From the human T2T-CHM13v2.0 reference genome, Homo sapiens, in the NCBI RefSeq assembly GCF_009914755.1, contig NC_060945.1: a stretch of 64,000 bases of DNA. The stretch is one strand, 5' to 3'. Under the pieces are notes generated by a model. It ran no database searches. It was given only the letters and a program-made list of their open reading frames with translations, and was not told where the DNA came from. Of this stretch, positions 1 through 64,000 are shown piece by piece (within the stretch, counting starts at the first letter, position 1; every line of letters begins with the position of its first letter). Both the position numbers and the translations under genes were made by a program.

Positions 1-1703
1 AACCTAGAATTTGATGACAGTTAAATATATCCTTCAAAAATGAAGGAAAAAAACCCATAAATTTTAAATCTGCACAAATTATTGATAAAATAAGTAATTT
101 GACCAAGGCTGATTGGTAATAAATTGATCAGCAATTTTTAGAAGAAGTGGGTAAAGCTGCAAAAATAAGTTGTATAGTCTCTGGACAGCACCCCTCAGAT
201 CTGAAATAATTCAATCTATACATCAGGGATGCAAATCCACAAACCAGAAAATGGCAAGCCAATATTTTCACAATGAAAAGCACACAAATTTTGAAATTTT
301 CTATTTTCACAATGTTGACAAATAATTCATCTTTTATGCTTAAATGAAAAATCAAACTACCCCTGGATGCCTACACTGTACAGACCTTACCAATAGAATC
401 TTGGGGCTGGATTAACCAGGATCTGGTTGCATATCAAGTCTCTATTCTCATACCCCCACATCATTCACACAATAATACAAGTGTAGAAATAGAGATTAGA
501 ATAAAATGAAACAGATGTGTCTACAAGCCTCTTTGATTGGTGCAGAGAACATGAACTAGAATTCTATAATTTTTCAGAACAAATTGGTTAACTTTCTACT
601 CTTAGCTAAGAGTAGTTTTGCTCTCTATTCATCATGTGGCTACCCTAATGTTTTGCCATGAAGACTATTTTGAAGAAGTGTTTCAAAAACAGAAAGAATG
701 GAGAAGGCTAAGACATTTAACCTTACTGAAGGAAATGGAGGAGAAATTAATTCTGCTTTGGAATATAAAAACAAAATTTTTTTTTCAGATAATTATATAA
801 ATTTTGTGCAGTTACTGACTCCTTTTTTCTCTATGCTTCTTTTAAAATTGAACTACTTGATTTTATTGATCTTCACAAAACCTAAATTTGACTCTGTTGA
901 TTTTCTGTTTTATGTTTGACTTCTATTTAATTGGCTTCTGTTCTTGCCGTCATAATTTTCCACCTTTATAATTTCAGACATTTCTTTTGGCTTAAATTGC
1001 TATTTTTTTTTCCTAGCATCCTCAAATAAAGTACTGAAAATTTGATTTCAAGCTTTTTAATATTCTCATTAAAATCTAAAATTTTCCTTCTAAACAGTTA
1101 AATCTCTCAAATTTTACTGCATTTTATCATCAGTATCATGTATTTCAAAATATTGTCTAATTTCCATTGTGGTATTTCTTTCTTTAACGTTTGAATTATT
1201 ACAAATGGCATTGATTAATTTACAATTGTATGAGATTTTTTAAGTTAAACACCAGAAATTAATTTGTCTTACATCTGCTTATATTTTACCCTTTAAAAAG
1301 TGTATTGCCAGTGCTCAACTGAATAATAGCTCACATTTAAAGTCTGATGCCAGCACCTGTGATAGATTTCATTTTAACAAATTTTCTTTTCAAAATAAAA
1401 TTTGCATGATTTAAGGGTAATAAACTTTTTAACCCTGGAATAATGTGGTGGCTTGTTATCTATTCATTTTCTAATGTTATTTTCTTGTGTATTTGTGGTA
1501 TTAAAATTAAAGATCTATAGTTCTCTGTGAATGAGCTTTGTATACAAAGCCTTAACCGATATCCTCAGAGTTTTTAACTCTCTTAAAGTAATAATTTCCC
1601 AGTAGTTCAGAATTTGACAGTGAAGCATTCTCTGACTAAACACCTCAGGAGCAGAGAAGAGCTTAATTCACTCCATGAACCATTGCCCATGTGTTGCTGC
1701 TAA

Positions 1704-2171
<468 letters not shown>

Positions 2172-2821
2172 TAGTAAATATCTTTGAATTCACCCCATTT
2201 TGGGTGCAAAGTTGCCTGAATCCCTGCATTCGCCAACTGGCTTCCAGACTGATTTATTTCTCTGAGTGTGTGTAAGTAGATTATAACTGAACCTATGGGG
2301 GAAAGGATATAGACGTGGAAGCTGTGGGTTCCATGTTAGTGCTTTCCCATGGCTCAAACTCAGTGTAGCTGGAAATAACCTTCTGTAGCAGCCAATATGG
2401 CTATTTTAGTTATATCTCACAAACAAGGATGCTATTTGATTTTCTTTTAATGGTTACTTTCTAAGTTTTCATGAATGTAGTATTTCACAAAATAATAAGT
2501 TGTCAAAAATATGACTGGTTGTAAATGAGCTAAAATTAAAAGCAAAATGACACCTTTGTGTAGAGCTGACCAATCTTTAAATAAATTTTCTATGCATCAT
2601 CTCCTTACACCCTCAAGCAGACCTGTGAGAGAATTCACTCATAGTCTAAGGTTCTTTTGCATATGAGAAAATACAGTCTCTAAGAGAATCATAGACTTGA
2701 CAAAAGTGCCATTCCTTTAAAAAATGAGAATGTTTCACTCTTTCTGGTAAGAAACTGTGTAGATCACCAAATTAAATTTAATGTATTAAGGTGGCACTTG
2801 AGCTCTAAAAGAGTCAGTATC

Positions 2822-3501
2822 TTTTTTTTTTTTTTTTTTTGGACAGGGTCTCACTCTATTGCCCAGGCTGGAGTGCAGTGATTTGATCACAGTTCCTTGC
2901 AGCCTTGAATTCTGGGCTCAGGTGATCCTCCTACCTCAGCCTCCTGGGTAAATGGGACAATAGGCACATGCCACCATGCCTGGTGATATGGTTTGGCTGT
3001 GTCCCCACCCAAATCTCATCTTGAATTGTAGCTCCCATAATTCCTACATGTTGTGGGACGGGCCCAGTAGGAGATAATCGAATCATGGGGGCAGTTTCCC
3101 CCCTACTGTTCTCGTGGTAGTAAATGAGTCTCATGAGATCTGACGGTTTTATAAGGGGAAACCCCTTTCACTTGGTTCTCATTCTCTTCTGTCTGCCGCC
3201 ATGTAAGATGTGCCTTTTGCCTTCCACCATGATTGTGAGGCCTCCCCAGCCACATGGAACTGTGAGTCCATTAAACCTCTTTTTCTTTATAAATTACCCA
3301 GTCTTGGGTATGTCTTTGTCAGCAGTATGAAAATGTATTAATACAACTGGCAAATTTTCTGTTTATTTATTTTTATTTTTTATTTTTATTTTTTTGTAGA
3401 GACAGGGTTTTGCCATGTTGCCCAGACTGGTCTCAAACTCCTGGGCTAAAATGATCCACCTGCCTTGCCCTCCTAAAGTGCTGGGATTACAGGCGCGAGC
3501 C
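2822..3501 (-). mobile_element. Old Alu (AluJ-like) split by a THE1 LTR
   Basis: Alu sequence at 2822-2983 resumes at about 3351-3501 after the LTR. Confidence 0.8.
2984..3345 (+). mobile_element. THE1 (ERVL-MaLR) solo LTR
   Basis: Starts tgatatggtttggctgtgtccccacccaaatctc and ends taataca; 5-bp TSD cctgg/actgg. Confidence 0.9.
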
Positions 3502-4329
3502 AAGAGGCAGTTTCCAGGTCACGCAGCAAGCAGAGGATGGAACCCTGCTTCCTAAGTTTCATTTTAATGCAGTTTCAATTGTGTCCTGTGGTCTCATTTT
3601 CCCTCCCTTCATCGGCCCTCTTTCTTATTCTTCTCCTCCCCATTATCACCACCATCCTCATCACCACTAGATTGCTTGGGTAATAATCATGGTTAGTAGA
3701 CTTTTACTGGGAAATCCAAAGGGATTGAAATAATGAGTGAAAATATGGAAGGTTCTATTCAGTTTTCTGTGACAGAAATTGGAATGACAATGTTCGATGC
3801 TCCCTGGTGAACTTGATCTAATTTTGTTTATAACTTTCATAATTTAAAAAATGTTATAATTCAAGTTAGCTCTATATATAGAATTCTCATCTGTGAGTTT
3901 CTGCCATCTTAGAGATCTAGAACACAGACACAAATAGCATTAACATTAAAGAATACTTTCTGGCTAAGCCAAAGCCATCTTGGATTAATGGAAATGATAT
4001 GCCTATTTTAGATATAAAAGTGGTTCTCTGGCCTCTGGAAATACTCTAGTTAGAAAAGCAAACTACCTTTTAAAGACTAATATGATAGTTTCAATAATAA
4101 TTACACAACTATATAGTGAAGCATGCTTATGCTTACACAACTGGTAGTTATAATGTTGGAGACAATAAATTTGCAATATCAAAACTGGTACTAAAGTTAA
4201 ATAGATTAATATCTAATTTCAGGATGAAATAACGATAAATTTATCATCATATTATAAACTCTATCATTATAAACTTTATCATTCTATCTCAAGAAACTAT
4301 CCCAATGCCATATTAAAGTTTCTCTAAAA

Positions 4330-4690
4330 ATGGCCAGCCGAAATCCCTGACTCTTTTGCAACATTTTGAATTTACCAGGATTAAGGTAGATTTCTCCCTA
4401 TATTCCAGCAACTCAGCAACAGTGATTCCAGATCTCCACTTCCCTACGAAGGCAGTCCTGCTCTCTACCAGATTTCTATTAGATCTCTCATGGGCTTTGC
4501 CTCTACCAGTGGTGTGGGTTTCCACTGCTGCCTTCCCTGTTTGATCTGTTACATTCATTAGCTCTGTGAGTCTTGAATCTGGGGGTTCAGGTCTTAAGTT
4601 CCTGCTGCCCTAGCAACTGTATTTCCAGAAATTACCATCCATCTAGCTACTGGCCAGCATGTGGTTCTGACTTCCAGGAATTACTGTATT
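4330..4690 (+). pseudogene. Highly decayed KRTAP13-like pseudogene
   Basis: Blocks in family order: DFSLYSSN..DLHFPT (cf. GSSYPSN..DLCSPS), SLESGGSGLKFL (cf. KRTAP13-4 SLGNGSSGFRFL), and SCCPSNCISRNYHPSSYWPACGSDF from 4600 (cf. the family C-terminus). ATG at 4330; TATAAA at 4253. Confidence 0.7.
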
Positions 4691-6004
4691 CAGTTTCCCA
4701 GGAAGCTCATCATGAATCATTTATATGCAATTGATTTTACCAATTTTTATTTATTCTTGTCACTTTAGTGATTACAGATAACAACTTTGTTCCTCCCAAC
4801 CTTAACTTCTGTATTTTTCATTAGTCATGCCTCAGTAGCATTTTGTCACTTTTCAAAATAAGATTCATCTGGCTCTGTTCTTAGGGAATGCATGATGAAA
4901 AAATATTTTATTATATTTTTCAAGGAAAATGCATCCATTCATAGGCTACCATATAATGAGAAAATTTTAAAACAATTTTTTAAAATACAGTTCGTTTCTC
5001 TGAACTTACCATTTAGCAGGTTTAATCGATGTTAACCAAATAATTATTTAATTATAGTTGCTATTAAAGCTGTGAATAAGCAGCCTCAACATATAAGAAC
5101 ACTTAACGAAGAGATGTCACCTACTTAGAAGTCAGCAAAGGTTCCCAAAGAAAGTATCCTATCAGCTGAGTCTAGAGAGTGAGTAAAAATAGCTTGATTG
5201 GGGTGAGAAACTGGAATAAGCATATCCAATTAGAAGGTGCTTTGCACTAATTTGAATGAAAAGGATAAAAACCTATGATTAGTGATATCCAGTCATCAGA
5301 CTATCTGTATGTACTCATTCTACATTGCAAGTTCTGTCTCACATTTCTACATAAACCCTCTTTTACTGTACACCAACTAAATTTCACTTCTTCCCTAAAT
5401 ACAAAATATGCATTTTTTTCTCTCTGCTTTGGTCATTTTACTTTACCTTCTCATATTTCCCTTAGCTATTCTCATAGTTCTTGTGATTTTGATATTCAAG
5501 ATAGCTCCAACTTTTAGATATATGTTTAAAAGTTCTTCTGAAATTGGAGCTAAACTGAATTAGAATGAAATTTAAAGAGTGAGGTAGTCAGGATACGATG
5601 GTATATTGAATGTCGTGATCTTGAACAGGAGAAATTCAATTAATAAACTGCTGTATGTAAAGACCCCACTTTCCGAGCTGAGAGAGTTTGAAAATGGAGT
5701 TCTCAGGCTCGCTGGGGATGGCAGAGGAGGCGTGTTGTTGCAGATGCCTTCTAAGTTAGCTCAATTAATAATATCAATCATCTTTTACATGTCTCCCTGG
5801 TCAGATATCACTTGATACTGTAAACAATAGGCACTTAAAACAAAAAAGATACATATTTATTGTTATAAACAGAAACGAATGTAGCACACTACACACTCAT
5901 ACATACACGTGCAAATCAACTATACTGCACATTCCCAAAACATTTCTAGTCAACATTGAACTATTGGTCTTATAACGAAAAAGCAAAAAATAAAAATAAA
6001 AATA

Positions 6005-6565
6005 ACAGGAAATAAGTGGTAAAACATTCTAGTCACAGGTGCGACTGCTCGCATCGAAAATCCTAAGTAATCTATAAAATTACTATAGAAATATTGATTT
6101 TATTTGTCTATACAAATGAAAAGCATATGAAAAATTAAGTTTAAAATTAAGTTAAAATATATTGTAATAATATCAAAACATATCATTTGTGGAATAGATC
6201 TTGAATCGTATCATGGATCTATGAATTTAGGGATAATTTTTATTATCTCAAATTCACAGATCCAAAACATTCCAAACAAAAGTGCCAAAATTGCCAAAAA
6301 TTGAAAAATTGACTGAAATTTATAAAGTTTAACAGAGGAAGAATAGGCAACACCATCTTTAAAAGGAGAAATAAAATAGGAAGATGTATATCAAAATATT
6401 ATGGTACTGGAATTAAATATAGATAATTAAATTAGTGGAACAAAATAGAGTTATGCAACAGATCCACATGTGTGCTACCTATTTTTTACAAAGATGTGAA
6501 GTCAATTCGAATGTAAAAACATGTCTTTTCAACAGATGGTATTAGAGTCACTGATATGTGTAAAT
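6005..6565 (+). mobile_element. Old L1 (L1M-type) ORF2 fragment
   Basis: Decayed L1 ORF2-like A-rich sequence (e.g. tcttttcaacagatggt); appears to continue at about 17560. Confidence 0.55.
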
Positions 6566-8558
6566 ATCCAGGCATCTGGAGCACCCTCTCTCCTGGATTA
6601 AGAGTTTAGGGCACCCTTTCTACCTTTGCAGAGATCTTGGGACTGAGGAGCTTTCACACCTCCATACCTGACCCGCCTCTGAGTGTTTGGTGTCTGCCGA
6701 CAGAACTCTCCCTCAAGGCTGATGCTTGTGCCTGTCATCAGGGGACCTGTCGGCAGAACTGCCAAGTCTGGCCCTGCCCATCTTGGCCGCTGCTCCCATG
6801 GAGCTGAGCAGGGAACTCAAACCACTGCGCACTCCACAAATCAGCCCATTGGCTGAGGGAACAGAGAGCTTCTCCCAGTAAACAAGGATCAAGTTACGTA
6901 CGTAGCCACGTCGGCTGCAGCTGGCTGTTTCCCATCAGCGCCATCTACTGACTTGCAAGTCAAACCACACAGTCCAGTATAAAACATGCCAACAGAGTGC
7001 GTAGGGCTATAGAAGCAAAGCCAAAAACCCTACCCAGCATTCTCTGCAGTCGCACCCCCTAAGGAAGTAGGAAGGGGAAAGGGAGAGAAAAACAGAGAAA
7101 GAAAGAAAAAGAAAAAATACTACCCCACAAAAATAATTACAATAATTAGAAGTACCAGTGCTTCCAGACGAGAAGAAACCAGCACAGGAATTCTGTCTGG
7201 CACCATGAAAAATCTGTAGTGACACCACGAAAGGATTACATTAGCTCTGCAGCAATGGTCCTTAGCCAAAATGGAAACTCAGAATTGATAGATAAAGAAT
7301 TCAAAGCATGGATGGCAAGGAAGCTCAATGAGATCCAAGACAAGGTTGAAAATCAACAGAAAGAAACTTCTAAAGCGATCCAGGAAATGAAGAAAGAGTT
7401 AACATCTGAAGAAATAATTCAGAGCTTCTTGAAATGAGAAACTCACTTAGGGAATTTCAAAGTACACTTGAAAGCTTTATCAATAGACTGGGCCAAACAG
7501 AAAGAATAATTTTAGAGCTTGAATATTGAACTCTCCTAGGTAGACAAAAATTTAAAAAAATGATTTTTTAAAAAAACTGAAGTCTTTGAGAAATATGAGA
7601 TTTTGTAAAATGACAAGTCCTACAAATTATTAGTATTCCTGAGAGAGGAGAAAAAGTAAACAACCTGAAAAACATATTTGAGGGAATAAATTAATGAAAT
7701 TCCCCTAATGTTGATTGAGAGATAGATATTGAGATATAAGAAATCCAGAGAACACCTGTGATTTGCAATACAAAATGAATGTCACCAAGGCATACAGTCA
7801 CCAGACTGTCCAAGGTCAATGCTAAAAAAATTTTTTAAAGGCAACTAGAGAAAAAAGTCAGATTATGTACAAAGGGAACTCCATCAGGCTAACAGTGGAC
7901 TTTTCAGCAGAACCTTACAAGCCAGAAGAGATTAGGGGCCTATTTTAAGCATTCTTAAAGACAAGGAATTCCAAAATTCCAATCAAGGATTTTCTATTTA
8001 GCCAAACTAAGCTTCATAAGCAAAGGAGGAATGAAATCTCTTCCAGACAAGCAAACACTAAGGGACTTTATTACCGCTAGAACAGCCTTACAAGAGAGCT
8101 TAAAGGAGTTAAAAACCTGCTGCCGCAAACACATATTTAAGTACATAGCTTACAGACCCTACAATACAACCACAGAATAGAATATCAACAAAGCAGCCAG
8201 CTAACAACTTCGTGATAAGATAGAAACTTCACATATCAAAATTAACCTTGAATGTAAATGGCCTAATGTGTCAATTGAATGGCACAAAGTGGCAAATTGA
8301 ATTTAAAAAAGAATATTCATTTGCTGTGTTTAAGAGACCCCTCACACACACTATGACACCCATAGGCTCAAAGTTAAGGGATGGACAAAGATCTATCTCA
8401 CAAAAGGAAAACAGGAAAAAGAGCAGGAGTTGCTATTGTTATATTGGATAAAACAGACTTTAAATCAACAACAGTAAAAGAATAAAAAAGAGCATTACAT
8501 AATGATGAAGGATTTAATTTAAAAAGAAAACTTAACTATCTTAAAGATATATGCACTC

Positions 8559-8651
8559 GGCCGGGAATGGTGGCTCACGGCTGTAATCCCAGCACTTTGG
8601 GAGGCCAAGGCAGGTCAGAGTGAGACTCGGTCTCAAAAAAAAAAAAAAAAA
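8559..8651 (+). mobile_element. Internally deleted Alu (5' ~57 nt fused to 3' ~20 nt plus poly-A)
   Basis: ggccgggaatggtggctcac...ggcagg joined to tcagagtgagactcggtctc-A(n); 16-bp TSD aaagatatatgcactc at 8543-8558 and 8649-8664. Confidence 0.9.
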
Positions 8652-11600
8652 GATATATGCACTCAACATTGGAGCACCCAGATTCATAAAACAAGTACTT
8701 CCAGGTCTGCAGAAAGACATACAGCCACACAATGTTAGTGGGGAGACTTCAATACCCCACTGACAGCAGTAGACAGATAATCAAGGCAGAAAACCGATGA
8801 AGAAATTCTAGACTTGAACTCGGCACTTGACTCTAATAAATATCTACAGAATAGTCTACCCATCTACCACAGAATATACATTCTTCTCCTCTGCACACAG
8901 AACATGCTCCAAGATTGACCACATGCTCAGGCATAAAATAAGTCTCGATAAATTTAAAAAAAAAACAAACCTCATTTCATCATACTCTCAGATCACAGTG
9001 CAATAAAAATGGAAATTAATATGAAAAATTTCCCTCAAAACCACACAATTGCATTGCAATTAAGCAGCCTGAATGACTTAGCGGTTAAAAAATGAAATCA
9101 AGGCAGGATTTAAAAATTCTTTGAAATGAATGAAAACTGAGACACAACACACCAAAATCTTTTGGATGCAGCAAAAGTGGTGTTAACAGGAGAGTTTGTA
9201 GAACAAAATGCCTACCTCAGAAAGTTAGAAAGATCTCAAAGATTTGGTATCACACCCAGAGAAACTAGAAAAACAATAACGAGCTAATCACAAATCTAGC
9301 AGAAGAAAAGAAACAAGCAAAATCAAAGCACACATGGAAAAAAATTGAGACCTGAATATTTATACAAAGAATCAATTAAACAAAAAGTTTGTTCTTGGAA
9401 AGGATAAACAAGATGATTCTAACTAGTGACCTATTGATCCCTAGTTAGAGTAACAAAAAATAGAAGAGATAAGATTCAAATAAACATGATCAGAAATGAA
9501 AAAGGTGACATTACAACGAATCTCACAGAGACATAAAAGATCCTCAGAGACTATTATGAATACCTCTATTGAATCAGGAAGAAATTGAAACCCTGGAGAG
9601 ACTAATATTGAGTTCTGAAATTAAATAAGTAATTAAAAAAACTACCAACCAAAAAAAAAAAAAAAAGCCCAGTACCAGATGGATTTACAGTTGAATTCTA
9701 CCAGATGTACAATCAGGAGCTGGTACGAATTCTATTGAAACTATTCCCAAAAATTGAGGAGGAGGGACTCCTCCCTAACTCATTCTATGACTCCAGCATC
9801 ACTCTGATACAACACATGGCAAAAACAAAATTAGAAAAGACAATTACAGGCTAATATTCCTAATAAAATAAACACAATAAAAACTTAACAAATAATTAGC
9901 AAACAGAATCCAATAGCATATCAAAAAGTTAATTTATAGTGATCAAATAGGCTTCATTCCTGGAATGTAATGTTGTGTCAAGATGTGTAAATCAATAAAT
10001 GTGATTTACCACATAAACTAAATTACAAACAAAAACCAAGTAATTATTTCAACAGACAGAAAGAGCTTTCAATAAAATCCAATATTCCCTTACGTTAAAA
10101 AACCCTCAAAAAAACTAGGCATCAAGGGAACATACCTCAAAATGATAAGAGCCATCTATGACAGACCCACAGGCAACATCACACTGAATGAGAAAAATCT
10201 GGAAGCATTCTCCTTGAGAACTGGAATAAGACAAGGATGTCCACTCTCTCACTACTCCTATTCAACATAGTACTGGAAGTCCTAGCTAATGCAGTCAGGA
10301 GAAGGAAAGAAATAAAACGAATTCAAATAGGAAAAGAAGTTAAACTGTATCTCTTTGTGGATAATATGATTCCATACCTAGACAACCATAAAAACTCTGC
10401 CAAAAAGCTCCTGGATTTCATAAATGACTTAAATCAAGTTTCACAACACAAAATCAATGTAAAAAATTAGTAGCATTTCTATATATAACTATTATTTAAG
10501 CTAAGAGCCAAATCAAGAATAAAATAATATTTACAATAGTCACGTCAACAATCAAATACCTGGGAATACATCTAACCAAAGAGGTGAAAGGTCTCTAGAA
10601 GGCAAACTGCAAACCACTGCTGAAAGAAATCATAGATTATACAAACAAATGAGAAAATTTTCATGCTCATGGTTGTGAAGAATCAATACCGTTAAAATGT
10701 CTATACTGCCTAGAGCAATCTACAGATTCAATGGTATTCCTATCGAACTACAAATTTAATTCTTCACAGAATTTTTAAAAAGTATTCTAAAATTCATATG
10801 GAAAAAAAAGGATCTCAAATAGCCAAGGCAATTCTATGCAAAAAGAACAAAGCCAGAGGCATCACATTACCTGACTTCAAACTGTCCTATAAGGCTACAG
10901 CAACCCAAACAGGATGGTACTGATATAAAAACAGATACATAGACCAATGACACAGAATAAAGAACCTAGAAATAAAACTACACACCTACAGCCAGCTGAT
11001 TTTCAACAACTTCAGCAAAAATAAGCAATACAGAAAACACTCCCTATTCAATAAATGATGCTGGGATAGCTAGTTAGCAATCTGCAGAAAAATAAACCTG
11101 GACCCCTATTTTTTACTATATACAAAAATTAACTTAAAATGAATTAAACATTTAAATATAAGACCTCAAACTATGAGAAATCTGAAAGAAAACCTAGGAA
11201 ACACCATTCTGGACATCAGCTTGGGAAAGAATTTATGACTAAGTCCTCAAAAACAATTGCAACAAAACCAGACATTGATGTGGGACCTAATTAAACTAAA
11301 GAGCTTCTGCACAGCAAAAGAAGCAATCAACAGAGTAAACTGACAACCTATGGAATAAAAAAAATTCCACAAACTATGCATCTAACAAAGATGTAATATC
11401 CAGGATGTGTAAGAAACTTAAACAATTGAACAAGCAAAAAGCAAATCACCCCACTAAGAGACACTTCACACACACACACAATACAAGCAGCCAACAAAAA
11501 TATGGAACACATTTCAAATAAAAATCATCAGAAAATTGCAAATTAAAACCACAATGAGATGCATTCAAACCAGTCAGAATGGCTACTATTAAAAAGTCAA

Positions 11601-11867
11601 AAAGCATCACATGCTGGCGAGGCTGTCTAGAAAAGAAAAAACGTATGCACTGTTGATGAGAATGTAAATTACTTCAGCCACTATAAAAAAATAACAACTT
11701 AAAACATAGCTACAATTTGACCCAGCAATCCCATTGCAGGACATATATTCAAAAGAAAGTAAGTCATTTGACCAAAAAACAAACAAATAAACAAACAAAA
11801 CCACACATACACTCGTATGCTCATCAAAGCACCATTCACATTCGCAAAGACATGGAATTAACCTAGG

Positions 11868-12050
11868 TGTCGGAGGCATTTGAACCAACCCTCATGGCTG
11901 CTCTCCCTACGGAATAGCCATTCTTTTATTCCTTTACTTTCCTAATAAATTTGCTTTCACTCTACTCTAAAGACTTACTCGGAATTCTTTCTTGTGTGAC
12001 ACCCAAGAATCCTCTCCTGGGGTCTGGATCAGGACCTCTTTCCTGTAACA
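11868..12050 (+). mobile_element. MER41 5' LTR with a large internal deletion
   Basis: tgtcggaggcatttgaacca is joined directly to the R/U5 part; ends tcctgtaaca; homologous to 16591-16610 and 16980-17130. Confidence 0.85.
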
Positions 12051-15000
12051 TCTTTCTGGTGACCACAGAAGTGCAGAAGTGACTATAGTGGGAAACCCAT
12101 GACCCAAAGTGTAACTTTGGGTAACTGGTAGAGTCCAGTAACATCTTTTTGGTGAACCACGGAAGGGGCAATACTTAGAAGACTGCTTGATCCAAAGGAA
12201 ACAGACTGCAGCTCTGATCAGCCAACTTTGGGCAGGTGTTGGGGTACCCAGGTAAAGAATGGGATTGGGTTAGAGGCTCAAGTTAGGGGAGTTAGAGTCT
12301 CTCCTAAGACAGATTGGGTTAGACGCCCCTCTTAATAAAAGGCAAGGACGCTTGACAGACCTTGGGTTAGAAGCCCAACTTAGGAGGGTTAGAGTCCCTT
12401 TTAAGGAACCTAAGATTTAGGGGGTTAGAGGCCCCTCTCGGTGAAGTCCCTTTTCGATAAGAACTGGTTTGGCTCTATGGGATGTTAACCACTATTCTCT
12501 TTAAATTAATCTGCCTTGCCCTCTTTGCTGATGGCCATGGGTGAAAGGGTTAGCCATGTACAGATCATTATGAATATGGGGAGCTTTTTCCTCCCTCAAA
12601 AAGGGGAAACTTGAGAGCTGATGGGACTGCTGGAAAAGATCTGTTTGCCATCGACAAGCAGCCACCTAAAATTTTTAGTGTTGCTGCAATGGCTGGGTCA
12701 TTCTCTGACCTTCCTGAGTATCTCACCTTCCCCACTCTGACTCAGGCAATGCTTTCCTCCTTCTCTCTCTCCCTCTTTTTTTATTCCCTCTCTGAACAAG
12801 CAGGTTGAATGAATGGTAAAATTCACTGTTTATCTCCTGTAAAGTTTTGCTTAATGGAAAAAAGGATTTATAAGGCTAGTCTTAAGCTGTAGCAAAGGGT
12901 GTGCTTTGTGTGTCTTTCTGTATTATTCTGTCCTAATAAGGTGTACCTTAGGATAGAACATGGATTTAGGACACCCAGGTGTGTTTTTCAAGATGGCCCA
13001 GCAAACTTGTCAGTTAGAAAGTTTGACACAGGTCCCTGAAAAAACTGGATGAGATTTCCTTCTTGTCTTGTATGTCCATCTTTGGGAGCTTGGCCTTGTA
13101 ACCATGTGGCCATGCTTTCTCTTTTCACAATGGCAGACTGGGCTTAAGGTTCAATTCCTGGCTTAGAAAATGAGTCCTTTATTTTCTGTCTAAGTATTTT
13201 TTTTTTGAGATGGAGTCTTCCTGTGTTTCCCAGACTGGAGTGCAGTGGCATGATCTCGGCCCACTGCAAGCTCTGCCTCCCAGGTTCACACCATTCTCCT
13301 GCCTCAGCCTCCTGAGTAGCTGGGACTACAGGTGCCTGCCACCATGCCTGCCTAATATTTTGTATTTTTAGTAGAGATGGGGTTTCACTGTGTTAGCCAG
13401 GATGGTCTCAATCTCCTGACCTCGTGATCCGCCCACCTCAGCCTCTCAAAGTGCTGGGATTACAGGCATGAGCCACCACGCCCAGCCCTAAGTATTTTTA
13501 TGTATTATGTATGTGATGTTTGTATATGAAAAAGACTTAACTAATTGGTTTAATAACAATAAGAGCTTAAATCAAATATTTTGTCAGAAAAGTTAAAAGT
13601 GTAATGCCTTTTGGTTCCCATGACTTAAGTAATCTTTGAGAAATAAAAAACAATTTTAAAGATTATTGGCAAAATAAAAATATCTTCAAAAATGTAAACA
13701 TCTGGTCTAAATCATATACGTCAGCTATTTAGTTTGCTAAATGCTTTAAGGTTATAAACTGCTTATTTGTCTTTTAAAATTGTTCAATTCATTTTGAAGC
13801 ATTAGATTCTAGATAAGGCCTGAGGACATGTGGAATTAGCCGTGCCCCCTAGCTATGCAAGGAAGGCTATAAAGAAAGCTTTTATATAAGAAAGGATGTT
13901 GTACGGTAAATTATTGTCCTAAAGTAAAATAACTGGTTGTTTAAAAAGAGGGATGTTTAGGGCAAGTCAGAAAGTCTAAACATGTTGTACATGGCCTATG
14001 TAAGTCCTGAAAGGATTCGTGAGAGGGAATTTATGCACGAAATGTTGTACATTTAAAAGTGATTAGGCCTCCTAAATGCTTCATAAAAGGCATCTGTGAC
14101 TCTTAAATGTACAATTTGCCTGGTTTACAGCTAGGTAAAGCCTGGGACACATGGAGTTAGACACTAGGAAGAGTCAAACCTTAACTGCACTTCTGTCTGC
14201 TGTCCTAGGCTCCACGCCTAGTACATAATTAAAATCCCGAATTTAACAAAGATTTTCACGAAAAGGAAAAGTTTGTAAGAGTCAACAGTGCAACATGTGT
14301 TTGAGACTACCAAAAAAACCCAATTTTACACACAAGTCATGTCAGGAAAGTAGGATGTACTTTTGGTAAAAGAGTATAAGAAGACATAGAAATGTGAATT
14401 TCTTGCCTATGGTTAGAGAGTTAAGAATTGTTTTAAGCTAAATAGGATAAAGATGAAGGTTTTAGCAAGTTGTGGAAGGTTTGTGAAAATGAAAAATTAA
14501 TTGTAAAAGAGATTCTGTGTGTGAACATATTGGCTAAAGTTAAAGGGGCATTACTCAGTTTTTCCATAAATTAAACATTGGAATAAAAGCACAGCAGGTT
14601 GTTCCTAAAGCAAAAGCCTGCATATAATCTGCTCTTTAACAAACATTGTAAAGAATTTAAAAAGGTTTATGAGGATCTTACCTTATGGTCAAACTGATTA
14701 CAATTGGATAGATTTATTTATATAAGGTTTTATAAAGAATTGGGTTTGACATCAATAATGCGTTAATGCAACAGTGACATTTGGCTTATTTGGTATAAAA
14801 ATTATACGAAAAGCATTCTCAAATGTGAAATGGTGTTTGGCTTTCTTTGGGCTGTATTTGCATAAATGTTTCATTGGTATATGTTCCAAAATAATGGGAA
14901 AGCCCTATAATTCTAATATGACTTAGTATATATTATTAATAATTATAATTGTCATTGTATGGCACAGAGGTAACCAAATTTCTCTGTCAATCATGTTTTT

Positions 15001-16590
15001 GACTGTGGCTGTCCTAAGACGTTTTGTCACCTACAGATAATTGTTGTCTCATTTTAGTCCTCTTTAGAAGGTGGTTTTATAGTCAGCTACAGAACTCCAA
15101 CAGGTACACTTGAATACAGATTTCTGATAACTTTAGAGACTGTGACATCAGAACAGAGAAAACAACTTCCAGAAGTCTCATGGAGAGCTAAAATGTTCAT
15201 GAATATCAAGCAGAACAGAAATTAACTTCATGGAATAAACTGAAGAAGTCTAAAGTAATCCGTTTATCTTTTTGCTTAAAACATTGCTGATTCTTTGTTT
15301 TGTTTTTCAGAATGAAGGAAATTTTTCTTTAGAGCTATTTACAGCCTTTGACAATTGAGTAGAGTATACTCCTGTGAACAAAATTTGGAGCATATTTGTT
15401 TCTCTCTAGCTGATTTCTCCAGAATTTGGAAACACATATTTGTGAGTATTCTTAATTTATGGTTATATGGTTATTTGCATAAGTTCAGTAAGAATCTGTT
15501 TTCTTTTGCAGCAGGACACCATTGGAGAAACTGGTTATTTTACCACAGCTTTGTCTGGAATGGTGTGTTTTCCTTTAAGGAATCAAACTTGACTTGTAAA
15601 GCCTATAAAAGCCCCTGGGAACCTGGCCTTACACCTTGTCTACCATAGTCCCTTATAGGGTTTGTGACCTGTGGTAAGTGAAGAATGTCACTCTCTAACA
15701 GGTCCAGGAGCCCCAAGTTATCTTGGGACCCCAAGAGGAGAGGAATTTACTCAACTCATAGATATTTGAAGGTGCAAACCCATGTCTGGGCTGGGCTCTT
15801 AAAAAGTCTTACCTACGAGTCCTTCTATGGAGCAGAGTTCCATCAAAGACAATTTAAAAAGAGTTTATGTAACAAAATAATTATTCTTTCTGCCATTTAT
15901 ACAAATAATCAGGCCAAGTATAATAAAGCCAATAAGTCTTATCATGATTTGTCTTTAGTAAAAATGAAAAACTGGAGAGAGAAATATTATGTTTCCAGAA
16001 CTATGGTACAGTTGTTATTAAATTCTCATCTCATCAGTTGTTTATAACTTTGTTTCTGCAATGTAGGCTAACCCTACTTATTCTTGCGTACCAACCAGTG
16101 ATCTCTAACTGCTGCTCAGAAAAAACAAGAAGGATGGGTAATGTAAAAATCTAAATCAGTTAATTCTGGGCACATTGCAAATAGCTAGCAACCCCACATC
16201 AGCTTGGTTCCACCTGTTGCCCAGTTCATGAAAAGTCTTCTAATTTAGTTTGTTTGGGATAATTTTACTTGTTTTGCTTTATTCTTGTGGAATATATTGC
16301 TGTTGTACTCTTGGTATAGGAATGCAGAATAAGCTTACTAAATGTTTTCTTAAATTGAACACTTAATTAATCTCCCAGATATCACCTTTTGTCAGAACTC
16401 AAGAGTTATAAATGACCCTCAGCATACCAACTCTTTCTAACTGAGCTCCTCTCTACCCTGAACACAAGAGACCCTAATGGTTAGGCAGGAATATCATCGC
16501 CCGTATTCAGCCTGAAGATGTTACAGAAGATGGATCTTCATCCCTCAGCAACCCTTAGGATTAAGAGTTTTCTTATAAAAGTGGGGGAAA
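12051..16590 (+). mobile_element. MER41-type (ERV1, MER4 group) internal region, non-coding
   Basis: Lies between the two LTRs; PBS-like tggtgaccac at the 5' end; gggttagag repeats; polypurine tract aaaagtgggggaaa before the 3' LTR; no gag/pol/env ORF. Confidence 0.8.
13197..13487 (-). mobile_element. AluY inside the ERV internal region
   Basis: AluY diagnostics (gcaagctc, ttagccaggatggtctc); TSD ctaagtattttt. Confidence 0.9.
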
Positions 16591-17130
16591 TAGCAGAGGC
16601 GTTTGAAGCAGAGCTACTCCATCTTGAATAGGAGCTGGGTTAAATAAGGGTGAGATCTACTGGGCTGCATTTCCAGATGGTTAAGGCACTCTAAGTCTCA
16701 GGATGAGACAGGAAGTTGGCACAAGATACAGGTTATAAAGACCTTGCTGATAAAACAGGTTGCAGTAAAGATGCCAGCTAAAACCCAGCAAAACCAAAAT
16801 GGAGACGAGAGTGACCTCTGGTCATACTCACTGCTACATTCCCACCAGCGCCATGACAGTTTACGGATGCCATGGAAGCATCAGGAAGTTACCCTTTATG
16901 GTCTAAAAAGGGGAGACAGGAATAATTCACCCCTTGTCTAGCATATACTCAAGAAATTACCATAAAAATGGGCAACCAGCAGCCCTCGGGGCTGCTCTGC
17001 CTATGGAGTAGCCGTTCTTTTATTCCTTTGCTTTCCTAATAAACTTGCTTTCACTTTAAAGACTTGTCCTGAATTCTTTCTTGTGCAAGATCTAATAACT
17101 CTCTCTTGCGTCTGGATTGGGACCTCTTTC
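16591..17130 (+). mobile_element. MER41 (MER41A-like) 3' LTR
   Basis: gaggcgtttgaagcagagctactccatcttgaatagg... matches MER41 as recalled; AATAAA at about 17038; terminal ctgtaaca missing. Confidence 0.85.
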
Positions 17131-17559
17131 AGGTGTCCATCAGCAGTGGATTGGATAAAGAAAATATGGTACGTATACACGATGAAATACTTAGAGCCAT
17201 AAAAAAGAACAAAATCAAGTTCTTTGCAGCATCAGGAATGCAGCTGGAGGCTATCATCCTAAGTGAATTTAAAGCAGGAACAAAAAAAACAAATACCATA
17301 TCTTGTTACTTACAAGTGGGAGTTAAACATTTGGTACTTATGGGCATGCAGATGGCTACAATAAACAATGGGAACTTCTAGAGTGGGGAGAGAAGAAAGG
17401 GGCAAGGATTAAAAACTGGTTGGGTACTATACTCAGTACCTAAGTGATGGGATCAATTGTACCCCAACCCTCAGCATCATGCAATATACCCATGTTATCA
17501 ACCTGCACATGTGTCACTTGAATCTAAGATAAAAGTTGATTTTTTATTTTCAAAAAAGA

Positions 17560-18460
17560 AGGCGAACAATACATAGGAAATTACCAATACTAATAACTAC
17601 TTTGGGAATACGTAAAAAAATTCAACTTTAGTATCAATAAAAATATAACAATAATGAGGGAAAAATAAACACTAAACAAAAGATTCCATGGGTATGGCCA
17701 ATAAACATAAAAAAGGTGTATAAAAATCACTAGTCACCAAATAAATGCAACTTAAAACCACAGTGAGATGCCACTTAGCAAATGGCTGAAAGAAATATGG
17801 CAAATGTTGGTGACGATGGAGTTCGTAGGCGTCTAGGAAATTGCTGGTGGGATAGTAAAATAATGAAACTAACTTTGGAAAACTGTTTGGCAATTTCTAA
17901 TTTAGTTGAGCATATGCCGACTCTATGGTCCAGAAATTTCATTCATGGTTTTCTTCCCCCCGAGAAAAAACTAAAAACATATGTTCACAAAAAGAAACTG
18001 GAACAATCAATATTCATTGTGCTCTATTTTTTAAATCTTGAGAAAATTTGATGTCAGTCAATAGATGAAAGAATACACACATTGTGATATTATTAACAAA
18101 AGGGAATATACGGCACCAATAAAATGAATAAAACATATCACCACATGAAGCTTTTCGAAAACATTAAGTTGAGTGAAAAAAGATGCATATGATAAAAAAA
18201 ATGTATGATTTCATTTTTATGAAGTTCTAGAAGAAGCAAGTTAATGTATGGTGATAGCAATCACTACAGTAGCTGTGTCTGGGGTCAGGAATTGATTTAA
18301 GAAAGGAACATGAGTGAATTTTCTGGAGTGAAGAAATTTTCTGTATTTTGATCAGGTAGTCATTACACAGGTGTGTATATTCATCAAAGACAACAAGCTC
18401 TACCCTTTGAAATATGTGCATTTCATGGTATGTAAATATTGATTGAATAAAAAATATTAT
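17560..18460 (+). mobile_element. Old L1 (L1M-type) 3' portion
   Basis: aaatgcaacttaaaaccacagtgagatgccac...aactttggaaaactgtttggca and an L1M-like 3' UTR ending in aataaa. Confidence 0.7.
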
Positions 18461-18604
18461 TTAAAAACAGAGGTATTCTTATAGATATACCTCTGCTTAA
18501 AAATATTTAATGGCTTCTTGTTGGTTTTAGAAGAATGTCTGCAACACCAAATTACAACTCTAAGGACCTGCCTAGAATGGCTCCAAAATACCTCTGTGGC
18601 CTAA

Positions 18605-18981
<377 letters not shown>

Positions 18982-19552
18982 CACATCTCAAAACTTTTGT
19001 CCTAGAAACACTTCTGGTACCACTTACTGATTCCATACTTATTGTTTCAATCTCTTTTAAATGTTAGTCCTCTGAGAAACATTTCCTGACTTCTAAGACT
19101 AAGTAAAGTTCCCTTGATGTATATTATTTTAGCAAAAAACCAGCTCATTATTTTTGTAATTAAACAATTGTTTAATATTTACTTCATCTGTTAGACTTTC
19201 AGCCCAGCTAGAACAGAGACCACGCGTTTTCTTAATTCATTTATTATGGAGTAATGAATGAATATAATCTTATTTTTAAAAATATATTCAGCAATATATT
19301 TCCACAGCAAAGATTCTGGTTCATGGTAAAGGCTGAATAAATATATTGTGAAAAAGGGTGGTACTGACAAAACATTTGACGATGTATTCTGAGACATGAC
19401 TAATAAAAAACAGTCAAACAAACATGGGGTCAGGGTGTTGAGGAGGACAAAGCTGCTCTCTGTAGCCACTCATGAGGTATGCATTAATGAATAGAAATTG
19501 TTGAAATCAAATGCCTAGAAATGATTTGTGAGAGAATTTCCTGGAAAACTGG

Positions 19553-19935
19553 TTACATTAAGTCTTGGAAATCAGAACTGCAAACCAGTTGGTAGGCAGA
19601 TGACCAGTAGCTTCTAAGATTATAATTGCATGGGCAGTAGTTGCTTGGGAACTAAACTCCTGGGTTCAAAATGCATAGCGCAAGCATCTGTCAAAGTATG
19701 CAGCAGGAGGAAGCTGGAAGAATGGAGGCAACTAGATGTAGTCCAAATAAGTGCCAGCCGATTTCCTGTTAATCATGTAGAATGGGATCAACTTGGTGAC
19801 AATCAGAAGACTGTAATTCACTATGCTATATGCAGTTGCTGAAATAGAGAATAAAAGCTGCATTCTGGGAAATTTAGAGTGTTGCTAGAGATTTGGAATG
19901 GGAGAGGGTGGATGTTTCCTAACTGGTAATGACAT
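19553..19935 (-). pseudogene. Highly decayed KRTAP13-like pseudogene
   Basis: ATG TCA start; GN; YFSN-AYS; HQVDPILHD*QEIGW (cf. [16 protein letters not shown]); C-terminus NYCPCNYNLRSYWSSAYQLVCSSDFQDLM*. TATAAA lies 87 nt upstream, with a relic of the family promoter motif. Confidence 0.75.
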
Positions 19936-20016
19936 GATATCAACTCAGGAGTTACAAGTCTCTCGTGATAAAATAATAAAACTTTCTTGTTTTGACTATC
20001 AGCTAGAAATGGTACC

Positions 20017-20044
20017 TTTATATAATAACCGGGGCAATTGTGGT
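20017..20044 (-). promoter_or_regulatory. Relic TATA box and KRTAP13 promoter motif of the 19.6-kb fossil
   Basis: The + strand reads tttata...gcaattgtggt, versus tttata...gcaataggtgtggt in front of KRTAP13-3. Confidence 0.55.
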
Positions 20045-20168
20045 ATAAGTTCAGAGTCCCCATCATTGAGTTTTGATCATTTGTTTGTGAGCACTCTATT
20101 ATACTGCTATCTATCTGTGATCAATCTATCTTTGAGTTATTTTCTAAATTTGCATGTTTACTAGTTTT

Positions 20169-21155
20169 GGTAGGCAGAATAATGGCTCCTAAAAGATGTT
20201 CAAATTCTAAATTCTGGAATTTGTAAATATGTTCCTTCACATGGCAAAGAAGAATTAAAGTTACAGATGAAATTAAGCTTGCTAAAACAGGGTGAGTATC
20301 TTGGATTACCCAGCCGAACCCAATGTAATTGTAAGTATGAAGTGGGAGGTAAAGGCAGAAAAGTAGGTCTAAGCGATCCACTATGAAAATGATTGGACTC
20401 ACCACTGCTGTCTTTGGAGACAGAGGAATGGGACCATGAACCAAAAAATGTAGGTGGCCTCTAGAACATCCATCTCCAAACTTTTTGGTACCAGGGACAG
20501 GTTTCCTGAAAGAGTTTTTCCACAGATTGGAGCAGGTGGGGAGGGATGGTTTGGGGATGATTCAAGCACATTCCATTTATTGTGCACTTTATTTCTATTA
20601 TTATTACATTGTAATATATCATGAAATAACAATACAACTCACCAGAATGTAGAACTGGTGGGAGACCTGGGCTCGTTTTTCTGCAAATAGATGGTCCCAT
20701 CTTCAGATGATGGAAGACAGATCATCAGGCATTAGATTCTCATAAGGAATGCGCAACCAAGATCTCTCGCATGTGCAGTTCACAACAGGGTTTGTGCTCT
20801 GATGAGAATCTAATGCTACTGCTGATCTGACAGGAGGTGGAGCTCAGGCAGTAACAATTGCTCAACTGCCACTCACCTCCTGCTGGGCTGCCTGGTTCCT
20901 AACATGCCATGGACCAGTACCAGTTCATGGCCCGGAGGTTGGGGACACCTTCTCTAGAATCTGTAAAAAGCAAGGAAATAGATTCTCCCTTAGAGCCTCT
21001 GGAAAGAAACTCAGCCCTGCTAATACTTTGATTTAGCCCAGTGAGGTCATCAATTCATCAGATTTTGACCTACAGAATTAAAAGATAATAAATTTGTATT
21101 GCTTAAAACTCTAAGTTTAATCTAATTTGCTATGGCAGTAATAGGAAACCAAGAT
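20169..21155 (+). mobile_element. MLT1 (MaLR) LTR interrupted by MER1
   Basis: tggtaggcagaataatggc start; gattctcccttagagcctct...ataataaatttgtattg end. Confidence 0.75.
20467..20951. mobile_element. MER1 (hAT-Charlie) DNA transposon
   Basis: MER1-like body and ggttggggac terminus; 8-bp TSD ctctagaa at 20459-20466 and 20952-20959. Confidence 0.85.
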
Positions 21156-22003
21156 TAAAGTGTATTCCTGAAAGCCAGAAAACCATTCCTGCATCTGCAA
21201 TTTGGAGACAGTAACAGAGGAAACCTCAGCCTGGCCAATAAGCTATAGGTGCTCCTCATTAAACCCTTACCATTGCCTATGTTTTGGGGATATAAGGCTT
21301 GATCATTACTCTTGAGTAAATATTATGAGCATGGGACTAACTAGAATCACTAAAATTCAAAAAATCCATGAAGTTATAAAAAGGACCAAGTTTATAGAGG
21401 ATTTCACAGTTTGTCATTTTAATTTTTGTAACTCAATCACTGATAATTTTTCCTATGCATTTTCTTTCATTATTCCTTATTTCTTTCCTCTAACTATATA
21501 AGCACCATGACTATTTCCTAAACATGATGGAGGAGAAGGAGGAGGGAGAAGAAGAAGAAGAGGAAAATAGGGAGCAAATGACGGAAGTGAGGAGATAAGA
21601 GAAAATGTCACAGCTGGATAGATCCAATAAAATAAATTGGGTGGAATAAAGTAGTTCTACTCACAGCTCTACAATAACTTGCTGAGTAACATTTTAAAAT
21701 TCTATCTAACGCTACTGTTTCCATTTCCACCTCTGTAGAATAAGAATATTGAAGTCGATGAACTCTACAGCTCTCTTTATATTTCATATTTTATCACATT
21801 CGCAGTAAAAGAGGAAGAGAACATGATGAGATGACTGTTATGTACTTATAAGACTAAGTTTTTTGCGAAGTGTCTAATAATCTGCATTATATTTCTAATT
21901 TCAGAGAATGTTAGAAGATCTTATAAAATAAAGAATAGGAAAATACTTGAACATTGCTTGTTTTATATAAATATTATGTCTCCCATTACCATCGTATTGT
22001 CTT

Positions 22004-22669
22004 AGTACCTTACTTTTTATAACACTTGGATGTAAGAGAGCAGAACAGCATAAGTACAGTCTATCCAATTTTATTTCAAGATACGACAAAAAACAATCAT
22101 TTTTGATGATAGTAAAGGCTTCAGAGTTTTCAATTAGATTCAGTTTATATTTTGGCAAAGAACCCAGGTACAACTAACACCTGCTGAGCCTACTTCCTTC
22201 CCATCAAAGTTTGTTGCCTGCCTTTTTAAACAAATGGAGATCATTTGAGCAGATTGAAAACAGTAATTGGGGTTCAGGGATTTAGCTAATTAAAAATAAG
22301 TGATACTCCTGCACTATGATACCTGAAGCTCATAGGTGCTCTTTTCTAAACATTTACATCCATGTGTTAGTCTTCCATTTTAATATACTTCATGAACAGG
22401 CCTAATCATATAAGTATGAATTTTGTTCATGTACTCTTCAAACTTTTCTGTTACATTCTGTCCTTAGAGATGCATGGCATATTCAAGGAATGAACAAGGA
22501 TAGTCAATGCTCTTAATACTATCAGTAACTTACTTTTTATAACGCTTTGATGTGAGAGAACAGAACAGTATAAATACAGCCTATCCAATTTTATTTCAAG
22601 ATACAACCCAAACAATCATTTTTGATGATTCTGATGAAAGGTTATCATCAAAAATGATAGCAAAGGCTA
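22004..22669. repeat. ~110-bp local direct duplication (22004-22120 / 22524-22669)
   Basis: cttactttttataac...ctatccaattttatttcaagatac...aacaatcatttttgatgat is present twice, 520 bp apart. Confidence 0.9.
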
Positions 22670-22909
22670 TCTTAACTATCCTGACGAGGATACTTAAGAG
22701 AAAGGCTATCCTTGGAAACTGTGAGAATCCCGGAAACTCCTGCTTAAAGAGGAGGAAAATATCTAAAGCCCAACCAAAATTAGTGTGGAGATCCCACAAT
22801 CTGGGCATTGCAAAGCCCATTACCAGAAGCAATGACAATGCACATCCTAGACAATGCTTTACTAATAAATAGCAATATTAACAGCACATTTGGACAGAAG
22901 AATAAAGAG

Positions 22910-22915
22910 TTTATT
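22910..22915 (-). terminator. Putative poly(A) signal of KRTAP13-3
   Basis: First AATAAA on the - strand after the stop codon (~355 nt downstream). Confidence 0.65.
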
Positions 22916-23004
22916 AAAATAAAATCTTTTTCACTTCCTATCTCTTTTGGAAAGAAATACAAAAACTATAAATTATATCTATAATGCAGTTTGGATCACT
23001 CATT

Positions 23005-23074
23005 GATCCAATGGCTTCAGATATCTGAATTATAAAATCCATGCCTTCCCTTCCCAGAGTTATAGATCCAGATT
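23005..23074 (+). repeat. Inverted copy of the KRTAP13-3 coding segment 23353-23422
   Basis: 67 of 70 nt identical to the reverse complement of 23353-23422. Confidence 0.95.
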
Positions 23075-23270
23075 GATCCAGTTATAGATTATTCATTGAT
23101 CCAAACTGCAGTTTGACAGAACTAACATACAACCCAGTTTTTGAGGGCTGGAAAGTAAGGAAGACCTGGTGATCAATAATATTAGAATACTTCTCAAAGG
23201 AAGAAATTAACAGATGACCTTACTAAAGAATATGCATTTCTCAAATGAGTTTTACCAGTCACCACATTAG

Positions 23271-23789
23271 TCAGTAGAAACCAGATCTACAGAATGGCTG
23301 ATAACAAGATGAATGGAACCACCTTCTAGGTGGAAAATAGATTGGATGGCAGAATCTGGATCTATAACTCTGGGAAGGGGAGGTATGGATTCTATAATTC
23401 AGATATCTGAAGCCATTGGATCCACAGCCCAGTGAGGAGCAGCTCCTGGATCCACAGCTCAGGGAGCAGCAGCTATTGGATCCAAAACCCCGAGACCCAA
23501 CATGCATAGTCAGGCAAGAATTGCAGAGCATGTGAGTCCTGGGGTAGTAGCAGGAGGTGTGGCAGGGGCTGGACTCAACACACAATGTCTGACAGCTGTT
23601 GGGCCTCCAGCAGGTCTCCTGACAGCCCCTATAGAGAGAGGAACCCAGCTGGCAGGTGCTGGGAGAGCAGAGGTCAGTGCTGTAGACCAGGTTGCTGGGG
23701 TAGGAAGAGCCACAGGAGGAGCCTGGGTAGTGCAAGTAACCCCCGTGGGAGCAGGAGGAGAAGTTTCTAGAGCAACAGTTGTAGGACAT
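23271..23789 (-). CDS. KRTAP13-3: Keratin-associated protein 13-3 (172 aa, PMG/high-sulfur family)
   Basis: Intronless ORF MSYNCCSRNFSSCSHGGYLHYP...CRSGFY; Cys/Ser rich; 10-aa GS repeats; TATA and poly(A) signals present. Confidence 0.95.
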   Translation of the reverse strand: MSYNCCSRNFSSCSHGGYLHYPGSSCGSSYPSNLVYSTDLCSPSTCQLGSSLYRGCQETCWRPNSCQTLCVESSPCHTSCYYPRTHMLCNSCLTMHVGSRGFGSNSCCSLSCGSRSCSSLGCGSNGFRYLNYRIHTSPSQSYRSRFCHPIYFPPRRWFHSSCYQPFCRSGFY

Positions 23790-23867
23790 GTTGACGGGAA
23801 GATGTGAGTTCAGCTGAGTGTACCTGGGAAGATTCTGAGTTTTAACGTGGCATCCTGGACAGTGTCA

Positions 23868-23893
23868 TTTATATCCTCTCAGCAATAGGTGTG
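23868..23893 (-). promoter_or_regulatory. KRTAP13-3 TATA box and CACACCTATTGCT motif
   Basis: TATAAA 84 nt upstream of the ATG; motif identical to that of KRTAP13-4. Confidence 0.8.
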
Positions 23894-25018
23894 GTGCACA
23901 GCAGAGTCATCCCTCACATTTTTGTGCTCCCTCATTTACATATGTGTAGCTCAGCAATCTTGCCTGTAATCGCATTTGAATACTTTTCCACATGTTGTAT
24001 TTATGCGTGCTATAATTTTGGTGTTATAGCACAAAGCCAATGAACTGCACTTATGCCAGAAATGCTATGACTGTTTCGTATTAATATTTATTTTATTATG
24101 TCTAGGAAAGCACCTCCTTTTCCTCCTAGCATAATTTTCATGTGTCTTGTTATTGGCTGTTATGGGCAATAATTTTCCCTAAACAGTGAGAAATGAGATA
24201 AAGTTACATGTCTTTTTTGTCAATGGATTAGAGACACAACTTTGGCCTTAATGAGAAACCTGCTGAAAACTAAACCTACATGTCACCATCCTTTCTCATT
24301 CCACAAAAGTTTCCTTCATCTATTATGTACTGTTACTCACTGTGTCTCACATCCAGTGTAGAGGGAAAAGTATGAGCCAAGACAAATTGAATAACATTGA
24401 TGCCTATGACCAGAAGGAAACCTGGACAATTATTTGGAGACATGGTGACAGCAAGGGATGGAACTGAGACAATCACAAATGAAAAACAATTCTGGGGCCT
24501 TATGAAGAGAATTAAAGTGTTAAATAAACACACACCATTGAAATGACAGAAAAAAATAAATGAATTTTAGATTCAATGCATCTAATATGAGGCCCATGGT
24601 CCTAAGAGATTCTCATTCATATGTGTGGCAGCCTGGAGAATTCTCATCTCGGATCTTAAATTACAGGAGGCTTAAATAACCAGTGGTCCTACCTGCTGTG
24701 TTCTAAAAGTTAACACTGCATTTTTGGGGAAGCCTTGCTTTCTCTGGGCTGCTCCCAAGCAAAGACTGAGCACAGTGGGATATAGGAATTCCTGGAAGAC
24801 AATTGACGGCCAGCTTTGACTCAGGGTTTCCTCAACGGCCTTAAAGAACTACTGTCTCCTGCATAGGTCTCAAGCACTTCTTTCTCTTTCTCCTTCACTT
24901 GGGCCAGACCTATGTCCAAATCTTACAACTCTCCCAGCCTCTCTCAGGGGAGACTCTGGAAAGAGAAAAAATGCAGAAAATCTGTAAATATTTAATCTTG
25001 TTTATACTTTTTAAAAAG

Positions 25019-25395
25019 TGATACTGTTTGGATTTGTGTCCCTGCCCAAATCTCAGGCCAAATTGTAATCCCCAGTGTTGGGGAAGGCCTGGTGGGAGAT
25101 GATTGGATCATGGGGGTGGATTTCCCCCTTGCTGTTCTCGTGCTAGTGAGTTAGCTCTCATGAGATCTGGTTGTTTAAAAATGTGTAGCACTTCCCCCTT
25201 CACTCTTTCTACTGCTTCCCTTGTAGGACTGCCTGCTTCTCCTTCATTTTCTGCCATGATTGTAAGTTCCCTGAAGCCTCCCCAGCCGTGCTTCGTGTAC
25301 AGCCTGCAGAACTGTGAGTCAATTAAACCTCTTCTCTTTATAAATTACCCAGTCACAGGTAGTAGTTTATAGCAGTGTGAGAATAGACTAATATA
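25019..25395 (+). mobile_element. MSTA-like MaLR solo LTR
   Basis: tgatactgtttggatttgtgtccc...gactaatata; TSD aaaag. Confidence 0.85.
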
Positions 25396-25859
25396 AAAAG
25401 TAAACCAATTTTTTGAAGGATAGCAAAAAATTTAAACTGAACATTTTATCTTGAGTATGCCAATCAGGGTAAACAAAAAAAAAAATTATTTCAGTTGTTC
25501 AATGATTTAGAGAAACAATAAACAAACTTTTGAGTTTAGTTTTGGAGCTTATGTTCAGACTGTCTCCAGGTAATATCTGCTAAAACTCATTTTTTCAGCC
25601 ATCTCCACCTTAGTTAGACTAGATCTACACCATTCTCCTATTATTTCACGTGTGAGTTGATGTCTTTTATCAAGATTGGTAAATTCCCAACTGTACTCTC
25701 TTCAAATATTGTTTCTGCCCCATCCTGTCATCTTTCTTTTGCTTAGATTCCAATTATAAGCAAGGTACACTTTTTAACTACATTACATATGGCTTATACT
25801 CTTTTTTCTATTTTCAATCTTTATATAGAAGTATTGGCTTTTGCTTATTGAGGTTGTAA

Positions 25860-26220
25860 CCTGGATGGTTAGTGAAAGCAAGATTTTCCAGCATGTTAGT
25901 GACAAGTTGCCTGGTTATTTTGAAAAGAGAAGCAGGTAGGTGCCAAACGTTGTAATTTTCAACTATGGATGAGATTCTGTTGAAAACATATCTCAAATAT
26001 CCAAAGCCATTATTCATAGCCCAGTGAAGAGAATCATCTGTCAAAAGATCAGAAGCCTTTTGATGTATATCCCTGAGCCATATATTTTATGTGAAAGATC
26101 TCAATTTTTAATTGTTGATAAATAATTCAGTCAAAAAAAGAAACAACAATGATGAGGCTCCATATTAAACAGAACAAATAATATGATCTCCAAGATGAAG
26201 TGAGTCCAAAGTTGTGGCAT
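25860..26220 (-). pseudogene. Highly decayed KRTAP13-like remnant
   Basis: TCTTCACTGGGCTATGAAT--AATGGCTTTGGATATTTGAGATAT is 35/45 identical to the KRTAP13-3 codons SSLGCGSNGFRYLNY. Flanking blocks QGYTSKGF*SF and NVWH-TCFS; possible start atgccacaac at 26220. Confidence 0.6.
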
Positions 26221-28050
26221 TTACAAGTTCTTCTTAAACTTCTATCAAATTAATGTGGACAAAGTTTTAGAGATTTAGAGGCAGAGAGAAGGGAAGAACA
26301 CCTCTTTTCACAATAACTGGTTCAGAGAAGGATTTTTGAATAAGGAGCCTGGATTAACTGAAGACAAATTCACTAAATCCCTTAGTTTTGCCTGAATAAA
26401 TTCATGCTCTCCATTTAACTCACAAGTTTTGTATTCAAGATTATTTTAAAGAGTTACATTTGAAACAAAAGAAAATGGGGAAGGAATAGTTTCCAAACCT
26501 ACTTACTAAGGTACAAGGTTAGGGGAAATCAACTGCCATTGAAAAATAGAAAGTAACTCACTGAATAGATATTTGAATTGGCCATATTTGCTTCTTTCTT
26601 CATTCTTCCTTCTGGAAGGCCTATATTAAGTTACTTTTCAATATTGCCATACATTTTAATTGAGAAAATTTAATCGAGAAAATGTCTAACATTATTGTTG
26701 TAAGTTTATTATATTTTATTATAAAATAAAATGTCATCAACCATGACAGTACACTTTCTTTGGTCCTGAATATAATTTAACTACTTGTATTTCAACATAG
26801 AATATTTTGTGAATGAACTTACAAAGTGGCTATCCTCAAAGAATACGACAAAGCTGTCCAATTTTTATTTTTCAACATGGAATCTATAATTCAGCAGAGG
26901 CAAACAAACACATGAACAAAACATAAAATATAACAAGTAAAAAAAAGAAAAAAGATAAAATCAAACTTAAGCACAGAAAAAAGAAAGAAAAATAGAGGGA
27001 AAGAAAGTCAGAGGAAGAGAGAGAGAAAATAAGAGAGAAACATTCATATACCATGCAGAGGAAAAGAGGACTGGGGAACAAAGAAACTTCACATTTTCAC
27101 AGGAAAATGTAGGATGGTACCTGGTTCTACAAGTGGCAAAAAGACACTGAAAGCCAGTAATATGGAAAGCTAGAGCCATTCTAAGAAGGTAGAAGTCCTG
27201 TATAATTACAAAAGTAGATGATAAATATATCAAAGTTCATAAGATTTGCTAATTTTGAAAATTTTTGCTCATAAAGACATTGAGACAAGACACATGACAG
27301 CTGGAATGCAATAGGAAAAAAAATTCTGAAATTCCTGAGCTTTCTCTTTGTTTCTCTTTCACTTGTTTCCTCCCTTCAGCAGACAAGCATTCGGGCTCTT
27401 TGGCTGAAGAGACATGACCTCAAATTGATCTTCTCTGTGACTGTGTTTCAATCGAGCTTCTTTTTGTTATCTCGTCTTTAAATAAATGGCAAGGTTTCTT
27501 TCAATTTCTAGCCATTTCTTTCTATCTCTTTGCTTTGCCTGTTCTTGATCTTTCTTCACTGGATATGAGACAGACTTTATAACTGTAGTACTTAATGTAT
27601 TAATTTACTCTTACCGCCCTAAAAAATCACCACAAAGTAATTTTGGAGTATAGCAATCAATGGTGACAAGATGGATCATTTTCACAAAGGTTCTCATCCA
27701 GGTGGAAATTGCACCAGAAAGAAACTAACGTTATCTCATTCCCCACTCTTAAGAGGAAAACATCTACTAGCAAAGCCAGATGTGAATACACAGGAAAAGA
27801 GGCAGTTAGCATGTGCCAAAGAAATAGGAAGAGCTTTCCTTGTCATGATGAGCTAGACATTAATATAAAACAGTCATAGCATTTCTGACATAAGTACAGT
27901 TCATTGGCTTTGTGCTATAACACGAAAATTATAGCACCCATAAATACAATACATGGAAAACTATTCAAATGCAATTACAGACAAGATTACGCAGTTACAC
28001 ATATGTAAATGAGGGATCACAAATATGTAAAGGATGACCCTGTTGGGCAC

Positions 28051-28076
28051 CACACCTATTGCTGAGAGGATATAAA
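28051..28076 (+). promoter_or_regulatory. KRTAP13-4 CACACCTATTGCT motif and TATA box
   Basis: TATAAA at 28071-28076, 83 nt upstream of the ATG. Confidence 0.8.
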
Positions 28077-28153
28077 TGCCCTTGTCCAGGATGCGACATT
28101 AAAACTCAGAATCTTCTTAGGTACACTCAGCTGAACTCCCATCTCTCATCAGC

Positions 28154-28636
28154 ATGTCCTACAACTGCTGCTCTAGAAACTTCTCCTCCCGCTCCTTTGG
28201 GGGCTACCTGTACTACCCAGGCTCCTACCCCAGCAGCCTGGTCTACAGCACTGCCCTCTGCTCTCCCAGCACCTGCCAGCTGCGTTCCTCTCTCTACAGG
28301 GACTGTCAGAAGACCTGCTGGGAGCCCACCAGCTGCCAGAAATCCTGCTACCGCCCCAGGACCTCCATCCTCTGCTGTCCCTGTCAGACGACTTGCTCTG
28401 GATCTCTAGGCTTTCGGTCCAGCAGCTGTCGCTCCCAGGGCTATGGATCTAGGTGCTGCTACTCGCTGGGAAATGGATCCAGTGGCTTCAGATTCCTGAA
28501 ATATGGAGGCTGTGGTTTTCCTTCCCTGAGTTACGGATCCAGATTCTGCTACCCAAACTACTTGGCTTCTGGAGCCTGGCAGTCTTCTTGTTACAGACCA
28601 ATCTGTGGATCTCGCTTCTATCAATTCACCTGCTAA
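28154..28636 (+). CDS. KRTAP13-4: Keratin-associated protein 13-4 (160 aa)
   Basis: Intronless ORF MSYNCCSRNFSSRSFGGYLYYPGSYP...RFYQFTC. Confidence 0.95.
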   Translation: MSYNCCSRNFSSRSFGGYLYYPGSYPSSLVYSTALCSPSTCQLRSSLYRDCQKTCWEPTSCQKSCYRPRTSILCCPCQTTCSGSLGFRSSSCRSQGYGSRCCYSLGNGSSGFRFLKYGGCGFPSLSYGSRFCYPNYLASGAWQSSCYRPICGSRFYQFTC

Positions 28637-28876
28637 ATTTCTAGATCCTTTTGAGTATTGGGATCAAAGTCTCTACTGAATGCAGCCATTATTTTCATTC
28701 TTGCCAGATCCCAATATCCTTTTATTCTTCCACCACCAGCTTCTTGCATGACCAACTTCTGGCAGACTGTGAAATTAATGAGTAACCTAATATTAACTTC
28801 TAATATCTTTACCATTGATCGAATATATGCTATCTGATTTTCATCCAAAAACTGTTGAAAATGGAAATTTTAATCT

Positions 28877-28882
28877 AATAAA
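28877..28882 (+). terminator. Putative poly(A) signal of KRTAP13-4
   Basis: AATAAA ~240 nt after the stop, followed by T-rich sequence. Confidence 0.65.
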
Positions 28883-31800
28883 TGTATGTAATCTGGTACC
28901 CAAATATATTGTTCACATTGTTATTATTTTATTATTATTATTTTGCTTACATTTTTGCATTCAAGAATTTGGGAGATTTAAGTAAAAATCAATATGACTG
29001 TGTAACTGGATTTGGGGCCCATATAATCTGACAGATCTGAGAACATTTCTCTTGAAATTAGGTATGTTGTCTATTAAGAGTAATCATTTCTGGAAGAACA
29101 TAGTTTGCATCTGCAGACTTGTCTCAACAGCAGTGAGAATTGTCTAAGAATGAAGGACATGCATTTCTACTGATATAGGAAAGCAGAAAATTTGATGCAT
29201 AAACTAGAAATGCAGACAACAAGACTAGGAAGTAATTTATAAGGTAAACTGTATGCTTACACTAAAGGTTACTTAAAGTCTAGTATCTGAATGTGGATTT
29301 TCAACCAAGAGAAAAGTGAAGCTTAAGCACTGCTAGGACAGACGCTTTGCTCTTTGTTAGTAGACTTAAGTGCCAGGTTTCCTGCCTCCCACTGGTAAGG
29401 AGAGTCAGGATCATTCACCAATGATCTTAAGTGGGAATTATTGGGTCCAGGAGGCTTCGGTAACCTACCGATGCTTCTTCAAGGCTCAACCTTAATCAAG
29501 CTGACAGCAACACACCTGAGCCATGCTGAACAAGCATTTATATCCATTAGTCTTACTCTGGATCCTCCTCTTCTCCCCAGAACAAGGCTAATGTCAAAGA
29601 TTTGGGTGCAAACAGTTTATGTGGCACAAGATCCCAGGAAGCAAGTATGAGACACTATGGAAGATGAAAGAATCAAAGAGGAAAATCTAAAGAAAGGGTG
29701 CATTTTCGAGTTTATTTTATGGAGAGCAACTTGGCTAAATCTTGTAAGGACCTTTTAGGAGCATGTAGAATGACTCTTGGAATTGTCCCCCACAGGATCA
29801 GATCAACATGGAAAAACATTTATCCATCCGCTTCTTTCTCCCATTGGCTGAACAATATCCAAGATGTGTAATTTTCAGGAACCTTATAATTATGCAAGGA
29901 AAGAATCACAGTGGGCACCTTCTGTTTTCCTAGTTGTGACCTGGAAGAAACCCAGGTACAGTAAAAGTGGCGTTGCATATGACTGAGGGCAGATGTTGTC
30001 CACACAAAGGTGGTTGAAGCCAACATAAAATGGTTTGCATTGCTATGCTTGTGGTCATAGGTGAGTGTATACCACACAAGAAGGCAAAAGAGTTATCAGG
30101 TAACAGATTTTCACTTAATACTTAACATCCCTGTGAGAAAGACAAATACTGTATACTATAGACCTTTACAGGCATGGGGGAATGGAAACTCTAAAAGGAT
30201 TTAAAACTGGCCAAGGCTTACAGATCAAAGACCTGGTAGAATATGATCTCTTGAATGAATCTTGTTTTGTTACTCTTTTCTGGTTTTTCTTTTCTTTTTA
30301 TTAAAAAATACAACTCCTAGTTCAACCAAGGAACACTTAGTATTTCTAGTAGTACAGAAATACTGCAGAATTACTATTCATCTAAATGGAGATGATCCAC
30401 TATTGGATTTATTTGTGTAGCCTCATGAGTAGTATCAGTAATAAAGAATGAAAATACAAATAAATTTAGAGTTTAGGAGAAGAGCTCCAAAGAAGGTAAA
30501 CTAATTTATTTAAATAACATTTTAACGGTTATAACAAATAGTAGAGTAATAGAAAAATAATCAATGACATCTCAGAAAGAAAATGTTATGAATTCTGAGT
30601 TCTATGACATATCTTAACATTTTAATTATTATCATGAGTGTAACTTAGTTTTTTCAGATTTAGGATCCAAGATGATAGATATAAAGTGCTGCCTTCAATA
30701 ATACCAAGCATTATGAACAAGAATGGTGAAATTGCAGACTCTTGCAACATCTCACTAATAACGTAAATCAGATTCCCATTTTGGTGAGATTGGACTGAAG
30801 GGGGATGGAATCAATCAGAGTGAATTCATGGCAATGTTCTTGAGTAAACTAATAATATAGAATGCAGAAGCAGCATACAATGTGTAAAAAATATTGATAA
30901 ACATAAGGAAATTCCTTTCATTTACTTTTCTGTATAAAACAATACAAATTATTGCTTAAAATAAATGAAACAAGAGCTCAAAGATAATACAGTAGAAAAA
31001 CGTGAACATGGTGATTAACAAGGTAAGGAAAAGTATTGATTGCCAGTACAATTTAGAGTATATACAAAGTGTTTTAAAATTTTTCAAATTATATCTTCTA
31101 CTTTTATTGATAGAATATTGCAGCTTATTCGGATACAAAGTGAGTTATGTATTCACCACAATTAAAAATGTGCGTCTTCTCCACAGGACTCTTATTTTCT
31201 TTACCATGATGTCCTTACCAAAATTTGTACTTTTTATCATTATGGATACAACAGATAATCTCATCTTCAATGTTGAACTTTTAAAATAACTTTACATTAG
31301 CTTTATCAAACAGAACATTATGAACTTTTTATAGCTTTACTCTTTTTGGGGGGCTAGGTGAAGAAATCAAAACATTATTGGAATTAATTTATTTTCTGTT
31401 TGAAGCATTTGACAGTTCTAATATAAAACTGAATTCATTTAATCCCTAGTGATTTGTTTTTCCTGCTACTGGAGGGGCATGTCATTAACTATTGGTTCAA
31501 TTATTTTCTGTACATGCACAAGAATATGTATAATTTAACACGAGTGAAAATGACTTAAAACAGTTATTTGACCTAAATGAAAATGTCTGTATCAGGGTGA
31601 TGTATTGACACACTTTTTGCAACTGTTAATAGTAAATAATCATCTTAGGACTTGGTCTTCTTAAACATTTTTCTGTCTTTTGAAGTAGATACTGATGTAT
31701 CTTCAGTAAAACTATGTCTTTCACTTTTCATGTGGTCAATGATATCACCTACTCTCATGTTGAATAATAAATATCATCAAATTGTTGTACAAGTTCATGC

Positions 31801-32251
31801 AGTCACCATCAACCGGATTTAGTGGTAGAAATTCAGAACCCAACTTTTGTTTTTTTCATTAAAAAATGAGCTTTTATTTTTGGCTTATTTTCCTTTTCTT
31901 CTATCTACAAAATTTAAAGAAGAAAAGTGTTACCGGATAATAAAAAATAGTTGTAGATTTAAAAAATACAAGACATGGCCAAATCACTGTAGCAAGAGCA
32001 TTTAGATTATCCTTTATCTGTGGCTTTGTGGCAGTCAAAATTTCATGCCCATACTTCACGTGCACCTAGCCAGCAATTCTCAAATTTCCCACTAACTCCA
32101 CCTACTGTTGGCTTGAGAGTATTGCCGCGTCTTGCAGCTGTGGAATGGGCCATCGCACTACCGGCTAGGTCTGAACAACAAATGACCCACCCCCAAGACT
32201 TGAACGAGTAGGCTGACCTATCACTTGTATGTAAGTGTAATTTGTTTCTCA

Positions 32252-32463
<212 letters not shown>

Positions 32464-33451
32464 TGATAGTTCTATTTTGTTTAGAAATTTTAAGAACAAT
32501 TGTAAGCATTCTGTCTTCTTTCAGATTTAACGATTGAATGAAGTAAAAACTCTGCTCACTGTGCGTGCTACTTTTTCTTCACTAGATGAAACCATGACAA
32601 AAGTAAAGTAGAAATTTCCTAAACTAATCATTATTTATGTTAATATATTACTGATTATAAATAAATAAAAAGTTAAAAATCTGAGACAATCACCAAATGG
32701 TATTGGATACTGAAACAACAACAACAAAAAATAAACCACGCCATATTGTTACCCAGTAGGTAAGTATCTGGGTCTTCCATTTAATAATGTTGTACTTGAC
32801 TTAAATGATAAAACATTTGAGGCTTAACTGCTGATTCAAGGATTATCAGCTACCTGGATATTTAGCCTAATCCTGTAACAAGAGAATATTTGCACTGGTT
32901 TTGAATTTTATTTTTTCAAGAAAGGGCTGCCAACCAAACAACTTAAAAAATAAGAGTAAGTTGAGACTTCATCAAGTTTATAGAACTGATTATATAAAAC
33001 AGGTTGGTCCTACTTGCTAACGAATATTGAAATATGTTAGCACTTTCATTTGGAGAATTGATTTCTTACCTGGCACTAAGGCTAGGGGATCTGGATTCCT
33101 CAACAAATCTAACTCACTAAAATCTAACTTTTTACTGGATATCCTCACTCTGAATTCTCATATATTTCAGAAAACATTTTATAAAAGTATTCTTTCTACC
33201 AAAATTATGTGATACAATCAATTTAATAGTCATTGCAAATGTAATCATTTATATAAAAATATTGATGTTTCTAACTCCCTGCAGAAAAAGAAGACCACAG
33301 TGGTTAGTTTGTTTGTAGTCTTAAAAATGTGTCCTCTTCATTTTATCACGTGAAGATATTAATAGATGGAATCAATATGAAAGATGAAAAGTCTTCTAAA
33401 TTAAAAAAGAATATGGACAATTTTACTTTTTAAAATTAAAAATAAATTAAA

Positions 33452-33930
33452 CTTTTATTTTAGGGTTAAAGGTACATGTGAAGATTTGTTACATAGGTGA
33501 ACTCGTGTCACGGGGATTTTGTTGTACAGATTATATCATCACCCAGGTATTAAGCCCAGTACCCAGTAGTTATCTTTTCTGTTTCTCTTCTTCTTCTCGC
33601 CCTCCTCCCTCAAGTAGATCCCAGTGTCTGTTGTTTCCTTCTGTGTGTTCATGTGTTCGCATCATTTAGCTCCCTCTTGTAATTTACAACATGCACTATT
33701 TGGTTTTCTGTTTCTATGTTAGTTTGCCAAGGAGAATAGCCTCTAGCTCCATCCATGTTCCCACAAAAGATACGATCTTGTTCTTTTTTTATGGCTACAT
33801 AGTATTTCATGGTATATATGTACCACATTTTCTTTATTCAATCTGTCATTGATGGCCATTTATCTTGATTCCACATCTTCGCTATTCTGAATCATGCTAC
33901 AATGAACATTCGTGCGCAAGTGTCTTTAGT
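33452..33930 (-). mobile_element. L1P 3' end fragment
   Basis: ggtacatgtgaagatttgttacataggtgaac...ggtatatatgtaccacattttc. Confidence 0.85.
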
Positions 33931-34344
33931 AGAAAACACAGAAAAACCTAGCCAGATATTTAGTAGTTTTTAAGACAAAAAGTAAGCAAAGAATATTAAA
34001 GCAGATATGCACATGTAATGTTACCCAGTTTTATTTAAACTTACGTTCTTCACTTTGTAAAATTTAAAGCAACTACTCTAGGGGAAATAACTAGGAGATA
34101 CAGTAAGAGAAGTGTGCTTTGATATTGCATATCTATATAATTATAAATAAGCAGTTTTGACATCTTGCTCCAGTGAATATTTTCTAGTTACTGGAATTCA
34201 GATTATTCCTCATCTATCATGGGTAACAGTAGAAATCAAATTCGTAGGCAAATGATAGGATAGGAGAGCAATAGACGGTATGGATATATGGATATGGACA
34301 CAGTAGGTATTGTGTTTAAGTTTCTGGTTCCTCAAACATAATTA

Positions 34345-34848
34345 CTAAAAGTCATATTCACAGGCTGGATGGTAAGAAGCAGACTGGCAGCTACTAGAAG
34401 AATAGAAGGTTGGGTGGTAAAAGTTGGGTCTATAATTTAGGGATGTGAAAGCAATGGGACAATAACCCATGGATTGGAATACACTGGATACAAAGCCCAG
34501 GGATGGAGAGCCACAGCCAAAAGATTGAAAGCCCCTGGATCCAAAGCCCAGAGATCCAGAGTAAGTCATCTGGCAGGGCCTGCAGAGTATAGAGGTTCTG
34601 GGGCAATAGCAGGAGATCTGGCAGGTGCTGGACACTACACAGGATGTCTGGCACCTGCGGAGCTCCCAGCAGGTCTCCTGACAGCCCCTGTAGAGAGAAG
34701 AGCCCAGCTGGCAGGTGCTGGGAGAGCAGAGGTCAGTGCTGTAGACCAGTTTGCTGGGGTAGGAAGAGCCACAAGAGAAGCCTGGGTAGCGCAGTTATGC
34801 CCCACAGGGCGGGAGGAGAAGTTTCCAGAGTAGCAGTTGTAGGAGAGA
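34345..34848 (-). pseudogene. KRTAP13-5P: KRTAP13-family pseudogene (probably KRTAP13-5P)
   Basis: ATG replaced by TCTC; SYNCYSGNFSSR, then a 1-bp frameshift and TAA at 34797-34795, then 149 open codons ([33 protein letters not shown]...ACEYDF*). TATAAG at 34909-34904; AATAAA at 34035-34030. The symbol is from recalled gene order. Confidence 0.85.
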
Positions 34849-37533
34849 GTTGACTTACAATGACAAGGTTGTGACTTTGAATGTCACTTCTTGGACCTGG
34901 GGACTTATATGCCCTTAACATTGGGTGTGTCATCCACATGGCACATAAAATAGGTTACCTGCCAACTTTAAATGAATTAAAAAGATAATCATAGTCAGAC
35001 ATATGTATTTATTGTGATTTTACAGCTAGGAAGTGCAGTAATGTTTGTGCCTTGGGATTCAGTTAATAGTGTTGACTCTTTAAAGCTATTACTCATCTTC
35101 CCTTACCAAAGGTCACTCTTCAGATAACTCAGAGAATCGCTTTAGAGGTAGACAGTGTCTGGGCTGAGGGAAGCTGCCTTAATTAAAAATAATTGATACC
35201 CATTTCACAATCTGTCTCAAAATTGTTGCCATCTGGTGCACAAAGTTGCCAGCTAACCAATCTATTCATAGTCATTTCTTTCAAACAAAAACATACATTC
35301 ACTGTCACCGCAAAGTAGCAAGCTAACTTAACGAAGAATGTCATCAGAAAGCAGCAATGGTGATATGCAAGATATAATGTCTTTTTAAAAATCAAACTTC
35401 AACTGGAACAGCTTTAATGAAATATTAACTGAGATTCCCTTATTTTCTGTGCTCCTGTTTAAAACTGTATGCAGACTATTAGGAGCCAATCTTAGCTTTT
35501 CTTTCCTTGGGTGTGTGTTTACTGTTGAGTGAATTAAAAATAATAAATTGCTTTATGTATTTTGGAATGGTCGAGATTATTCATCTAAGATGCTTAAAAA
35601 GCATTAAAAATAAAAACAGATCATGTGTCAAAGATGCCTAGTGTATTTCTACCTCTAATCAGAGTCAGTGTTTCCCACTAAAAGAATTCCCCAGAATCTG
35701 GAAAAGATTCCTGTTTTAAAGAAAGTTTATAAAGTAACTGCTTTGAGATGGTGAGACAAAGGCAGCATCTTAGGAAGATTCTTCCTTTGCCTCAAAAATA
35801 ACATACATGACTTTGACGTAAATTATTTTCAGGTGTTTCTGACAGGTATTACAACACTTCTAAAATAATGGTCATATTTTCTCTTGTTCTGTGACTTGTA
35901 TTTCACCTTGATGTAATGGTGTAATGAGACTGATATCTTGAGGAAGAGGAGAGATTGAGATTTATCTTGCTGTGGTTTCTGTGTTGTTTGATTTGCTCAT
36001 TTTTAGAAAAAAGTTTCCATTCCACTTCTGAACGAAAGTAGTTGAATGCAAAAAAATCCATACTTTGAGAAAAGAATGTGCGACATTACTTAATATCTGA
36101 TCCCTCAGAGTATTCTTCTACTGAAATTGCTTATATAGGAATGGATGACATTAAAACAAGAAAGCAACTTCAATTTAGGCGGGCTAAATATTTGTGTGGC
36201 TATTTTGATATTCAATATTTTATTGACAAACACAACAGGAAGATTTGGAATCTACTAGAATGCTTTTTGGCTATTAATAATTGAGAAGCCTAATAAATAA
36301 GAATTGTTTATTCCAGAAACACAGAACAAACTATGTTACCTAATAAATGAAACATGATTGGAGATCAATTTGTCTCCTCAAAAGTTTAGACTTATAAAGT
36401 CTACAATTTGGAAGGAAGTTGAGCAATTATCTCCAGCCTCCTGTCAGATTGGAATTCCACTTACAACATCCTAATTAGATTTTCCCAGGGCCCTCAGTAT
36501 GGAAATATCATTAATTGCAAGAGCAACTCATTTTAGATTTTTAGCTGAATCTTCCCCTAAAACTTTTACCTAGTAATCCTGATTCTTCATAGAAGGGAGT
36601 CTCAGTTCACTTCCATTGTAGAATACATCAGTTCTGAAGATGGATGTCTTAAGAGGTTTGCCCATTCCCACAGGTTAAGGCATTTCCTGCATCCGTGCCA
36701 TATATCTATTTACAGTTTGCTCTGATGAACTTTCTGAGCGAATCCAGAAAAATCCTCATTACTCTAGTACTCTAGGCAGAATATATATGTCAGCTGATAC
36801 ATCAGAGGTCACAAAGGCATTCACTCTCAATTACACATTATCATCATGTATCCTTCCCACCCCTTTATTTCAATTTATAAAGTCATTTGTTACTATGAAT
36901 TCTTTACATATTTTATCTTTCTGTGAATACTACATGGGATAGACATTTCCCTCATTTCTTGCTTTTCTTTTCCCTCTCTGGTAAAAATGTCACCCTCTGA
37001 GAGAAAAGAAAGGAAAAGATTAACGATTTACATTTTACTTATAGTGCTTATTATTTTCCTCTCAGTAACATCAACATGACCAAAAATTACTTATACCTTA
37101 TGGGGATAAACGGTTTTTTATAATCAAACTTATTGATGACTTCTATGAAGAAGCAAATCAACCTTTGAGTAAGGGATTTCTTTAGTAGTTTTACAATGTA
37201 AACTTCAAAGCACTTGTTCAAAAATTTCACCCTTCATTCTTAACTCTTCATGTGCACAAGAGTGACTTAGCTACTTGTGTTATAAGAAATCTAAACTTAA
37301 ATATGTTAGGCACTCATTTAGCATGTCTACCAAATAAGGATTGTTATTGGGTTATTTCTTCTAATGGTTCAAAGAATTGAAAGAAGGAATAGATATTGAA
37401 ATTTTTTTTCTGTTCTCAGTTGAATTTATAAAATTGGAGCAAGATCAAAGTCCCTTCCAGATTACAAGGTATTTTTCAGATCTTTACAAATACCAGAACT
37501 CTCAGTGTCTTAGCCGTTTGATCCAATTTCTAG

Positions 37534-37883
<350 letters not shown>

Positions 37884-38109
37884 CCTTTGAAGCATCAGTC
37901 TTATAGGTACAATTATGGTGGTTTTCATTCTACCTAAGCAAGATGAATGAGAAATGGCATTTTTGTTTCATGAACAATTGCTTTGAAAAACTAATGAAAT
38001 TCTTTCATGTAGAAGTCTACGTTCATAAATAAAATTCTTTGAGTGTTAATATATTTCATTTTGACTGCAGCCTAATTAAGTGTTCTCATTAGAATGGGCA
38101 CTTGTGACT

Positions 38110-38147
38110 ACACCTATTGCTAGAGTATGTCAGTGTCCAGTATAGAA
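38110..38147 (+). promoter_or_regulatory. KRTAP15-1 core promoter (ACACCTATTGCT motif; non-canonical TATAGAA)
   Basis: The family motif is kept, but the homologous TATAAA position reads tatgtc. Confidence 0.6.
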
Positions 38148-38209
38148 GGTAACATTCACACACACACGCTCCTCACTGCAAATCACCTGAGCTCAGAACT
38201 CCTGTTAAC

Positions 38210-38623
38210 ATGTCTTACAACTGCAGCTCTGGAAACTTCTCCTCCTGCTGTTTTGGAAGTTACCTGAGGTATCCAGTTTCCACTTATAATTTGTTCTACC
38301 CCAGCAATGCCATCTATTCTCCAAATACCTGCCAAATGGGCTCCTCTCTCTACAATGGCTGTCAGGAGACCTACTGTGAGCCCACCAGCTGCCAGACATC
38401 CTGCACTTTGGCCAGATCCTATCAGACATCCTGTTACTGCCCAAAGAATTCCATCTTCTGCAGTCCCCGCCAGACTAACTACATAAGATCCCTTGGATGT
38501 GGAAACACTGGCCTTGGATCTCTTGGTTGTGGAAGCACTGGCTTCCAATCTCTGGACTGTGGGTCCAGCTTCTACCACCCAACTACCTTTTCATCCAGGA
38601 ATTTCCAGGCAACTTGTTACTAA
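38210..38623 (+). CDS. KRTAP15-1: Keratin-associated protein 15-1 (137 aa)
   Basis: Intronless ORF MSYNCSSGNFSSCCFGSYLRYP...RNFQATCY. Confidence 0.95.
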   Translation: MSYNCSSGNFSSCCFGSYLRYPVSTYNLFYPSNAIYSPNTCQMGSSLYNGCQETYCEPTSCQTSCTLARSYQTSCYCPKNSIFCSPRQTNYIRSLGCGNTGLGSLGCGSTGFQSLDCGSSFYHPTTFSSRNFQATCY

Positions 38624-39042
38624 CCAGCCTTTGGGTCTCGCCTTTTTGGATCATCTTACTGAATATTCTCCATTCTCTCATGATTATTTCTGTACTCTAT
38701 GGAACTGCAACACTCAGCCTGTCCAATATCTGTGATTGTTGACCATCTACATCAGTAGGACTCAGCATCCTAGCCCTCTTGGAAGTATATGATTGAACAC
38801 GGACAAATTAATCTTGACCTAGGACCCTTCCTAAATCTGACAGGAGATATATCTTGAATTTCAATTTTTGTGCCAATGCTCAGGATCATTTCTGTTATCA
38901 TCTTTCTAAAATCCTTCTCTCATTATTTTCCCAGAACTCTTCCACTCAAATATATTTCAAATAGTTACAATATTTTAAATAAGCTTATTTCTTTGGCATG
39001 AATTCTGGCATTCCATTTTATTTTGTTAATACAATACACTTA

Positions 39043-39345
39043 GGCTGGGCATGATGGCTCACACCTGTAATCCCAGCACTTTGGGAGACCGAGGCTGGCG
39101 GATCACTTTAGGTCAAGAGTTTGAGGCCATCCTGGCCAACACAGTGAAAACCCATTTCTACTAAAAATACAAAAATTAGCAAGGCCTGGTGTGCACCTAT
39201 AATCCCAGCTACTCAGGAGGCTGAGGCAGGAGAATCACTTGAATCTGAGAGACGGAGGTTGTAGTCAGCTGAGATCATGCCACTACACTCCAGCCTGGGC
39301 AACAAAGTGGGACTCTGTGTCAAAAAATAAATAAATAAATAAGTA
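39043..39345 (+). mobile_element. AluS
   Basis: Full Alu with (AAAT)n tail. Confidence 0.9.
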
Positions 39346-40027
39346 AAAATGATACATTTAGTGAATTCATCCCATATCTTCAACTGTCTTCCTTAGGTAC
39401 ACTTTTTGTTTGTTTCATATGTTTTATTGATATTTTGTTGAATAGAAAACAAAGTGCAAAGAAAATTTAAATATATAACCTATCACATGTTTTAAGAGAT
39501 TTAAATCCCCTCATAAGTGCATTTTTTATATATTTGCTTCAGAAAATTTTGTTTTAGTCTTTCATTGAAAAAAAATTTATTGAGGTCCTATTATATACCA
39601 AGCATTACGCTGAACAAAGACACAAATTCTCTGCTTCAGGAAGTTCCCACAAATACAATTATAACTTATATGGCAAATGGAATAATGGGGTGAAGACAAG
39701 ATTCAGTGGGAACACAAAGAAGAACTTCAAAAACACTCAGAGAAAATAATATAAACCCATTATTGAAAATAGAGTAAATAAGTTACACTTAATTTTAGAA
39801 TAACAAATCTTACTGATCTATTGTGTCCATTGCAGTCCCTTGAAAAGCAGCTGCCAAATGGGATTAAACATAAAAAAGATTTATTGGTGAAAATGCCAGT
39901 GATAGATAATGGGGAGGTAGTTGGAGAGGTCTGGGAGAGCCATACTACTGTGGAGTATGTCTAGCCTCAGTGAAGGACAGAGGGAACTAAGTTTGGTCTA
40001 GAAGAAACTTCTTTAAGAAACTCCCCA

Positions 40028-40399
<372 letters not shown>

Positions 40400-41689
40400 T
40401 CAAAGGAGCCTTACATATCACCAAAATGGGCCTGCCTTAGCATCCTTGCCAAGAGTATTTACTAACAAGAATGGATGACAGCACAACCTTGGCACAGAAG
40501 TGATGGTAGATTCAAAGACCAACTGCTGTAGCTGTCAATCAGTCAGTAATGCTCCCTGAAGCAGAAGATTTAAGAGGTACATTTGCATAGCTTCCATCTT
40601 CATGATATTTATTTTGATCCTAAGTAAGCTCAGCACTGATAAACAGTGGTAAAATAATAAATAGTAACTTGGAATTTTTCATGTTTTTCTTACTTTGATC
40701 AAAATGTCAATTATTATGTCAGACCCTATAGAAGACCCACTGAATGAAAATCTAACCCTACTACTGAGTAAGAGAAAATCAAGAATTATTAGATGGTTAT
40801 CTTTGATTTTAATTGATGCATTAAGCAGACAGGACTCAGGACACAATTAGGAAACTGCTTCATTTTTTTTTAACACCACTGAACTTCACACTTGAATTTA
40901 GAGCTCTAGCTTCCCTGAATCCCTGAACAACACAATGGGTAGATCTATGATCACATTAAGATATTAAGAAAAATTTTCATTTCACGTTAGTAATCCAAAG
41001 TTGCATAATTACAAAACCAGTCTTACAGCCACAATAAAAGCTTCTCCCTTTCCCCTCAGTTTAGGCCTGTCATGTGTTTCCAAAGGCCACCAGTGGTTTA
41101 AAGAAGATTTTTTTTTTTTTTAAATTTCCATACTCCACCTTGCCTTCCATCAATGTACTGCTCCTTGTTTCCCTTTGATTCAAACATACACAATGGGAGG
41201 AAAGAAAATGACAACCAGGGCCATCTTCCTCAACATGATGCTTTAGGCCACCTGTGTCAACATGGACTTTGTTGTTTGCCTCTGAAAACTTTTACTGGGA
41301 AGAGATAATATCAACCAATAGCTCATTTCACTGCATGCTTCAGGAAATTCCTATAGATTAATTTGTTGGAGCCAATAGCCCAAAGACCTGAATAAACAGT
41401 TCCCTAATTAAGCAACAGTTTATGTATCAAGAAACTCATGTCAGCTTCCTCTCTGAAAGACCCACCTTGAACCAGCTCAGCCCAGAATCTCATTTCTAAC
41501 ACCTCCCTGTGGAAACACAGACAAGACTTACAGTAGCATTCTTCTTTGTGGCAGGGAGCTCAAATATACTTCATTTCGTCTTAGCAGATTTTCTGGTGAT
41601 CTTACAGGTTTTTCAATAGGGACATTAAGGTTTGTGCATTTAGCTAGGACCCAATCTTTGCCATTGAATATCCTCTGTTATTATGCACT

Positions 41690-42059
41690 CTGAACTGAGC
41701 ATGTAATGTTTGTGCCCTTCCTCCAAATTCATATGTTAAAATCCTAATTCCCAATGCAATGGTATTTGGAGAAGAGGCCTTTGGGAGGTAATTAGCTTAT
41801 GAAAATGGAACCTTCATGTGGAAACTAGTGCCTTTATAAGAAAAGACACAAGAGGTTTGCTTCTGGTCTCTGTGCTCTCTGCTACGTGAGGACACAGAGA
41901 GAAGGTGGTCATCTGCAAACCAGGAGGAGAACCATCTCTAAAAACCAAATCGGACAGTACTTTGATCTTGTACTTCCCAGCCTCCAGAACTGTGAAAAAT
42001 AAATTTCTCTTGTTTGAGTCTCCCAGTATATGGTATCTTAGTCTGAACTGACTAAGACA
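41690..42059 (+). mobile_element. MaLR LTR (MST/MLT1A-like)
   Basis: ccaaattcatatgttaaaatcctaa...cttcccagcctccagaactgtgaaaaataaatttc...gactaagaca. Confidence 0.8.
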
Positions 42060-43325
42060 CCACAGGTGTCTGAATATTGGTTCTTTTCCTAGTGGAGACT
42101 TTGGTGTGTTTTCTAGAAACCATCTTATTCCCACCCCAGCCCATTCTCCCTGGAATCCCTGAACTGAATATTGCCTGACAGAGTTAGCACACCCTTCCAT
42201 GACTTCTCCCTGAATCCTCATCCCGAGTTCCCTCCTGCTAGGGCTCCATCCCAGCCAGCTTTCTTCTGCTAGAATCCATTTGTCCTGGAGATGGCCCTCT
42301 TGGCCCATAGGAAACACACACTCACAGCACTGCCCATGGAAGTGTGATTTGGTCCTAGAGCAGGTGTCTTCCACCCAGCTAATTCTAATGGCTCACTGCT
42401 TTAAGAGTATGCTAGTCTAGTCTCAAAACTCCAGGAGATACAGAAATACTCAATTTTCTGCCTTGTCTTCTTGGTGGGCAAACAATTCCAGAGACATGTC
42501 ATTTTCTTTTATTAGTGTGACACTTTTAGTAAATGCATCCTGTACTTATTACTATTTTCATTAGGTAAGCTTGTTTTCTTAGCTTTATGTGTTTCTTCTT
42601 CTTTTTTTTTTTCTGGAAAGAAAATGGAGTTGAGAGAGGAGTTGAAACATGACATTTCATGTCTTGAGAGATTTATATCCCATCATAGAGCATTTGATCA
42701 TATAATTGCTTTAGAAAATGTTATTTTCAGTTAGGGATTCATTGAACAAACATTTGTTGAGTTCCTATAATATAAAACATTCTTATTATAGAGAATGAGA
42801 CTACCTTCTGTCATTCTAGCCAGCCACCACACTGTCTATGAATGGGCCTCATCACCTTCTCTCCCTTCCCAAAGAGAGGGAAGCCAGGGATATATGTGTT
42901 TCTCTTTGTGTGTCACATGGGTAGTATTATCCCACAAGAATAAAACTTATTTCAGAGTAAACCTCGTTCTTTTATGAATGTCTAAATTGCACTCAAGGGG
43001 TATAAGGCTCAGGAAAGCTGTAAAGCTGTCAAGGCCATCTCTAATCATGGGAATGTGACTAGGACTGGGATTTATTGTCATTTACCAATATTTGCCCTCA
43101 GCTTTGGGGACTCTACCAAATTTGTGACTTATGTGAAAAGCACCCTGTAAAATTATTTTACATAAAGATAAAAGAAAGCTCATTATATAAGCTCAATAAT
43201 GAGAAAGTGACATGAGTAACTACACTCCTATATGAAATACCCTGGATATTCACAAATAAAGAATCATGGTGAATATAACCATACTGTCACAGAATAAATG
43301 ATTTTCTACAGAGCTTTTCTTCTAG

Positions 43326-43558
43326 ATCAGGAGTTGAAAAATGATGGCTGGTGGGCCAAATCCAGCTACTACCTGTTTCTATATATGAAATTGATCGGAA
43401 CACAGCCACAAGCATCCATTTACATATGGTCTATTCTGACTTTCATGCTACAGTGGAAGAGTTGAGTGGTTCAGACAGAGACCATATGTCCCTTAAGGCC
43501 TTAAATATTCACCATCTAGCCCCTTTCAGAAAAAAATAAAAAAGTTTACCAACCTTTG
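43326..43558. mobile_element. MER58A-like hAT element
   Basis: gggccaaatccagc...ggaacacagccac...gagttgagtggttcagacagagaccatatg. Confidence 0.75.
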
Positions 43559-43869
43559 CTTTAACATGATGGAACTTGCTTCAAAATTGTTACCATAATG
43601 CTCCAATTTCTGGTAACTATAATAAAGGTACATCAGTTAATTCTTCTCACTTCTTTTCTTTGGCTTCATCTACACTTTGTAGCATCAACTGGAGCCTCAA
43701 CATCAGAATAAATGGCTACTGTGTTCTTTTAAAATTTGAAGTGAACAAACATCAACAAAATGTTTCACAGATTCTCAAAGTTTTTCCATTTGACTGAGAG
43801 TGTTGAGTTTTGTGATGAATAAACAGAACTCCTTCTAGGTTTCACAAATTATAATAATATGAATAATAT

Positions 43870-44080
43870 CCAGTATTTATTATTATATAGCAAGTGCACA
43901 GTGTGAATCATTTAATCTCCAATCAATGCTGTAAGGCAAGTTCTAGTATAACCTCCATTTTACAGATGAAGAAATTGCGGCACAGGCAGGTTAAATATAC
44001 TTTCCAGCAAAACAATGCGGCCAAGTGATGGAGGCTGCAACCACATTTGGTTTACCTCTGGAACATGTGCTCATAACTAG
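43870..44080 (-). mobile_element. MIR fragment
   Basis: Core ccattttacagatgaagaaattgcggcacag. Confidence 0.6.
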
Positions 44081-44519
44081 GAGATTGTCTTATTCACTTT
44101 TTATATTTCTCTGACATGATAAATGGCTAGTTAATGAATTAGGGAGGAAATTGATGAACAGATTTTGCCATTCTGTACTTACAGAGCACTGAAGCTCATA
44201 GCCACATTGTCAAATGTTTATCTCAGTCTTTCCCTAAAGGGATGTCTCCTATTTACACTCCAATCTGTGAAGGATCCTTTGCTTTTCTGACTGGTGTCAT
44301 CTACAACATGTTATTTTGTCCAGAAACTTGCCTCATACCTTTAGCTTTGGCTCAAGGGAAGATACTCATAGCCTAAGATGCAGAAGAAAATATCTGACTA
44401 CCTGAGTTCCAGATTCCCTCTGTTTTGCCATTTCTGAAGGACCATTAAGTCAGCTGTCTGTGTTTCAATGAAAAAGCAACTCTTTTCAATTATGTAGAAA
44501 GATGAAGAGAGAATAGAAT

Positions 44520-44660
44520 ATTGAATTGGCAGCCTAGAGACAACTTCTAGAGCTGAATCCATCATTCCCTATGTAAACTTGGGCAAATTATCTTATCTCC
44601 TTGAGCCTCAGTTTCCTTATTTGTTAAGTGAGAATGTTGTATTGATTAATTTTTAAGGTA
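44520..44660 (+). mobile_element. MIR fragment
   Basis: cttgggcaaattatcttatctccttgagcctcagtttccttattt. Confidence 0.6.
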
Positions 44661-45389
44661 TCTGTTGTTTAACTTTAAAATTAGAAATAGAATTCACATT
44701 TTTAAAAGTATGACTTGGTAGTTAAAGAAAACTAAAATAATCAGGCACAGAAATGATTTTAATAGATTTTTTGACATTATGAAGGTAATACACTTGTCCC
44801 TATATACGTAAAGCAATTTATTGCAAATATATTTTGTGTATTTATTTTTATCTATGTATAAATACTTTCAGGATTTTCCAGTGATCTTGTTAGGTCATAG
44901 AAGTTGTTCACCACCACAGCCTTCTTTCTCTCACTTTCTTAGCCAATGGGCCCTCTACTCAGGGTTCCCCCAGCACTTTCAGAGTTTGATGAAATACTAC
45001 ACCTGGATGGAGTATGGAGTCTGACTTCCTGAGTGCTTCCCCAAAACATGCTTCAACCGGAAATGTGGTTGAATTACCCTTACAGTGAACCTGATCAGTG
45101 GTAACAGGAGATGCTAGAACAGGAAAAGACAAGTTTCCCCTTTCCTCCCTATCCCATCAATTACTTTGAGGTGTATTTTTTCTTTGCAACCCCTCCAGAG
45201 AAGTCGGCAATGTTTAACAAGCATGCCTGCCAAGTGGCTTGCCTTATACCTCATTATGAAGTGATACTCAGGGCCACTAACACATCGCACAGCATTGCAT
45301 TGCATTTTGCTTGCTGCACTTCCATGCTCCATTGCTACAGCCTTGCACTTCCCAAACAGGGTTAGTCCTTAATGATCACCTCAGGTTCT

Positions 45390-45881
45390 GCATTAGTCAG
45401 GTTCTCCAGAGAAACAAAATCAGTATGATCTCTCTGGAATAATGAGTGAGAAAGAGAGATGGAGAGAGAGAGAGAGAATATGAGGAATTGGAGGCTGGGA
45501 ATTCCCACAGTCTGCATTTGTAAGTTGAAGACCCAGGAGAGCTGTTGGTATAATTCCAGTCTGAGTCCAAGGGACTGAAAATCTGGGAAGGTGATAGTAT
45601 AAATCCCAGTATAAGAGCAGGAAAATACTTATGTGTCAGCTCAAGTGGCCAGGCAAAAAGAAAAAGGGGCAAATTCCTCCTTCCTCTGCCGTTTGTTCTA
45701 TTATGGCCCTCGATAGTTGGGATGAAGCTTATCCAGGTTGGAAAAGGCAGTCTACTGAATCCATTGATTTAAATGCTAATCTCATCCAGAAACACTGTCA
45801 CAGATACATCCAGAAATGTTTTACCAGATACCTGGGCATCCTCTGATTCAGTCAAGTTGACACAAAATATTAACTATCACA
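45390..45881. mobile_element. MLT2 (ERVL) LTR
   Basis: tgcattagtcaggttctccagagaaaca...(GA)n...aagttgacacaaaatattaactatcaca. Confidence 0.8.
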
Positions 45882-46754
45882 ATCATTCTAACTAAAACTA
45901 CAGTTCGTGTATAATTCTGTTGATATGTGTGTTATTTATATTACATCCTCCAGGACCTAGCATAAACCGTGGCACATGGCAGGTCCAAATAAACACTTAT
46001 TTAAATGAATTTGCTTTCTTGTACTTGAAATATAAACTCTTTGAGTAGGTGATTTTCACCATGAAATATTTGGTAGAAACAGCTGAAGAGGTTCATAGTA
46101 AAATGTTCATATAATGAACTAAATTGAAATGTTGGGACGAAGGGTAAAGCCTGTGATATCAGCTACAAAGCTTCAGAATGAAGAAACACAGTTCACAGTC
46201 CATTTTACCACTGCTGGTAGATACTAAAAAAGCTGAGTTCTCTGTTGTAGAGCACATAGAATGAGTCATACAAATTGAAGAAAGATCTTGGAAGGCCCAA
46301 GAGATAATAAAACAGAACCTATATTCTAGCAATTGTTCTTGATTATTTGAAATATAGTGAAGAGACAATCTAATTCTTACCATTATCTCTTAGTCTATGA
46401 TGATCATGAGTGGGTGTGATCTCAAGAGACAACGTAAGCATTTTAGAAGCTTGTCACAATAATGTCATCATTTTTCTCTAATTACAATTGAACAGGTCAT
46501 TATAAGGTAAACACAATCAAAGCTATTATGTCCATATGCTATAGCAGAAAAATACTTGCTAAGTGGGTAGCTCGCCATTATTTTAGATTTAGGAAGTATA
46601 AATATACTGATTCAGCGGTCATCCATAACACTTTATTCATTCATGGAGTAATATAATATTGCATCCATATTGTGCTATCCACATTCCAAATGGGGTCTAG
46701 CATCCACAGTTCAGAACTATCCCACACAGTTCATTTCTAAAATACCCATCTAAA

Positions 46755-46955
46755 GCAGTGGTTCTATACAAAAAATAATTTTGCCCCCAGGAGACACAGG
46801 GCAATGTCTGGTGACATTTTTGGTTGTCATGAACTGGTGGCTTCTACTGGCATCTAATGGGAAGAGGCCCAGGGATGTTGCTAAGCATCTTACAATACTC
46901 AGGATGGTGCAAACCTAGCGAAGAAGTATGCTACCCAACTGTCAATAATGCCAAG
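46755..46955. mobile_element. MER20 (hAT-Charlie)
   Basis: cagtggttct...ttttgcccccagg...ggcaatgtctggtgacatttttggttgtca. Confidence 0.8.
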
Positions 46956-47308
46956 ATTTATGGAAATTGCAAAAAGAGCAAATACTTTGTTAAAGTGCAG
47001 GAAGCAAAGCAGAAAGGTAGAGAATGATAAAAGAAGATTTTTTTAAAAAGAGTAACAAAGAAATAAAACAAACATGAGGAATGTGATGGCCAGAAATAAC
47101 ATAAGATGGTAAACTAGATTTAAACAATTTTTGGAAACAAATTCTCTGAACATTGCCTTCTGCTCTAATGTGCTTCTTGTGCACAGTTGGGCTAGTGTTG
47201 CCTTCTTAGCAGAGCTACACTGGGGAGTGTGGAGGACTCATTAGCAGAAAAGTCATGACTGTGAATATGCACAGACATTTTAATGAAAGCTTTAGTTACT
47301 ACAGTGAC

Positions 47309-47310
<2 letters not shown>

Positions 47311-47359
<49 letters not shown>

Positions 47360-47410
47360 CACTAAGAGATTCTATTGATTCTGTTTCTCTGGAGAACTTT
47401 GACTAATACA
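47311..47410. repeat. (CT)n microsatellite plus MLT2 terminal fragment
   Basis: About 22 CT units followed by ttctgtttctctggagaactttgactaataca. Confidence 0.8.
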
Positions 47411-50057
47411 CTGATATAATCTTACGAGAAAAGCAATAAAGATTGGAGGACTTTTCCCAGAAAAGATAAGTCTTGACTTAGGACCTAAAGGATCATAGAT
47501 TTAGATGACAGCGTAAGATCACAGAAAAGGAACATCACAGGTAAAACTTACAAAGCAGTATTCAAGCAGAGGTGAGGATTCTGATGCACAGAGTGCATGA
47601 GGACAACAGCTGGAGCTTGAACTAGAAAGGTTACTGGTCACAAGATACCATACTAACAAACTTATATAATATTACATAAGAAACAGGAGATCACTGGAAA
47701 TTTCTAACTAATCATTTCAGAATTTCCATCTGTCATCTAAATGTAATTTACTATTTGGGCAGATTTTAAAATGAGCTCTTTTATTTGACTGTTTTAGGCA
47801 ATATTTTATTTGAGATAATATTTGCAATTCACTTTGTTCATGTTGTATTATCTGAAATCCTTCTGGCTAAGAAAATATTAGAAATATTTTTTAGTTTGAA
47901 AGCTATATCCTACTTTCTGAATTTTTCCAACTTGCCTGGAAGGAGCCCTTAAACAAGGATTGTATCTTCTACATAATTTGTTACCTACAGAGTAGAGTAT
48001 CATTTAGTAAAAAGTTAGCAAGTGATTTATTCTTCTTTCAAGGAAATGCAGTACTTTTGATATAAATTATTTATTAAGTGTAGAAAACTGGCTTTATATC
48101 TTGTCCTGATCCACATAACATCAACTTAGTATTCTCCAGTGTTTCCGATGTGTATGTCATTGTAAGCACATAGGTCATGCTTACTATATACTTTTTGATA
48201 GAAAGAGGAAACCTTGTGCAGATGAAAGAATCCTCTTAGAAGAGATGAATGTTCCATCCCAGAAGCAGAGGTGTTTCTTATTGACAGTTTCAGGTATCTT
48301 TGTGTATAAAGGGATAAAAGATATTTCAAAGAATGTATCACCTCTACTACCAACTTATATTGCTAGGCTTTGATTGTTCTATGGAAACAAGATCACAACA
48401 TTAAGAAACCATTATTGTAGACAAAAATAAAATTTAATTATGAAAATTGGAGTCATTTGCCTTTTCACTTTTAGGCTATTTTCAAAAGCGGTAGTCAAAA
48501 TGTCGTGGGCTTTTAAAAAACAATATACATGCTGTAGCAATATATTTTAATAATCCATAAAACAACACAAAGAGATGTGTTGGGTATTTGATTTGTTTAT
48601 ATACATAATATGACATCTGAGGTAAAATAAAGTTTATTTGTCCAAAATCAAACAGCAAGCCAGTAGTGTCTTGTCAACTCACGTCCGTTTTTAAAACTCC
48701 CTCTATATATTTTGGGCTATATCACCCTTATGCAAGAGGTAAAAATAAATACAAATAAAAGAACATTCATCCTCATCAGAGTAAACTGTCCCTATCTCCT
48801 GGGTAATAAAGTACCTGTTTTCCTCAGTCAAACTTTCTAAGCTTTTTAAATCAAAGAAATATTGAGCATTACTTTTTCAAAGATCTTGCTAACATAGTAT
48901 TCAGGTGTTAGGGCTCTGTCTATTGACAGTGAATTACATTTCTACAAGTTTTTTTTACATAGCCTGGTAAGAGGCAGGATGAATGTTGAAAAATATTCTT
49001 AGAGGAGCTAACGGCACCCACGATGAAGTATCTAAGGATATTTACTGGAGCCAGTGGAGCACAAATGGAAGAACGGTGATATGAAAGAAATAGTGTGGAG
49101 AGTTGAACAACGTTCATGTAATTGAAGAGAGGCTCAACTTAAATTTTGGCACCTCTACATAAAAACAAAAGTGATTCCTGCAGAACTAAGTATAGAGCAG
49201 GCTTTCTTGCATATGACACAATGCACTCTCAATAGCCATTTAGCCGCTACATTTTCACAACCACCAGGCAGAGATTTCTAGCTATTTTGATATTGACTTA
49301 AGTAATTGGATTTTACATAACGTTAGAAGAAACACAAGGAAAACCAGCATAAAGTTAAGGATATGGAACATTTTAATTTTGCTCCTTTATATGTCATGCT
49401 CAGAATATTCTGCATATTGAAAGACAGTAATGAAATTCTGTAATGATACATTCTAAATTGTTAAAGATCATAGTACCAGGCCGATATGAGGCTCGGGTCA
49501 TCGATTGGAAATCCATTTTATTTCTTTAAATATCATTCTTTATATCCCAATTTTGTACAAATTCTATTGTGAAGACTTAGAATGTATTTAGTTTGTCCAT
49601 TGCCCCCATCCTGCAAAGATACACTCTATTTCAATGGGTGCACACAACTATATATGTTTTAATTCTGTGATGTATATAACCATTTTATTTATCGAATTTC
49701 ATTAACATCAGCTCTGTTAAAAATTAAAATATGTTCCCACTCAAAATACATTTTATGAAACCATTAAGACTAAGTATAAACAAATAAACAAACAAACAAA
49801 AAACAGAAGAAAAAGATGTACTTATTGAGAGACAAGAATGTTTAGTATCCTCTGAGGTGAATTATGAAAGGGTGACTTAAAATCCCTTCTCTCAGTTTCT
49901 ACACATTCTTCTTAAGAAACCTACTTAATTTTTTTTTTCGCTTGTAAACTGAGTTATCAGGAATGATTTTTCTGACATATGAGCTCATGACCTTCAATGA
50001 CCTCAATTTTTTTCATTTTTACAATTGAATAAAATCATCTATTTGGCAGAATTACTG

Positions 50058-50252
50058 TAAGTATTAAAGAAGATAAATATGTATATAAATATATAATATA
50101 TAATATATATTTAATACATAATATATATTATATATTATATATAAAATATATAAATATATATTTATAAATATATTATATTAATTATTTTATATAATTATAT
50201 TAATATTTATAAATATATAATCTTTATATATATTTATCTTCTTTAATACTTA
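50058..50252. repeat. AT-rich quasi-palindrome
   Basis: Perfect 23-bp inverted arms (taagtattaaagaagataaatat) around ~150 bp of almost pure A/T. Confidence 0.9.
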
Positions 50253-50436
50253 GATATAATATATACATATAATGGAAGGCCTACAAAAATGTTAGGGCAT
50301 TCTCACTATTATTTTCAGTCATTTTAATTTATATGTCCTAAAACATAAAAATTCATTCTGTCAATAGTCAATATTTATGGAATATCATCTTATGGTAGTT
50401 ACTGTGCTGGCTTTGGGTTTAAAAAGATGAAAAGAC

Positions 50437-51041
<605 letters not shown>

Positions 51042-51744
51042 TCAAATTTATGTGACCAGGACTCACACTGAAAAATACTTTCACTTCAGAACTTCTCTCA
51101 TCTTTCTCAGAAAGCCCAAACATTCGATGACTCTAATAATTTCTATTTTATCTCATACCATCCCATTTCAGTCCATTCTATTCTGTTATTTCTCACTAAA
51201 AGAAATACTGATCACCATCAACAAATAGATTTTGTGACCAATAGTACAAGTTTCACATTTTGAAGACATTTGAGGTAGAGATTACCCACATGGGAGTTAC
51301 TAAGGTGGCTAATTCCACGTGCTGTTTGACTTTATCACACAAAAAAATCATTCCTTTATTAAAAACTCCACTCTCTTTCTCAGTAAGTGGAACAAAGGTC
51401 CCATTAAACCGTGGTTCAACTATTAGGTCACTAGATGCTCACAGAAGAAATCTTAAGTACCTACACATTTTTTATCAGATAAAATTGCAAACTGTGGACT
51501 GAAAGATAATTGAAGACAAAATTAGAGTCTGCCCTAAAGGAGATTAATTGAAATTAGGAAAATACACTGATGCAAGTTTAAATCAATGTTTTAAAAAATA
51601 ACACATCATATATCAACTTACATTTTGGGATCCAGAAAGAATATCAATCAAGTAGATATTCGAGTTTGAATTCTTCCTATGACCTTAACAAAGCTTAATC
51701 TTTATATAGTGCTTTACAGTCAATTTTTTTAAAAATTTATTTCC

Positions 51745-52018
51745 TTTTTTTGACACAGTCTCACTCTATCACTCAAGTTTATGGCACAATTACAACTCAC
51801 TGAGGCCTCAAACTCCTGGGCTCAACCAATCCTCCTACTTCAGCCTCCTGAGTAGCTGAGACAACAGTCCTGTGCCACCACCCCCAGCTAGTATTTTTCT
51901 TTTCAATTTAATTTTTTGTTGTTGTTGAGATGGAGTCTCACTATGTTGCCTAGTTGGTCTCAAACTTCTGGGCTCAAGTGATCCTCCTGCTTCAGACTCC
52001 CAAAGTGCTGGGATTAGA
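51745..52018 (-). mobile_element. AluJ
   Basis: Diverged Alu containing ctcctgggctcaa. Confidence 0.8.
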
Positions 52019-52736
52019 GATATCCATCACAGTTCTTTACAGTTTATACAGTTATTTCATTCGCACAAATTATCTTATGAATGCTATCTATTATGTCATA
52101 AAAATAGTTACTCTTTTTGCAAAGATATTGAATTATGACATTTTTCATATGTCATAATTAGGGAATTATGACATATATTCCCTACCAAGTAGGGAACTGG
52201 TAAGTTACTAATATTTAGAAGTGAAAAATGTCCCTAAGTGTACCAACGCATTGGATGAAAAGTTCCTTAAATATAGCAGTTGATTCTAGATCCTTATGAA
52301 TCAATACAGTAGCAAGATGATCAGCTTTTCCACACAATGAGATGTCACAAACTAGATCATGACTCAAAGATGAAAATTCAGGAGATTTTCTGCCCAGAGC
52401 ATGAAATTTACCATGGCTGGAACTGTAAACCTGATGTAACGTCTGTGGCAAGAATGGGAGAGGGAGAAAAATCTTGGCTGGCTCTACTGGGACTGAACAC
52501 AGCACTGGTAGACAGTGGCCTTGCAGAAAGAATTGTGGCAGTCATTGTGGAATTGGGAACTACCTCAAAAGGTACTAGGAAGAGAATAGAGGAAGTGGCT
52601 TGGACAGGAAGACTGAAGGAGAGATGCTGAGGCCAAGGGAGCCTCAAGGACTTAGATAAAGTTTCCAGAATAACAACCATCAAGCCAGGTATTGGAAAAT
52701 ATGGTTTTGGTGAATTCTCCTTTAGAAAGTGGTCTG

Positions 52737-53045
52737 GGGTCAGGTGAGGTGGCTCATGCCTGTAATCCCAGCACTTTGGGAGGCCGAAATGGGAGGATCA
52801 CTTGAGGCCACGAGTTCAAGAAAAACCTAGGCCACATAGTGAGATCCTGTCTCTATAAAAAACATTAAAGATTAACTGGGAGTAGTGGTGCACACCTGTG
52901 GTTTCAGCTACTCAGGAGGCTGAGGTAGGAGGACTGCTTGAGCCTGGGAGGTTGAAGGCGCAGTGAGCCACGATTGCACAACTGCATTCCAGCCTGGGTG
53001 ACAGAGTGAGACCCCATCCCCTCCCTCACCCCCAAAAGGAAAGAA
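52737..53045 (+). mobile_element. AluJ
   Basis: ggaggatcacttgaggcc...ggaggactgcttgagcctggg. Confidence 0.85.
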
Positions 53046-53482
53046 AATCGTCTGAGACAAAATATATAATCCCATTCTTATCCTGTATGTCTTATAAGTG
53101 GATGTACATCTACACAAAATGATTTGAGTGAATGTATCACATTGACCAAATTACTGGCAGTGATATGTCACATGCATTAATATTTAGTTAACTTTTCCGG
53201 GAGTTGGTGATAAGGAATATCCACTTATATGTTATGAAACTTATACAATGTTTCATTTTTAGACAATAAATTTTATTTTATCAAAAGAATGACTCAACAT
53301 AATTTTATTGATTAACTCCCAAAACATTGAAATAAAATATGTACCAGGGTTAAGCGTCTTGTGCAACCAAAAGAAAATGTATGCCTAAAAAGTACTTCTT
53401 CAAAAATTCTCTAATATGATTTTATCACTATAAATTAATTGCCACTCACCTTTTCTGAAAATCTTTTAAAAATATTACGTGT

Positions 53483-54850
53483 TGTATTAGTCCATTTGCA
53501 TTGCCATAAATACCTGAGACTGGGTAATTTACAAAGAAAAGAGGTTTACTTAGGCTCATCGTTCTGCAGGCTGCACAAGCATAACAGCAACATCTGCTCA
53601 GCTTCTGGTGAGGGAATCAGGGAGCTGACAATCATGGCAAAAGGCGAAGTGGGAGCAGGCATTGCACATGGCAGGAAAATGAGCATGAGAGAAGGGAGGA
53701 AGAAAGTGAGAAGAGGAAATACCAGACTCCTTTAAACAACCTCACCTGAACTCATTACTATGGAAAGACAACAAACCATTCATAAGGGATCCTCCCCCAT
53801 GACCTCAACACCTCCCACCAGGCCCCACCTCTAACCTTGGGAATCACATTTTAACATGAGATTTGGAGGGGACAAACATCCAAACCATATCATTCTGTCC
53901 CTAACCTCCCAAATTGCCTGTCCTCCTTACATTGCAAAACACAATAATCTGTTTCCAATAGTCCCCAAAGTCTCAACTCCTTCTAGCATCAACTCAGCAA
54001 AAAGTCCAAAGTCTAAAGTCTTATCTGAGACTCAAATTTCTTCCACCTATAAGCCTGTAAGATCAAAAACAAGTTATTTACTTCCAAGATAAAATGGTGG
54101 TATAGGCAATGGGTGAACATTCCCATTCCAAAAGGGAGAAATCAGCCAAAAGAAAGAGACAACAGGCCCCATGCAAGTCTGTAACCCAGAAGGGCAGACA
54201 TTAAACCTTAAAGTTCCAGAATAATCTTCTTTGGCTCCAGGTCCTGGGCACACTGGTGTGAGGAACAGACTCCCAAGGCCTTGGGCAGCTCTGTCTTCAC
54301 GGCTTTGCAGGGTATATAGCCAGCGTGGCTGCTGACAGGTTAGGGTTGAGTGCTTCTGGCTTTTTCAGACATGGGATGCAAGATGCCCATGGATCTACCA
54401 TTCTGGGGGCAGGAGGGCTGTGGTCCCTTCCCCTCTGTGTTATTTTGTCTGTTTTGCTATAAAGAAATACCTGAGGCTAGGTACTTGATAAAGAAAAGAG
54501 GTTTATTTTGGCTTATGGTTCTATAGGCTGTACGAGCATAACACCAGCATCTGACCAGCTTCTGGTGAGGGCAGCAGGGAGCTTACAATCATGGCAGAAG
54601 GGGAAGTGGGAGCAGGCATCACACATGGCAGGAGAGTGAGCATGAGAGAAAGGAGCAAGAGAGCAAGAGGAGGAAGTATTAGGCTCCAACAACCAGCTCT
54701 CAACTGAACTCATTACTATGAGGAAGGCACCAAGCCATTCATGAGGGATCCTCCCCCATGACCCCAACATCTCCCACAAGGCCCCCTATCCAACACTGGG
54801 AATCACATTCAACATGGGATTTGGAGGGAACAAATATCCAAACCATATCA
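53483..54850 (-). mobile_element. MSTB-like MaLR provirus: two LTRs (53483-53892, ~54438-54850) around a ~545-bp truncated internal region
   Basis: Two direct LTR copies ending ccaaaccatatca; 5-bp TSD cgtgt/catgt. Confidence 0.85.
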
Positions 54851-55164
54851 CATGTATTCAAAGGTGCTGTAGGAAGTCCCAAGAATTAACAATCTACACT
54901 ACTTTTCATTAAGACACTTAGAATCAAATTAAGGAAATAGTAGATGTGCACATAGAACAATACAGCAAATGTGTCAGAGAGAAATTCTATCTCAATCAAT
55001 CAACGTGTCAATAACTTTGAGCAACCATCATGTGTCAGGCACATTCTGCATAGTGAAAAAAGACAGAAAAGTTTCCGGACCTCAGAGAACTTACCAGTGG
55101 CATTATCAGATCTAGTCACTAAAGTAATAATAATCTAATGTGTTCATGCCAGTGTTGGTTTTAG

Positions 55165-55525
<361 letters not shown>

Positions 55526-55902
55526 ATCTCTGTCCCCTTCTTATCTGTGGTATTTCATCCTGACCTTTCTCTTTGACTCTACTAAATTTTAACTAAAAAC
55601 AAAATAGGCTCTTGTAAAAATTAATAGCATCATAATTTAAAGTGAGTCTGGGAAATTCTTTTCACTCACTATACAAAGATATAGCCCAACCCCCCAAACC
55701 ACGTAGATAATCCAAGTGAAAACATAGAGAACATATACTTCACAAGGGTCTGCTTTGTCCCCTGCTTAATACTTAATGCCTCTACAGAGCATGATTCCAG
55801 TCTGTGCCCTAATCGTATTGGCTGAATGCATAAAGAAATGAAGAGTTGGCACACTTCAGAAACTTTCCCAAGTCATGTTTACATTAAGAATGACTTGTGC
55901 CA

Positions 55903-56298
<396 letters not shown>

Positions 56299-58193
56299 TC
56301 AGGTAAGTAATATTAGAACGTTCATTTTCTTAAAATTCCATATTTTCTTTACAAGTATGAATTATGACAGAAAGTGATGTTGTTTTGTTTTTGTTCTTAA
56401 TAGTGCTAAGCATCTGACTTATTTCTTGAAACCTGTTTTGCAATATTTGGGTCTTATTATAACCTAAGTTGTCAGTCTCTTTAAAACAGGGATCATGTCT
56501 TAAAAGATTCATTTTCCCCCATAGCATCCAGCATGGTGCCTTATGCTTAGTGAAATTCTAATGATTACTTGGTGAGTTGAAATCAATCAAATAATCAGTC
56601 AGTCAAGAAAAACAAAGCCACAATGGTTGAATCATTCAAAATATTAATAAAGAGAATAAAAAAATTATCACTGCAGTCATATCTGTACTCTTGGTAATAT
56701 ACAACCTCATTTGGGGTTGGGCTTATATAAACAATTAGGTGAGGGAGTGCATGTAATTGTGTATAAAAAACCTGTAAGAAACCGCTATATTCAGAAATAC
56801 CTAAAACCACAGTCAAATAAAGACTACAACATATATTATAGCCAAAAATCAAGGGCTATTTGAAGAAACTCACATTGTATTTTTCAACACTTTTTATAGA
56901 TACTATTTCTGCAACTGATATTTATTAAAGAACTACTCTAATTTAAACTCAATACATTTGCAAGTCACTTTCCTTCCTGCTGCACCTTTTCCCCATTTTC
57001 TAAGACAGAAGGACACACAATTATTGATGTAACCAGGTCTCCATGTAAGGCTATAGCCACAGTTGTAGCCAGAATATCCTATCTTTCTTTTCAATAAAAT
57101 AATTTGGAGAGAAACAGCCATGAATATTTAAAAAATTCAAGAATAATCACAATAAAACCTATCAAATTTTAACAAATTAAAATTGGTGTAAAATTAAATA
57201 CATGTCTGCCATAGGAACACAGAAAGAATGAAAAAGAAAAAATAGCTGCTAAAATCTGCTTCAGCCCCTTCTCTGCCTCCATTCTAGTTATCTGTTCCAT
57301 TCCCATTTTCCTCCTCAATGACTCTTCTAGTCATCTGCAAATAACCCCTGTGTCTGATGTTTACTGTTCTTCATTATCGGACACTATTGGCCATCGCCAC
57401 TTCCACTCTACTGAAGTGCTCGTTCAGACTTCACCAGTGCCACCCTCATTATTAAACGTAATAGTTTTTTTCATCACTCTGAAATTTATCTTTCCTTTCT
57501 AAACTGTGTGCTATCGGACTATCTCTCTGCTCCCTACTTAAAACCCTTTTCCCTTGAACTTCTTGTGAAGTGTTTATTTGACCAGGTATCGTCCTGGATC
57601 TTTCCACATCCATCTCACTATAGGTTCTCTGTTTCTATTTCCTTCTATCCAGTCTTCAAATGTGGGCATCTCTCAGAATGGAATAGCAGGCTTTCATTTA
57701 CTTAAAGAATATTCCCTTCCAAGATGATTCCATCTACTTTCCTGTTTTTCACTATCAATTTGGCAGGCAATTAAAAAATTTGCATTTGAAATTTTAACTG
57801 TTCTTCCAAGAAAAGTCCTAAATGTCAGGTAATTAATTCATAAGCATCCCTTGCCACATGCGTTAGCCATCAATATCTCAAATTTTATATCTCAGGCTTG
57901 TTAAAATTTGAACTTATGGTTACATCTCCTTATTGGAATTAATACAAACGATTATTTCAGTTACTATGACTGAGTATCTTGGTATCAGTCTGATATTTAT
58001 CTTTTTGTTAATTTTCGCTACCAATCAGAATCAGATTATTTTATACTACTCCTAAAATGTACCACATAGCCACCCTATCTTTTCATTTAAATTCTACTAT
58101 TTTAAATAGGCCTGTGTGACCTCTAGCTAGGTAATGTTCCAGTAATTTCCCTGTTTCTAATTTCTTTCCACATCAGCTTAGTCTCTGCATTGA

Positions 58194-58529
<336 letters not shown>

Positions 58530-60923
58530 AAGAGTTGCCTTCTTAAAAAGTCAAGGTATCACCATTCTTCCCCTTAAAGACATTCATTGGGTTGCCAATA
58601 ATAATAGTAACAATAGTAAATATTTCTTGACAACTTAGTATTTGTTAAGACACATGATACACACTTTACTTCAGAAACCAAAAACTGTGGGTCAAAGTGG
58701 GCCTGCATCATTCATCGATTCACTCATCACTCATTTGTTCAGAGTATTTATGAAGCATCTTTGCATGTTAGTCACTGTTCTGTGTTTCTTCAACTGACAT
58801 ATGTTGATTGCTTCAGTATTTTTAAAAATTTGAATAGGTTTCAACATTTTTAAATGGAGAGATTAAAAGATATTTTGCTTAAAAAAAAAAAACAAAAACC
58901 CGTGAGGCACAGTATGACTCTTTCAGGACAGCAATCTATTTAATCTGTAGATATTTTCTTTCACCCTGAGATATTGTTTCCATTTTACTGCAGGTCATCA
59001 CTTTCTTGTGAACTGAGCACTAATGACATTATAATTTTTTAGTATGCTTGCACTACTTTCTATTGTAAACATTCATATTTATTAAGCCATAGTCTCTAAT
59101 AAAACTAATAATAACATTACTAAAAGGGCTCTATATTTTTTAAAAATATGAATGAGAGAACAATTCTTTGTGAAGGAAGAGGATTTCTACCTATTGAATA
59201 TACTAACCAAATGTGTCGCTGTGGAAAATGAATGCAACTTAAGATGCCATTTGAAATTGACATACTGAGACTTTGGGTGTGGCTCCCTTTTACTCATTGG
59301 CTATTATTGTTTAAGCATGCGGTTTGGGATTTGCATGCTCTTTCTTATTTCTCACAACTCTTCATATTAGGTACTAGAAATCAGAAAAAAAAAAAAAAAA
59401 AAACACAAAACATGTCCAAGAACACATACCTAATAATCTTTCAAGCCAGCACTCACGCTTAGCTCTGTTGAAGCCAAAGCCTGTGCTTTTTCATTAGAGT
59501 TCTTTCGTATGATAATCTATGATTTGCTTCCAAGCTACTTTTGCTGATTCATTTCTTCCCGCACTCCAAAATGTTCATTGCTTTCTCCTTATGTAGTACT
59601 TTTATATACTTTACTTTTGTTTGTACCGTTGTTCTCTTTTTAAATGTTGAGACGTTAGACTCTATCCAAGCCTGTTCTTACCTTCCTTCTCCCAGAAGTG
59701 GCCTGCTGTTCTGTGAGAGTGGTGCTTGCATTATGGTAACCATTTTTCTCTTTGTACCATGGGAACTCATCTGTGTTTCCTATGACTTGAGTACAAACTT
59801 CATTAAGTCAGAAAGTCAGCTTGTGGCAGATTTTGTTTTTAACGTAATACAGCATCCAGCCCAATTTTTTTTTTATTACATAGTAGGTACTCCATTAATG
59901 TTTATTGCATTCTACTTAATATAATTAGAGAGGGTTACCTATATAAACAATGTTTCAAGTAATGATTTCTACAATATTGCTCTCCTTTCTAACTTTATGG
60001 CCATTAACAAATATGGAATTACTTGTTACATGACACAATAATCATTGTATGTGTAACCTTCTATTTCTTTAAGAAATAGTGAATGGGTTCTAATGGGATT
60101 AGTGACTGACATTATATTTGGGGTACATGCTTAGTACATGTTCAATGAAATGTGAATTATTGCATCAATAAATAAATATTGAAACTTACAGGTAATCATA
60201 ACTAGTTTAACATTGATGGTGGGGGTCAAAAAGTGTTTGTACTTTTTTGCCAATCCTTCATTGTTTCACTAAAGGAATGAGAATATGGTATACTCAAAGT
60301 GATGACTTTCTGAGACGTTCTACAATTGACTTTTCCTTATGAAAGCAGTGTTGCTAAGCAACACTTGTGCATTGGTATATTTCTTTCCCAAACTTTCTAT
60401 CACAAGGACAGCCCAGGATTTTTTCAATTGTAATCACCGGACTCTCTTGAGAAGTAAACCACAACATAGCCACCAAGCTATGCTTCATAGTTTGCATTGA
60501 ATTTGATGGAAGATGAACACTCCACTTGACCCCCAAATACACAGGTGATTGCCAGCAGGGACAGTTCCAAAGTGCAAATGGAGTATGATTTATGACACAC
60601 GTCAGAAATTACACCAGTTGCTGGTTTTCATTATGTTGCCTAACTCTGATCTGCATGAGGTACCTGCCTTACAAAGGGTATGCACTGGAAGGCTCATAAA
60701 AAATCATGTGTTCTGTTATTGAGACACAACTTCTGTTTCCTTCAAGTTTAAACGTCAAAAATCACCTGGCTGACAAATCTCTTTCTCTAGAATATTGATG
60801 CACTGTACACTAAGACTCTGGCATGCTTCCTCAAGGAAGAATAAGAAAAGATTTTCATATTAAATGTTTCCATTTTCCATGTGCCCTGACATTATACTAT
60901 CCCCTTTTCTTTTAGTTGGCTAA

Positions 60924-61389
<466 letters not shown>

Positions 61390-61559
61390 CTGTATGTTCT
61401 TAAATATTTCTAATCTGTCATTTATTTTAATGGGAATTGTTCTCAGTAAGGTCCCAAAGATTCTTAGCAAACTAGCAGTGTAGCATAACACACAAAGCAC
61501 GTGAGTCTTGGAAAACTGGGTCGTGAACATCTTAATTTGCAAGAGTTTCTACTTCAGTA

Positions 61560-61833
61560 GAAATGTCAGGCTTCACAGAACAAAGATTTTAGGCTTAGAA
61601 ATAATGAAAGTTTTCGAAGAGTTTTATTCCAATCATAAAATGGCTCTCAGTTGGTCTATAAGTGATACTTAAAGTAGAAACTCCCAGCCAACTTCAAGTG
61701 TTTGGGCTCCAGAATAATATGATGAGAAACCAGAAGCAGTCTTAGAACACAGCCAGGAGCTCAACTAGGTGATGAGGAAGACAGTGAGTGAATGGAAAGG
61801 TTCTGAAAATGAGTTTCCGAAGTGGTAAGAGAT
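61560..61833 (-). pseudogene. Decayed KRTAP13/15-like remnant
   Basis: ATC TCT TAC CAC TTC GGA AAC (cf. ATG TCT TAC AAC..GGA AAC); PNT* (cf. PNTC); tagaccaactgagagcca 14/18 identical to KRTAP15-1 gagacctactgtgagccc; PKIFVL*S (cf. PRTSILCS). Confidence 0.5.
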
Positions 61834-62148
61834 GCCCCCTGGTGTACAGAAGGAATCACTGCAGCCTTTTTTTGCTTTGGTCAGCAACAACAAAAAATGA
61901 CAAAGGTATGTCTATAATCATATCCATATTGGATATTTATAGGGCTTGTTACACGGTGAAAAAGTTATACAGATTCTGTCTACAACCATGATTTTTTCCC
62001 CTTCAAACGCTGTCTTCTTTATAACTCTTTAACAAACACCTCATTTATGTTACCTCTACTGGTGAAATCATCTGCCCTCTAGCAATGCTGAGCCACTTTT
62101 AGCACAGAGAAAGTGGACTTTATGAATCAGAAGATATTGTAAATTAGG

Positions 62149-62228
62149 AAAGCATGTTCTGTGAAGGGCAGCCAATTCTGTGAAAGCATGTTCTGTGAAG
62201 GGCATGTTCTGTGAAGGGCTGCTAATTC
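62149..62228. repeat. Short tandem duplication of gcatgttctgtgaagg
   Basis: Three full copies and one partial copy. Confidence 0.85.
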
Positions 62229-64000
62229 CCTTTTTCAGAGTTTACTCTCCTTTTGGATTATCCTTTAACATTTTATCCTTCCAAAGCCTAGCTCATCTCC
62301 CATGAAATGCCTTATTCTCCACAGCAGCAGGATTGTAAAATTTACCTTCCTTAGGGTTTGTGGCATTATACAGCTCATGATGAAAGAGATAAAGGTATGA
62401 GGAAGATGAGAGAAAAGTGGCTTCCTTACTTGACTGCTCCCTCTTCACCATATTCCACTAGATTGGGTTCCATTATTTTAACCCTGGATCTTATGAATTT
62501 GCCTTCAATAAAGTGACTTTGTTGTTAATTATCTACTCAGATTATGGCCTTTGTTTAACAACCAAACACAAAGTATTATTGGTATCCATACCATCTAAAA
62601 TTAGGTATACTGAAAACAAATGCTATAGATAACTTCACAATTGCCTTATGCTAGAGGCTCCCTGCATGTTCTAGTAAAAAAAACTGATGATTTCAATCAA
62701 GATCCATTTTTTCTCTCTTTAATTCAGGGTCTTAGAACTCTATTGAGTTTTACCAAACTTATACTCAGTCAGTGAATTACTCTAATTAACCAGTGAAGAC
62801 AACAAACTCAATCTACCATCTCTCTCAGCCCACAACTCATCCAGATATCACTCCTGATGCATGCTTTCTGGCAATAACAAGAAGTAGTAAGAAGAGCAAA
62901 CATGGATTTTAGATCAAGATTCTAATCCTAATTTTACAACCTATTGGCTGTGAGGTCTTGGAAAAGTTACTTAGCCTCTCTGATTCAGTTTCTTTATTCT
63001 TACAATGGGAATCATAATGTTTTCAGAGTTTATGTAAGGCATTTAAAGTATGTGCTTAAATTAAGTAATCAATGGTTGTCCTATTTTGGTATACAATGTT
63101 TCTATTATTATACTTGTCACTTCTAAGTTTCTTAGCATATTTAATGCTAGTTAATCTCATTTCTCTTTTCTCCATCTATATTTTTCTCTCTATTAATTGT
63201 TTTGAACGACTCAATACTTTATAAAGTCACCCATGGACGTTTCAGTACCTTTTACTCAAACAGAAAAAGCAAAGAAGCGGAGAAGTGCACCAAGTGAGAA
63301 CTGACAGAGTTATATAAAATTTTCCTTAGATCTAAAAATTTATACAAATTATCTAGCCCTAATCATGGTACTTCACAGTTTGATAAAAACCCTACTCATC
63401 TAAACAGGAGTTTATTAAACTTAACAGAAGCTGATTTTTAAACACTAAATCAAAGACAAATGTTGTGATTAACTTTCAGTGAGCAATTAGGTAAATATGA
63501 GAAACTAGTAAACTCCTTGTTTCCTACCCATTGTATGACAAGGGTAAAAGCAATTTAACAAAATATTTCTTTTGTTTCCTTTGTACTTCTCAGTTTGATG
63601 ACTGAAGATTCAATTCTCTTCCTTTAGAGACTCAAAGAAAATACACAGGAGGGGATACATTTGAAATTATACCTTCAAAATGTCAGTGACACTAACTGAT
63701 GAACACTTAAGCAGAAACAATCAACTTTAATACTTTTCAACACATATAAAAATATATTCCTGTTTTATTTCTTTCTTGATTTTAGGTTAGATTCTTAAAA
63801 TCCTTTCAGCCACATTATCTGCATTCAACAAGGAATATATTCCTTTCAATATTGATACAGATGAAGATTGACACAAATATGTTAAATGGCCTGCAGGGAT
63901 AGTCTTCACATATAAGGAAGAAAGTTTAAAGTCAGATGTAAATACGCATGTGCATTTGTTCAAACATCAACACTTTACTTGATATTTACAAAACTGAGGA

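What the first reader, a model, noticed from the sequence alone, without database searches (positions are those of the whole stretch)
23005..23422. KRTAP13-3 mRNA carries a 70-nt antisense copy of its own CDS in the 3' UTR (built-in dsRNA stem)
Seen: 23005-23074 is the inverse of CDS 23353-23422 (codons GSNGFRYLNYRIHTSPSQSYRSRF). It lies between the stop (23271) and the first AATAAA (22915-22910). The transcript could form 67 Watson-Crick pairs, 1 G.U pair and 2 A.C mismatches, closing a 278-nt loop that contains the stop codon. Established: duplexes this long are substrates for ADAR, PKR, Staufen and Dicer, and ADAR favours A opposite C. One mismatched A (23384) is the first base of Thr136 (ACC), so editing would give Ala. 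Inference: possible cis self-silencing, recoding, or small RNAs acting on paralogues. It may equally be a neutral accident.
Basis: partly seen in the sequence, partly recalled or inferred. Interest (0 to 1): 0.85.

Follow-up and report, generated by a model that had tools for sequence, protein, structure and literature searches.

The report
KRTAP13-3 inverted self-copy in UTR
A 70-base piece of the hair-protein gene KRTAP13-3 was copied backwards into the gene's own tail, most likely by a DNA-copying slip, so its messenger RNA can probably fold into a long double-stranded stem whose biological effect has never been tested.

Summary
Arms 23005-23074 and 23353-23422 are 67/70 complementary with 278 nt between them. 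This pair is the only match to the 70-mer in the whole T2T genome.

The UTR arm was copied from KRTAP13-3's own CDS: 95.7% identity, against 71-77% to the paralogues. It shares 9 of the 11 KRTAP13-3-specific derived bases in that segment. A perfect 9-nt direct repeat lies exactly 70 nt apart around it. That is the footprint of a microhomology-mediated templated inverted insertion (template switch).

Of the 3 arm differences, 2 arose in the CDS (Ala136Thr, Phe137Ser) and 1 in the UTR copy. None is compensated, so nothing shows selection for pairing.

The RefSeq model (CDS ±14 nt) ends before the arm. It looks truncated: the first AATAAA after the stop (22915-22910) aligns with the paralogues' poly(A) signals. 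A predicted 957-nt mRNA forms 68/70 arm pairs.

Verdict: a genuine, apparently unreported example of a known mutational kind. A dsRNA stem and ADAR editing are plausible but untested. Function, transcript end and age in primates could not be checked here. Interest is moderate.

The parts
23353..23422 (-). CDS arm (donor): codons 123-146 of KRTAP13-3
   Evidence: Inverted-repeat arm. It is homologous to the same CDS segment of KRTAP13-1, 13-2 and 13-4, so it is the original copy. It holds 21 adenosines, of which 16 would recode if read as G.
23005..23074 (-). 3' UTR arm: reverse-complement copy of the CDS arm, 197-266 nt after the stop
   Evidence: 95.7% to own CDS; 76.7, 73.7 and 70.6% to the 13-4, 13-1 and 13-2 CDS. 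It shares 9 of the 11 KRTAP13-3-specific derived bases.
23075..23352 (-). 278-nt loop between the arms: last 26 codons, stop codon (23271-23273) and proximal 3' UTR
23072..23080 (-). Left copy of the 9-nt direct repeat TGGATCAAT (sense strand); its last 3 nt are the first 3 nt of the UTR arm
   Evidence: identical 9-mers at 23080-23072 and 23010-23002, spacing exactly 70.
23002..23010 (-). Right copy of the 9-nt direct repeat; its first 6 nt are the last 6 nt of the UTR arm
23087..23110 (-). Outer inverted repeat, 5' arm; also holds copy 1 of an 18-nt imperfect direct repeat (23087-23104)
   Evidence: I2: 24 nt, 83%; D1: 18 nt, 89%, spacing 93.
22985..23008 (-). Outer inverted repeat, 3' arm; also holds copy 2 of the 18-nt direct repeat (22994-23011)
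   Evidence: On its own the UTR segment 22975-23120 folds into a local structure closed by this stem, -41.1 kcal/mol, z = -3.2.
23384..23384 (-). A opposite C: first base of Thr136 (ACC); derived G>A change in the CDS (Ala>Thr)
   Evidence: The UTR copy and KRTAP13-1, 13-2 and 13-4 all imply G here.
23380..23380 (-). C opposite the UTR A at 23047: second base of Ser137 (TCC); derived T>C change in the CDS (Phe>Ser)
   Evidence: The UTR copy and all four paralogous sequences imply T.
23035..23035 (-). U of the single G.U pair (partner 23392, Arg133 AGA); this change arose in the UTR copy
   Evidence: The CDS and all paralogues have G.
22910..22915 (-). First canonical poly(A) signal AATAAA after the stop, 356 nt downstream; family-conserved; predicted cleavage near 22889
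23092..23097 (-). Weak variant hexamer AATGAA just upstream of the UTR arm; the only candidate for cleavage before or at the arm
23868..23873 (-). TATAAA box; the base homologous to the annotated KRTAP13-4 start is about 23846, so the RefSeq 5' end (23803) also looks truncated
   Evidence: Read by comparison with the KRTAP13-4 annotation (inference).

Best explanation
A single, lineage-specific, templated inverted insertion. While the DNA was being copied or repaired, the growing strand left its template in the KRTAP13-3 3' UTR at a GGATC-type microhomology. It copied 70 nt of the gene's own coding strand about 280-350 nt away in reverse-complement orientation, then returned. This is a template-switch mutation in the sense of the four-point model. 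It lengthened the 3' UTR by 70 nt, upstream of the family's conserved poly(A) signal, so the mature mRNA most likely carries both arms (inferred). In the nucleus, or on untranslated mRNA, the arms are predicted to zip into a 70-bp near-perfect duplex that encloses the stop codon. Such a duplex should be an ADAR substrate, and translating ribosomes would have to melt it (inferred from established ADAR and ribosome biology). Nothing indicates that the pairing has been selected. The most likely status is a neutral or mildly expression-lowering by-product, and also a molecular fossil of the CDS as it stood when the copy was made. Shown: the repeat, its donor, the junction repeats, the polarity of the 3 changes, the poly(A)-signal homology and the predicted fold. 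Inferred: the mechanism, inclusion in the mRNA, duplex formation in vivo, editing and neutrality.
For: Donor is the gene's own CDS: 95.7% against 71-77% to the paralogues. 9 of the 11 KRTAP13-3-specific derived bases in the segment are shared by the copy. Only two places in the genome match the 70-mer. The rest of the UTR (22700-23270) is unique in the genome, so it is not a transposon. Junctions: a perfect 9-nt direct repeat at exactly 70-nt spacing, 6 nt overlapping one end of the copy and 3 nt the other. There are further nested repeats rich in GGATC (D1, I2). Published template-switch events in great apes have a median copied length of 12 and a maximum of 128, and 65% lengthen the sequence (PMC7954356, passages). 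Template switching creates perfect hairpins in one event (PMC10710096 and PMC8794818, passages). No selection for pairing: of 3 differences, 2 are nonsynonymous CDS changes, 1 is in the UTR copy, and none is compensated. Inclusion in the mRNA: there is no AATAAA or ATTAAA between the stop and 22915. The paralogues' first AATAAA lies 192, 270 and 241 nt after their stops, with annotated UTRs of 217, 296 and 268 nt. The 13-3 signal would sit at 286 nt without the 70-nt insert, and it aligns with theirs. Fold: z = -12.1. The duplex is -118.4 kcal/mol, 68 of 70 pairs form in the modelled mRNA, and forcing the UTR arm unpaired costs 90 kcal/mol.
Against: No outgroup sequence could be examined, so the pre-insertion state, the switch points and the age are inferred from one human haplotype. 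The only curated transcript (NM_181622.2, 23257-23803) ends before the arm, and I saw no cDNA, 3'-end or RNA-seq data. The donor lies 278-348 nt away, outside the +/-100 nt searched in the great-ape scan, and 70 nt is in the upper tail of reported lengths. The nested 18-nt direct repeat and 24-nt outer inverted repeat are not explained by one simple switch-and-return. All 3 differences are transitions that leave wobble-like oppositions (G.U, A.C). That is weakly compatible with tolerance limits on the helix, although three transitions are unremarkable by chance. Lack of compensation over only 3 changes cannot exclude function.
Confidence: 0.65

Rival explanations
1. Selected cis-regulatory or recoding element. 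The CDS-3'UTR duplex is kept because it tunes KRTAP13-3 through translation block, nuclear retention, Staufen- or Dicer-mediated decay, or ADAR recoding of the Gly/Cys-poor segment, or because it yields small RNAs that act on paralogues.
For: The duplex is very stable. An A.C opposition sits at the first base of codon 136 with a 5' U neighbour; the favourable ADAR context is recalled knowledge. 16 of the 21 CDS-arm adenosines would recode. 5 of the 11 lineage-specific changes in the arm are G>A, so A-to-I would mimic the paralogue base at those sites. All-exonic editing duplexes are known for Kv1.1 and AZIN1 (PMC5654063 and PMC10404624, passages).
Against: There are no compensatory changes, and all 3 substitutions weaken pairing. 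The junction microhomology points to an accident. KRTAP13-1, 13-2 and 13-4 have no counterpart. The copy matches paralogue CDSs at only 71-77%, which is poor for siRNA targeting. No literature support was found. Pairwise dN/dS of 13-3 (0.49-0.54) is like that of the other pairs (0.43-0.51).
Confidence: 0.1
2. A genomic inverted repeat only. Mature KRTAP13-3 mRNA ends before or at the UTR arm, through a non-canonical site such as AATGAA at 23097-23092 or as in RefSeq, so no mRNA stem exists. The arms would then meet only in read-through RNA or in the intron of the host lncRNA LOC105372772.
For: NM_181622.2 ends at 23257 (hub annotation). A weak AATGAA hexamer lies 18 nt upstream of the arm. KRTAP13-1's annotated end uses an upstream AATAAA rather than the family-homologous one, so site choice varies within the family.
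Against: The RefSeq model is exactly CDS +/-14 nt, with no poly(A) signal and a 5' end about 43 nt short of the position homologous to the KRTAP13-4 start. It therefore does not look like a full-length cDNA. No AATAAA or ATTAAA precedes 22915. The region around 22915-22889 aligns with the paralogues' poly(A) signal, CA site and GT-rich tail.
Confidence: 0.2
3. Same product, different repair route. The insert was made during double-strand-break repair by polymerase-theta-type end joining with snap-back or templated synthesis, or by several rounds of replication slippage, rather than by one switch-and-return at a replication fork.
For: There is microhomology at both junctions. Nested short direct and inverted repeats around the site suggest more than one priming step (D1, D2, I2).
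Against: Templated insertions by end joining are usually much shorter than 70 nt (recalled knowledge, not checked here). No flanking deletion scar can be assessed without an outgroup.
Confidence: 0.25
4. Assembly artefact, or a private variant of the CHM13 haplotype.
For: Only one haplotype was examined.
Against: The arms differ at 3 of 70 positions. Two of these are CDS changes relative to the state kept in the copy, which needs long evolutionary time, not an assembly error or a recent private event. The CDS arm sits in the curated coding region.
Confidence: 0.02

Closest known systems
Short-range template-switch mutations (four-point model; Loytynoja & Goldman 2017, PMC5453318; Walker et al. 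2021, PMC7954356; Monttinen et al. 2022/2023, PMC8794818 and PMC10710096)
   Same: A nearby segment is copied in reverse complement into the nascent strand. This creates a perfect inverted repeat or hairpin in one event, usually lengthens the sequence, and later picks up point changes (passages).
   Different: The copy is 70 nt, against a reported median of 12 and maximum of 128. The donor is 278-348 nt away, beyond the +/-100 nt those scans search. The donor is protein-coding and the acceptor is the same gene's 3' UTR, so the hairpin spans the stop codon.
[quoted passage not shown]
   Same: In these cases the editing duplex is made only of exon sequence and persists in mature mRNA (PMC5654063 and PMC10404624, passages). 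KRTAP13-3 is a single-exon gene, so any duplex partner must also be exonic.
   Different: Those are short, imperfect, conserved hairpins with site-selective editing shown by experiment. Here the duplex is 70 bp and near-perfect, which predicts promiscuous editing (recalled knowledge). No editing data exist and conservation is unknown.
Inverted Alu pairs in 3' UTRs (the main source of long dsRNA and ADAR editing in human mRNAs)
   Same: They give a long intramolecular duplex in an mRNA tail and expected ADAR, PKR and Staufen engagement. The window itself holds several inverted Alu pairs.
   Different: These arms are unique sequence rather than repeats. They are 96% complementary against 75-85% for the local Alu pairs. 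One arm is coding.
Inverted duplication of a target gene as the origin of small-RNA loci (plant MIRNA model; cited as ref. 12 in PMC10710096, reference list seen)
   Same: A hairpin is built from an inverted copy of a gene fragment.
   Different: Here the copy sits in cis in the same transcript, in a mammal, with no small-RNA evidence. Rfam gives no family match at its gathering score.

Membership tests
Template-switch (templated inverted insertion) mutation | The new fragment is the reverse complement of a nearby segment of the same locus | tested here: met
   67/70 match to the gene's own CDS 278 nt away. It is the only other match in the genome. Paralogues match at only 71-77%.
Template-switch (templated inverted insertion) mutation | Switch points marked by microhomology or a short duplication at the acceptor site | tested here: met
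   TGGATCAAT occurs at 23080-23072 and 23010-23002, spacing exactly 70, overlapping the copy by 3 and 6 nt. The pre-event sequence is inferred, not observed.
Template-switch (templated inverted insertion) mutation | An ancestral or outgroup sequence lacks the fragment (the event can be placed on a tree) | not testable with these tools
   No non-human primate genome is reachable. There is only relative dating: 9 derived bases are shared by the copy, 2 are CDS-only and 1 is copy-only.
Template-switch (templated inverted insertion) mutation | Size and distance within the published short-range spectrum | tested here: inconclusive
   The length of 70 is within the reported maximum of 128 but far above the median of 12. 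The donor distance of 278-348 nt exceeds the +/-100 nt those scans examine.
ADAR recoding substrate with an exonic complementary sequence | A stable duplex of about 20 bp or more that contains the adenosine | tested here: met
   Predicted only: the duplex is -118.4 kcal/mol, with 68/70 pairs in the MFE and mean pair probability 0.96 in the modelled mRNA.
ADAR recoding substrate with an exonic complementary sequence | Both strands of the duplex lie in one transcript | tested here: inconclusive
   The RefSeq end at 23257 excludes the arm. Poly(A)-signal position and paralogue homology argue for an end near 22889.
ADAR recoding substrate with an exonic complementary sequence | A-to-G differences between RNA and DNA at the site | not testable with these tools
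   No RNA data were available. The search 'KRTAP13' plus 'RNA editing' gave 1 paper with incidental co-occurrence (listing only).
Inverted-Alu 3' UTR dsRNA | Both arms are Alu (repeat) copies lying in the UTR | tested here: not met
   The arms are unique in the genome, lie outside the masked intervals the hub lists, and one arm is coding.
Known structured RNA family or miRNA precursor (Rfam 15) | Match at the family's gathering score | tested here: not met
   The best hits in 22500-24000 are far below threshold, for example snoR27 at 25.8 against 41 bits and mir-5365 at 24.6 against 70.

The most novel reading that the evidence does not exclude
KRTAP13-3 is a natural 'self-hairpin' mRNA. In hair-forming keratinocytes its CDS and 3' UTR zip into a 70-bp duplex that ADAR1 edits heavily, recoding up to 16 positions of a structural hair protein. 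Those include three Tyr>Cys and four Arg>Gly changes. At five sites (23416, 23393, 23386, 23384, 23363) editing would read out the G that all three paralogues carry. In effect, editing would partly undo the lineage's G>A drift, so a primate-specific replication accident would have been co-opted for protein diversification or dosage control. A weaker version, in which the duplex forms and is detectably edited without adaptive value, is considerably more likely (my estimate about 0.4, conditional mostly on the arm being in the mRNA).
Probability: 0.08. Interest if true: 0.7.

Novelty: new member of a known kind. Interest (0 to 1): 0.38.

Why it matters
This is an unusually large and clean human example of a templated inverted insertion. 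Donor, acceptor, junction repeats and later point changes can all be read from one haplotype. It shows how one replication or repair error can give a single-exon protein-coding mRNA a 70-bp internal duplex across its stop codon.

If the arm is transcribed, which is likely, the locus is a ready-made natural test. It asks what a long, near-perfect CDS-UTR duplex does to editing, translation and mRNA fate in a tissue (anagen hair follicle) that editing atlases sample poorly. It also asks whether a G>A coding substitution inside a duplex (Thr136, ancestral Ala) is masked by editing.

The UTR copy also dates two amino-acid replacements (Ala136Thr, Phe137Ser) to after the insertion. Practically, it flags NM_181622.2 as probably truncated at both ends. 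A hairpin of this strength could itself hinder cDNA cloning and read mapping of the true 3' UTR; that is speculation.

Tried and rejected
- Paralogue donor or gene conversion: rejected. The copy is 95.7% identical to the gene's own CDS against 76.7, 73.7 and 70.6% to 13-4, 13-1 and 13-2 and a weak match to 13-5P.
- Transposon or MITE origin of the UTR segment, or of the outer inverted repeat: rejected. The stretch 22700-23270 matches only itself and the CDS arm in the genome. The search skips very common words, so this is a lower bound.
- L1-type retro-insertion with target-site duplication: rejected. There is no poly(A) tract, and the 9-nt repeat overlaps the copied sequence itself.
- Known RNA family or miRNA: no hit at gathering score.
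- Link to nearby MIR4327: no significant similarity to any KRTAP13 gene (best E = 0.38).
- Relaxed constraint on KRTAP13-3 as a sign of silencing: pairwise dN/dS is 0.49-0.54 for 13-3 against 0.43-0.51 for the other pairs. This is uninformative about the period since the insertion.
- Expression and 3'-end evidence. Rogers et al. 2002 (JBC 277:48993), which first described the human KAP13 genes, is not held. [quoted passage not shown]
- Protein evidence. A scalp-follicle proteome (PMC13600778; only the first 300,000 of 1.09 million characters are held) lists KRTAP13-2, and no KRTAP13-3 appeared in the held part. PMC4137660 has no KAP13 mention in its main text. 'KRTAP13-3' plus 'alopecia' gave 2 irrelevant papers. 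One search was too loose to be useful. Supplements of these papers were not opened and may hold expression tables.
It returned plant, TE and miRNA papers, and none on a CDS-UTR self-duplex in a human gene.
- L005 (the KRTAP13-6P region) was fetched but never analysed.
- A single unambiguous four-point solution that also explains the 18-nt direct repeat and the 24-nt outer inverted repeat: not reached without an outgroup.
Full report
**1. The observation**

Read on the minus (sense) strand, KRTAP13-3 runs from ATG 23789 to stop 23273-23271.
- The repeat finder finds one outstanding inverted pair in 22500-24200: arms 23005-23074 and 23353-23422, 70 nt, 96% complementary, 278 nt apart.
- A base-by-base script confirms 67 Watson-Crick pairs. 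The exceptions are one G.U (UTR 23035 / CDS 23392) and two A.C oppositions (UTR 23047 A / CDS 23380 C; UTR 23043 C / CDS 23384 A).
- The same script shows that 23384 is the first base of codon 136 (ACC, Thr), and that complementarity collapses immediately outside the arms.
- As RNA, 22980-23440(-) folds at -182.3 kcal/mol against -110.6 +/- 5.9 for 100 dinucleotide shuffles, z = -12.1.
- The 70-mer matches only itself and the CDS arm in the 3.1-Gb genome.
- Of the ten inverted pairs of 60 nt or more within 2 kb in the window, the other nine touch intervals the hub lists as masked repeats and are 75-85% complementary. This one is unmasked and 96%.

**2. Where the copy came from**

The CDS arm is the original. 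The same segment aligns codon for codon with KRTAP13-1, 13-2, 13-4 and the 13-5P pseudogene.
- The UTR arm is 95.7% identical (in reverse complement) to KRTAP13-3's own CDS. It is only 76.7, 73.7 and 70.6% identical to the CDSs of 13-4, 13-1 and 13-2.
- I looked at columns where 13-1, 13-2 and 13-4 agree. The KRTAP13-3 CDS has 11 lineage-specific bases within the arm, and 9 of them are shared by the UTR copy.
- The copy was therefore made from KRTAP13-3 itself, late on its own branch.
- The rest of the 3' flank (22700-23270) is unique in the genome apart from the arm, so no transposon is involved. The 3' UTRs of the paralogues have no counterpart of the arm.

**3. Junctions and mechanism**

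On the sense strand, TGGATCAAT occurs at 23080-23072 and again at 23010-23002, exactly 70 nt apart.
- The last 3 nt of the left copy are the first 3 nt of the arm. The first 6 nt of the right copy are the last 6 nt of the arm.
- The simplest reading is a 70-nt gain at a site that already shared 6 + 3 nt with the two ends of the donor segment. The donor is itself bracketed by GATCC motifs.
- Around it lie an 18-nt imperfect direct repeat (spacing 93) and a 24-nt outer inverted repeat with a 13-nt perfect core (22985-23008 / 23087-23110).
- I could not reduce all of these to one switch-and-return without an outgroup. More than one priming step, or a pre-existing small palindrome, may be involved.
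- The pattern is that of template-switch mutations, in which a nearby segment is copied in reverse complement and creates a perfect inverted repeat in one step (PMC5453318, PMC8794818 and PMC10710096, passages).
- In great apes the copied fragment has a median of 12 nt and a maximum of 128 nt, 65% of events lengthen the sequence, and only templates within +/-100 nt were searched (PMC7954356, passages).
- The present case is therefore in the upper size tail. At 278-348 nt it lies outside the distance such scans cover.
- Break repair with templated synthesis would give the same product and cannot be excluded.

**4. What has happened since**

I polarised the three arm differences with the paralogues.
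- At 23392 the CDS keeps the G of all paralogues, and the UTR copy changed.
- At 23384 the UTR copy and 13-1, 13-2 and 13-4 imply G while the CDS has A. This is Ala136 (GCC) to Thr (ACC).
- At 23380 the UTR copy and all paralogous sequences imply T while the CDS has C. This is Phe137 (TTC) to Ser (TCC).

All three changes weaken pairing and none is compensated. With only three events, this fits neutral divergence but cannot exclude constraint.

Three differences in 70 nt (4.3%) suggest an age of the order of hominoid to catarrhine divergences. The calibration is recalled, the Poisson range is wide, and conversion between the arms would make it an underestimate. Pairwise dN/dS of KRTAP13-3 (0.49-0.54) resembles that of the other family pairs and says nothing specific about the period since the insertion.

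**5. Is the arm in the mRNA?**

The curated transcript (23257-23803) would exclude it. That model is exactly the CDS plus 14 nt on each side.
- It has no poly(A) signal, and its 5' end lies about 43 nt inside the position homologous to the annotated KRTAP13-4 start, with a TATAAA at 23873-23868.
- Between the stop and the arm there is no AATAAA or ATTAAA, only a weak AATGAA at 23097-23092.
- The first AATAAA is at 22915-22910, 356 nt after the stop. In 13-1, 13-2 and 13-4 the first AATAAA lies at 192, 270 and 241 nt, and the annotated UTRs are 217, 296 and 268 nt.
- Without the 70-nt gain, the 13-3 signal would be at 286 nt.
- The sequence around it aligns with the poly(A) regions of 13-4, 13-2 and the second signal of 13-1, including the downstream CCAAAT and GT-rich stretch.

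I therefore predict an mRNA of about 957 nt (about 23846 to about 22889) that carries both arms. This is inference, and I give it about 0.75.

**6. Predicted behaviour**

- The two arms alone pair at -118.4 kcal/mol.
- In the modelled 957-nt mRNA, 68 of 70 arm pairs are in the MFE structure and the mean pair probability is 0.96. Forbidding the UTR arm from pairing costs 90 kcal/mol.
- If the CDS arm is unavailable, for example when covered by ribosomes, the UTR segment folds locally. That structure is closed by the outer inverted repeat, at -41.1 kcal/mol, z = -3.2.
- From established knowledge, not tested here, a 70-bp near-perfect duplex in a nuclear transcript is a good ADAR1/ADAR2 substrate and is edited promiscuously. 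A opposite C with a 5' U is a favoured site, such duplexes can bind PKR and Staufen, and ribosomes must unwind the CDS arm.
- The CDS arm has 21 adenosines, and 16 would recode if read as G. These include Y129C, Y132C, Y142C, R128G, R133G, R143G, R145G and T136A.
- Five of the 11 lineage-specific changes in the arm are G>A, so inosine would mimic the paralogue base there.

Known all-exonic editing duplexes (Kv1.1 in an intronless transcript; AZIN1 with a complementary sequence in the next exon, edited by cytoplasmic ADAR1 p150) show that the principle is viable. Those are short, imperfect, conserved structures (PMC5654063 and PMC10404624, passages).

**7. Literature and novelty**

- Searches for 'KRTAP13-3' returned 46 papers, of which 25 were listed. 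They were mostly sheep and goat genetics and a senescence-associated methylation site.
- Searches for 'KAP13.3 / hKAP13.3 / KAP13-3' and for 'KRTAP13' plus 'RNA editing' gave nothing on this repeat, on the gene's 3' UTR or on editing (listings).
- The founding human KAP13 paper is not held. I found no usable human expression or protein evidence for KRTAP13-3, and I did not open supplements.
- Within that library, the feature appears unreported.
- In kind it is a new member of a known class, the template-switch or templated inverted insertion that creates hairpin potential. Its uncommon twist is that one arm is coding and the helix spans the stop codon of a single-exon gene.

**8. Verdict**

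- Best explanation (0.65): a neutral or mildly deleterious templated inverted insertion that very probably endows the mRNA with a long duplex.
- Selected function: about 0.1.
- Arm not in the mature mRNA: about 0.2.
- Interest is moderate (0.38). The case is clean and testable with ordinary follicle RNA and primate assemblies, but nothing yet shows biology beyond a mutational footprint.

Noticed in passing
window 37554-37883 and 39038-39355: KRTAP15-1 (38157-38751, +) is bracketed by an inverted pair of Alu-like repeats (recognised from recalled Alu sequence). Arms of 60-170 nt are 76-82% complementary (I2, I5, I9, I14). Both lie outside the annotated transcript, and the downstream one starts about 290 nt past the annotated 3' end.
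   Followed up: no
window 23016-23029 and 23398-23411: Each arm contains the same perfect 14-nt palindrome, TTCAGATATCTGAA. It is reported as a direct repeat because it is its own reverse complement (D3), so each arm can also form a small local hairpin.
   Followed up: no
L003 (KRTAP13-1 3' flank), 192 and 280 nt after the stop: KRTAP13-1 has two AATAAA signals. Its RefSeq end (UTR 217 nt) uses the first, whereas the second is the one that aligns with the poly(A) signals of 13-3, 13-4 and 13-2. This may be alternative polyadenylation.
   Followed up: partly
window 23257-23803 (NM_181622.2): The RefSeq model equals the CDS plus exactly 14 nt on each side. It lacks a poly(A) signal and starts about 43 nt downstream of the position homologous to the KRTAP13-4 start. 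It is probably truncated at both ends.
   Followed up: partly
KRTAP13-3 CDS 23271-23789: KRTAP13-3 carries 59 lineage-specific base changes, against 32 for 13-4, 8 for 13-1 and 14 for 13-2, counted in columns where the other three genes agree. Of the 59, 31 are C>T or G>A. Its C-terminal third has lost several Gly and Cys residues found in the paralogues (alignment).
   Followed up: partly
window 22615-22629 / 22644-22658: A perfect 15-nt inverted repeat with a 14-nt spacer lies downstream of the gene (I3). It underlies sub-threshold miRNA-like Rfam hits (mir-5365 at 24.6 bits against a gathering score of 70; mir-153 at 20.8 against 54). It is AT-rich and probably chance.
   Followed up: no
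L006 1165-1249 (MIR4327, about 3 kb from KRTAP13-2): The annotated miRNA hairpin folds at -31.9 kcal/mol and has no significant similarity to any KRTAP13 gene. It is therefore not a gene-derived inverted copy like the one studied here.
   Followed up: yes
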